Assembly: GCA_040357565.1 (NCBI GenBank)
Contig: JBDODJ010000002.1
Strand: one strand, 5' to 3'
DNA: 64,000 nucleotides
From: Cercozoa sp. M6MM
Lineage: Eukaryota > Protista > Endomyxa: Ascetosporea
Made by a program: the position numbers and the translations under genes. This document shows, piece after piece, positions 1-64,000 of the stretch. Numbering within the stretch: position 1 is the first letter of the stretch; each line of letters begins with the position of its first letter. Below the pieces are notes generated by a model. It did no database searches and was not told the origin of the DNA. It was given only the letters and a program-made list of their open reading frames with translations.

Positions 1-1958
1 AAGTAAGAATTCACCATGTTCCAGCCCGCAGAGCGTCATCTCGGTGGCTACATGCCGTAATCCATGCCAGTAGTCACAAGCACAACCCCAAAGTGTGCAG
101 CACACAAGCTGCAACTGAAGGCGAGTTGAACATACTGAGGCAGCCGCAGTCGCCGATGGTGAGCGTCAGCACGTCGTTGTCGGTCTCTCGCACCTCGGCG
201 AGCAGCGACTTCAGCCTCGGCACGGCGTCGGGCGAGTTGACGGCGCGCGAGTAGCCGCCAAAGCTCAGGAAGGGTTCGACTGTTGGGACAACAAAGTGAG
301 CGACACAGGCAACGCAGCACAAGGGAAGACTGAAGCAGCATACCACCCGAGAGCAGTGCATCCTCCTCCAAAGCAGCACGCACGTCGAACGCGAAGTCTT
401 CGTTGTATTCATTCTCCGCCTCAAGTGCGTAAGTGTCGACCTCGATGCCATAGCTCAAACTCAGACGGCAAGGGAAGCGTTTCTCGTCCTTCACTTCCAC
501 CAGCGGACATGTCAGTTCCTCTTCGTCGTTCTCCTCCTTCCCGATATCGTGCTGTCCAGGAGTCTTGTCGAACAGCAGCGAGCCTTCGTCCTCATCACTC
601 AAGAACACCAACAGACCAGAGACGGGGAAACGACGACCCACGCCCGGCAGGCTGGGCAACTCATCTGGAAACAGCGAGAGGTATCACACAGCAAAATGAA
701 CAGAGAGCGTTTAAGGCGGTTCTTACCCAAACGCGTCTGCAGCAGGAACTGACCGTAAGTGTCCTCGTGTTTCGGACTGAACAAACGGCCGCCAAAGCGA
801 CTGGCGAAACGCGCGTCCTGCTGCTGTTCCTGCTCGGTTTGGTACGAAGGCTCGTGCACCGAGTCGTAGTTGCAAGCGACATTCACGACGAGTCGCAGAT
901 GCTGCAGAATCTTGGCCCACTCGCTCGGAGAGTCACACTTTGATCGCAACAACTTCGTCGACGCAGTGTCCAGACAAAGTTGTTCCACTGTTTGAACATC
1001 ACACAAGAATTTAAACTAAAAAGCACAGAACATAGACAAACAACTTATTCGACCAACAAAACCTCTGACAGAAAGCTTCGAGTTGCACCGTGCAAAGTGA
1101 CATGCCTGCTCTTGTCGGGCGTGCGCACACAGAGGTCAAAGCAGCCGCTCGAGCGCGTGGCATCGTCATTCTCGTCAGCCACAAACAGCGTGCGCAAGAA
1201 CAGATCCTTGGTACTCTCGTCGATCTCACAGGTGGCACTCTGGCTTTTCAAATCGTCTTCCTTCGTGTGCTGAATCACAGCTTTCGCATTCTCAGTCAGA
1301 GCCTAAAACAATTTAAAATCGAAGAAGTCAGCTTCTGAAGGTGAGTGAATGATAGAGATACAGTGACGAAACGTTTCAGTAGCTTAAATGGCGTATTGCT
1401 TTCAAACGTTAGTTGCAAGGTCGCGTGTTTCTGGCGTTTCTTGAGTCTGTCAACAATGATGACTGATGACCGGGTCGCAAGAAAGAAATTGACAGGAGAA
1501 AACAAAGACAGCTGTACAGGAAAGGTAGCGACTGTGATCGCAGAAAATGGGCCAATCGCTGCTGAAGTAATGTTTCATCAGCGCATCCAAGCCACTCGGA
1601 CCGAATGTGGGCACTGAGATCATCCGGGAAAGCCTGTTTCACGTGACTCCACAGAGCAAAGTCATCTAGCAGTGAGGGTCGCTCCCTCACGACGCTATGT
1701 GCACAGTGCCACAGGTCGTCATCCGCACACACGCAGGTGTGCGTATCCAAGAAACTCGCTGGCAGACCCAAAGCCGCCGACAGTATCGTTTTCACTTGCT
1801 GCAAAGCAACATTTTGTAAACACCAACCAACCACCCAGCACAAGTTGCCACCTTTTCCAACTTTGCCATTGTCTAAAGTTAGTCGTTGTTCGACACACAG
1901 CACTGCACTGTACAATTAGTAGTACAAGCACTTGGTTGCTCCATGAAGCGCAATCGCA
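1..1958 (-). CDS. Hypothetical multi-exon protein (runs off left edge; could be two genes)
   Basis: Series of minus-strand coding-like segments (ORFs 1409-1915, 1045-1278, 599-1006, 48-659) separated by GT..AG-bounded stretches; possible start MRLRFMEQ near 1958. No family recognised. Confidence 0.35.
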
Positions 1959-2485
1959 TTAAAAAAATACGATCAAGCAGGATCGACGCAGGTCAACTGA
2001 CAAAATACGCTACTAAGTACCTTCCGGATTTGTCTTTCACTCACACACATCGATTAGCGGGGCAACTTCAGAAGCGCCAGTGTCACAGGTAATCTGTCCC
2101 TTTTGCAAAACCGATCATCGGATCACCACAACTGAAAAAGCAAGGCAGTTTTTTTCGTATTTTCCTCTGCGCACTCGAGTACAGCGCAGCGAAAAAACTT
2201 GCACACAAGCCTACTGACGCGTGTTTGGCGAGGTGTCCTGCGTTTTTGCGCGATCAGGTGCCTTCTTGTGAAAGGTTTGGCGCCACTTTCCCCTGAGTCT
2301 TGCAGCGAGCGTGGAGAGCGCGGTAGATAACACACACAGAGCATCCAAGGGTAAAGGATCTCAATTTTCCGTGCCTTTGGGCTCCCGTCCGTAGATTGGC
2401 GCGTTTTTCCGCTTTTCAGTTTTGTCTGTTTTCCTGGTGAATGAACTGCACACTTGATTTGGACTTTTTGTTTTAGTGTGAGCAT

Positions 2486-3400
2486 GAATACGAGAAATAC
2501 GATGCGCGCCATCGTGCAACAACACATGCCTCAACTGCATCAATTGCAGCTCCAGCAGCAGCAGCAGCAGCAGCACATGACGCCTATGCCACAGATGTTC
2601 TGTCGCAGCAGCGATATCGAGTACTCGAACTGGCGTGATGATTCTGACGATCCAGAGCAGCTAACAGTTCGTCGCGCTCGAAAGCGACGGCGGCACTCTC
2701 GTACAATGCGCACTGCTAACCTCAGTTTATACGAAGTGTTATTGGCAAAACTGAGAATCATAGATTTCGTGGACGACGATGACAGTGATGACAACTCAGA
2801 CCTCAACAGCGCATCCAGTGTTTCCCATCACGCGAGAGGCCAACGCACTCGTGAGCGACCATCGCGTGCCGTTCTCAATCGCAAGTGTCCATTCACACCT
2901 GGCTCGGTACCATAGCTACAGTTCGATTCCGATTTCAAACTTCACTTTCGGACGTTGCGGGCAGAAAACGACAGCACTGCGCAAGCGGATCGATCAGTGT
3001 CATCAAGAAAGCTCATCGCTCGGCTTGTTGCTCGGCACGAGTCATCAGGACCGCAAGGATCTCGCACGTCGACTCGCAAAAACGCAACGATGCGTCAACG
3101 AGGTCAGTTTCTCTTTGAAAAAGCTGCTCCGCCAGGGTTTTTGAGTGCTTCGTGTGTTGCAGGTCCACGCGGCGCAGAAAGCTATCGTAATGGATTATGT
3201 TCTCAACCACGAAGATCTGACCGAGCAGCGCCGTGACGATCGACGCTACATTGCGCGACTTTACAAGTTGAGTCAGGTGCAGTCTTGCTTTCCTTTCTGG
3301 CAGTGGCGTTGTTTCATTGTATAGTATTTCCCATTCCTCGCAGAGAGAAGTTGACTCGCTGTGGCGACGACAGAAAGAGCGAAAACTGGCAGAATTCTCG
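2486..3400 (+). CDS. Hypothetical poly-Q, acidic/basic low-complexity protein
   Basis: ORF 2454-2915 with a CAG run and RRARKRRR (NLS-like), continuing through probable spliced coiled-coil exons (RKRIDQCHQ..., RRLAKTQRCVNE). End uncertain. Confidence 0.4.
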
Positions 3401-3531
3401 GTACAACATGAGGTTTTTCCGTTTTTCTTGTTTTTACCGGTCAAGCTTTCCCGTTGTTGGTTTAGGTCAAGCAGTTTGGCACTTCAATGTCGGAGGTGTG
3501 CGGCGCACTGCTGCGACTGAGAAAAACAGCA

Positions 3532-4053
3532 ATGAGTGACGCCGATGTGGCAGGCTTTCGCGCCATGCTGCGACGCAGTTGTGGCACTGCTGCTCTCATG
3601 AAGAGTCAGTTACACACGGAGGGCGCCAGTTCGAGTGACGACAGCGCCGATCTGGATCGCGGTTTGAGTCGTAGTCCCTGCGTGAGCGAAGTCAGTCTCA
3701 GCGAGCGAGAACTCGCACTATCGCCGGCGCCGTCCTTTGCTTCGACGAGCAACTGCTCCGTGCCGCCGCCTTCGGTGGCCACCTGCGAGCACGCGCCTTC
3801 CTCCACGGAACGACAGCAGCAGCACATGTCGCCAATGACTCTACCCAGGCCCATGCAAACGACACCCGGGCAAGTCAGGTTTCCCATCATGGCTGTGCCG
3901 GTGTCTGTGCCTATGCACCTTCTGTACGTGCCCACATCGTCTGTATCGCTGCAAGCTCGCGCCTCTTTTCTCAAGCAACCGTCCGCTTCGTTTCTTCATC
4001 AGCAACAGCAGCAGCAACAGCAGCGATCTGATCACGTTTGCTACAGTGGCTAG
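3532..4053 (+). CDS. Hypothetical Ser/Pro/Gln-rich protein, apparently intronless
   Basis: ATG-started open frame MSDADVAGF... to TAG; low complexity; no domain recognised. Confidence 0.4.
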   Translation: MSDADVAGFRAMLRRSCGTAALMKSQLHTEGASSSDDSADLDRGLSRSPCVSEVSLSERELALSPAPSFASTSNCSVPPPSVATCEHAPSSTERQQQHMSPMTLPRPMQTTPGQVRFPIMAVPVSVPMHLLYVPTSSVSLQARASFLKQPSASFLHQQQQQQQQRSDHVCYSG

Positions 4054-4317
4054 CGAGAAAGTACTGTCGTCTAGTCCAGATCTTTCAGTTTAAGCGATCT
4101 GTTGCCCACAATACATCGTCTACCTTCTCTGTAGAACTTCAAATGGGATCCTTAACTGCCTGAAATCTTTCCTAGACTGATAGCAGTGGCAAGTGAGGGG
4201 TTGCCCTTTGTTCAACTGACAGAATCCGCGCGGACGGACTAATTCTAGAATAAGAACGCAATTAAAAAGTATGCCTTAGTTAGAGCGAAAGAGTAGCAAA
4301 TCTGCACACCATACTGC

Positions 4318-5388
4318 ATGGATGCATTAGGATCTTTCGCAGATGCACTGGCACCAGACTCGGGTTCGCAGAAGAGCTCGAATGAATTCACAGACGTGTT
4401 CAGCAACGGGATCGAAACCTCACCGCAACTTGCCTTTTCTAGTGCAATCGAGACGAAAAACAGAGAGCTGCGCAACGAATGCGAAGACCTCGCACAAATC
4501 CTGGCGATTCAACAAAAGCAAAGAGACTCACAGAGAGCAACGCCACAAAAACAGTCTTTGTCAGCTGCCTTGTCGAATACCCGATCTCTCATGGTGTGCG
4601 AGGAGATTGTTTCGCTCGGAAGACGCATTCGACAAGCAAGTGCGAAACTTCCTGTGTCGCGTAGCTCTCGACCCAGCAGTCACTGCAGCCGTATAGCTTT
4701 TGTCAGAAGGAAAGATGGCGAAACAAGCAGTCACGACAGCAGCATCGTAGAGGACCTTCGAGTGCGAGGAAACCAAGCTTTTCTCGAATCGGAAAGTGAA
4801 AAGACGCTCCAGATCTTAAATTACTGGTACGCTCGTATCTGTTGTGGTTTCAGAATATATACGCAAGAAAGTGTCTCCAATGTTGCTGACAGTGAGAGCG
4901 TGTGCGACGGAATGAACAGCGCGCGAACGTCAAGGTCGGCAACTTCGACCTCTTCGTCGTCCTTGAGCTCCATTCTTTCGTGCCTCTCGCAGATGGACCT
5001 GAGTGAAACAGAGGAAGAAAGTAGCGATGGCAGCAGTCAGAGTCGAGAGTTGCGACTGCAACAGCAAAACAATGTGCTCGCATCAGTCAAAGAGCAATTG
5101 CTTGAGCGACTGGACTGCCAGAGTCGTGACCAGCGCCAGGGCATCTTCAAGAAAAGTGCAAAGTATCCGTATGACCCGAGGTCGGTTTATTTCGGCGACA
5201 AAGAGCCTTCATTAGACGACTTGTGCGCCTGTCGGTCTTCTCTCGAGAAGAAAGTTATGGAGCTTGAGAACTTGCACGAGACCTTGCAGTCTTTGCAAGG
5301 CGATCGCGTACCTCGCATCAGTCGCCGCGGCTTGATGCACTTACGCCCTCTTACCCATTCCTCTCGCCGACGGCGCGTTTATCTGTGA
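4318..5388 (+). CDS. Hypothetical 356-aa intronless Ser-rich protein with short coiled coils
   Basis: Long uninterrupted ATG-started ORF; heptad-like stretches (KNRELRNECEDLAQIL, SLEKKVMELENLHETLQSL). Confidence 0.6.
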   Translation: MDALGSFADALAPDSGSQKSSNEFTDVFSNGIETSPQLAFSSAIETKNRELRNECEDLAQILAIQQKQRDSQRATPQKQSLSAALSNTRSLMVCEEIVSLGRRIRQASAKLPVSRSSRPSSHCSRIAFVRRKDGETSSHDSSIVEDLRVRGNQAFLESESEKTLQILNYWYARICCGFRIYTQESVSNVADSESVCDGMNSARTSRSATSTSSSSLSSILSCLSQMDLSETEEESSDGSSQSRELRLQQQNNVLASVKEQLLERLDCQSRDQRQGIFKKSAKYPYDPRSVYFGDKEPSLDDLCACRSSLEKKVMELENLHETLQSLQGDRVPRISRRGLMHLRPLTHSSRRRRVYL

Positions 5389-5676
5389 AGATGTAAATTA
5401 CTGTAAGTTTTACTGGAATTATCAATGGTGGCCGATGAGGAAACGTGCAAAAGGTACCGCTGGGGTACCAGAAAGTTCAGTTTTTCTAGTATTGATACCT
5501 CATCTTAAAATTTACTGTAAACTAAGACATTGCAACAAAAAACGGATTTTGGTCTGCGACTACGAGCAGTACGGAAGATTTTCTGGAAGAAACGTGCGGT
5601 ACTTTTCATAACAAAAAAGGAGAAGGTTTCATCCGCGTCTGTTTTAGTGCTTGTCACAGCGTTGTAAGACGTTCAA

Positions 5677-6989
5677 ATGCCGATCCGACCTTTGGACACC
5701 GGCGACTTTGAGACGAAAACCCTGTGACATGACCCGCCAAATTGCAAACCTCTCCCTTGGATGTGAGTGTCTGTAGGGCAAGTCTGTCGCCTCGCCGAAC
5801 GTTTTCTGTGCTCAAGTCACCGACTGCCGAGCTACTGTTCTGGCGCAAGACCCTGTAAGCTGCTCCTCCCCCGCCTTCAGTTGCCCTTATTCCTATGTCA
5901 ATACCTTCCTCCTTGCAGGAAGAAACTGAAACTGTACCCAGCGCATGCGAACCCAGCAGCGACGCTGTTCCACCGCCTCGTGATTGCACCGCTGTCAAAC
6001 TTTGCCATTCTAGCGAGTTTCGACTACCAGCTGTGGCTGTTTGAAACCTTCCACGTGCGACGCATCTCGCGCTACACGCACTTCGTGGCACTCCCTATCG
6101 CCTGCCTCTTGAGTTACGTGGGCCTACTGCAAGCACTGCGGGCCGACACACTCGGCTACGGCGCCCTTGTCGAGCAGGTGTGTATCTTTGCGGTTCACTA
6201 CCATGTTCGAATTCCGGTAAAACTTGGGTCCAAAGGTGTGCAACATCCTGCTGGCTACGTGGTGGCTACTTCCGGCGCTCGCGTTGCGAAGCGGCACACT
6301 GTTCGTCTACTTGGCAGTGTTCGTGGCCACCTGGCGATACGCTGCTCTAAGCCTGGTGAGTTTCACAGTCAGTTGATCAACTGAATTCCACCACGATAAA
6401 GGAACTGAAAAACTACTCTGTTTCGTGCACTCAGTTGGACCGAGTGGAGCACCCATTCGCTGTGGCCTTTTGTGGCGGCGCTGCGGCCGCAATCTCGCAC
6501 TCGTGGGAAAAACGGTTTCCGCCTCGGTTTGTGTCCCGAGAGGTACTTTGCCAATTCCTTCTGGGTCGACACTTTCACTTCGCATAGACATGGGTGACTC
6601 TGGCTGAGATACGCGCGAGTTTCGGTTCGTTCCAACTGGTGTACCAGACCTTCCTGCAGCTCACTTTTGGCTCCTTTGCCGAGTGGCTCGCCAGTGCGCG
6701 TCTGGTGCCCCTCATCGCCGTGATAGCCTTCATCAACTTGCGCGAACTGCGACGTGATGCAATCGACCAGAAGAAGAAAACGCCGCGTGAGCGTCAAGTT
6801 CCACGAAGTCTCGTGATCCCCAAAACCCGTTTTGGCTGGCATGCGAGACGACAGAGCTTCTCAAAGGAATCGCCACTCTCGCCACTCTCGCAGCTCCAGC
6901 ACGTCCGAAAAGTCGCTTCGATTGCGCTAGAGGTACAACATTTTTTGATTAATGATGTCCTAGAGAGAGCGAAAACATCAACTGAGTGA
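5677..6989 (+). CDS. Mpo1/DUF962-like multi-pass membrane protein
   Basis: Spliced frame gives FETFHVRRISRYTHFVALP (H-x7-H before a TM helix) and later AISHSWEKRFPP, resembling the Mpo1 'H...H' and 'GHxxExxxP' motifs; several hydrophobic segments. Confidence 0.45.
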
Positions 6990-7392
6990 TCGTAGACCAA
7001 TCACCCAGCAGTCGATTTTGTCGGTCTGGGCGGTGGCAAGGCACTGTCGACACCCCCTGCACACACACGCAGTGGCAGTCTCAGCGCAGTGGAACCGACT
7101 TTCGAATTCGCTCCGACACTGCAACGCAGCGACGAGATCGACATCGTCGCCAGCGACGAAGATTAGTTTCAGGCAGTTCACCCACAAAAACCGAACCGAC
7201 TGACTTCTCACGCGCGGTCTCACCGATTGAACATAAAGTATCAATTGACACCCGACCGCAAACAATTAAATTTACACTGCCTTATAAATCTAATGCTCGC
7301 TTGCCTCAGTTCACGGGATCTATTCAAAAAATAGTCGAATTTAACTGTCGTGTACGTACAGATGTAGCGTAAAGACTGGTAATGAATCGATA

Positions 7393-10300
7393 TCAGTCCG
7401 TCGCATCCCGTGAGCGGCCGGAGGCGAAGAACGCGCGCACTTGTTCCACAGCGTATTTTAGAGAGCGCACCTGTCGCAGACTCGGGCGTGTCCACGCCGG
7501 CAGCTTGTGCTGCAGGTGACCTGCGCATAACAGCAATGAGGATACACCATGAAAGGTCTTTATCCCTGGCATAGCAATTAAAATCACCAGCGTAGCGACG
7601 GTCGCACAGAAGCACGCTCGCAAAGTCCTCCTTGTGTCGAATTCCACGTCCTGTATTATCATGCACAGACTGATTTAAACAAGAGGTTCAGGAGGGTCCA
7701 AACCAATGCACTGGTTGACGGCACGCATGGCGAGCGCCTCGTAGTACGCCTGTCCGCTGAGTCGTTCATTGTGCTCACCCTTCGCCGTGTCGCCGGTGCT
7801 GTCAAAATCAAAAGACGTCATCTTGGGCACTGCCAGTTGCACACGGTCCAGGTACTTGCGACGTTCCTGCAGCACCGGGTCAGACGCGTCGGCAAAGGGC
7901 ACGCCGAGAACGACGACACTGCGCGCCAGTCGGTCTCGAAAGTCCACGCTATTAGTTCAGGGGGGGTAGAGTAAATAGAGAGGGGAGAGGGGTAAAGCTA
8001 CCCTTCACTAAGCTTGCCGCCGACAACACAAAACAGCAAAGCCGATGATTCGGCTGTTTCGGCACGATAGCGTTCCCACAGCGATTTGAGTTCCTCGCTT
8101 TGCCGCGGTTCAATATACGTCGTCTGTGCGCGCGGGGGGGGGGGGGGGTAGACAAAAGGACTGCAGCTGAAGACAAGAAAATACACCCAGGTCGACTTGA
8201 TTCCTGCGCCAGGTGTCGACACAGTGCGACAGAAAGCGAAAACTTTGGAAAAACACGACCGTGCCTCCGGCTGGAACAGTTTTTTCTTCAACATTGAGAA
8301 ACAGCATAGTAACAAAAATAAGAATACGCGTGCTTGCAGACACATGCTTTAACAGCATTGCAACGTTGTGTAACTGCGCTTCGTTGCGTCTCGTTCTACA
8401 AGCAAGAAACATCAACACCATATCACAACAGTTTGGACAAAGACGGAGAACTCACTTAAAAGCAAAGTCGAAACACGGCACTGTGAGCAAGTTGAGCGAC
8501 GAAGACGGCACCACATGGCTGCACGACAGCGTGCGAATCGATAGCAGTGCTTTTGACATTTCGCTCTCGCTCTTTGACGTCGCCAGAAGCTGAGTCGCGA
8601 AACTCGACATCGGCGACATTGTGCCGCCGCACAAGATCTACCGATAGAAGCATTCGCAATCCACTCCCAAAGAGAAAGCAAACAAAAACAACAAACCACA
8701 GCACGAGCTTTCGCAGCAATGGCGAGGAAGTCTTCGCTCGCGTGCAAAAGAATGAAGCGAAGATTGTTAATTCGCTTGCTCTTGACGCCGTCGTCGCTGT
8801 TGCTCGTATTTTCCAAAACTACGCGTCCCACGTGCGATGGACGGCAAAGTGCCATTCCTGCAACATATGATCAACAGTAAACAAAACAAAGACAAACAGC
8901 GCAAATATACAATATACCGAATTCGATACACACGGAGACACTGCAGACATGACGGTTCCTCAAGTGCAACTGTTTGTCCTTGGTATTTTCGTCCGACAGA
9001 ATGTGCCGATCGACGAATCCGCGCAGTTTGCGTGAAAGCTGCGACCTGTATCAGCACCTTCAGTATGGCCTTTCAATACAAGAAACTAGACCAACGTCAA
9101 AAGTCACCGGTCCAAGAAGTTGCGCAAAGCGAGAAAGTTGTGCTCGCTCAGCTTGAAGCGAAAGGCAAAGTCACTAACCGACATGATCGAACCGTCGGTT
9201 GATGCTGCGCCTTTTCATATCAAGAGCGTTGTGGACAAACAAACAAGAGTATGGAAGAAGCAGCGTACCCGAAAACACGGCAACCAGCGCTCCCAATGCT
9301 TTGAGCAAAAGAATGCAGTCCTTGCGATTCTTTGCACCCAGTCGATTCTTGTATTTTCGCAGGTACCGTTGCAGCGACATCTGAAAAATACTCAAAATCA
9401 ACAGCACGGCGGAACGGAAGGCAGTTTGATACAAGAGCACGGCAGGCGTGAAACTTGCTCAACTCGACCGACTGGAGACGCAACTGCCCAAGACAAAGAA
9501 GAACGATTCGCCTTTTCACGGACGTAAACTAAACAAAGGTAAACACCAGCTCTTCGTTGATATTGTGAGCTTCGTCGATCACTATCAGTTTAAATAATTA
9601 ACAGGTTGAAACAAAAAAGAAGGCAAAATAAACAATGTACCGATAATGTTGTTCTCGATATTAACTCCGAGAGAATCGCGAGCACTTCTTGACAGCAGCG
9701 ATGCGTACGGCAATGTGACAATCTGCAGACAACACAGAGAGATCAATCTGATCTTGATACTGGGAAAAGGAAAGTTCACATGAGCAGACGGAGCCGCAGC
9801 ACGCACGCCATAGTAGGGACATGCGTTTACAAATCGGCCCAGTTGTGCCATGTCCTCAATGTCCCTGACCTTTCCTGCGTTGCATCCTTTATCAGTCTTG
9901 CAAAACAAACTCAGCTCTAACTCACCGGACAAAGCGGCGTCGCGGAACATTTCGCTTCGTTTTGATGAACCTACATTTTTCGTTGGTGTCATAACGACCA
10001 TCCACGACACCTATAAAACAAAAATAGAAGTGTACCGAGGTACGGACATCCGCCAATCTTGCGTTCTTCATCGCTCAAAGTGGAAGCACTCGTGATCGGA
10101 ACATCGACTGAAAAACACACACATACACACCACACACATACACACCACAGACATTTACACTACACACACACACAGACATACACACCACACACATACACTA
10201 CACACACAAAGCTTATACGTGTGAATCAAAGCCTAACTGAAAAAACTGACCAGGACGACCTTGCGACTTTTGCAAATCCAAACACAACTCGTTCAGACGT

Positions 10301-11915
10301 CTAGAGGAACCGCATGCATGCTGTCGAACGCGTTCGTTCACACAAAGCTGCTGTCTTGAACCCTGTCAAACGAGTTTACAAAATGCAAACCAGCTTGTTT
10401 GAATGATAAAAAGAGAAATAAACAGCAAAACTAACCAACGGAATCAGTCTAACACGCTCTGAAAGAAGAGACTTTTCGCTATTTTCGTCTGGTTTAGTCG
10501 AGAAATGCGCAAACGTTGTTTTCCGAACCTTTCAAATTGTTTACGTTGGAATACAAATTCCAAAAAACGAGGGATTTTACCTCTGCCGCAAAGTTGGAGA
10601 GTTGCTGTGTGTCAGGTCAAAGCAATGCATGATACAGAAAGTGCAAACAGAGCAAAAACAAACCGAGTGTGTTCGCGAGGCAAAGATGATTTGCGGAGTC
10701 TGCCGTAGCAGATCTTTTCTCTTGCTGCTGTCTTGATCGTCGTACCTGCAGGAAGAAATGTGTGGGGTACACAAAAACGGCAAAGTTTCAAAATGGAAGG
10801 AGTTACTCCAAAACGAATTGTGCCTGCGCACCCATGAGCGACTGCAAGAAATCCGTGACGCTTTCTTCGCCGTTATCGGGCTTCTCTTGAACCTGAACGA
10901 ACATGCACGCAACAAGGGAAAAAGCGAAAGAAGGAAACTCACAGCATCGTCATTGTCGCTCAGAATCAAATCTTCGTCTTCAACTTCAGTTTTCGCCGGT
11001 TTTCGTTGCGCACTTTTGCGCTTTTGCTCACTCTAGATACAAGCAATTGTTTCGGTTATTTTTTGAAATGAAAGAACAAAAGATCAAAGTTACAATTCCG
11101 TCAAAGATCGCGTCTTTCTCAAGCTCGTTGGCTTGTACTCGTGCATCTGAACTTTCAACAGTGGAAAGGCACACTTTAAACAATCGGGAAAAAAGGAAAA
11201 CAAACTGCGAGATCGCTTGAGTTCGCGTCGACGGCGCTGCGAGAACTCAGAGAAGCGTGCGCGCATTCGTTGCAGCAATTCCGCTTTTTCCTCTGTGTAG
11301 ATTCGTTGGTACAGAAAGAAAAGAAACCGGATACTCAAAACAGCGAACTGTACGCTGAAGCTCTCGTTGTCGGCGCAGTTCGGTCTGTCTGAAAACGCGT
11401 GACGCGAAATCTTCCACTTTGTTTTCCACTGAATTCCAAAGGCAAAAATACAACAGCAATGATTTTCGCGACTTAAAACTCAATACACAGGTCATCGAGT
11501 TCATCCTCATCGCTGTCGAATTCAAACCCGCTCTTATCATCAGTTTTCACATTTTCCTGCTTCTTTTTCGCTTTCTCAGCCTGTAGGAACAGCACCACTG
11601 TCAACAGATCCGAGAGTACAGCAATAGCTACCTCACGAAACAAGGCATCACGCTGCTTGCGTTGCTCAGCGGCATCGTCGTAGTGGCGCAGTAGCCAAGT
11701 CAGGCCTGACACAGCGATCGACAGCGATTTTCCTGTGCCTGTTGGCGACTCTAAAATCGCCACCGAACCGCCGCCTTTTTCGCAGGTGTCAAACAACGCC
11801 TAAATACAAGAATCTTGGTTCAACTCATCCGTGTGACAACAAAACATACCTGCATGAAATCGAGCTGCACGTCGTATGCAGGGTACGGAAACGGAAACTC
11901 TGGTACAGTTGTCAT
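7393..11915 (-). CDS. DDX11: DDX11/Chl1-type Fe-S DNA helicase (XPD family)
   Basis: N-terminus FPFPYPAYDVQLDFM; Walker A ILESPTGTGKSLS; ACPYYGVR; VTLPYASLLS; VVFFQSF; VVVLGVPF; AMRAVNQCIG followed by IRHKEDFASVLLCDRRY. About 20 GT-AG introns. Confidence 0.93.
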
Positions 11916-12043
11916 AGCTCAGTGCAGTAGTAAACCACGTTTACACCTGTTCTATATGGTGCTGATACTACTGTAAAAGACACTTTTCCGCCAAAAAGAA
12001 AAAAGCACTTGTACAGTTTTTCGGTAACTTTAAGTAACTTTAA

Positions 12044-13721
12044 CTAACCCAAGGCGACGTCTAGGTACATCATGAGCGAAAATCCAATGGCAAAGCCGAG
12101 CTGAGTGGACCAGCGGCGGCCACTTTCGGCGAGCAGTTCGGCCGCCACGACAAACAACATTGCACCAGCTGGGGGGGGGGGGGGTAGTTCTCTATTGATA
12201 CAGCTGGATGGTATGTATGTGTACCAGCGTAGGCGAGTGCGAAAGGCAGCACTGCACGTGCCGATGTGGTGAAGTAGGCACCAAGCACAGCACCCTATCC
12301 AACAACGTGTTGTCTTACATCCCAGCAAAAAAGGGGCAAAAGTACAATAGGTTCGACCAGACCACTGAGTTGTCCCTGTACGATACCATCACATATATTT
12401 GGACGGGGTAGGGACGGAAGTTCAGTACCAACAAAAAGGATGTAGCAGTCGAGACGCCCTCCTTGCGCAACGGCACAGACACCGCCATGCCTTCTGGCAC
12501 TACGCAGCGAGTCCTCAAAGCAAGGTCAATGAGACAAACATAAAGCAGGCAGAGTACCGTTCTGCAGAGCAATGGCTAGCGTCAGTGAAAGCGCCAGCGG
12601 CATCTTATGCGGCCTGAACAATTCAATGTACATCACCTTATCATATACACTATACCGAAGATCTTACTGCAACTGCGCAGCGGCAAAAGCGACGCCCACA
12701 GCAATGCCTACAATAATAACAGAGAAAGTTGAAAGAAACACAACACCAACTAAAGAATACAGAAGATACAGAAGCAAGTACCCTCAGGCAGATTGTGCAC
12801 GGTTACAGCGCCAACCAGCAGCAACACACGTCGCCACGAATCCGCATCACGCAGCATGCGTGCATCGATTTCCTCTTCTTCACACACACACACAAACGAA
12901 ATCGATGCACTAAAATAACACACACAAACGAAAGCAAACCAGAAAGCACACACCGTTCTTTTTGGCACTTGCCGACAGTCGTCGTTCCAAAGCGTCACTA
13001 CAGATTCAAGACTTCAACTATACCGTATTATCAGGAATGACGACTCGATTGAAAGCTACCTGGCCAATCGAAGTGAAACAAAGGCGGCAATCACGCCAAT
13101 AACCTGAATTTGCACTCAATAAACCCTATTCGACTACTTTCTTTTGGAGAACGTACTGCAGGAAGCGCGGCCACATGTGCCTCGGCTTCGTAGATTTCGG
13201 CTGCGTATTCCACTGATGGTTGTAGCAGGCCTGCACAACCGAAAATTACTTTCCTCAAACAACAAACAGTCTTAACATAGCAGAGGACACCAAAGCACGA
13301 GGCTGCGACCATGACGCCGCCGGCTGCGCCCATCGACATGTCCAGGCTGTTCTACTCAATGAAACCTGTCGCACACGAGAATGAGGTCAAACGAAGCGTT
13401 TCTTACCTGTGAAACATCTGCAGATAATAATACGGCGCCAGCGCCAAGGGCTGTAGCGAACCACGTCACAAGGCCGCCTGTGTTAAGTGTTTGCAAACGA
13501 GTCCAAAAATATTTACGAACGGTATTTGAACAGAATCAGGCAAACCTAGCAAGGCATTCCAAACCGGGCGATCGGCATCGAGACCAAGATTCATAAGATA
13601 TACTCAGGGGTAACACACGTACACATCGCACGCACACACAATTTGCCGATCTCCAGCGACGTGATACTGCAGAAATTAAACAACTCAAAAGAAGGTGATA
13701 TAGAGCTGAAACCATGCGCAT
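12044..13721 (-). CDS. ZIP family metal transporter (ZIP11/ZupT/GufA type)
   Basis: GAAGGVMVAASCF, RVLLLVGAVTVHNLPEG, PEGMAVSVPLRKEG, LPFALA, C-terminus GFSLMMYLDVALG. Start uncertain (about 13595-13721). Confidence 0.9.
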
Positions 13722-13736
13722 GTCCGTGCTGACGTA

Positions 13737-16700
13737 ATGAAGTATATTAGAGATGTTACAGCTTTGCTGTTTGTTATCACGGCACTTTCTTCATTGATCG
13801 TGCTGTTGACCCGACCGCGCGGACTTGACTTCCCGCCAGAATTCGTGTCTGCGCGGATCGCTGGCCTCCAAGCAGATACTTTTGTACCACCGCCGTATGA
13901 GGCTTCTTTGCTCGCCGATCGCGTGGTTTTGCTGGTGGACACAGGTGTGATACTTTAGCTTGTTTTGAGTTGTACCAGGAAGTAAAGTTAAGCTTTGTTT
14001 AGGCGTGAATTCACTGTGGCGTTTCTTACCGCAATGGCGTCATTTGCAGAAACGCGGAGAACCTGCCATGTTCTTGAACTTTCACCGACTGCCGCAAGCA
14101 CTGAAGTCGGTAACCTTAAGGTTTTACTCCAGTTCAGCTTCTTCAGCTTTCGACTTTGCCAAAGACCAAGTTCTGTTTTGTTTTGCAGTGGCTTTCGGCA
14201 GGAGCACTCGGGAAACAAACAGTTTGGCTCGAAGCAGGCGCTATTCTTGCCAAAGTTTTTTCTCTTTTGCTGTGTTTTAATTATTTTGACTGTCCTTTTG
14301 TTAGTGGATAAAAGATGACGAACTCAGTGGCCACATGGATCGCAACTTCCGGAGGTACCAACTTTGTGTTTTTGCGAGATTCATTCAAAGTTTTTCTGTA
14401 GGGCAGTCGAATCCTACGACAGTGCAGTTGTTTTTCACAATCTTGCCATCGATGCGATGCTGCCCAATGGTCACAAGTAAGTTGTCGCAAGCTTCAATCA
14501 GTTTAAAACCTAAAGTAGAAACGATGCTTCCTCGTTTAATCTAGAGACCTCGAACACGCCTTGTTTTGGCCTTTGAAGCGCCGTTTTCTGCTTGATCAAG
14601 TCTACACATTTCCCGTTCAGGTATTTTTCACTCGAGATTCTAGCTTTCAAACAGAAAAATCGAAAAGATGTTTGTCGCAGTGGTTCAGCGTGGTGAAACC
14701 GATGAAAACCGAAGCGAAAGCGAACGCAGCAGCGACGAAACTTCTCGAATCGATTTGTTCCGCCGTAAGGAAGAGTTTTCTTTTGTTTATTTTGTACAGT
14801 TTAAGAATGTGTAGATTGTTTTCTGTCCAAATGTTATGATTCAACAACGTGACATCTTTCTTTGTGTCTTGTTTTGCAACGTTGTACATTGAAAGCAAAC
14901 TGTTGTAGTTTAGTTTTGTACTGTATTTGTGTTCAGTTGAAAGAAGCGTTGCCGGCACAAAGACTGAGCGAGAATGTGAATTTGGGAGTGCCTTCGACAC
15001 TCGCGTTGGAGGACTTGCGCCGATTGAATGCTTCGGTAGCTAGTCACAAGTCTTGTTCTTCATGCTGTTTAAAACTCAAATGAGGAACAGATTCAAACCG
15101 GCGCGACGCAGGAAATTCTCGTGCACGACTTTGTTTGCACTGCCTTAAGTACATTTTATGCCCCCCCCCCCCTCTTACCCATTTACGCCTTTACCTCACT
15201 TTACCCCCCCCCCACGACAGGTGCAGCGGCTAGAGAGTTGTTGCGAACGCGAAAGCTGCGCATGGGCTTGAAACACGATCGCGCGCCGTCGCATGTCGCT
15301 GTCAATCCGCGCTACATTGTGCGTTCCCTTCGACTTTCTCTTCTTTCCTGAGACAAAAGAGACTGTGCAGACTCGACTCGGCATGCTGTTAGACCCTCTA
15401 GCACCCGAGTTTGGACTTATTAACGCTGCTTTAAGTGTACTTGTTTCTTTGTGGCTACAAGGGGGTTAAAGCAACATAATTGCAGGGAAGAGTCGGCGGC
15501 AGCTTGGCCACTTTGACTCGGTTTTCACTGTCGGTTGTTGCCGGTGATCGGTACCACACTTCGATCACTGATCGATCATAGTGATCGATGGTACTTTTGA
15601 TGATGTGGTAGCGACGCAAGGGAGCAGGAGAAACGCGTGCTGGAAATAACGCGAAAACTGCGCGATCCGCGAAATTTCACGCAAAATGACGAAAAAAACG
15701 CGAAATTGTTCGAGTTTTTCATCGTTCAGGACGATGATAACAAGCTCGTTTTCGACAATCTTGCCGCACATCCACTGCTGGGTATTGCTTTACCCCTACC
15801 CTCACACTCCCTACCCTCTTTACCCCCCCCCCCCAGAGGAAAGAGGGAAACCGTGGATTGGTGGTCACGTGTTTCAGTCGTCGCTGGGACTGTTCACACA
15901 AGGTGACTCTTTTGTCCCCCTCCCCACCCCCTTTTACCCCACCCTCCCCTTTTACCCCACCCCCTTTTACCCCACCCCCCTTTTAACCCTCCCCTCTCAG
16001 GTGCCTTGACGTTGGCGCCGATGGCGACGTTGCAGGCGACGCGCGAAGCGACGAAACGCGCCGAACGCACGCGCGTGCGCAGCGAGTGTCACCGGCGCTA
16101 CGGCGACTTTTGGTTCGGCGACTCGTCGCAGAGTAGTTTAACCCCCCTGCCCTGCCCCCTACCCCCTACTCCCTACCCGCTTTCCCTACCCCTTACTCTA
16201 CCCTCTCCCCCTCCCTCCCCCAGGCGAGTGTCTCAAGTTGCTGGTATCGCGTCGTTTTGACAACGATCACCACAAGCAGAAACTCGACGATATCCAGACT
16301 GAGTAGTTTTTCCGGGCCCGCCCCCCCCTCGACTTACCTTTTACCCCCCCCCCCCCCCCAGACCGAAATTGCGACTGTTGCGAATGGCGACGATCGATGT
16401 GCCGCCGAATCAGTTCGGTGCCATCGGTACCCTTAACGAGGGTCGTTTGGACCAGGAGGAACGACAGGTACCCGGGTGGTTCCATGTCGCTGTCAAGGAC
16501 AAGTTCGTCGTTACGTCGCACTCGCTTCGCACTGGTAGCACGTGGGTGGGGGTAAAGGGGGGTTAAACTCATCGCATGTATCCCAGGCGCCGAAGCGACA
16601 GCGTTTTTCGAGTGTTCGCACCAAGTGGCACTGCTCTACAGTACCCCCGGGTCATCCCCAGTTCCCCCCCCCCCCCCCCATTATACCCCCCTCCAGCCAA

Positions 16701-16963
16701 GTGGAAAGCGCGGACGCTCGCAAACGACGCTGTCGAACGCGTTTTCAAAGATGCCGGCGTTCCTGTTCCTTCTGTAACTATACCTCCCTCCCGCCCCACC
16801 ATACCCCTACCTCCCCCCCCCTACATAGACGCTACTGGCGGCGTGTCTGCGCGACCGCGCGGTCGAGCCGGGCGGACGCAGGCGTCGGCGTGCCACTGAG
16901 GACAGCAGCGACGGCACGCCGCTGCACGGAGTGGCACCCGTTGCCTGGCACCTCTTCCGCTGA
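13737..16963 (+). CDS. Hypothetical type II membrane/secretory protein, possible SGNH-like esterase C-terminal part
   Basis: N-terminal signal anchor (VTALLFVITALSSLIVLLT); many short exons; FWFGDSS (GDS-like) and LANDAVERVFKDAGVP near the 3' end. Family call weak; may be two genes. Confidence 0.35.
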
Positions 16964-17239
16964 CTTTTCGTCGCATAGCCATTCTATGAAAGAATCAAAG
17001 ATTTACAAGCCGAATGTCCGTGTGACGTGGACAAACTTGAGCAAACTTAAGCAAAGCTCGTTCAGTTTTTTCGATTGGAAGGGGGCAAAGTCCGAGCGCT
17101 CTGGGACTTCGCCTGGCACGCGCATCGGGGACCCAGTTTTGCGAGTGTGGTGTCGTGTTTATTTTGAAACTGCAGTTCAGTTGGTGTCGTCAGATAGGTA
17201 GGGGCACAGTCAGGCAACCCACACGATACCATTGAAGCG

Positions 17240-17902
17240 ATGAAACTGCTGTCGCTGACCGCGCTGATTGCGGTGAGTTTCATTACGCTAGTATCCGCCT
17301 ACCCTGGGGTACCTCTGTTTCCGGTCCCTCGAGTTCCAATCGTTCCAAAAGTTGGAATTTACACGATCTTCTTATCTGAGAGCAGCGACAGGCAGCATAT
17401 GAGCAACCGCATTCGCCCATCCATCCTCAAGGGACCACACCGTCCCCAAGACCGAGCGGAGAGTTGCATAACCTTGTAAAATCGAATCTTTTTAATACGG
17501 TGCGCCCTTTTCTGTAAAGACACGACTGTGTGCTGTCGGTAGCAAGATGTGCCCAAACCGGCCCCGCAGTCCCTCCCACTCAGTCATATTGAATCTGCCA
17601 AGAAGACAAGTCAACTGACTAACCTCAACCCCACCAACAAATCTGCCATAGACAAGGCGTTCCGAGAGCATTCGAAGACTGGTCACGGTGGACTTCAAGT
17701 CGGTTATGTGGTACAGTTGAAAGAACAGAAATCTGCTGTAGTGTATATTAAAACACACAAGACAGTAAACTTACTTACGTTGAATTTAAGGGTTGTTTAC
17801 AGGTTTCCAAGTTTGATGCAATCATTGAGAGCATTCAAGACTCTGCAGAGAAAGAAGCTGCCAGACAGTACGCAATCGAGAAGTTGAGCACCTTAGAATA
17901 AC
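17240..17902 (+). CDS. Small secreted hypothetical protein
   Basis: Signal peptide MKLLSLTALIAVSFITLVSA followed by spliced exons ending ...AARQYAIEKLSTLE*. Confidence 0.5.
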
Positions 17903-18181
17903 TAAACGGAAGCCTGATCCGAACTGACTGGATCGTTCGTTCTGGAGACGCTCTAATTTACAGTGCTGGGGTGGGAGACTTTCGCTTGGGTTTAATGCAA
18001 TAAGCTTAGATTGTCGTATACACGTGCAGTCGCTCGATAATGGATCAGAGGCAGGTCGCCCTCCCAGTAAGACTCAGTCGATTGCACATACACATCTTTT
18101 ATGTACATAGGAGACACCTCACTTAAAGATAGCTTCTCCAGCGGGAAGTATCCCTGTCCACGACGGACTCGCTGAACACAA

Positions 18182-18868
18182 TTAGCGGCGTCCGCACCGG
18201 TGTCCGCCCAGCAGTATGGCCAGTACAGCTAAGGCCACGGCGACCGCAAGGCGTTCCAGGCCGCGTGAGCACTGATGCGAGGCCATCTCACACCCTGCCT
18301 GTGATTCCTCTGGTGTGCGCACATGACGCGAATCGAGTGTAAAATTTACTACTGACCGTGCTGGTGATATCGAAAATAACATCAATAGATAGTGGCTACA
18401 AAACATCCCCCCCCCTTGAATCACGCACTGAGCAGACAGTGTACTGTACGGGTACTGTAACAACTCTACCAAGTTTGCTGCTCCGATTCTGTTGGGAACG
18501 ACTTTTTTTACCTTGACTTTTTTGGCGGTTGTTTAGAATGTCGCAACAAACATACGCCTCCACACTCGCCGAAAACGGATTGAAAGACGTTAGCGGTGCA
18601 CTGATGAAGTCTGCTACCCACGACACCGGGCTCGAAAAGGGTGATTTTTTTTTCGCTGCGGACTGCATCAAATAAAACTCTAGGGGGGGGGGGGGGGGGT
18701 AAGGGGTAAAGGGGTAAAACTCTGAATATGTGTATACTTGCAGGTCTTAGCAGCTTTGGTGAAAGCCTTCGCGGTGGCATTAGCGACGCAGCTAGCAAGT
18801 TTGTGCTGGGTGCGATCGTCATCGCCTTGATTTGGGGAAGCTGTACGTCTTTTGCTTTCTTTCAGCAT
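18182..18868 (-). CDS. Small hypothetical protein with C-terminal hydrophobic segment
   Basis: MLKESKRR... exon, poly-C intron, last exon ending LAVAVALAVLAILLGGHRCGRR*. Confidence 0.3.
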
Positions 18869-19478
18869 GCTGAGTGTTTTGTTTTATTCCCTGCCGGCAG
18901 GTAAGTACCTTGAAATCAAGGACCGTCGAAATCGGCGGTCAGAAGACCGAAGTCACCGTACGCGTGACAGCGAGTAGCACTTGCATCCATCGACATCGAT
19001 CGATACTAGTCGATTATCACTGTATAAGTCTATGTTAGTTCCGTCAGTCTGAGAGCGCAGAACCCAAGACCGCCAGGTTGAGAGCAACCGAACGCAAAAG
19101 ACCCCGAGAAAAAGGGTTTGCAGGGGCTAAATACATAGGGTACCTGGGAACGGTGTTCTTACAGTAAACTTAGGCCTGCACACCCTGGTTTTGCGCAAAT
19201 CCCTGAGTTGGGTACCGTGACTGCAGCGGGGGCAAAAGAGGGCAAAGGGCGGGATCCAACCGTACGCCAGATACACCACACTTCTGAGTCAAAGATACCA
19301 TTCAGGCTCCAAACCAACCTTTACGATTCAAACAGAAGAAAAAGTAGAGCAGTACGGTGCAATTACTGCGTAATTACAAACCTTTTGTTCTCGGGGCATG
19401 TACCTAACTTATGACAACTAGTATATTGCGATGTAGCTGTGGGAACAACAGAAAAAACAGACGAGACGCGTTCGCGCC

Positions 19479-22400
19479 CTATTGCGAACGACTGGTTCCC
19501 TGCAGAGTTTCCGCGCGCATGTCTGTGTTTGGAGTCACAACGTCGAAGTCGCTCACGTTGCTGTAGGTGTCCGACTCGATTTTACTGTTAGTGGATTCTG
19601 ACAAAGACTCCGAAAACTCGCGGTGTCGTTGCAGACTGCTCGAGTCCGAAAGCGACAATGACAGGTCGGTTGCTGACGAAAACTGCGAGCTCGACACAGC
19701 CAAGTTGGCTACGTGAGGATTCAGCATAATGCGGCAGCTACACGAAGCGCAATGTTATCGAGAAATTTAAGAGCAGCTACACGAAGCGCAAAATATACAT
19801 CAGGCTGCTCTTAAATTTCTCGATCACTGTGTCCTGTGCATCACGATGAATAACAGAAACCCTTCCCCCTCCCCCACACCCTCCCCCGTGAAACGCAACA
19901 TACGAACAACCAGTGCAAAGTGTCTTTTTGCACGCACTGAACGGTTTCTAGCACGTCATTTGACAGCAACTGATCTAACTTGAGCTTGTTGTCTTCCAAG
20001 TCGCCAGTTGCAGCCTCGTAGCTAAATATCACAGTCGCTTCAAGGGAACACAGTTTAAAAGCGGTACTTCGCAAGCCAGCTTTCGATCTTTTCGCGCGTA
20101 TTTTTCGCAATAAAGAGCGGAAGCGACTGCGAAAAAGTATAGCACATGTGCTTTGCAACAGAAAAGAGTTAGTTTACGGGATCGACTGGTTCGGCAATTT
20201 CATGACACAGACCAAGCACCGTTTTTTCTAAGAAGGCAAATACGAACTGAAGGTGTGGTGTCGCGGGTTAAGAAGTGAAATCTCACCAAGCTCTTCATCC
20301 AAAGCGCTTGGGCTGCTGGTGTAGGATTCTGCGGCGGCACGCGCCGGCTCAATGATTGTGCGGTACTTATCACACGCGAGGTACAGATCAACAGCAGCAT
20401 CCCCACTTCATACCGTATCAAAGAACGTAAACTCAAAACAGTGGCAGGGAAAGTAGTTTGTAAGTTTATATTTACTTGTATTCGAGAAGCAAAAAGTAAC
20501 GAAGTGTCACTGCGGCAGTGCCTTCATGTCTGAATCAGTAGTGCATTGCTTTGCAAGAAAAGCAAATTATCTTTACACCCCAGAAAAAACCAATTACAGA
20601 AACTGCTCAAGCAGTTGAATGCGACGATCTCTTGAAAGCAGGTCACTCAAAATCTCGGAGACTGCATAAAACTAGGCTGAAACTGAAGCTGTGGATAGGG
20701 AACGAAATAGATGCAACAACAGTACGGGCGTGGCGCCATCGCTCTGTGGACAAGCGCTTGGCCTTCGACGCACGCGCACGGATAGTGCTTTGCCGCATGT
20801 CGTCGCTGGCCAAGCGACGAGGCGACACTTGGTCGTCCTCTTGGCGTTGAAACCTATCACCATTGCGTGTCATCAAAAGTAGCGTCCTGTAGAAAAAGTT
20901 CAAAGCAAAATCTACATGCGACTGAGTTGGCCAGACACTCTGTGCTTTCCTTTCAGCAGTTTCAAGTGCTGCTTTTGTATCTCCCTGTTCCCAGCAATTC
21001 AAAAACTCCCACAATCCGATAATTCCTCAGTTTGCAAAGCAGTTCGGTATACGCTGTGATGCGAGAGAAGGCGAGACGAAAGGCAAAGCGAATTTTGCGT
21101 GTGAACTGAGTCCTAAAAATCAAGAACTGGTGCTTGTAGGCACTAGAGGGGTACTTTGCGGTGGTTTACGGTGGCTTTGATTGCAAAGCGCTTTCGATCG
21201 CCGCCAAAAAATCAAAGTAGGCATCAATCGGAACTCCGTATTTGACGTGTGTTGTCGCAATCCTAATTGCGCGCTGTTTCAGCGTGTCAAAATCGTGCAT
21301 GGTCAGAACAGTGCTGGAGAGCATGTGCATAAACAGAGCGGCCCGGCGGCTAGACACTGCCACGGACTTCAAACTTCCAGAACCCTTGCGTCGCCTGAGA
21401 TTCACACAACGCACTGTGAGCACAGGCCCAAAGTCGGCGCGATGCTGAAACGCGTAGCACGTGAAGATCTCGGCATGCTCTGGATGTTGATTGAAAAAAT
21501 TCTGGTAAAGAAGCAAACCGATCTCGACTATCGAACATGATGTATTTTTGCATATTTGAATGACGAGAAACGGGTAATGAAGCACAAACTGAGCGAACAT
21601 ACGGCGTTGGCACTCAACGTGGTCAAACCTAAACTTAGTTCGCAAGCACGTGCGCATGCCAGAATCAGAAAGGAAACAAACTGTAAATTCTACCAGAACC
21701 CCTGCAACGTTGCCACCAGTTCGACTTCAAACGCGCTCAAAGTTTGCGACTTTGAGTCAGACTTTTGACTTATGGCGCTGGAACGGTGTCGTGATACAAT
21801 CGCCGGAAGTAACGTGAAAAATTAAGTTTAAGTTACTGAGAATAAAAAAGCTGTTTACCTAAACTTACTCAGGCGTCTTTGGCTGCGCGAACGAGCAAAG
21901 TACCTGTGCTCGAGGAGTCTACATATGCCAGGTTATTGCAAACGACAAATGACAAACAGTTAGAATTGAACTTGAACGTACTCAAAGATTTGGTTTCCCA
22001 AGTCGTCAATTGGCGGCACGGGTTTTCCAATGCATGCGTCGAATCCAGCTTTCATGTAAGAAGCTCTGTCCTCAGTGCTACAGTTTCCAGTGCACACGAT
22101 GCACACGCTTTTGTACTTGGCTTTTTGGGATTTTTCAAGTCGCCGTATTCTATCCTGCTGGGGGGGGGGGGTAGTGTGGATTCATAAAATTCAGCTAAGA
22201 ACGGTAGGAGGGAAAATAACGAACCAGGATAGCGATTCCGTCCCATACGCCTCCAGCACGCGACAAGTTAAAGTCGATAAAGTATATGCGCATGTCATGA
22301 ATCCTAAAACAAGAAGGTATTTTGAAAATCAGTTTAACTGAAACAATCAAGTATCAGCGGGAGTCTCTTGGTTTTTAACATCATTGTCTATTTTCAGTAT

Positions 22401-25031
22401 TTACCCGGGAGGTGACATTTCCTGCAGAACCTCTAGAGCACTTTCGCCGGTAGGAAATTGGTCTATCTTCCATTTCAGGTCGAACTTTTTCATCTACCAA
22501 ATGCGGGTGCTCAACGCACAGCAGTAGTATAATATACCCGTACCACAACTTGAATTTTCTTTGTCAATATTCGTCTGCATTGAGAGCGAAAATGTAGGTC
22601 ATCTACTACTGTAGCACAGTGACGTTTACTTTACCTGTTGGGTCCTTCGTCGTCAATTATCACCTAAATCAACGCAAGCAAGTTTCTTCAAGTCTAAACT
22701 AGCGTTGAACTGAAAGTAAAAATGTGGCGAATGTTGATATTACCAAGCTAACCTGTTTTCGAGAAGTCCACACGGCAACATAGCACAGTATTTAAACAGG
22801 AGAACAAAGGGGATGCAGGTCGGGTGTACTTGACGGAATTTGCTTCGATCAATTTGTGGCTCGCGTTCAGCAGTTGACAGTGTTACACCACTATGAAGAG
22901 GCAGTGTAAAGAGGTAAAACGCTGCGTTGTTGGCATAATATGCTACCGTCTCGACTCTGTTTCAGTTCGCACACGCACCGGTATTAAAAGCAAACATTCA
23001 CGTGGTCAACAAAGATGTCAGTCTGCTGGTTACACAATCAAGATATTTGATACAAGCATGAGCCGGATTTCTCTTCAACATCAGTGCCCTCACAGTGCTG
23101 CTTGTACAAGGTATCTGCATCTGGTGCGATTTCTGTTGGCATTGCTCTCCACCAGCTAAATTTACAGTCAACGCGCACAATACACACAGGCGCATGAATT
23201 TACAATCGCAAAATGCAGGATACGGGGACACGACGTCAATGACACCTCCCTGTCGCAAGAGATCGTGAACTCAGATTTTACAAACAAAGGGCCTGGCAAA
23301 TACGAGTGCAGTTGTCATTCTTTTGCTGATTAAAAGGCCAAGTCCGCTCCCACCGGTTCTTTTGATTCCAACGTTTTCAGTCTGTGTGTCTTCGCCGTGC
23401 AATTGTGCCCATTTGCCAAAGAGTTTTTTCACAGACTCAGGCGGGATTCCTGGGTAGTAAATTAAGCATGGCGGATGATGAACAAACGCAAAGGGGTTTC
23501 CATCAATTCCATTTTTAGTACACCTGTTCCAGAGTCGTAGACGCAAAACTGCAGGAAGTAGTTTTCGCCTAACTTTTCATTCTTGTTTGACAAGCCTGAG
23601 GGAGTTAGCGTTCTTGACTTCTCGAGAGATGAACCGACACCCACTTGTATCGCCACCTCGCTTTCTTTCTTAAAGATGGGGCGCTTCGTTAAAGTGGCTC
23701 GTAGAAGAACGAACCCTTTGTCTGTGAACTTTACTGCACTAAAAAAACACAAGTGCGGCGAATCTCCAACATTTTGCTACAAAAACATACTTACTGAGAA
23801 GATTGATCAGTATCTGCTTTAACAGTCGTTTATTTGAACGAAAGCAGTATGCTTCGACAGTGTCCGGTAGCTCTATCAAACTTCAAAATGATGACTCTAA
23901 CCAAAAAGTGTGCCGCAGAAACGCACCGAAAGCAATGTGAACGCCCGGTTTCGCCAGCCGACGTGGGATAGCACAGACTTCGCGAACGAAATCTACGATC
24001 AACTTAATGATGATAAATTCAAAATGGAGATTCCTGAGGCAGATGCGAACCCGAAATGTAAATATCATCAGTGGTGAGGTCCTTTTCATCAAGGTCCTCC
24101 AATTTCGCAACATCAAGAATGCCTACATACATACACTCAATTTCGCAACATTGAGAATGCAGACATACACACAGTACAGAAGTCAAACCATTGATGATGT
24201 CGAGTGTATGAAAGCAAGCGTGCAGAGCCTTTCACAAATAAAGTTACTCAAGTTATGGTTCACTACTTTTTGTGCGTAAGTACGCACGCGTGTGTACAGT
24301 GTACCTCATTGCTCTCATCAGCTATCTCTTCTACCTTCGTGGACAGTCGTTTTCGAACGCTAGAACGACAATCTTTTGGCTTCAGTGATCGAACCATTGC
24401 ACGCAAAGCGTAGGTGCTTTGAAGCGACATCTCAACACCTCTAAATATAAGTGCATAAAAATATCAACCGCCTGGGCCGGAGTGATATGTACCCCGATGC
24501 AGCGTTTAGTGGATTTCGAAGCTAATGAATGTTACAAACCACCATGCCCTAATTAATCAGCACAATGTTCACGGCGATACGGTAAATTTACCTCATGAAA
24601 GGTGAAACTGAGCATGTCTATTTGCACAATTTCAGAGAAACATGTGGCCAAAACGTGAGCAAAGAAAAGGTAAACTTACCTCTTTGTTGAGAAAGCAGGT
24701 CAGCGACACTGCGCTTTGCACGTATTGTCTGTCTTCGCACAAATGCGAAGACAACCAGAGCAACGAAGCCGATCCCACACAGAGAACCGACGCTCATAGC
24801 CCGCAAGGAAACTTCATTTAATGGCAAAAACGCAATCAAAGCGCAAACGGCAGCTACACTGACTTATACGCGAAAGTCAAGCAATGATCCAGCGAAAACG
24901 GAGCTTTATTTTTACCATGCCACAAAGCTGAAGCAAAACACAACATCCGCACGGGAAATACGACAAGTAGTCATAACCATGGCGACAGTCTTGCATGTGG
25001 AGGAGAGTTGCTCGTTGGTGGACTGACTCAT
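19479..25031 (-). CDS. Membrane hybrid histidine kinase: TM-HisKA-HATPase-receiver-globin-RGS
   Basis: Hand splicing: TM helices (about 24700-24870); H-box FTFHE|LRNPLNAASG; N-box KQILINLLSN|AVKFTDKG; G1 VYDSGTG; G2 GGSGLGLLISK; receiver VIIDDEGPNR...YFIDFNL...AGFDACIGKP; globin LLYQNFFNQHPEHAEIF...IATTHVKYGV; RGS-like LRYFLLLEYNGDAAVDLYLACDKYR...DTVIEKFKSS; Ser-rich tail. Start codon uncertain. Confidence 0.82.
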
Positions 25032-25196
25032 CCGCGCGGAACGGAACTCATCAAAACCAAACAGAAAATGTAAAGGCAACAGCCAACAAAAAAGGCTGCT
25101 TGGCTGTTGCTTTCACATATTAACACACAAACAAGCAAAGTGCAGTCGTGATAGCAGTAGCACACGCTAGCTCCTGTTTATCTGTTGTTCAAGCAA

Positions 25197-26200
25197 ATGT
25201 GGGATTCGCCTTGGGACCAACTGGAGCCGAGCCTGCAGCGACGACCGCTGGCTTTGGCGGTATTTGACACTTGGTCACTCCTCCCTTGTACCAAGCTTCT
25301 GCGTAGGCACGCGCTGCGTTGAAAAAGCGCGGTGCTGATTTGCCGCAGCTGCGGCAGGATGATGCGTGGCTGTGTGACGACTGGCACTTGCAAGTCGCAC
25401 AACGCGACTACATCACTAAGGAGGAGCTATCGAGGGTACGCATTTGTTGATCCAGTACGTTCTTCGAACTTTATTTTTGGGGTGCAGGCAATGCGGTGGA
25501 AGCTGCAGCGAGGCACCTTCCGACCGCGGTTGCAGACGCTTGTCGATTCCAGTTCCGAATCTGAGGTACTTTGCACGCTGGTCAAATCCAGCAAGTGGTG
25601 TTTCAAGTTGAGGATTGCCAGGTAAAAGAACACTCAAAAGCTGCCTTTGACGCAATGAGCAATTTTGGCGACAAAAGCGACAAAGAGCAAGAGAAACAAA
25701 TCCGCAGTGCCATTCAGGTCTCTCTGATCCTTATGTCCCATTGTTGTTTCTGGCTTCAAATATTCCGTTTCTTATCAGTCACTGAGTAAACTAAAAGGCG
25801 TGGGGGCAGCCACAGCGACTTTGATCCTGTGTTTTGCACTCGGCGGTCTGCACAGTGAGGACACAGAGAGCGCCAGTGTCGGGAGTCATGTGCCTTTCAT
25901 GTCGGACGAGGCCATGCAAGCATGCGCGCCGCTGAGTCCGAATGAACCCAAGAAACGCGTGCAGTACACTTTGGCTCACGCGATTCGCTTCTTTCGCGCT
26001 TGTCGTCAGCGCAGTCGACAATTGAACACGTAATTCTTACCTCGCTCATTTTGGTCGCCTGTTCCGCGCCTCGATTTTGCGTTCCTCGCAGAACCTCGGC
26101 CAAACTGGCAGAGGCGCTGTTCTGTGCGACCTATGCGCCAGCTGAAACTCCCAAAAACAGGTCACTGAAAGGTGCTGTGTCGTCCGCATCTGGAGCGGTG
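25197..26200 (+). CDS. Conserved uncharacterised HhH-motif (DNA glycosylase-like) protein
   Basis: YITKEELSR|AMRWKLQRGTFRPRLQTLVDS, HhH motif LKGVGAATATLIL, VPFMSDEAM. End approximate. Confidence 0.7.
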
Positions 26201-26344
26201 CCGCGCCGCTTGGTCCGGAAAAAAAGTAAAGCAGGAAGCCGATAAGTCTACAGATCAAAAAATGTTCTGTCAGTTTCTGGGAAAAGACTCGAACGTGGGG
26301 ACAAAAAAAAAGTTAACTCAGCTCGACGAAACACGCGTATTTAG

Positions 26345-27557
26345 ATGGACCAAGGTTACTTGCCGCTAACATGCGGTGCTGAGACATCTGTGCACACTGC
26401 AGAATGCTTCGATAATGATGCATTGCTGTTCGAAATTGTGCGTTTTCTCGGGGTTGGTATGAAGCACACTGTAGCCGCTCTCCCCGCGGAGGATGGGGAT
26501 CTGTGCTTGTGCAGAAGAGATGCGTGCATTGTCGCTAACATGTAGGCGTTTCCATAACGAAATTGCATGTAACGACAGCGTGGTACACCTGCTACCCACT
26601 CCTACTGTCCTACCTAGTATGTGGTCGCAGTGGAAACCATTGGCAGCAACGGATGCGTCAGTTTTAGAGGAACAAGTCGCCGAGTTAGGCGATCGGAAGT
26701 GGCGCAGTTTGGCCGTGTTTCGTCACATTCGTCGCTCGCAGACGCGGTCGTCTGAGCAGCCTCGGGCCAGAGTGCCCGAGATCGAGTCGTGTCACTTGAT
26801 GGCACCAACAAAGTCAGTCAAGGAGTTCACTCGGTACTGCAGGCTGCTCTGTTGTCTCCCATTTTTGTGTACTATTACACAGTGATGGTGTCTACGTGAG
26901 GTTGCCGCGGGATCAACGACGGTTTCCGCAGGTGATCACCCAATCGCAAGCACCGTCCAACGCGCTGTCACGTTTGGTGAAACTGCCGCGCGGCGTCGTC
27001 TGGCAGTTCCGCTGTCCGCTTCTCGCGTCTCGCGCGTATCCTCGCCTCTTTTCCATTGACCAGCTGCCCTAATTGTTGCTTTTACAGTGAGTACTTTCGT
27101 TCGGTGGAGTCGCTGCAGAAGGACGCGGTCGACGTGGAAGAATACATGCACAGTGAGGACTTTGACGACGTCGATCCTGACAGCTACATGAGCGAGGAAC
27201 TTCAGCTGCGGCGACGTGCTTTCGAACGCGCGCTCTCTGAGGTGTGTGCGAAATCTCTTTGGTTTTGACTGAGAAATGAAAGTAATTAACGGTGTGTAAA
27301 TTTACACAATACAGAACACGGTGGATTACTGCAGCGTCTGCAGTCGGCGAGTTTACTACGTCACTCGGGAACAAGAACTCCGGCAACGTGCAGCACAAGG
27401 TGACTGCGTCTTTTTTGATGACTCTGCGTCTTGGCTTCGCGGTGAGCACAGAGGTACTGTACATTTCAATTACCCCCCCCCTGCAGTTTTAAATTATACA
27501 ACACTACAACAGAGAACAGGCGGCCGCAATACTATGGAGGCGGTGCTTGCGTCATAA
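26345..27557 (+). CDS. F-box domain protein
   Basis: FDNDALLFEIVRFLG...EMRALSLTCRRFHNEIACNDSV..W fits the F-box consensus; remainder unrecognised. Confidence 0.55.
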
Positions 27558-27598
27558 ACTAGCAGTTTCGTGTACTGATCATATGGTGTCGTATTAAA

Positions 27599-30500
27599 CT
27601 ACAGATTGGTGTGTCGAATTGGCGGGTGCTGTGCCTGCACACTGGCTGAGATGTGCGCGCTAAGTCGCCTCATGTTTACTTTCGACGTCTTGGAATCGCT
27701 GTGACTGGCACCGCTTTCGGTACTGGCCGCTTGAGCATGAGGCGCCTGCAGTTGCACCGTCAGTTGTTCACCGACGTGGTTTGCGTTGTTGCGACGCTTG
27801 CTGCTGCTTCGCTTTCTGGGTGGTCGGAACACGCGCGTGCTGGGAGCGCCGTGCCCGCCGAAAGCACTCGACATGAGTCGATCCTCCTGCTGCAGGTGCA
27901 GTCGCAGTTGTTGGACGTTGTGCAAGGCTGCGTTTAGTTGAGACTGCAGTCTCGTGTTTTGGGAGGACAGTTCTTCGATCTTCGAGACGTCTTCTTCGCG
28001 CGAAGGACGGGAATCGAAGCGTTTGCTCAAGTCGCGCTGTTTTCCAAACTCGGAAAGTAACAAGTCAACCCAGAAAATAAAAACAATGCAATGAAAATTT
28101 ACGAATGCTTGTCGTTCAAGAGCGAGCTGCTCATCGGCTAGTTGCCGCACTTCGTGCAATCTCTGCTTGGACAGCGCTTTCTCGTCCGTGAGATCGATGA
28201 CGTGCAAAGCCTTCAGCTGTCTCACTTCATCGACATGCTGCTGCGCGAGTTGCTCGAGACGCTCATGCAACTCGGTGCTTCGTTGGTGTGACTGATTGAG
28301 ACTGTTGTGAAGTTTCGTCGCTTTCGCTTGCAGATTCTGCACTTCGGCTTCTTTGGCCTAATGCAAGCAATACAAATAATCAACGGGAGAATCAGTTGCG
28401 ATGAAATACGCGATACCGCCAGTTGCGACAGCACGGCGAATCGAGCTCGATTGACACTGTCGAATTCGTGTTGTCTCGCAGTTTTTGCTGCTTCTTCAAG
28501 TGCGATTCGCTGTACTTCGGCACTTTCGCGAGTCGCTTCGTCTCGCTGCTTTTCGTGCGCTTTGGTGAGTTCGAGCACGGTGTCTTCGAGTTTCTTTTCA
28601 AGCTGTTGTTTGAGTTGAGCCTGCTCGCCGAGTAAGCGATTTCGTTGTCGCTGCAGCTGCATTTTGGCATCCTCGCATTCGCGCCTTTGCTCCTCCACTG
28701 TGAGAGCAAGCTGTTGCTTGAGTCGATCAGATTCGAGCTGAAATTGTATCTGAGCGGAGGCGCTTTCGTTTTGCATCTCTTGAATTTGCTTTTGTAAAAC
28801 GCGGTCGGCTTCTTGCTTTTCATAAACAAGACGTGCTTGCAAAGCTTCGCTCTCAGATTTTGCGTCTCGCAGTTGCTCTTGCAAACTGTCATTCTTCGCA
28901 TCCGCTTGCGACAACTTTAAGGATAGCTTATCGTATTCGAGGCGTGCTGTTTCGGTGCACATGTCAAGTTCACGATCGGCTTGCTCTTGACATTGCTTTT
29001 TGAGCGACTCAAGCGAATGCCTCAACTGCGCGTCAAAATGCGTCTTGAGTGCGACAACTTCTTTCTCGTGCGACGCTGCTTGGCGTTTCAGTTTTGCCTC
29101 GAGTTCGACGAGTCGCAGGTGTCGCTTGCTCGACAACTGCTCACTGTTGGTGAGTTGTTGCGACGACTGGAGCAGTTGCTCCTGTACAGCCTCAAGTGCG
29201 TTCTGCGTTTCTTTGATTTCTCTCTGCAGTTTTGCGATTTCGTCGGCATGATTCTCTTTGAGCGCGCTCTGTTGCTCGGCAAACTCGTTTTCGAGCTTTC
29301 GCAACTGTTCGTTCATCGTTTCTTTCTGCCTTTGAATTGCGTTTCCGTGCTGTGTTTTAATCTCGCGTACCTTCGCGTCAGTGTCTTGGCTGATCTTTCG
29401 TATTTCGGCATTGTGTTTCTGTCGCTGCGTTTGCAGTTCACTTTGCAGGCTTTCCTGCGTCTTGGAAGCTTCCAGAAGTTTATCTTTCATCGCAGTCACG
29501 ACAGACTGCAACTCGAGGAGATTCGCTTCGTGTTCGCCAGTAGCTCGATCATATTGTCGTTGTAGCGAGGAGAGAGCGTTTTCTGCGGCTTCGGTACGTC
29601 GAGTTAACTCAGCACCCGAGGAAGCGGTGCGTTCGGCACTGCAGCGTTGCTCCGTGATGGTAGCTTCATGTTGCGCAATCCGTTGTTCAGCCCCGACAAG
29701 AGCTTGTTCGAGTAACGCTTTCTGCCTGTCAGCATGCTTCGAGGCAGCTTCGGCCGAGCTCTTTAAGTCAGCGTGCTGCTGCTGCAGACGCGCCAGTTCT
29801 TGAGCTAGAATGTGTTTTTCGTCCGTTTCGCGTTGGATTGTGTCCTGCGAGTGGCATTTAGCGTTGTGCAGCGCGTCCTGCAACTCGGCTTGCGCTTGTG
29901 TGAGTTCGCGGATTTGATATCGAAGCTGTTCCTTCTCGCGCGTGCTTTGCTTCATCGAAGCACGAATTTCAGCATTTTCGCGGTGTGCTTTGCTCAGTTG
30001 TTCCGATTGCTGCGTGCATTCCGACTTCAAGTCACTGCACTGCTGCTCCGACTGTCTGAGTCGTTTCTCCAGTACTTCTGATTGCTGTCTCATCGAATCT
30101 TGGTCGCGTCGATGATTGTCAAACGCAGCTCGGAGTTGCTGTAACAGTGTTTCATCTCAATTTATCGTAGTGTTTTATCTACTAAATATTATTCCGTGCT
30201 TACCTCTCCCACTGCTTGAGTTGAAGCGAGTGCTTCGTCTCTTTCGCGACGCAAGTCCACTGCTTCTTGCTGCAGCTGCGCAATTCGTCTCTCTGTTCTC
30301 AACAGAGCTTGCGACAATTGCTGTGGAAACGCGAAACATCAGCATGTGGTTTTTTGTCAGATATCGTGATTCTTACGTTGTGGTGTTCGATATGCTCTGA
30401 GTGTTTGTTTCCAAGGGCTTCGAGTTGCTCACGGAGCTGAGATCGCTCATCTTCGATGCGTTGTTGTTCCTGTCTTAGGACTTGGGCGTGCGAGTTGTGC

Positions 30501-31173
30501 AGTCGGTCGATCGCGGTTTTATGTGACTCTTTCAGTGACTGGATTTGTTTTTCGGCCTGGGCGGTAAGTTCGTTCTGTATGCACTCAATTCGTTCCTCAA
30601 ATTGCTGCCGTTCGTCTTGCAGCTGTTGCTTTATAGCACCCACTTCTCTTTGCGACGTTTCTTGAATCGTATTAAGCTTGGTAACTGCACTTGCTTTCAC
30701 CGATTCCACCTCGTGTTTCCACTGAAAGTACTTTCTCATTTGCTCGTATATCACAGCTTCAGTGCGCGCGGGGAGGAATTACCTTTTCAGTCAGTTGACG
30801 CAACTGAAACGCAGCTTTTTCAGCTTCAGCTCTAGCTTCGGTTGAATTTCCGTTCATGCCGCGTTCTTTGTCGAGTTGTCGACGAAGAAAGGCCACCTGT
30901 GACACAAAGCAGATTGGAAGGAGAGTGGCCTCCCCGATCAGGTTTTACCTTGCGAAAGCAGTCGCGCACAATGTATTGATTTTGTTGCTCATACGCTTTT
31001 TGCATGGCGCGTAACTCCTCGCTGTAGCTCGCGTCACGCGTGGCGAGACGGTGCACCACGCGGGTCAACTGAATCACTTTCTTGCACAGTTGTTTTCGTG
31101 CATCTGCAGGAAATCGCTTTCCCGCGTTTCGAGCATCAGTCGCATCGCTGGTCGAGACTCGGTTGCAGTTCAT
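27599..31173 (-). CDS. FAM184-like long coiled-coil protein
   Basis: N-terminal QLCKKVIQLTRVVHRLATR...MQKAYEQQ and C-terminal RFDSRPSREEDVSKIEEL resemble the conserved FAM184 end motifs; 623-aa heptad-rich central ORF. Confidence 0.75.
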
Positions 31174-31955
31174 TCGTCCCCACCCGGTTGTTGGTGGGAT
31201 TCTGAACTGTCTTCCCAGTGCCTTCGAGCTTTCTTACACGTTAATCGCTACGTTTGGTATAACTTGACCATTTAGTGCCTATTGAATCCATTTTACCCTG
31301 GGGTATTGCGCAACATCCGCGCGGAACTTTGGGTGTGCTTCACTTTTTAGTTAATTCTTCAGTTTCTGTTCAGTTCAGCAGTGTTTTTGTTTGCAATTTA
31401 CGCCGACGCAAAGCCGGCAAGGGCCAGAAAACTATGAATTCGGTTGTGACCCACCTAAAACCGATACAGCGGAACTCCATAGTTAGTTTCTTAGTATGCT
31501 GAACTACCGCATTGGTAATTCGGTTGTTTTCACCTTGCGGGGGGATCTCGTTGGGTAGTGAGAGAAGTGGTGTTATGCTTGTGGAGTTGCAGTCTACGCA
31601 TACAGAAAAATGGAGTTGTTGTTATTGAATTTGCAGGACAATTTAACGATAAAATGATGGTACTTGTCACAAGCACAACGAAGACACAGCCGCGTTCAAA
31701 AGCAACCTTGCAATCAAACGACGAAATCAAACAAAGCCATCATAACGTTCGTGGTTTGTTCACTCAGCGATTGTTTGTAATCCGGGAAAGGAGTGTACGA
31801 AACATGAATAAGGTGAGTGGGCAGTTGACGCAGGCGATGCGCCAGTTGTGCTTCTCCCTGAAAGACGTGAAGCAAGAGTTCGGTATACCGAGTCCACCGG
31901 GGTCAACCACGACGACAATCCGTCCAACGCACTCGCGAAGACACGCTGTGCAGAA

Positions 31956-32390
31956 ATGTCTGTTGCGGCTGCGTTTCTGGGTGCACTGGGCGTGCTCTCT
32001 CTAACTGGGTCGCGGGCGCTGTCGGACTTGTCGGCGACAAGTGCTCGAATTAGTCCGTGATCCCGGACTTTGAACACGAGGAGTCTGTTGTAGAATCCTA
32101 TCTCGACAATTTTAGGTACTCCTTTTTATTTGATTCAGATTACGATTCACCATACTGCCTACGGCAGAGAAGACGACGAACAGATCAAGCACGTCCAGGA
32201 CTACCATATGGACGTTAGTGGGTACGGTACAGTCGATCTGTCTCCTCTTTGTTTCAATCATTTAGTTGTTGCTTCTTATCTGTCTGAGAAAAGGGTCCAG
32301 TCGGGCTGCCGACTCGACTGGACTGGACCGGAAGCAACGGGTCAACCATGGCAGCGGTGTGTTTTACTCGTTCCGTCCACTGCCAGTCCA
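31956..32390 (+). pseudogene. PGRP / N-acetylmuramoyl-L-alanine amidase (Amidase_2)-like fragment
   Basis: ITIHHTAYGREDDEQIKHVQDYHMDVSGY resembles the IHHTA...IQxYHM motif; degenerate RVQSGCRLDWTG; upstream signal-peptide-like MSVAAAFLGALGVLSL; no C-terminal half before the convergent JmjC gene. Confidence 0.5.
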
Positions 32391-32391
32391 C

Positions 32392-34362
32392 TTACAAGTC
32401 ATCCTTATTCAGATCCTCGACCTGCTCCTCCGAGTCCGAGCTCTGGTCTTGAGCGACGCGGAAGGATTCGTCAAGTCGCACACATCGATCCAACAGCACC
32501 AGCAGGTTGTCCTCATCGATCAGCTCGCTCAGGAAATCCTCCAACCACTCAGCCAACAGCAGCTCACGAGCCTGCGTTTCTCATATTGTATTTGGTTAGT
32601 AAAACAAACGAGAAAGCAAGATAAACGTGTGGCGGTACATCGACCTGACTGCCGAATTCGTCGCCTTTTGGCCTTAGCGATTTCAACACCTCCTGTGCAA
32701 TAGTTTTGAGGTTAGGGACACCAAGTTAAGGGTTAAAGGAAGGAAAAGGTACAAAGATGGTGCCTTGGGCTTCTAGTGCTTGCTTTTCGTGAATTTTCTG
32801 TGCTTGGGTACAAGCACAACCGACAATCTTTCGGGCAAAACTATTGATATGATAGTGCGCACCTCAGTGATCTGACCATCGCAGACGCGAGTAATCCAGC
32901 TGCCCAGTTCCACTCGCTGCTGTGGCATCAGCCGCATTTCTTCTGCCTCGTCTCGCTCGGCCTTGTGCTTGACGTACTCGCTCGATCGAGGGTGCACCCC
33001 TTGCTGCAAATTTCACTGTTGCACCTCGACTTTGTGTACATAATCATAGAAACCGATACCGAAATCTCTTCAACGACCTCCCCTGCGTGAAGTTCCAGCA
33101 GCGGACCGAAAAGGCCTTGCGGCACAGCTCCAGTGGCACGCCACTCGTCATCGAACATTTTGGCCGTCCACTGCGCACCATGTTTTCACTTCCTCTATCT
33201 CTCCCTTTCTTTTTTACTTTTAAATCGCCATACCCTGGAGGAGAGGAAAAGACGCTCGCGGAGTGCACTCACAAACTCCAGTGCAGCTTGCTCAGCCTGC
33301 ATATACCCTTGTTACACGTATTCCTTTGCTCTATCGAATACTACCGTTTCAGGCTTTGCCAAGCGAAAGTACTCGACAATCACGGACTCCACAAACAGTG
33401 CCAACACGCGCACGTAGCGATCTATAAAAATACCAAGCACATATCTACAACAGAGACAACGAAAGGCAATGACCAGAGAAACAAGAAAAGTACTGGACAG
33501 AACATTGGGGAGAGGTGCATCCCATGCAGCGCGACTTCGAACCGAAACATCACGCTGCAGTGCCGACCACGAGGCCAGAGCGATCGAGGCAGTATCACTC
33601 GTCACGTGGTGGAACCAAAACGGCGGCAGGTACAGTGCCATGCCAGGTTCCACCTGAACAAGCAAGGTGTCCGTTATGCCCTGCTTCTGCAGAACCTCTT
33701 GCATTGCACTCGCCGAGTACTCCGTGTCTCTGCCGCTGTTTCGGTGGCGCAGATGGAAACGCGGTCGCAATTGAAGCAGCTTCCATTGCGACGGCGGCAG
33801 CAACAGAAATCTGGACATTTTAGTGCAAAAATATATTGGAAAGCGTTAAATTTGAACAAAGAAGCGATACGATTTAGTTCCAACCAGCGGTACGAAAAAG
33901 TTGTGCATCGCATCGTAATGCAATGGCGTGGTAGCACCGCGCGACGTGAGCCACAACTGCACACGTCGACTTTCGTGCTCCTCCTCACTCGCTTCTGACG
34001 GATTGCCGAGATACAGGTTTAAAGGACAATTTAAACACAGCAAACGTACCAACAGAAGGTCCAAAATCAGTGTCATCGATCACATCTCCAAGCGCATCTC
34101 GAAGAAACTGCATTTTGGGTTCATTTGTGACTTGAACGCCACCATAGAGGTAGGCTTTATCGTCTGATTTACTGCGGACAGTACGATCTTGTAATATAAT
34201 AGTTTAAATCAGTAACAACAAGAGGAACAGCAAAATGAACGCACTTTTCCATCGCGAGAAGTGTCGTGGCAGCTTGTGCGAGAGTTGTGCGTCGATTTTC
34301 GCAGCAGCCCCAGGAGAACACACTGGCTGACCGCTGTGCACGTGAGATCTTGTGCTCGTACG

Positions 34363-34453
<91 letters not shown>

Positions 34454-34553
34454 NNNNNNNNNNNNNNNNNNNNNNNNNNNNNNNNNNNNNNNNNNNNNNN
34501 NNNNNNNNNNNNNNNNNNNNNNNNNNNNNNNNNNNNNNNNNNNNNNNNNNNNN

Positions 34554-34602
<49 letters not shown>

Positions 34603-34941
34603 CAAGATTGCTACATCAGTTCCAGTCCGAACTTTGACATCAATATTGAGTGCCTTGGCTTCAGCGTTGTTCCTCCAGAAGTCAATGTTATCCCAGTCGT
34701 CATTTGAGCTAAAAAAATACCCAGACTTCTGAGGCTGGCAGCATCCGCAAAAAAGAACTTACATGCGAGGCCAGTCGGTCACGATCACTGGCTGTCCAAC
34801 ACTGCGTCTACGGATGGTCTCGGCAACCGAGAGGCCGCGCCGATCTGCCTGCTGCCGAAGGTCAGACAAGGAGAATCGCTGCACGCGATCGCCCGCACTG
34901 ACCAAACTGACAAAGCCAAACAGGCACAACAGTAACTTCAT
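32392..34941 (-). CDS. JmjC (cupin-like 8) 2-oxoglutarate/Fe oxygenase with signal peptide and C-terminal KDDL
   Basis: Signal peptide MKLLLCLFGFVSLVSAG; QPVIVTDWP; LWLTSRGATTPLHYDAMHNFF (HxD); VEPGMALYLPPFWFHHV (distal His); last exon ends LNKDDL*. Confidence 0.85.
34364..34600. repeat. (CA)n microsatellite with assembly gap, intronic
   Basis: Pure CA run either side of an N block. Confidence 0.95.
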
Positions 34942-35185
34942 TATAGAAGCAACTATATTCGCACGCACAGACACAAATTTTCAAGCTATAAAACACGCGT
35001 AGTGCCAAAAAATCGAAATCGTGTGCTGGGCTCTCAGTGGGCTCACACACGAGTCGATAGCTCTCTTTGATCACTGCACGCTGGCATCGGCATCAAACAG
35101 TACGATTGGACCTCCGGCGTGCTCTGTGTGACAGATAGGAGTGGCCAGGGCGGTGCAGCGAGTTTGTGGTTTGAGACTGCAGGAA

Positions 35186-38100
35186 ATGCAGGGACCAAAT
35201 CGTCCACTGTCGTCACTGTTTCACCGGGAAAACGCCGCTGCCAGGGAGACACTCGTAAGCGCACCAAGTTATGCGCGATTTGGGTCCTCAGGAAGTGTCG
35301 TCGGAGGTGTTCCGCACGGTCGCGCGGTGTCGTTTGCGCGACTCGACTCGCAGCAGCGTCCGGCGAAACGCGTGCGGCCGAACCCGCCGTCGCCGGCGCT
35401 GCAGCAGTTGTGTCTCGCCGTGCAGGAAGCGACGAGTTCGCAGGCTTCGCAACTACGAGAGGACCAATGCTCTGACTTGCGAGAGGCGCGTGCGGCAGCT
35501 CTGGCGTCACCGTGGAGTCTGCGTGCCGTGTCGCGACTGCTGGACCTGTCAGTGCTCGCGTTGATGCGCAAGAGTCGACTGCGAACGCTCCTTTTGCCGC
35601 GGTAGTGAGTGTTTTTACTTCTGCTTGAAGTGAATTTATGTGCACTGTGAGTAGAGTCGAAGAAGCTGCCCGCGAAGCGTGGCTGCACTTCCGCGCCGAC
35701 GATAACATCGACCCCAGCAGCGTTGGACGCGACGACGCCATTGGCACGCTCTGGGCCATCTACGCCGAGACTCGCCGCAGCCCCGAACTGCAAGCCCGTA
35801 GCTTTTCGAGCTTTCAACTTGACTGAACTCAGTGCTTGCCAACTCAACTCCATTTTGACACTGTGTTTCTGTGTCTGTGCAGAAGTGCTCGAAGAAATGA
35901 AGGAGCGTGGAATTGGACAAATGAATGCGCGCTACTACCGTGCACTCGCCGTGTGCGACATTGCACGAAATACGCTCGCTTTCGATCGGGTACATCACTC
36001 GTTATACCCCACCCGATCCTCACCCTTGGTGTAGGCACCAAACGATGACACAAGTGTGATGCGACACGCCACTGCAGATGCCAAGAAAGTCGTGGCGAAA
36101 TACCGTGCCATTGCACAGCAGGTGCGTGGTTGGTTAGTACGGAGGTCGGATTCGAAAGAGTAAGTTTGAGTTGTGTGTAGGCTAGAGCAACGCCGATACA
36201 GCAGCTAATAGTGCCGTACGGACATTTGACGTACCTTGTGGGCGGTGCCTCGATGGACGACGTGCACGCAACCCCAGTACTCTCCTGTATAGTCTCAAGC
36301 AACTTGCTTTGCATGAGTTCTTTACTGTGCAGAGGAGGCACTCATTGCCTTCGCACACAACAACCGGCGACAACAGACATGACTACGACTACGACAAGGA
36401 GAACAACAACGCCGAAAACAACAACAACAACATAAGTGCCAGTCACAGCAATGGCAACGACGAAAGCAAAGTGCCGCCGGTGCCTGTGACAACTACGCGA
36501 CCGTTCTCGCGACTGCGATTCGACTCGCCGCCCCCGCCCAAGCAGCGACATGCTGCGGTACCTTCTTGCCACACAACCTTACGAGTCTTACCCTCTCCTA
36601 CCCCTTTCCTATACAGACAAGTCGGCCAGTGCAGGACAGTGCACCTCGTGTGGCCCAGGCCAGCACCAGCGCTCCTTCGACAGGTCCGTCTGTGGCGGCT
36701 TCTACGGTTCCTGCTGCCGTGGACAATAGTACGAAACCGTCCGTGCGAACAAGCGCACCTCAGCAACGTCAGCAACATCAACAGCATCAACAGCAGTCGC
36801 AACCAGCGTGGCGACGCATCGAAGTCAACCAGACGCCTTTTCTTGTACTCGAACTGGTCGGTCGCGGCGGCTCCTCCAAGGTGTACAAGGTGCTCGGGCC
36901 CAAAGGCCGCCTATATGCACTCAAGGCCATGCGTTCGCAGGTAGACTTCCTCCTTGTTAGCCTTCTCTACCTCTACCCAACTCTGCCCTTCCCTTGCTAC
37001 TTCTATCCACCCCTTACTATTCCCCCTTCCCTCACCTCTCGCCCCGTTCCCAGCAGTCATCGGCGCAGCACATGGTGAACGTGCGCAATGAGATAAAGCT
37101 GCTGCGGAGACTACGTGGCAAGCCACATGTGATCCAACTGATCGATGCGCAGGTGATGCCACCGCATGTGATGATGGTACAGTCGGACACAGAGTTTCTG
37201 GCCACTAGGTTTGTTTAAGGGAGTGTGTGGTCTCGTAGGTGTTTGAATTCGGCGAGATCGACTTAGCCTCGATGTTGCGACGACTGGCGACGGAAGAGCA
37301 GCGCCGCAGCAGCGACGGCGCGTTGCGAACGCTCGTGCGAGACGCTGTGACGCTGCGGTTCTACTGGCGTCAGATGCTGCTGGCCGTGCAGACCATGTAG
37401 CCTGCTATTTACCCCGCCCGCCACCCCCGCGCGCTTGTATGTATTACTCTTGTTGTAGCCACGATGCGCGTATCGTGCACGGCGATTTAAAGCCAGCGAA
37501 TTTTCTTTTTGTTCGAGGCGAGCTGAAACTCATCGACTTTGGCATCGCCAAGGCACTGAGCGACAACACAACCAACATCCTCCGTGACAGTCAGGTACTC
37601 CCTAGACCCCTATCTCTGCTCTACTTTACTCGTACTGTTTTTGTGGACAGGTGGGCACGTTAAACTACATGTCGCCAGAGGCCATCCTGGAGGCCGATCA
37701 GCAGGTGCATGAGAGGAGCGACACGGCCGGCGAGGACAGGTACAAACTCAGTCGTGCCGCCGACGTCTGGTCGCTCGGCTGCATCTTGTTCCAGATGGTG
37801 CCTTAACCCCTAACCCTCCCTTTGACCCTCCTCGATATCCTTCTGACACAGGTGTTTGCACGCACACCTTTTTCGCATATACGAAACACGATAAAGAAAC
37901 TTCATGCTATCACGAATCCCAGCACGCAGATTCGTAGCCTGTTTTTACTGTGCGTGTGCTTGCTTTTTACCCTCCCCTTCCCTGCGTAGCATTCCCATCA
38001 CCGAATCTCGAGGATCCCGAGTGTCCGAAGACGCACAAGGACGCGCAATTGGTGCGCATGATTCGTGCCTGTCTGAGCCGCGATCCGCGGCAGCGGCCTT

Positions 38101-38347
38101 CAATCCCAGAGTTGCTGCAGCACCCGTTTCTGTCGGTAGGAGATGCTTTGAGGTGTACGGGATAGGCGAATCACAGACAAACCAACGATCTTATTTCCTA
38201 GGGCGGTGCCACGCACGTGTTCGATTTCCAGCTGCGCTCACTGTTCGACGCACTCCGGCCATGCGGTCTGCGCGACGTGCCTGTCGGCTCTGTTGAGGTA
38301 GTCTCTGTTGTTGAGTATGCTGTGTGTGCCTGTGTCTGTGTGTGCGT

Positions 38348-38397
<50 letters not shown>

Positions 38398-38529
38398 CGC
38401 CTCGGTACCTCGATAGGTTTGACTGTGCACGTGTGTAGAGGGTACGAGAACAGTTCAATCGCGGACAAGCTGTGCCAGGTGATCTTTTCTCACGTACGGC
38501 CGTCGCTACTACAACTGCAGCGCGACTAA
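35186..38529 (+). CDS. MPS1: MPS1/TTK spindle-checkpoint kinase
   Basis: N-terminal TPR-like segment ([15 protein letters not shown]); kinase [74 protein letters not shown]|[11 protein letters not shown]. Confidence 0.93.
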
Positions 38530-38918
38530 CGCCGCGCCAAGAGGATTATTCTCGTTAATGAACTCAACTGGCCGTTGGTGCATTCCTACTCCAATTGTAG
38601 TGTATACAGCTAGGTTTGCGGTGAGGATTACCATCTCATTCAAGTTCAAGTATGCAGTGCTGTACCCGAAAGCGCAAGGCGAGTGTTGATCGCCCGGCCT
38701 GATCGGTGCCTGATCGCGATGCTGTGTTGGGCAGTGCGTGCCCAGCCGCCAGGGCTCCGGACGATCTGCAGTACAGAAAGTGAGCGTTCCTGTGCCTGTG
38801 AGCCACTAAGACAGACTGGGTATGTTAGCGTAGTCTTGCAGTGTAGCACAGTTCGTCGTATGTGCAGTGTGGTGGGGAGTGCAATTTTTGTCGCAGGGTG
38901 ACATATCCGCGCGGACCG

Positions 38919-41094
38919 ATGTCGAAGCTGCTGCGAAATGCGAAGCGTCGAGCAAAAGGCGCGAAAGCCGTTCGCTTTGAATTTTCTCTCGAGGTGCAGG
39001 TAGCGTGTGTGTGTGTGTGTCTTGGTGCTTTGCGCTGAGACGAAGGATTCGACTCAATGTTTTGCAGACGCTAAAACTCGGAGCAGATGTGGCTGATCCA
39101 ATGCAACTGCAATGGACGAGAGGCAGGTACTTTATCTTGTTGGTCCCAGTGGTTGTTCAAACTGTGTCTTCATTGTAGCAAGGCGGCTGTAACGGATTTT
39201 GTTGAACCTGTCAACAGCGTACGTTGCTTTTTTGGCCTCCATGTTGTTTACTGTGTGATCGCAAGTAGACTATAAATTGGAACACACGATTGGACCTCGT
39301 GGTGACCTTGTTCGCCGACAAAAACATCGATGACCCTGAAACTGTATTGAGCTCTTATTTCCACGGCAGTCCGTTTTGTTTTACGAACTTAAATTCCCGC
39401 AGGTCAAGTTCGCTTCAAAGAACTCAAAGATTGCAGTCGTAGCAAAAACAATTCGTGGTATAACAGTATCTTTTCGTCTCAGTTGGGGTACTCGGTGCAT
39501 TGCTCATGCAGGTAGCAAACGTGTGGGTCGCTGTCAGATTGATCTTAGTGAGTATGCGGCACTGACGCATAACACATGCCGGCCTGCTCATATCTTGGTA
39601 GTCTCATATTTGTGCTCAAACCTGAGTGGAGCTAGAACTTCTTTTTTGCAGCTGGAAAAGTGCAACAAACCATGTGAGCTATCAGTTGTTGTTCACGCTC
39701 GTCCGTTGGATTTGGATGTCGATACTGAGGTGTGCAAACAAACAAGTGCAGATGTATATATAGATTTACTCTGTCGATCTGTGCGTTTCCAGGAGACACC
39801 TTCGGTGGCCTCGGACAGGTCAATGTCGATGATGTCAATGTCTACGATGGCGATGTCACCTGCCCCCTCGACGTCCCCTGCACCGTCGCTACACCGACGT
39901 GCTCTTGCTCATATGTGCGTTTCTTTGCTTATTTTTACTCGCATTTGCTCAGGTGCGCCATCGGCGCGCAAGAATTTGTTCGCGCGCACTGATAGCGTCG
40001 ACTCAAAGTCACATCAGCTTTTCGCGACTTCGTGTGTTTTCTTCGCATTTGTGTATAAATTTTTTAAATGTTGATTGAGTTGTGTAGCGAGAATGACACT
40101 GTATCCGACAAGCCCGCTCCAGCATCTGACACACCCAAGGTATTTTGTCTAATTCCGGTTGTGTACCCCCCTACCCCTTTTATCCCGTTATCCTTTTTTT
40201 TCTGCAGGAGGCGAAAACGCAGAATGACAAGAGTTCTAAACCAACGCACCAGCGAAAGGCTGAAACGCCGAAACGTGATACCAAGACAGAAACGCAGGTT
40301 GAACCTTCCTTGTCGGCTCAAACGCAACCAATCGAACCGTCGGTACCATCGATCTCAAGAATGCGACTTTTTTTTTGTATGTCGGTATAATAGACTGAGG
40401 ACGCTTCAAAGCGCGCTAGTCGCTCTAGTTTTGTTTCTTCGCGTCGCACGCGCTCGGTAGCAAAGGACTCTGTTGCATGTATTTCTGTCCGATTGTCGTT
40501 TTTGCAGTTGAAGAGTGTTGAGAGTCAGACGCGTGCATTGTCTCCCGTGCTGCCTGTTAGTCAAGAAACACATGTCTCCCACAAACCGGCACTTGAGTTG
40601 GTGTGTTTTAATAACCCGTTGACTCTTTTTCCTGTCCGCACTTGAAGGACGCTTCAGGAAATTGAAAAGCTGCGGTCACAGCTGCGTGACGCCGAATCGA
40701 AACTCGAAAAGGAGCAGATTGCCAGGAGGTGTGCTTCGTCTTGTCTGGGGCTGTAGTGTTTGTTTCAATCCAAAACACACACCACAGAAAATTGGCGGAC
40801 ACTTTCGATGTGACGACGCGCATGCTCGAACAGCGAATCGAGCAGCTGCAGGCGAAATACAATAGTAAATTTTATCTATGAGTTGTTTGAAGAACTCCAA
40901 GAATCACGTTTGTTTTCTTGTTTGTAGAGAGCAAGGAGGATGTATTGGATGCGCGCTCGCGCTACGCGTCGCTGGAGGTGACGCTGGTGCGCGTCAAGTG
41001 TCAGCTCGTCGACGCTGTCGACCGTGTCAATGTGCTCGAACTGGAGAACGGACAGATGCAAGATCAGTTGCTGCGTATGGCCGAAGGCTTGTAG
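38919..41094 (+). CDS. NT-C2 (EEIG1/EHBP1-type N-terminal C2) domain protein with coiled-coil tail
   Basis: MSKLLRNAKRRAKGAKAVRFEFSLE, LQWTRG, LDLVVTLF, KRVGRCQIDLSEYA. Confidence 0.7.
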
Positions 41095-41671
41095 TTTCAG
41101 TTGCTCATATTTAAGTGGGACTCTCCCCGAAAACAAAGGGTTCGTAATTGCGCCGTAATCACTGGAGCCAAAAAACATGCTTAACTTGCCCGAAAAGCTC
41201 TGGGCCAAGATTGCATTTCAACGGGTGTCATTGAACATTTTTCCGTAGAGATTTCCAGGCGACATGTCGGAAAATCGTGAATGTGAAATCAAGTGCACTT
41301 GTTCTCAACTTGGCGACATCTGACACCATGTTTAGTGGAAACATGTGAACCTTACATGCATCTCTTTTGCACATGGTCAGTGGCGATGCAAAATTTACGT
41401 TGGGAATGGCTGCACTTTCGTGAGTCTCCTCCTTGGAAATTTGTGCATGTAAACTTACCTGGCAACAGAACGGAATTTCTGGTGGTTGCAAACGGTCATT
41501 CGATTCCTGATTGTGAGTGGTTGAGCAGGTACGTAATATACTATTTCCTTTTCCGTCGAAGTGTATCGGTTTCAGCAACGGTGCGATCCGCCTGTTCGCA
41601 CCAAGGCTAAACGTCGTCGTACACGCGCCACTGCTGCTCGTGTCGACTGACTTCACTGAAAGTGCGCTAAA

Positions 41672-42212
41672 ATGACCGAAGCAGACCTCTCTCTGTTTTC
41701 AATAAACACCCAGACCGAACAAAAAGTTGGGTTTTAAGGCATCAGGCATCACAGTGAATCTCGCTCGAGACGCTGGCCTGAACGACGCCATTCTGGAGAG
41801 ACTGCGGCCACAGACCAGAACGCACCAGGACGCGCTGGCTGTGGGTTTAAACAACAACTGTGGTAGTGACCAACAATCAGAGTGGCAGTTTCTCATGATC
41901 TCATGGTTGTTTCGAGAATGACCAACATGGTTTTACGAAAAACCGCATCAAAAGCTATTGGGTGCTATACGAAGCACTTAGTGTGCATGTGTTGGTAGAC
42001 GTGTTCTGTGCGTGCTCAAATGCTCTCGGTACGCGTGCAATACGGGTTCAAGTTTACCGACAGACGTTGAGTCGGTTTTGTGGCAACTTGGAAATGGATT
42101 TTCTCGCTTTAGAACCAGCCCGAAGACAACGGCGCGCAAGTCGGAAGCGAGGACACCTATGGCATCAGTCTGCGGTCGGCCCGTACTTGGAGGCCACCTT
42201 ACTGGAGTAAAT

Positions 42213-42281
<69 letters not shown>

Positions 42282-43455
42282 NNNNNNNNNNNNNNNNNNN
42301 NNNNNNNNNNNNNNNNNNNNNNNNNNNNNNNNNNNNNNNNNNNNNNNNNNNNNNNNNNNNNNNNNNNNNNNNNNNNNNNNNTCGAGAAGTGGTTGAGGAG
42401 GGTCAAACAATTTTGCTGCTGCCTGTGCACAGATCAGCAAGTCGCCGCTCAACGAGACTAGTGAGAACGAGGACATGTTGGGTCGCGAGAAGGTGTGCAC
42501 AATAGCTCAACGCCATTGGAGATTGACAGATACGTGTTTCTGTCTGTGTTTAGGTCCTCTCCTTGTACATGTCACTGGTCAACAGTCTTGACGTGAGCTC
42601 AAACCAAGAGGTACTAAATTTACAGTTCCCCTGTGGACGGTGCTGTTGCCCCGTCATCTTGCTCCCTTGCAGTGTGCTGACTTGGCAAGAAGTTGGGTGT
42701 GCCTCTGGCTTGTACCACGTGTCGTCCAAGTGGAACTGATCGACAATGACACTCGACCACTCGCAGCAGGACATGGGGCTGTCGAGTTTTTCCGGCAGCC
42801 CATCTGCATGGTAATTTACTCCCTTCGAGTCCTTATTCTTTGCTCACATAAACTTGCTCATGCTGTACCCCGAGTAGTCGACTTGCGAATACATGTTCGC
42901 AAAGTGCCCTGAGATTCCACAACTCCTTGTTCGCTTCAAACTCAGTGGTGAGTTGTAGCTGCGAGAATATCCTGTCTCACAGATAACAATGCGATGGTTT
43001 AGACCAGTGCAAGGGCTACACGTTCAGTGACTCGTACTTCAATCGTCGCTGGAGTGAGCCGAATCGCTTCTTGCGACAGAATGAACATGTGCGACATACT
43101 TTGCCTATTCTACCTTGTTGGTTGTAATTTAATGGGGGTTTCGCGTAGTACGAAGCCTTTGCACGACCAAGTGCTCAAAACGTCACCGACAACTACGTTC
43201 GCACCGATGTGAGATCTGTGTGGTCTTGTTGTTCGGTCAATCAGGAGGGATGTGTTTTATCTGGGCAGCCGGACGACTGGGGCAACTCGTCGGTGATCTT
43301 TTCGGAGGCCACGCGAGTGCAGGTAGCCTGGTCTGCTTCTTTCCTTCCTTTATCCCTGTTCCTTTCCGTTCATCCCTTGCTTTCGCAGGCGTGGCAGAAC
43401 GACAGCGACACGGCCTATACGCCCTTCGATGTCGCCAACATGACAAAGTAGGACA

Positions 43456-43498
<43 letters not shown>

Positions 43499-43508
43499 NN
43501 NNNNNNNN

Positions 43509-43554
<46 letters not shown>

Positions 43555-44599
43555 GATGCGGACTATATGTGATAGAGTAAAAATACTGGGCGACGAGCAA
43601 GTGCTCAAAGACGAGCAAGCCTATGCCTCTCAGTTCGGCTACAGCAGCGGTATCGTTTTGCACTTTTACATGAAGATCGTTACTCCTAAGTTACTCTCTT
43701 AGGGCACTACTTTGTGCGCTCGGTGGACGGCGGCAGACACGAAGTCCCATGTGCGCCGATTCGTGCTGTGGTTCGTTCTCTTCTGTACTCCGGGTTTCGA
43801 TACCCAGTGTTTTATCTGCCCCTCGCGAGCAGGAAACTTCGGGTTCGGCCTTTTGTGGCTCGGATTATATGATGTCTGTCAAAGGCGGTAGTGCTTTCTT
43901 CTCCCATATAGCTATTATCGCCCTGTTCACTTGGACATGCCTCAGGCTGTGATCTCGTGTGCCCGACGCCGTTTTTATCACCGTCGGAGAACGATAGTCT
44001 CATCGACACGCGGATCGTACCTTCTTACCGTGTTTGTCGGGATGTTTAGCATTTATTCCTTCCCCCGCAGGCAGCAGGCTGGGTGATGATTGTGTGCACG
44101 CTACTAGTGCTGCTGCGCCTCTTTTTTGACAATGCGCGGCACAAGGCACGGTACTTCCTGTCATTTACCCTTCTTCAGTTTTAAACCCCTCTGTGCGTGT
44201 GTGTGTTCAAAGAAATGCACGCGTGCCGTTGTTACCCCCATTCCCAGCGCGTCTCGCAGTTCCGCTCTCCATTGTAGCCTTCCTGTGCATTTTTGAACCC
44301 TAAATTTATTAACCCTTCAATTCCCGAAGAGCTTCCTGCTGGTGGCCGTTTCGTTCGCGCTTCAGCCAGACACATGCGCGTCAGACACGGAGTACAACTC
44401 GTCGCAAGGCATCTGCAAGGCGCAGGCCTTTCTCTTCGTAAGCGGTACTGTCGTGCACTCGGTTCTACTGTTGAAGTAGCTATGGGACGGTATAGGCGCC
44501 GTCTCCACCGTGGCCTGGTGGTGCACCTTCGCTGTGTGTCTTTGTAAGTTTAATATTTTGTTGATGAGGTACGGGGATCAGAAGTACGGTGTGCTTGTC

Positions 44600-44652
<53 letters not shown>

Positions 44653-46249
44653 CGACAGGCGGCATGTTGAGTGACCATCGTTTCTTTACGACACTCGGCA
44701 AGAACCGCGAAGTCAACACGCGTCGATTGGAAGGTGTGTATGTGTATCACAGTGGCGAAGGGGTTAAATCGAGGAGGAACGGATTTGTATTGCTCACACA
44801 GTGTTGATGCACTCGATGTGCTGGCTGCCAGCCTTCCTCTGCGGCATTCTGCCTGTCGCTCTGGATCGAGTCCGATGGGTACCTACCCCTTTTGCTGCTA
44901 GCTGTTGTGCTCCGAGTTTACTAATTTACGATATTGTTGTTTAGAACGAAGGTGCCTCTATGTGTGCCATCGATACAAAGGTAAACTTACCACGCAATTT
45001 TTTCAGGTGTCGGTTGTGCAACATGTGCATACTGCTGTGCCTGGGTACAATGGTAGGACGGCGTTGCCCTATTCGTCGCGGTTCTGGTCGTGCCTTTTTT
45101 GCTGTGTCTGGTCGTCGGCGCCATTGCTGTCATTGTTGCTCTTGCACACGTCGTGCGTACTGAAAAGTAGCCCCCCCCCCCCAATAGTACCGTAACTGGT
45201 ATCTTTCCATATTTGTGGCAGGAGACTGCGACGATCGTCGTCTGCTACTGTCGTGGTGGCACGATGTATCCCCTGCTATTCCATTGTATCGTCATATCAT
45301 GCATTACTACCTGACATAGTCGCGATGTTCGTGCCGTGTTTCTTGGCAACGGCAGTGATCACCTTGGTGCTCGAAGTGCGACGACTCGGGATTCCGGGTG
45401 CACAATGACCACTATCTCATTCTGCAAAGGGCCTAACTTTGGACTCTGTTAACGCCAATGTGCAGGTGGAATCAGAGACGCCAAGAAAGCAGCTGTACTG
45501 GTATGAACTGATTGTCTCCTTGTGGCCCTTGTCTTGTTTTTGGTGTTTACCCCCCCCCCCCCGACAGTGCGCGACTGATATGTCGGAGCAACTGTCGAAC
45601 GGTGATTTCACCGACTTCACTCGCATTGGCGAACTAATCGACAGCTGCGTGAGCGGTAACTTTACCCAGTCAGTCAGTACTTCATTATTTTAGATACAAA
45701 CCGATCACCTGTGCGTGTGAACAGGTGCGCTCGACGACGCAGACACGGGTATCAGTTTCGGCGCCGAGATTGCATCGCTCACCATGTGTAGTCTAAGTCT
45801 TAGGCAATATTCACTGCAACAACATGATGTGATTGCGCAGGGATGCTAACGTGCCTGGTGGTAACGCTCGTGTTTGCGGTGCCGTTGCGAATGCTGCAAC
45901 GGTGCATTCGACGGCGGCGTGGCCAGAACTGTAAATTCACTTTGCTCCTGTCGAAAACCTTTTGTGTGCAACGAACCATTGCACGTGTTTTATTTGTAGC
46001 GAGTATGATGTCGACAACACCAAAGCGACAGGAGCATTGTATCAACACACCCATCACCTTTTTCTTGGGACCACTAAACATATTTCATTAGCCCGCACAT
46101 CGCGGCGCACGAACGATCGGTACTCGCGCAGCGTGGCAGGAGCGTCCGCCGCGGCCACTGGGACACGTGGAACTCAAGAAGGCACGCCGGTCAGGCATGA
46201 CGACACTGGAGACGCAACGACGGGCACCGCCGACATTGAAATGGATTAA
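41672..46249 (+). CDS. Frizzled/Smoothened-like 7TM receptor with cysteine-rich domain
   Basis: CRD-like CADLARSWVCLWLVP...PICM|STCEYMFAKC; linker CDLVCPTPFLS before TM1; GICKAQAFLF; HSMCWLPAFLCGILPV; terminal helix GMLTCLVVTLVF. Start uncertain. Confidence 0.7.
42214..42381. repeat. (CA)n microsatellite with assembly gap
   Basis: CA run followed by N block. Confidence 0.95.
43459..43553. repeat. (TG)n microsatellite, intronic, with small gap
   Basis: TG run interrupted by 10 N. Confidence 0.95.
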
Positions 46250-46513
46250 TTCGAATCGCCACTGGGGCTTTAACCGACGTGACTTCAGTCGCTGTTGAGT
46301 TAATTACATGCGATGCGCATGTACGCGGCAGATACGTATTTGACTCGCTCCGTCGCGCTACAGTTCCGCGCGGTACACGTCGGCGTAAATCACTACGTTC
46401 ATCTGATGCGATGTCTGGGCGGAATCTCGGTCTCATCTGCCGACGGACGGTACGGTAGTAAGTGATTACCACTGTTTCCGACCAACCTTGAAAATGTCCT
46501 AGCGTAGGGAACT

Positions 46514-48086
46514 TCAAAGGGGCGGAGAGTGATGGCCCCACAGCAGGCGATGGATCATGGCTATGCGCGCGCGGACCCCGATTGAAAGTTCAGCGCACTG
46601 ACGGTTAGTCCTAGGCCTGTTTGGCGCGCACAGCAGCGTTGCTTGCGTGCTCTGACGGTGACACCCTTCGCTGTTGTTGGCGGTACTGTTGGAAGGAGAG
46701 GTACAGCTGCCACAGCTGGAATCCCAGCGCTTGCAACACTGTACAAAAGCACTATACATCCGTCCGGCTCACTAGGATATTGCACAGTGTACACAGCAGG
46801 AAGGTGACGTTGTCGTATAGGTCGAACATGGCTAGCTGCGGAACGAACATGGCGAACGCATTGTTCATGACGTGCAGCACCACGCACTCCAGCACACTGC
46901 ACAGCGTTAGAGTTAGCTTTACACGAGGGAGATCAAGCAAAGTAGTGGTACCCAGACAGGTGCGCCCGCAGACCGAAATTGAGGCCACAGACGAGACCAA
47001 ACACAATCTGGAGCCACACATAGTGCCGCGACACCTGCGACGAACACAAAGTAAAAGGAAAGAGAGACAAGGAGCACGGAGAACGTAAAGCAAGGGTAAG
47101 TAGAAGAGTAAGTGTAAGAGTAAGAGAATAGTGCGGAGGGAGTAAGTAGCAAAGGGTAAGGGAAAATTAAAAGGGCAAGAGTAAAGGTAGGGCGAGGCAA
47201 AAGGGAGATCTAGGGCAGGCAGAAAAAGAAATGAGTACTGAAGCAGTGGCTGTATTGAGCGAGTGAAGCATAGCGAACAGCATGCTTTGCGTCGACACGG
47301 CGAACAGCACCGAATTCGTCATGTCCTAGAAAGGGAGAGGACTGTCTTTACTGGGCAGCGAAAAGCAGGAGGAATGTCTCAATAGGAAACGTACCTGTGC
47401 AGCCTGCAAGGCGAGCACGCGGAACACAAGTTCTTCTTTCAGCGGCGACAGCAAAACAACGGTGAGGACACGTGGCACACTCACGCCGCCCTCTGCATCC
47501 ACCAGAAGTGACTGAGACCACACAGACATGTAGACACTGGCACAAAGGCACCGACAGGGTCAACGATGTTGATTAGCGACAGTGATGGGTAGGACGTCGA
47601 TGGGACCTACAGCGCGCACTCCATCAATCAACTGGGTGAGAGATTCTTGTGTGCGTCCCTACCCAGGTGGTCAACGCGTAGTGCATGCCGAGTCCGACAA
47701 CACACAAAAGTAGGGCTCGTGCCACGTACGACACTTGCACTCTGCCCTGCCAATGATAAACACATCGCCAAATGAGACAGCAAAACAGCAAAAATTTGAA
47801 ACATACCCATCGAATGTCCTTGACTCGGAAGAACAGGTACGCACAGAACAAGATGTCACCGAGGCATGCGAGCAGGACGTGCGACGAGCTTTCTTTCAAT
47901 GAAGACACCTGAGCAAAGTCACATACATGTCAACAACAACACAAACGAGGAGAAACACGCGTTTCTCGACTGAGCGACCAGTACCGCACTTGCAAGCAAT
48001 AATCGGCAAATCGCAGGCCCATAGATCACTTCGATCTGCAGCGCTAAAAGCGCCAATAGGCCACCTGCACTGAGTTTAAACCCCAT
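46514..48086 (-). CDS. CPBP/Abi (Rce1-like, CAAX type II) intramembrane protease
   Basis: Motif 1 SPLKEELVFR, motif 2 LFAMLH, motif 4 CVVLHVMNNAF; multiple TM segments. Confidence 0.8.
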
Positions 48087-48212
48087 GCGCGCACGCCAAT
48101 CGCGTAAAAGCAGCGCGACAAGAAACAATGAAAGCTCGGAGCGCCGGTTTTCAAGCTGTGCAAAAAACAAAACAACATCACACCCTTCTTTTGAGTCTCC
48201 TTTACCGTGAAA

Positions 48213-48836
48213 ATGAAGTACAACAAGGCCGCCACCTCTGACCGCACCAAGCAGCGCAAGGCCGTACGTTTTTTGCGGATTTTGTGTTTTGTGTGCCACG
48301 CGCGTGATGCCGGTTTTTGCGTGCTCAGCACTTCCAGGCCACGTCGCTGCAGCGTCGCAAGATCATGTCGTCGACGCTGTCGCCGGAGCTCCGCAAGAAG
48401 TACGGCGTGCGCTCGGTGCCGATCCGCAAGGGTGACACCGTCATGGTGATGCGTGGCCACTACAAGGGCCGCGAGGGCAAGGTCATCCAGGTCTACCGCA
48501 AGAAGTACGTCGTTCACGTCGAGCGTGTCACGACCGACAAGACCAACGGTGCGTTTCCTCTACATCCGTGCGTTTCTTGGGGGTCCTGTGTTTTTTGTGT
48601 GTTTCTCTTTTTGAGTGGAGACACTCTCGGAGAGGAGCGATGGGGTGCACACCCTTCTGCTCGAGAACACCTCCGGGTAGTGTCGTTCGCTCACGTCGTG
48701 ATTGTCCTGCGCAGGCGCCACGGTCCCGGTTGGCCTGCACACGAGCAAGCTCATGATCACGGACCTGTTCCTCAACAAGGACCGCAAGGCCCTCCTGGCC
48801 CGCAAGGGTGGTGCCGCCGACGCCGACCTCGACTAA
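48213..48836 (+). CDS. RPL26: 60S ribosomal protein L26 (uL24)
   Basis: Three exons: [17 protein letters not shown]|[36 protein letters not shown]...[11 protein letters not shown]|[27 protein letters not shown]. Confidence 0.97.
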
Positions 48837-49130
48837 GTTCACGCGTTGTTGAGTGTCTTCGTCATTCTCGGTTGATTGGAGTCCCAAATACCTACTGGTT
48901 AGACTTATCCTCGCGGTTCCCGCCATCAGTTAAAGCCCTGTATTGCCTTCAGGCATTTCGCCACGGCGAACATGAACCACGGGTGTCTATTCACTGTCTG
49001 ACTTGGCGATTAAGAAAATTGAGCTTTGAGTCTTGTTCAATTTCACTGTCAGTTCTATGAGACGAAAACGCGTGTGGAGTGAGGGCGACGGCAAAGACAG
49101 AGGACGAAAGCCGAGGGACGGGCATTAGTT

Positions 49131-49900
49131 TTACTGCGACTTCTTGTCCTCAAATCGGCCGACAATGTCGTACTTGTTCTGCATCGTCTTGACCCCTGCG
49201 CAGAGCCCAGCAAAGATGGGAGCTGTGGTGTCGAGCAAGTGCACGGGAGAGGACAGGAAAGAGAGTACAGTCAGCGAGCGTCTGCTGCTGTTGCGCGTTC
49301 AGTGCGACGCCTGCGGGTGACTCACCGGCGCGCTCGAGCTCCATCGTAGCCAGTGCTACCGTGGCGTCCTTGCCTACACATGCCCATCATTCCTTCATGA
49401 GCGCACAAAGAATATAGGCAAACACGACTGTGAACCTGCAAAGGCGTGGTAGGCGCCTTCGGGCCCGTAGAAGGCAGGGCCGGTCTCGTGCGATGACATG
49501 TTGTACACGAGTCCATCAAGAGCGACGTAGATGTCTTCGCCCTCAGTGCCGTTGAAGGGAGTCAACTCTTCGGCGGTGAACACGCGATCCGGCACCTATT
49601 TTCAACCATACTGTTCACAACGTCTGCACATGGGAACAGAACAAGCCCACCTTCTTCTCGCCTTCCTGCTGTGTTTCCTGCTGCTGCTGTGGTTGCTTGA
49701 CAGGCTGCTTACCACCGCGCACGCACACATACACAAAGACGCCGGCCAGAGCAACACCTGAACACACAAAGTCACTGCTGCACATACACTGTCAGTCAGA
49801 GGGTGGTACCCGCGGCGTACTGGGCGAGCTGCACGTAATCGCACTCGCAGTTCTGCAGTTTCTGCTGCGCCGTCTCAAGCCAAGCAGTCAAGTGCTCCAT
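49131..49900 (-). CDS. MAPR family cytochrome b5-like heme/steroid-binding membrane protein
   Basis: N-terminal TM; RVFTAEELTPFNG, IYVALDGLVYNMS, FYGPEGAYHAFAG|KDATVALA, KYDIVGR. Confidence 0.9.
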
Positions 49901-50321
49901 TTACGCTTGTTCTCTGCCCAGTCACAACATACTTTCGCGAGGTGCCAAAAACATCATTCCAACGCCAACAGAATCACGTCAAGCTACGACTGAGCTAAAG
50001 CGCACATCAATCATATTAGATACCACAGACACACGTGTGCGCACGCCAGTAGGAAGTACTGCACTACAAAAGTTGCCCGCCTAACGCGCGGAGCCAAAAA
50101 ATTGTACAAACGGACCACGTTGGCAATGAGACACGCGTCCGGAACGGAAGCTTCGACTGGCTCAAAAACCGCGAACCGTGTCGTGGTGGCCAAGGGCAGC
50201 ACGTCAAGCTACAAATTTTGTCCGATTTCTACTCTGTAAGTGCCACAGAGTGCATTGTAACAGTCACAGAGCAAGAAAGAGCGTCGAGAGTTGAGTCTTG
50301 CAAGTAAAAAGGCCGAGAGTC

Positions 50322-52990
50322 ATGAGCAACGTTTCCGAGAAGTGCAAGAGCACGTTGCAGATCGGCGATGAGTCCTTCACGATCTTCGACATCACAAAGC
50401 TCAACGATGAGCGTCTTGGTGCGTTTTCCCGTCTTTCCGAGATCAATCAGAGCCGAGCGAAATTGCGATCATTCAATCGATCTGGCGAGCTTTCAGTTTT
50501 TGTTTCAGTTGGGTCGAAAAGTGCGAGCTTGTGTTGGCTGGGCTGTTATTCTTTGGATCTTTGTTGTGTTTGCTCGACAGAGAAGCTACCGGTGTCGATC
50601 AAGGTGCTGCTTGAGAGTGCCGTGCGTAGCAACCGCGAAAGCGACGTAGAGAAGATCCTCGCCTGGCAGGAAAATGCGTAAACTGAACCCTCTTTCCCCG
50701 TCGTATCTACCACTAACCGTTGATTCCTTCCCTTCTTACTCGTGTTGCTTCTCTTTCCAGCGGCAAGGCCGACATTGCTTTTAACCCAGCGCGTGTGCTG
50801 CTGCAGGACTTCACTGGTGCTTTTGACTTCCTGTTCGTAGACTCTGACCCCCCTTGTCCTCTTGACCCCTTCACCCTTTACCTCCCAGGCGTCCCGGCCG
50901 TGGTGGATCTGGCAGCTTTGCGAACGGCGGCGGTGCGTCTCGGCGGCGACCCGCTAAAGATTAACCCGCATGTGCCTGCAGACCTTGTCATCGGTACTGG
51001 GGTTGGTAGTAGAAACTGGTGGTTGGTCACTCTGACTGTGACACGTGCACGTGCGCGCAGATCACTCGGTCCAAGTCGACTTCAACCGTCGTCCGGATGC
51101 GGCAAAGCTAAACACCGACAAGGGTAGCCTTTTACTGACCCCCCCCCGTTACCCTCTGTTACCCCCTGTTGTAGAAATGGAGCGCAACAAGGAGCGCTTC
51201 GAGTTCCTCAAGTGGGGCAGCAAGGCTTTTGACAAGCTGCGCATCGTGCCGCCTGGTGCGGGCATTGTGCATCAGGTTTGTCCCACTGTAGTCCTATACC
51301 TTGATAACTTTATACCCTATGCCCCAGGTGAACCTGGAGTATCTGGCGCGCGTCGTGTTTGAGCACGAAGGCACGCTGTACCCGGACTCTGTGGTCGGTT
51401 GATGTTACCCCCCCCCCCCTCCTCCAGATGTCCAGGAGTTAAGGGTGCGATGTCTAGGTTGGTACGGACTCGCACACGACGATGGTCAACGGCCTCGGCG
51501 TGTACCTTGTGGCTTCAATGAGAGGTGGCTACAGCAAACAGTACGGATGGACATGTTTGTAGGACGGGCTGGGGTGTCGGCGGTATCGAGGCCGAATCTG
51601 TGCTGCTGTAGCTTTGTCCTTTTTCTGTATCCTTCAGATTAATATATATAATCCTCTCGTGTGTCCCAGCGGTCAGAGTGTGTCGATGGTGCTGCCCGAG
51701 GTGGTGGGCTTCCGCATCACGGGAGAGCTGCAGACGGGCGTGACGGCAACGGACTTGGTGCTGACGGTGACGCAGCTGCTGCGACAGCACGGCGTCGTCG
51801 GCAAATTCGTCGAGTTCTTCGGACCCGGCCTGGCGCACCTCTCGCTCGCCGATCGTGCCACCATCGCCAACATGTCGCCCGAGTACCCTACACTACTACC
51901 CTCTCCTCACCCCTCCATTTATCTTATTCTTACCCTCTTAGGTACGGTGCGACGATGGGCTTCTTCCCGGTGGACGAACGTTCGCTGGACTACCGTACAT
52001 TATATATATAATACACAGTATAAATACATATATATATATATATGTACTTATTGCATCCATGGATGTGGTGTTGCTGGCAGTGCGAACGACGGGCCGCAGC
52101 GAGGCCAAGGTGCAGCAAGTGAAGCAGTACCTCAGTGCACTTGGCATCTTTGGCGGCGACGGCGACGCCGTGCGCTACTCGAGTCTCGTCGAGCTCGACT
52201 TAAGCGAGGTGAGTTTTCTCTACCCCGTTCACCCCTTATACCCTTACCCCTCCCAGGTGGTGCCATCGGTGGCCGGCCCGAAGCGTCCGCACGATCGCGT
52301 GAGTGTCGCCGATCTGAAGCAGGAGTTTGACAAGTCGCTGACTGCTCCTGTAGACTCGCCAACATGCTCCCCATTTAGGCAGCCTTGTGATACCTCTATA
52401 TTTTGTAGGTGGGTTTTTCGGGCTTTGGTCTGGCGCCCGAGGCGACGTCGGCTGAGGTGCCGTTTGAGTATGAGGGCGAACAGTTCGCGCTGCGTCACGG
52501 CAGCGTTGTCATTGCGGCCATCACTTCCTGCACCAACACGTCGAACCCGTACCTCTATCTTATGCCCGCTCCCCCTGTATACTCCACTCACCTCGTTACC
52601 CCAGGTCGGTGCTGATGGCGGCGGGTCTGCTGGCCAAGAAGGCAGTCGAGAAGGGTCTCACAGTGGCGCCGTACATCAAGACGTCGCTGGCTCCTGGCTC
52701 GCACGTGGTCACTGAGTACCTCAAGAAGGTGACACTTTACCCCCCCCCCCCTCCCGCCTGTTGCTTTGTTTACCCCTTTCCTTTCTCTTTGCTTGGGCAG
52801 GCTCAGCTGCAGGATGCGCTGGACAGTTTGGGCTTCAACATCGTAGGCTACGGCTGCACCACGTGCATCGGCAACTCGGGCGACATTCCCAAGTCTGTCA
52901 TGGACGGTACCATTGATTCTAGTTGTCTGTCCTGTCCCCTATATCTTCTCCCTTGTAGCTATCGATTCGGGCGATCTGGTGGCGGCGGCA

Positions 52991-53022
<32 letters not shown>

Positions 53023-54517
53023 CGTGCACTCGCACACGCGCGCGAACTTCCTGGCGTCGCCGCCGCTGGTGATTGCCTATGCGCTGGCCGGTACAGAAGT
53101 TGTCCGCTTGGGCTAGAGTATGAACTAACTTGAGGCTGTGCTGTGCAGGCCGCATGGACATTGACTTTGAGACCGAGCCGATCGGACAGGACGGCGACGG
53201 CAACGACGTGTTCCTGCGCGACGTGTGGCCAGCCTCGCAGGAGGTCGAGAGCTTCGTCAACACACACGTGCGTCGCCAGCTGTTCCAGCAGGTACGTTCC
53301 CTTCGCGTGCCTTGTCTGTCCGTGCACAGTTCTTGTGTCCAGGTGTATGAGAACGTGACCAATGGCACCGACGCGTGGAACGCGCTCGCCGCCGAGGAGA
53401 CGCCCGTGTTTGCCTGGTCGGACGAGTCGACCTACATTCACCACCCGCCCTTCTTCCAGGATATGACGCTGCAGGCCCCGGGTACTCTTCTGCGACCACA
53501 CCTTTGTTTCACTCTCGGTATATCCGGTGCTATGGTAGGTCTGCCATCGACGCTGTCGGGTGTGCGTTGCCTGCTTAACCTGGGCGATTCGATCACGGTA
53601 TACTGTCCCTGCCCCCTCCCCCTTGTTATCTTCCTCACTCCTTTACTCCCAGACGGATCACATCTCGCCGGCCGGTCGCATTGCTCGCGCGTCGCCGGCG
53701 GCGCGTTTCCTGCAGGAGCACGGTGTCGCACCGCGCGATTTCAACACGTGCCTTGATCTCTATCGATTGATCTCTATCGGTTGACTTGTACGGTGTGACT
53801 GGGCGCTACTACTGTGCAGGTACGGTGCCCGTCGTGGCAACGATCTCGTCATGGTGCGCGGCACCTTCGCCAACATTCGTCTGCGCAACAAGATGTTGTC
53901 TGAGAAGCCGGGCCCGGTAGCATCCTACCCTCTCAGTGTTTCCTGCCCTCTGTTACATTACTCATGCTCCCGCCTGTAGTGGGCCAAACACGTCCCCAGT
54001 GGCGAGGTGGCGTCTGTGTACGATGTGGCGGCCAAGTACGCCGAGGATAAGACGCCCCTGGTGATCCTGGGTGGCGCTCTCTACGGCAGCGGCAGCTCCC
54101 GCGACTGGGCCGCCAAGGGCGTCGCTCTGCAAGGCGTCAAGGCCGTCGTCGCCATCAGTTACGAGCGCATCCACCGCAGCAACCTCATCGGTAGCTTTCT
54201 TTGCCTCTGCTGCTCGTTATTCTCCTTTCTCTTTGTATATGTTCGGTTCCACAGGTATGGGCGTGCTGCCGCTTCAGTTCCTGGAGGGCGAGGACGCCGA
54301 CTCGCTCGGACTGACGGGCGAGGAGGTCTTCTCGTTCGAGCTGGGCGACAACGTCGAGCCGCTGCAGCAGGTCACGGTGCGCACTGACACCGGCAAGTCG
54401 TTCCGCGTCACGCTGCGCTGCGACACGCCGGCCGAACTCGAGTTCATGCAGCACGGCGGCATTCTGCACTACGCGCTGCGTCAGCAGCTCCTGCGCGACC
54501 TCCAGTCGCAGCAGTAA
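50322..54517 (+). CDS. ACO1: Aconitate hydratase, AcnA/IRP1 (cytosolic) type, 24 exons
   Basis: [89 protein letters not shown]; no obvious mitochondrial presequence. Confidence 0.97.
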
Positions 54518-55160
54518 ACGAAACTGAACCGAACTGACCTGACTTCTCCGTCTCATCCATCCGTTCGATCGTCCGCGCGCGACCGGGCCGCTTGCGTTAG
54601 GCAAAGTCTACAAGCAAGTAAATTAATGTAACTGAACTATAACTATTCCATGTCTATGTCGTATTCAGTGATTTAGTTAGTTAGTTGAGTCTTCTAGGAA
54701 ACCAACTACTTAAATTAGTTTCCCTGCACCAGTCTGGGGTGGGTCACAAGAGGATGGCCTTAGTGATTTACACATACGTATAGACGCATATCAAGGACTT
54801 GCGCAAATCGCATTTTAGACTACACGATTTAGATTCCGATCGCACAGTAGTGCCACCACTCACGTCACAGATATCGCGGCGTAGACGTGCGTGACAGGAA
54901 GTTTTCACATTCGTCCTCCTGCCGTACAGGGTCATTCGGGGTTGGGGGAAGGGTCAGGGGAAGGGTTAGGGAAGGGTCAGGGGAAAGGATCAAAGAACGG
55001 GCCAAAGGAAATGGACAAAGGAATGGTCAAAGAACGGTTGAAAAGAAATGGACAAATGTCAGAGGGAATAAATAGACGATAAGTTACATGAGCGCGACCA
55101 TCGGACGGATGGTGTCGTGGAGTCACATTTCAGTTGTTGTGCACTGCGTGTATGGTCAGG

Positions 55161-56816
55161 TTAGTGCTGGAGAAGAGCAAAGGCGGCAGCGCCAAGGATC
55201 ATCGGGACGGCGTAGGTGGTGGATGCAGCACCGCCAGTAAGACCCGTCTGACGCTCCGGTTTCTGGTTGATGCCTTCGATGGCCTCTGCCACCGCACAAA
55301 ACAAACATGAGATCCAATCGGAAAATCGAACGAACTGAAACACCAAGGGTGGCCACGCGCGCCGTGAGTGCCTGAACAGCAGCGGTGAGAGACTCAATGG
55401 TGTCGGTGTTATTGCTGACAGTGACATTAAGGCCGGCGATGTCGCTGTCGCTACTGCCGCCGGTGCAGTTCGAGTCACGAGTAGAGTTGAGCTGCGCGAT
55501 GCTGTCCTGCAGCTCGCTGACGACAGTGCTGAGACTGGTGATGTTGCCAGAGTTCATGTTGCTCGATGCGGTGAGACTGTCGATGTTAGTAATGACAGTG
55601 GAGTTGAGACTGGCGATATCAGCAGCGTTGGCAGTGACGGTGCCGTTGAGACTCGCGACACTGTCGACGAGGCCCGCGACAATGCCAGTATTGGCAATGG
55701 CAGAGGTGTTGAGACTGGCGATATCGGCAGTGTTGGCACTGACACTGTCGGTGTTGGCCAAAATAGACGTGTTGAGACTCGCAATGTCGGCACTGTTGGC
55801 ACTGACAGTGCCTCCAAGAGTCGCAATGCTGTCAGTGTTGGCAGTGATACCCGCAGCATTGCTGGAAACCGTGCTGTTCACTGCCTCGAGATCGATCTGC
55901 AAGGCCATCGTGCTTGAGAGCTCCGTTTCCCACCTATCAGTACATTTCAGGTGCCCTGGCATGGACAAGCGCGAAGTACAGCTTACTCAGTGACGGCTTT
56001 GTCAACTTGACTCTATAAACAAACGACAGAGGGTCGCACAGCATGCGCAGTACACAAACATAGAAAACTGTAGATACTCAAGGTACCACAAGGAGTGCGG
56101 TGGAGGCACGCTCAAAGTAGTCAGAGGTCGCACCAGCCGCGTCCATTACGTTCTTGCTGTAGCACGTCAAAAGAACTCGCGTATCGGCGTCGCGCGTGCA
56201 GTCGCCCGTGTTGGCCTCCGGGGGAAACACGATGTGCAAGAAGCCGGCTACCAAATCGATACGCACCTCACATCGGGCTATCAAAAATTTGCCGATAGAA
56301 GCAAAGCCACGTACAACCAGAGACATAGTTGACCGACGTCGGCTGTAGTCCAGAGGAAGAGCGACCGCAGGTGCACTCCAGATCGCTCGTCCGCAACAAC
56401 ATCGACGTGTCGTCTACGGTCTGCAGCCTGAGGCCCAACAGCCAAGTGGCGCGTGCACAGTGCAAAGTGAAAGCGTGCTGTAGAAGGACCTACCATAAAG
56501 TGGCGCTGTTCTGCAGCATGTGCATGCTGTGCTGATCGTTGGAAATCACTTGCATGAACGTCTCATCGGCCACGTGCGCGGTCAGCGCAGCCGTGGTCGC
56601 ACCGCACGTAGTTTCACTTGACGAGACGCAGATGGCAATCTCCTGCCCACAACAACGTGTGGTATTTTAGGTACAAAGAGGTGCACTATGCCCGTATACC
56701 CTAATAGGGACGGGGGTGCTCGTATCAACGAAAGTCGATGGCCGTGTCAATGTGACCCCGACGGCCGAGGAGGTGCAGAAGGCGTACACCAACGAGGCAG
56801 CGGCAAGAAAACGCAT
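55161..56816 (-). CDS. Putative GPI-anchored surface protein, globular head plus trimeric coiled-coil stalk (copy 1)
   Basis: Signal peptide MRFLAAASLVYAFCTSSAVG; Cys-containing head; stalk of (V/I)xxNTxxIxxL heptads; C-terminal GGAASTTYAVPMILGAAAFALLQH*. Confidence 0.7.
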
Positions 56817-57702
56817 CTCTCGCTCTGTGTGCAAGAATACTGTAGTATTAGTACAGTAAGGCTCTTTCCGCTCCGCTGCTTGTTCTTTTTTGGGCTGATC
56901 CAGAACGATTCCAATGATCGCATTATTGTCAATGTGAGACTGCTGATCGCTCACTGCAGACTGTCAAGCGCGTGCGATCATAACCAGCAGTGTACTGTGC
57001 GATCATGACCGGCAACGGTGTAGTGCGATCATGGCCAAGTACCTGAGCGGGAAACGCGGTTTCACGTGTGGTTGGCTTTCTGCCGTGGTAAAAACGCCAC
57101 GGAGTCGCTGAAGAATTGTTAATTTTTTCTCTGGGGACGAAGCATTTTTGAAATTTCAAGAAGCGTCGCCGGTGCTGGGATTCGCGGCTCGGTTAACTCG
57201 ATGCGTAGTCTTGAGACTCAATGTACTGCTGCGAGAATTAGCTCATCGTGCGTGATAACATCTGTTGAGGTTGATTTCGTTTCGTGTGACATGCTCCAAA
57301 CGACTAACACAAACGAAACCGAATCCATGTGCGGACGGTCCATTCGTTGTGCACAAACCGCACGCGCGCACGCTGTTGAACGCGGGAAGACCACAAATGC
57401 TCGAGCAAGTTCAAGAGAATGCCCAACTCAGTCGAGAGCTGGGCATCGACGCCGAAGACATGGCCATCCTCAACTGCCGGGAAATCTGGGGCACTTTCCC
57501 AGATTTCCGAGGATGGCCCATGGCCACCCCCCTACGGATCCTGACCCCGGCAGCAAATCCTTGGACGGCAACATTAAAGCAGCTGGATACAGTTTCGGGA
57601 CTTTGTCAGAACACTCCATTTTTTGCAATCAAGTGGTACGTACTAATTTACGCTACAAGTACTGTAGTGGTATCATGGTGTATGGTAATACAACTACGTC
57701 GG

Positions 57703-57898
57703 TTAGTGCTGGAGGAGAGCAAAGGCGGTAGCAGCGAAGAGCATTGAAACGGCGTTGCTGGTGACATCGGTTGCAGCGCCACCCGTCTGTTGCTGTGGCT
57801 CCTGGCCGCCGTCTGCAGATTCTGTCATCGCACACGTTAGGTATCGATAACAGACACACACCCCCACACACCCACACACCCACACACCCACACACCCA

Positions 57899-57949
<51 letters not shown>

Positions 57950-57959
57950 NNNNNNNNNN

Positions 57960-58008
<49 letters not shown>

Positions 58009-59739
58009 GGATGCAAAACAAGCACAAAATTATACCAAGAATGGCCACACGCGCAGTGAGCGCCTCGACTGCAGCTATGAGAGACTCGGTGGTGTCAGCG
58101 TAGTTTCTGACAGTGGCGTTAAGACCGGCGACGTCGTTTGTATTGACACCGATGTTGTTAGTGTTGGTGGCAATGTTGTTTGAGTTGACTGCAATGTTGT
58201 TCGCATTTGCAGCGACTGCGGCACCGAGGTTGCCGTTGGTGTCGTTGCAGTCAGAACAGTTAGAGTTGCAAGTGAAGTTGAGCTCCGCGATGCTGTGCTG
58301 CATCTCGCTGACGGCACTGCCGAGGCTTGTGATGTTGTCGGTGTTCATGGCAACAGACGCAGTGAGACTCATGACACTGCCAGTGTTCGCGTTGACCGAG
58401 GTGCTGAGACTGGCAACGGCGTCGGAGTTGGTGCCAACAGTGGCGTTGAGACTCGCGACACTGTCAGTGTTGGTAGCGACAACGCTACTGAGACACGTGA
58501 TGTTGCCAGTGTTCGTGGCGACAGCGGCGACGAGGCCCGCGACAATGCCAGTATTGGCAATGACAGAGGTGTTGAGACTGGCGATATCGGCAGTGTTGGC
58601 ACCGACACTGTCGGTGTTGGCCAAGACAGACGTGTTGAGACTCGCGATGTCGGCAGTGTTGGCACTGACAGTGCCTCCCAGAGTCGCGATGCTGTCAGTG
58701 TTGGCAGTGATACCCGCAGTGTTGCTGGAAACCGTGCTGCTCACTGCTTCGAGATCGCTTTGCAAGGCCACTTTTGCAAGTTCTGTCTCCCACCTAGTAG
58801 CACATTTCGAGTACCTCCTCAATCAATGACAAACACGATGATGGAGCACAACTTACTCTGAAACGACCTTGTCGACTTGGCTCTACAAACAAACGACAGA
58901 GGGTCGCTGCAGAAACGTGCGGTGCAAACATCAAAATGTAGATACTCTAGTACCACAAGAAGTGCGGTGGAGGCACGCTCGAAGTAGCCAGAACTCGTGC
59001 CTGCCGCATTCATCGCGTTCTTGCTGTAGCACGTCACAAGCACTTGTGTGGTGGAGTCGCGCGTGCAGCCTCCCGTGTTGGCCTCCGGGGGGGAACACAA
59101 TGTGCAAATCGCCCGCTGCGGTATGGGATGAACAATTATCGGTACAGTCTGCGGTGGCCGTGCCAAACTGACAAAAGAGCGAACGTACACGTGGGCAAGT
59201 AAGTGATGGAGTTCGGCTGCAGTCCAGAGGAAGAGCGACCGCAGGTGCACTCTAGGTCATTCTCACGCAATATCATCGTCTTGACGTTGGGTGCCTGTAG
59301 CCTGCGACACAACTCAGTATGAGTCACGCGGGGTACAAAAAAGATGCATGAGACACTTTTTACAAGTTAAATTTACCAAAAGTCGCCGGCGTTCTGAAGG
59401 ATATGCGCGCTTTGTTGGTCGTTAGTGACGACTTGCAGATACGACTCACCCTCATACGCAGCAAGGTGGCTTGTGGAGCCGTCGGCTTTACAAATGGTGG
59501 CATCTGACGCACCGACGCAGATGGAGATGTCCTGCGAAAGCAATCACGAAACAGTTTTCTCAGCAAGTACAATTTACAGTATATTAGCTTGCACAATTAT
59601 TGGTGTAAGCGGTTGTGTTAGAGGTTACCGTGACGGCAATGGGAGTGCTCGCATCAATGAGCGTGGAGGGCCGCGTCAAGGTTACCGCACTGGCAGTTCC
59701 GAGGATACAAAGCAATGCAGCCGCGATGACAAGCTTCAT
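57703..59739 (-). CDS. Putative GPI-anchored surface protein (copy 2, tandem paralogue)
   Basis: MKLVIAAALLCILGTASAVTLTRPST...; same head motifs (LECTCGRSSSGLQP, PPEANTG, FERASTALLVV); longer stalk; ends AATAFALLQH*. Confidence 0.7.
57853..58006. repeat. Compound (CA)n/CACACC microsatellite with gap, intronic
   Basis: CA-rich run in the last intron of copy 2. Confidence 0.9.
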
Positions 59740-60179
59740 CGTAGGAGCTCTGCTGTGACTTTAGACACACCAACAACAAAAACTTCTTACTTTACTACAG
59801 AAGATGCCACTTGGCAACTCAAGTGGTCGACATTGATCGCTAGAGTCGAGACCCATCAACGTGACCACCAACAACTGAGTCGTCTAAATGGCTACTGCAC
59901 AGGAACAAAAGATGGTCGGAGCAGATGACCACCGCAGTTTTACTACACTTCCTCTCGAGGCTTCGTCAGTCGGGTGATCCTAGGCTAACATTCCACGATG
60001 ATCAAAGCCGCCAGCTGACCCGGAGAACCAAACATGCGTATACGCGCGCCAGTAGGCGCAACCGTTTAATTTAGTTTCCTCGCTGCCTTCAGTTACTTTC
60101 AAACCACCGCGCCAAGTACGGAACGGAACGGAACGGAATTTTACGTCTCGCTTCCGTACGCATTCCAATCCGTCTAGGC

Positions 60180-60745
60180 AGCGAAAATATCATCCAGAAC
60201 CAATCTCTGCTTGGAGGAGAGCAGCCACAAACCGCACCGACGCTGAACTGGTCGAGACGGAAGACAGATGCTGAACACCACAAGCACAAGTGGCTCCAAC
60301 TGATACGTGACCTCTCGAACAGAGTAGAGATATAACAAGTATACGCATCTGGCGACAGCGTTGCCGGAAGCGAAGCAGGCTACTACGGCTGGACATCAGG
60401 AAATCCAGTCAATGAAAGACTGAGATCTGGCAATGGAAAAATCACCAACGCGACTATCTATGATGCAGAAAGGGTTGCCATAATGCAATGAGAATGCAAC
60501 AAGGCACCAAGATCTCCTGGGACGAGGAAGCAAATGCCGAAGGACAACCAGCCTCCCAGCAGGCACTGGACCGAGAGGTCCCCGACATAGACTAGGCCAC
60601 CACTCATTGCAGTGGTGGCCCTACGTCTATACCCGCTTGCTTGCTATGTTTGATTATTGAGCAGAGGGATGGGAGGACGACGACGGTACGACCCGAAGCC
60701 GCCTGCGACGCCCTCGTAGCCCGCTACCTGCACCAACCATGAAGT
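60180..60745 (+). mobile_element. Degenerate non-LTR retrotransposon fragment (RNase H-like)
   Basis: Stop-interrupted frame *QVYASGDSVAGSEAGYYGW...GKITNATIYDAERVAIMQ* resembles LINE RNase H (YTDGS...AG.G...TVYDAEL.AI); intronless, A-rich sense strand. Confidence 0.5.
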
Positions 60746-60943
60746 CGACTTTGTTGTTGTATGGTCCTACCCTAAGCGGGCGGTAGACGAGACACGGCCA
60801 TGCTCTTGTGACCAACCCCAAACTGGTGCAGGGGAACTACTTACTTGGTTTCAGAAAAGAGTCAACTAACTAACTACGCTAACTCATCCAGCGCAGGCAG
60901 CGGAACCGAACTTTGAAAAATCTGTTCGCGTCGTTACCGTGAG

Positions 60944-62631
60944 TCAAAACCGGGCGGTGGTAGGTGGCCGAGGAGTATCAACACGTCGCATAGCTGCGCG
61001 CGTTTGCCGTCTCTGCTGCTGCTGCTGCTGCTGCTCGTGGTTGGGCGTACTTGGTGGCTTGTTCACTTTCTTCTGCCCAGAAAGCACTCAGGCAAAGTAA
61101 AGAAACACATGAGCCAGCAAGAAACACAAGCTACACGCGGTTTCGGCGGCGGCAAGAATACGGCCGAGTCATCGGAGCGTTGTGACGGTGAGTTCGCAGC
61201 GAACTGCACCGTGCGAAGACTGGTATCCTTGCTGGCGCTGTTACGGCCACTCGCTGCGTTGAACAAGCGACGGCGCGAAGCCGAGCGCGATGACGAAAGC
61301 GACAGGAGCGAAACGTTGCCGTCGTCGCGCATCGCACTGCCTGACCGCCTGTCGTCGCTGCTCGGAGCGGTCGAGCCGTCTTCTTGCTGCTTGGAGAGCA
61401 GTCGGCGACTGCGTCGCTTTGGCTTGCGGCACGTCACTTCGTGCTGGAACTCGCGCTGCAACTGCTCGACTTTCGCCTCATCAATGCCGTCGATTTCGTT
61501 CAACATCGAGATCGCACGAGTCAATCTGTAAAACTAGAGAACTTAAAAACGTTGAACCAGAGACCTCCAGCTGAACCCCCAAAAAGGCAACAAGAAATAG
61601 AGAGGGAGGCACAACTCAGAGACGGTGGGTTCAGCAGGCTGAGGAGTGGCGAGAGCGTCGACGCCAGCGAGAAGCTTGCCGGCACAGATGAGTCGCAGGC
61701 GCCAGGCAGTGACGAGACGCTTGGCGTCGAGCTGCGTACCCAGCAGCGTGTCCAGTCGCGCAGCACAGCGACTGTAGCGCCCGAGACCAAAGAAACCAAC
61801 GGCCTCAGCGAGATCTCCTCGTCTCATTGTCGAAGCTGCAGTGGAAGCAACGCTCGCTCTGCCCGAGGCCGAAGCAGAAGCAAAACTCTGCCGCCTCGAA
61901 TTCGCTGGCGACTCATCGAACAACTCGCTCTCGGTCTGCACGGCCTGATCGCTGGTTTGCACTGCTGACTCGTCCTGCATGCTGTCGCCGCTGCTGATAT
62001 CGCTACTGCCTGCCTGTACATGGACGTTTTTCGTCTGTACGCCGTTCGTCTGCATGCCTTTCGTCTGCGCGCCGCGACGATATTCGTTTGGAGTTTCTCT
62101 CGCTTTCCTCGTTGCCCTCACAGTCGCGCTTTCGCGACGAGCGCTCGCGTGCGGAGCGCTTTTTGAAGAGCTGTTGCGACTTCGTGAGACAGATCGAGCC
62201 GCTTTCGCTGCAGCGCTTTTTGCTTGCAATCGCACAGAGAGTTTTGATGCTGCTCGCGTGGATTTTCGGGTTTGCACCTGCAAGTTCTGCCTCGCGCGGA
62301 GGGCTTTCGTCGCAACGCCTGCTCGGGTCGAAGCTCGCGCCGAAGCTTTCGTCGCAACTCTCGTCGAAGATTTCGTCGTAGATTTCGTCGAAGCTTTCGT
62401 CGCAACTGTTGCTGTGGGTTTCTTTTTCTGCAGAGTTCGGCGTGGTCGCGCGCCTGCAGCAGTGCTAACTACGTTCGTGCCACTCGCCCTGCAATACACT
62501 ATATACACAAAGCCAAGCAACAACAGGAAACAGCAAAGCTACCCCGCACGAGCTTTGTTGCGCGACGCCGCGGTTGACCGCTGCAGTCCGCCAGCACGAG
62601 CCGTGCGCGGTGGCATGCTGCACATGGACAT
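60944..62631 (-). CDS. Hypothetical basic, Ser/Thr/Ala/Lys-rich protein
   Basis: ORFs 61543-62523 and 61063-61524 joined by GT-AG introns; ATKAST-like repeats; poly-Q last exon. Confidence 0.5.
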
Positions 62632-62931
62632 TTTGCACCAGCAAAAAGGAACATCTGGTCTTGCAACAAACACACCTTTTCGTTGTGATCGGGCCCTATT
62701 AAGCTGCCCGCTTCCTACAAATCAGAATGAACACGATACTACGCACCTTCGTGCGCCAGAGGTGGGGTTGTATCACAAAACCTGTCGGTGAAATTGGCTC
62801 GGAGCCGGAAGTTTGAGCCGATAGTGGATAGCTCATGTAAATCGGTATACCCGTCGCTCTCAGTGTGCTGGGCAGTGTGCTGGTGTAAAAGTACAACGGT
62901 CAGAGTCTGTGGGGCCCCCGAAACATTGAAA

Positions 62932-64000
62932 ATGTCCGGGGTGGTAATTCAAGACGAGCCCGTGGACGCTGTGGGAACGGCGCAGCCGCAAGAGGAGCAT
63001 GAGGACATTGTTGATGAGGAGCTTCTGGTAGGCTGGACTGTCTGGCTCGTAGAATTTTGTTCACGAAAATAATTTCGATCCAGAAGAAGCTTTTGGTGAG
63101 TTGTTTATTCCGGGAGTGTTTTCCGCAGGCCTCTCTTCACGGCGATGTGATTGAACCGCCTGCCGCCGTCAAGCAGGTACCAATGGGCCCAATGGGTGTT
63201 GTTGTTTTGGTGTGGTCAGTGCAATGCCCGCTGTCACAGGTGATGGAGACGGCGCTCAAGTTCGTGCGCAAGCACGGTCTGCAGTTCGAGCACAAGGCCG
63301 CAAACAACCCGAAACTCGCCTTCATCAATGCGGTCAGTCACCAGCCACTGTTCATCTATCAAGAGGGGTCGCTCCTTATGAGTGGTGTTCACTGTGTCGT
63401 GTGTTTCATTAACGTGTTACATTCGCGCAGGGCCACGTGTATCACCCATACTATCGCCAGCAGCGTGACACGATGCTCATGAAGGAGGGCACTGACGACG
63501 AGAAACGCCAGGTGCAGGAGGAGCGACAGCGTCTGCGCGAGTACTCTTTTATCTGCTTTGTTGTTTGTTGCTGTTTTGTTTGTTGCTGTTTTGTTTGTTG
63601 CTGTTTTATTTGTTGCTGTTTTGTTTTGTTGCTGTTTTGTTCTTGGGACGTATGCATGTTTGTGTCTCAGGGAGAAGAAACGCAAGGAGGAGGAGAAACG
63701 CCGACTCGCTGCGGAGAAGAAACGCAAAGAGGCGGCGACGCTGCAGGCGCGTCTGTTGAAGCTCTGGCGCTCGCACCGCGATCTGCCGGTATTGCTATCT
63801 TTGTGCCCTTTGTCCTCTTTGTTACCTTTACCCCCATTACCTCATATTTACCTCCCTGTACTTCCCTCTACCTGCCCTTAACTTAATCAGGACGCTGACG
63901 AGGTGCTGCAGCAGCAGGGCACAGAAGGTGCCAAGGCGTCGTCGTGCGTGCCGTGCTGCGACGCCGCCGACGACCATCCCATGGACATTGGCGGTACCTG
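62932..64000 (+). CDS. SURP/SWAP-domain splicing factor (SF3A1/Prp21-like), truncated by window end
   Basis: IEPPAAVKQ|VMETALKFVRKHGLQFEHKAANNPKLAFINA|GHVYHPYYR matches the SURP module. Confidence 0.75.
63558..63640. repeat. 15-nt tandem minisatellite (TTTGTTTGTTGCTGT-like), intronic
   Basis: About 5 near-identical units visible. Confidence 0.85.

Follow-up and report, generated by a model that had tools for sequence, protein, structure and literature searches.

A predicted membrane-anchored hybrid histidine kinase with a globin and a remote RGS-like domain in two ancient paralogs of the cercozoan amoeba M6MM

Signalling by two-component phosphorelays is generally viewed as a world apart from that by heterotrimeric G proteins, and heme globin sensors are, to our knowledge, almost exclusively bacterial so far, with the globin placed ahead of the transmitter. 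In the marine amoeba Lemnamoeba sinaloensis (Cercozoa sp. M6MM), a member of the rhizarian lineage, the stretch of 64,000 nucleotides analyzed here (the window) had been predicted to contain a single gene that fuses a hybrid histidine kinase, a globin, and an RGS domain. The question raised by this locus is whether these parts belong to one polypeptide, and if so, whether that polypeptide could link the two kinds of signalling.

We curated a gene model on the minus strand (copy A) from a start ATG at 25031-25029 to a stop TAG at 19481-19479. All 34 introns were canonical GT-AG, and the only stop was the one at the end. The same ATG and stop were recovered independently by dynamic-programming exon chaining, a procedure that always favors an open path where one exists, and the last 12 exons matched the public NCBI model P0002 letter for letter. 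The model fits the published intron traits of this genome (13 introns per gene, a mean intron of 82 nt, and 99.5% GT/AG) (PMC13746701). The landmarks of the original prediction, including the His codon, the HATPase boxes, the receiver, the globin, and the RGS-like region, all lay on the minus strand where it had placed them. Because the longest stop-free stretch at the locus was only 186 aa, a list of open reading frames hides the gene, as had been remarked. The earlier tracing of splice junctions held in that a canonical GT-AG chain leads to the stop, while the linker exons between HATPase and receiver (exon 22956-22830 and the following 166-nt intron) still have provisional bounds, as does the pair of small exons lying between the receiver and the globin. 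The parts of copy A, in coding order from the two transmembrane (TM) helices to the Ser-rich tail, are as follows.

19479..25031, minus strand: whole coding region of copy A (curated model of 35 exons, 34 GT-AG introns of 44-166 nt, and 1082 aa; some exon bounds provisional)
24738..24947, minus strand: two TM helices (aa ~29-50 and ~61-79, loop of ~12 aa); no Kyte-Doolittle peak above 1.6 occurs elsewhere in the protein
24052..24680, minus strand: HisKA/DHp region (aa 99-199) with the H-box FTFHE|LRNPLNAASG; 65% identity to the paralog
22893..24051, minus strand: HATPase_c catalytic domain (aa 200-433), from its N, G1, F, and G2 boxes and Pfam; 3' end provisional
21984..22663, minus strand: receiver (aa 455-590) with DD (VIIDDEG), Asp516, Thr (CIVCTG), and Lys577; 71% identity to the paralog
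20984..21737, minus strand: globin (aa 625-765, 5 exons), from Pfam Globin on the paralog model P0001, to which copy A is 82% identical
20615..20983, minus strand: globin-RGS linker (aa 766-846, 81 aa), within public model P0002 and ending in the conserved RWRHALSEI
19737..20614, minus strand: divergent RGS-homology-like domain (aa 847-997, 8 exons) with the motifs LRYFLLLEYNGDAAVDLYLACDKYR, LCHEIAEPVDPSL, and DTVIEKFKSSL
19482..19736, minus strand: C-terminal tail (aa 998-1082), Ser-rich (25% Ser) and probably disordered, not conserved in the paralog

The paralog (copy B) lies on contig C385 and is covered in part by the public model P0001, which joins kinase, receiver, and globin. It ends about 25 aa past the RGS-like domain. 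In copy A, the basic residues at both ends of the TM pair predict that both termini are cytosolic, and an extracellular sensor domain is absent; Pfam returned just a weak TM-segment match for this exon. The H-box is split between exons of 26 and 29 nt by a 70-nt GT-AG intron, and the codon of the predicted phospho-acceptor His106 is 24597-24595; the box FTFHELRNPLNAASGG with this His is identical in the paralog. The HATPase_c domain has an N box (NLLSNAVKFT), a G1 box (DSGTG), an F box (KLFGKW), and a G2 box (GGSGLGL), the first two being separated by a low-complexity insert. Pfam HATPase_c recognized exon 23274-23576 of copy A alone (22 bits, E 2.3e-4), exceeded its cut-off of 26.4 bits on P0001 (48.1 bits), and gave a six-frame match at C2:85310-85453. 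The codons of the predicted phospho-acceptor Asp516 and of Lys577 in the receiver are 22275-22273 and 22025-22023, and DD, Asp516, CIVCTG, and Lys577 are retained in both copies. Pfam HisKA (19.8 bits, E 8.5e-4, cut-off 26.9) and Response_reg (25.3 bits, E 1.8e-5, cut-off 30.2) remained below their cut-offs on P0001, and Response_reg matched exon 21963-22181 of copy A with E 0.016. The kinase and receiver calls of the original prediction nevertheless stood, with HATPase_c above its cut-off and the HisKA and receiver motifs complete. The full set of HisKA and receiver catalytic residues supports the assignment of copy A as a hybrid histidine kinase of predicted activity. The nearest kinase cores found were P0006 from the same genome (31%) and P0007, a PAS kinase in a EukProt transcriptome (27%).

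The predicted globin was likewise recovered. Pfam Globin (PF00042) scored 35.5 bits on P0001 (cut-off 22, E 1.5e-8), above the Protoglobin profile, which remained under its own cut-off (18.7 bits, cut-off 25); the largest globin exon of copy A alone gave 14.3 bits (E 0.06), and matches to PDB globins were weak. By alignment to the seven-globin protein P0004 (THVKYGV against RHV.YGV, and EIF against PLF), the pocket of copy A has Tyr at B10, Phe at CD1, Arg at the distal E7, and the proximal F8 His719 (21249-21247). A 10-residue insertion precedes helix E, and a stop-free 66-nt intron (21460-21395) lies in the CD region.

The assignment of the last domain to the RGS family was borne out in part. 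P0002 had no match to Pfam RGS (PF00615, cut-off 23.9 bits) at E<=1, and a six-frame search of the genome placed none of its 33 matches at the copy A locus. In profile-profile comparison by hhalign against the RGS domains of this genome, on the other hand, the domain matched the whole profile in order over 107 columns (P 1.8e-4, probability 49%), and both paralogs did so independently; P0002 alone gave 36 columns (P 0.007, probability 5%). This score was reached by none of 240 shuffles; it exceeded column shuffles by 7.5 sd and block shuffles by 4.8 sd, and the reversed sequence scored 12.7 against 30.6 forward. Those language-model neighbors of the domain that have a family are RGS, and its FLLLEYNGDAAVDLYLACDKYR resembles FLASEYSQENIDFWLACRRF of a typical RGS domain of the same genome. 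These comparisons suggest that the C-terminal domain is a remote relative of the RGS domains of this genome, the similarity being remote but significant. They also make it rather unlikely that the domain is a lineage-specific helical one whose RGS resemblance arises by chance helical composition. Such a reading would draw on the Pfam and single-sequence results, on the structural checks for the nine-helix RGS fold (an AlphaFold single-sequence model of pLDDT 39, and Atlas structural neighbors that are not RGS, TM <= 0.45), and on the loss of residues conserved in the other RGS domains of the genome. It would leave a globin-bearing hybrid kinase with no G-protein link, and if the last domain never touches G proteins, this unusual kinase would be the lesser finding.

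The replaced residues bear more directly on what a remote RGS relative could do. In the hhalign alignment, the 'EN' of the α3-α4 loop in the RGS domains of this genome is AA in copy A and AT in copy B, and the Asn of 'VN' (α5-α6) is Phe and Val, respectively. We take these positions to be the RGS4 contacts with Gα, Glu87/Asn88 and Asn128. With the usual contacts substituted, GAP activity is doubtful, and a docking or scaffolding role seems more plausible. The proposal that the protein gates G-protein switch-off by acting as a GAP is therefore unlikely as stated.

How, then, might the modules work together? Since the external loop has only about 12 residues, only the globin could plausibly bind a ligand. 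Its occupancy by O2, NO, or CO, or a change in heme redox state, would set the autophosphorylation of His106, and the phosphate would pass from His106 to Asp516. The phosphorylated receiver, directly ahead of the globin and the RGS-like domain, might then alter how the latter engages Gα at the membrane, by docking or sequestration rather than by catalytic GAP action in view of the replaced contacts. Gα loci are numerous in the genome, and RGS loci number at least 20. A conventional onward relay would be an alternative output; the genome has an Hpt-like locus (C46) and a free receiver (C13), one of each. We consider it probable that the locus encodes a two-TM-anchored cytosolic HisKA-HATPase_c-receiver-globin-RGS-like protein, one of two ancient paralogs, with a mechanism of this kind. 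We hold only tentatively, as a possibility with the odds against it, that one polypeptide couples heme gas or redox sensing and His-Asp phosphotransfer to heterotrimeric G-protein signalling, with the globin setting receiver phosphorylation and the latter controlling the binding of the RGS-like domain to Gα. If true, this would be the first direct junction of two-component with G-protein signalling, and a rhizarian lineage would have maintained both copies of it ever since they arose by ancient duplication.

The architecture could also be right with a globin that is not the input but a heme-less or redox-buffering dimerizing spacer. The kinase would then be driven via its TM helices and would relay to the Hpt protein and a response regulator, while the RGS-like domain would serve for passive anchoring. 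Intramembrane-sensing kinases without an external domain exist, the relay parts just mentioned are at hand, and Arg at E7 and the insertion before helix E also speak for this reading. We regard this as unlikely, because no part of the protein is better conserved than the globin (82% identity, with the lowest pN) and both copies retain the proximal His, CD1 Phe, and B10 Tyr, which argues for a working heme pocket.

The reading of the locus as a single gene was examined by comparing the two copies, which are the only loci of this type in the assembly. Copy B has the identical domain order and is colinear with copy A through all domains and linkers. About 30 exons are conserved at the protein level, but the introns are not. 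Individual domains are 52-82% identical in amino acids, and even the globin-RGS linker aligns gap-free at 35% identity although intron positions differ. Synonymous differences are saturated (pS 0.75-0.86) and pN is low (globin 0.13, receiver 0.20, HisKA 0.22, RGS-like 0.34, HATPase 0.38), which indicates purifying selection on every domain; the copy on C385 would thus be an ancient paralog. Furthermore, the two public partial models bridge the junctions, P0001 from kinase through receiver to globin and P0002, an exact match to the window, from the middle of the globin across the RGS-like domain up to the stop. From these two colinear paralogs and bridging models, the locus is very probably a single gene spanning kinase to RGS-like domain, as originally predicted, with the reading of one transcript resting on comparison. 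The NCBI annotation splits both copies, within the globin in copy A and just past it in copy B; neighboring genes in this genome lie a median of 162 bp apart (PMC13746701), so that closeness of the parts alone proves nothing; a Met conserved in both linkers (DDMRQ and DRMRQ) could start a separate small RGS-like protein; and exon chaining would prefer an open path wherever one exists. A wrong joining of two or three neighboring genes, such as a hybrid kinase that may or may not include the globin and an RGS-like protein of this sort, is nonetheless quite improbable. The break in copy A interrupts the globin fold, at the helix E Met, and is thus an artefact, and P0001 ends where its model runs into an intron, the donor of which (GTCAGT) is followed by a conserved next exon. 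The frame stays open through both linkers in both copies despite saturated synonymous divergence and differing intron positions, and a separate globin would lack a start, with no ATG between receiver and globin helix A in copy A and no Met in the corresponding part of P0001.

An exhaustive search of 1.84 billion proteins gave no relatives outside this genome, and the domain combination, which the original prediction could not match to any described protein, was found described nowhere else. It is very probably a real, lineage-restricted new architecture with a proposed mechanism. Bacterial Protoglobin-HisKA-HATPase_c-REC proteins (~570 aa; P0008 and P0018, 'protoglobin domain-containing protein' of Candidatus Xenobia) likewise combine a globin, a HisKA/HATPase core, and a receiver in one chain, and their kinase core shares 29% identity with that of the M6MM protein (pairwise E 7e-25). 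However, their globin is N-terminal, as had been expected of globin-coupled kinases, and of the protoglobin type, whereas that of M6MM follows the receiver and better fits the classical Globin profile. They also have neither a TM anchor nor an RGS-like domain. No special kinship is shown, because the scores of 60-74 bits are not above those of other kinase families. We rejected a bacterial-type globin-coupled sensor as an identity for the M6MM protein on the position of its globin, the Protoglobin score, and the failure of its globin profile to match the globins of the bacterial Protoglobin kinases. The studied globin-coupled kinase is AfGcHK of Anaeromyxobacter, whose autophosphorylation rises on O2 binding (PMC8697598).

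Among eukaryotes, VbrasHK1 of Vitrella (HisKA-HATPase_c-REC-REC-cyclase) also carries a further signalling domain after a HisKA-HATPase-REC core, to which M6MM adds a globin and an RGS-like domain; the survey that describes it mentions two-TM cercozoan kinases and contains neither 'globin' nor 'RGS' (PMC6324907). What is new here is that a single eukaryotic chain combines kinase/receiver, globin, and RGS-like modules in a novel order and that selection has preserved two old copies of it. An expressible protein of this kind would allow us to ask whether a receiver domain can control a G-protein regulator and whether a classical-type globin can sense from behind a kinase. It also indicates that intron-dense protist genomes hide lineage-specific signalling architectures, the public annotation cutting copy A in mid-domain. 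RGS-homology domains of GRK2 and axin lack GAP activity and act as binding or scaffold modules. The sorting nexins SNX13/14/25 have divergent RGS-fold modules of binding or scaffold type that lack GAP activity (PMC7956473), a likeness to the M6MM domain in its proposed mode of action only. TM-RGS and 7TM-RGS proteins of protists and plants, such as AtRGS1, likewise hold an RGS-type domain at the membrane near G proteins, but theirs is typical and recognized by Pfam, whereas that of M6MM is missed by Pfam and has other residues at the conserved contacts; none is described with a kinase, receiver, or globin (PMC3971589). GAP activity has been lost in some RGS domains, and architectures with RGS domains, which are lineage-specific, have undergone a radiation in rhizarians (PMC3971589).

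Cercozoa sp. M6MM, now named Lemnamoeba sinaloensis, belongs to the Apofilosa (Rhizaria); this marine amoeba was obtained from the gills of fish (PMC11069148, PMC13746701). The window corresponds to C2:62001-126000 in its draft genome of 23.6 Mb, and the gene studied here occupies C2:81479-87031. A gene of this organism carries 13 introns on average, mean intron length is 82 nt, and 99.5% of the introns are of the GT/AG type (PMC13746701). Because of such dense short introns the ORF list shows nothing at copy A, the minus-strand gene studied here; as had been claimed, the ORF track hides the gene, and the longest stop-free stretch at 19000-25700 amounts to 186 aa. We reconstructed the gene with an exon-chaining program run on the minus strand, which combined codon usage, GT-AG introns, and a conservation bonus, and obtained one open path from an ATG at 25031 to a stop codon at 19479, exactly the span 19479-25031 of the original prediction. 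A second variant of the program, which penalized unconserved codons, introduced too many splices and was set aside. After curation against a paralog on contig C385, copy A comprised 35 exons and 34 GT-AG introns (44-166 nt) encoding 1082 aa, and every landmark predicted for it was found in place in the curated model:

24597-24595, minus strand, His codon
22663-21984, minus strand, receiver
21737-20984, minus strand, globin
20614-19737, minus strand, RGS-like domain

Some parts of the model are provisional, namely, in the HATPase-receiver linker, exon 22956-22830 together with the 166-nt intron that follows, and two small exons between the receiver and the globin. A 66-nt stop-free stretch in the globin CD region (21460-21395) was provisionally assigned as a putative intron, because it is unconserved, in contrast to flanks that are 77-90% identical, and because the equivalent stretch of the paralog (C385:6347-6288, 60 nt) is spliced out in the NCBI model P0001. 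This putative intron is in-frame, and its retention would add 22 residues without breaking the frame. Hydropathy analysis revealed only two membrane helices, at aa ~29-50 and ~61-79; since they are separated by a gap of ~12 residues, the copy A protein would have no external sensor domain, and its remainder would be cytosolic. A 10-bp palindrome, TCCGCGCGGA, lies at 25031-25040 and ends exactly at the A of the start codon, and the last intron (19798-19738) contains a direct repeat of ~19 nt, ttgcgcttcgtgtagctgc being present twice. The same intron also holds the reverse complement of cgagaaatttaagagcagc from the preceding exon (region 19738-19833), so that the exon end and the intron could pair; the C385 paralog has no intron at this position, and KSSLICHIMLNP is uninterrupted there.

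The paralog came to light when the genome was searched at the DNA level for matches to the globin exon. Translated comparison showed exon-by-exon colinearity between C385 and the window over the H-box, the ATP-binding boxes, the receiver, the globin, the linker, and the RGS-like region, while the introns of the two copies do not align. We curated a C385 model in which the first 14 exons are those of P0001, the later exons are our own, and all introns are GT-AG, and this model aligned to copy A over its entire length. It includes a 12-nt micro-exon (C385 5106-5117, VYLL), without which the RGS-like domain of the paralog would fall out of alignment with copy A; the introns on its two sides are GT-AG and measure 79 and 64 nt, and the next exon is followed by a 35-nt intron. 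In the paralog's receiver region, a long (CA)n-type microsatellite (C385 about 6990-7170) fills an intron of 183 nt; its in-frame reading would be HTHTHT..., and it fits the published richness of this genome in simple repeats. The synonymous differences between the copies were saturated (pS 0.75-0.86), whereas pN was low in every domain.

Divergence between copy A and the C385 paralog by domain
Globin: amino-acid identity 82%, pN 0.13
Receiver: amino-acid identity 71%, pN 0.20
HisKA: amino-acid identity 65%, pN 0.22
RGS-like domain: amino-acid identity 52%, pN 0.34
HATPase: amino-acid identity 53%, pN 0.38

These values indicate that the duplication is old, that purifying selection has acted on every domain of either copy, and that the domain order is older than the duplication. 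Protein searches with P0001 and with P0002, the public partial model of copy A, found these two loci as the only ones of this type in the genome, and a homologue search with P0002 returned nothing beyond P0002 itself.

We then considered whether the domains belong to one gene or to several. The public annotation splits the locus, the genes of M6MM are closely spaced (median intergenic distance 162 bp; PMC13746701), and a separate product could start at a Met that the linkers of both copies share; all three points count against one gene. However, the annotated split cuts through a fold in copy A, and the end of P0001 is a read-through into an intron. P0001 (MES1913396.1, 727 aa) covers kinase, receiver, and globin, and P0002 (MES1906997.1, 391 aa), which is identical to the product of the last 12 exons of copy A, begins at a Met in globin helix E and takes in the RGS-like domain up to the stop codon, so that the public models themselves bridge the junctions. 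Furthermore, neither inter-domain linker interrupts the frame in either copy, in spite of the saturated divergence and the differing intron positions. Copy A lacks an ATG from the receiver end to globin helix A, the paralog model has no Met there, and the 81-aa globin-RGS linker aligns between the copies without a gap, ending in a conserved RWRHALSEI. From this comparison of the two copies and the public models, copy A is very probably a single gene.

For the identity of the domains, Pfam, structure, and database comparisons were made with single exons and with P0001 and P0002, and the joined 1082-aa model was handled in scripts only. The expected Pfam families were recovered in part: on P0001, HATPase_c (48.1 bits, cut-off 26.4) and Globin (35.5 bits, cut-off 22) were above their cut-offs, while HisKA (19.8 bits, cut-off 26.9), Response_reg (25.3 bits, cut-off 30.2), and Protoglobin (18.7 bits, cut-off 25) were below, and single exons of copy A gave weak kinase, receiver, and globin matches. 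The set of catalytic residues of the kinase and the receiver is complete in both copies. Alignment to the seven globins of P0004 placed a Tyr at B10, a Phe at CD1, and the proximal His in the pocket, with Arg at the distal E7 position and a 10-residue insertion ahead of helix E. A six-frame genome search with the Globin profile gave no match at the locus, and a PDB sequence search with P0002 gave marginal globin matches only. When 1.84 billion representative proteins were searched exhaustively by HMMER, the globin exon being the query, four proteins matched, namely two M6MM models, one repeat protein (a false match), and P0004 at E 6e-5, which indicates that this globin is very isolated. P0003, an 849-aa tandem-repeat protein, was rejected as a globin, since its E of 1e-17 against the globin exon, over ten stretches, is a repeat artefact; against Pfam it gave scattered sub-threshold stretches only.

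The last domain had been predicted to be an RGS domain. Pfam was silent on this point, the RGS family giving no match to P0002 at E<=1 and nothing on single exons of copy A, and none of the 33 six-frame RGS matches in the genome fell at this locus. Ten RGS domains of the same genome, with exon pieces joined by script, were then turned into a profile, and hmmsearch with this profile (one-target search) matched copy A at E 1.5e-4 and the paralog at 6.9e-6, with the N- and C-terminal parts in order. By hhalign, the two-paralog alignment matched the RGS alignment with a P of 1.8e-4 and a probability of 49% over 107 columns (template positions 8-117 of 120), and its score of 30.6 far exceeded the controls: 12.7 for the reversed alignment, a mean of 11.9 (sd 2.5, max 20.3) for 120 column shuffles, and a mean of 14.9 (sd 3.3, max 26.2) for 120 seven-residue block shuffles. 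With P0002 alone against an alignment of RGS fragments the match was weaker (P 0.007, 36 columns). Among the feature neighbours in the ESM Atlas, RGS clusters stood at ranks 2 and 3 with 0.88, below the 0.9 mark; the structural neighbours there were not RGS, and the AlphaFold model of P0002 alone was unusable (pLDDT 39). A homologue search with an RGS protein of the same genome, run to gather RGS sequences, returned nothing beyond itself. On these profile comparisons the last domain is likely a remote RGS-homology domain; by the Pfam tests above it falls outside the family. In the hhalign alignment, the 'EN' common to the typical RGS domains of the genome is AA/AT in the paralogs, and the Asn of the common 'VN' is Phe/Val. 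We take these positions to be G-alpha contacts of RGS4, and their replacement makes classical GAP action doubtful.

A survey of eukaryotic histidine kinases reports a kinase-receiver-receiver-cyclase chain, and the words 'globin' and 'RGS' are absent from it (PMC6324907). A survey of G-protein systems sets out numerous lineage-specific RGS architectures along with TM-RGS proteins, and none of them includes a kinase, receiver, or globin (PMC3971589). As anticipated, keyword searches of the literature found no paper on such an architecture, and copy A would consist of known modules in an order and combination new to the literature searched. Its nearest kinase cores are those of P0006 (MHM6MM_002223; 31%), a third, more distant kinase-receiver protein of the same genome, and a PAS kinase from a EukProt transcriptome (27%). 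Next came bacterial Protoglobin-HisKA-HATPase-REC proteins (about 29% in the kinase core), which made up 11 of the 13 non-self kinase-core matches outside this genome and EukProt. This family accounts for most of the non-eukaryotic matches (P0008-P0020); its members are about 570 aa long and carry Protoglobin-HisKA-HATPase_c-REC, the four modules being ordered otherwise than in copy A. We set aside a special kinship with them because the scores came from the kinase-receiver core alone and equalled those of unrelated kinase families; they illustrate the known globin-coupled layout and point to no special descent.

Six-frame searches were also used to take an inventory of the genome. G-alpha loci are many (63 exon hits) and RGS loci number at least 20, and the two-component set is very small: HisKA matched C385, the copy A locus, and, weakly, C306:12171-12302, with one free receiver locus (C13:85578-85847) and one Hpt-like locus (C46:24016-24087).
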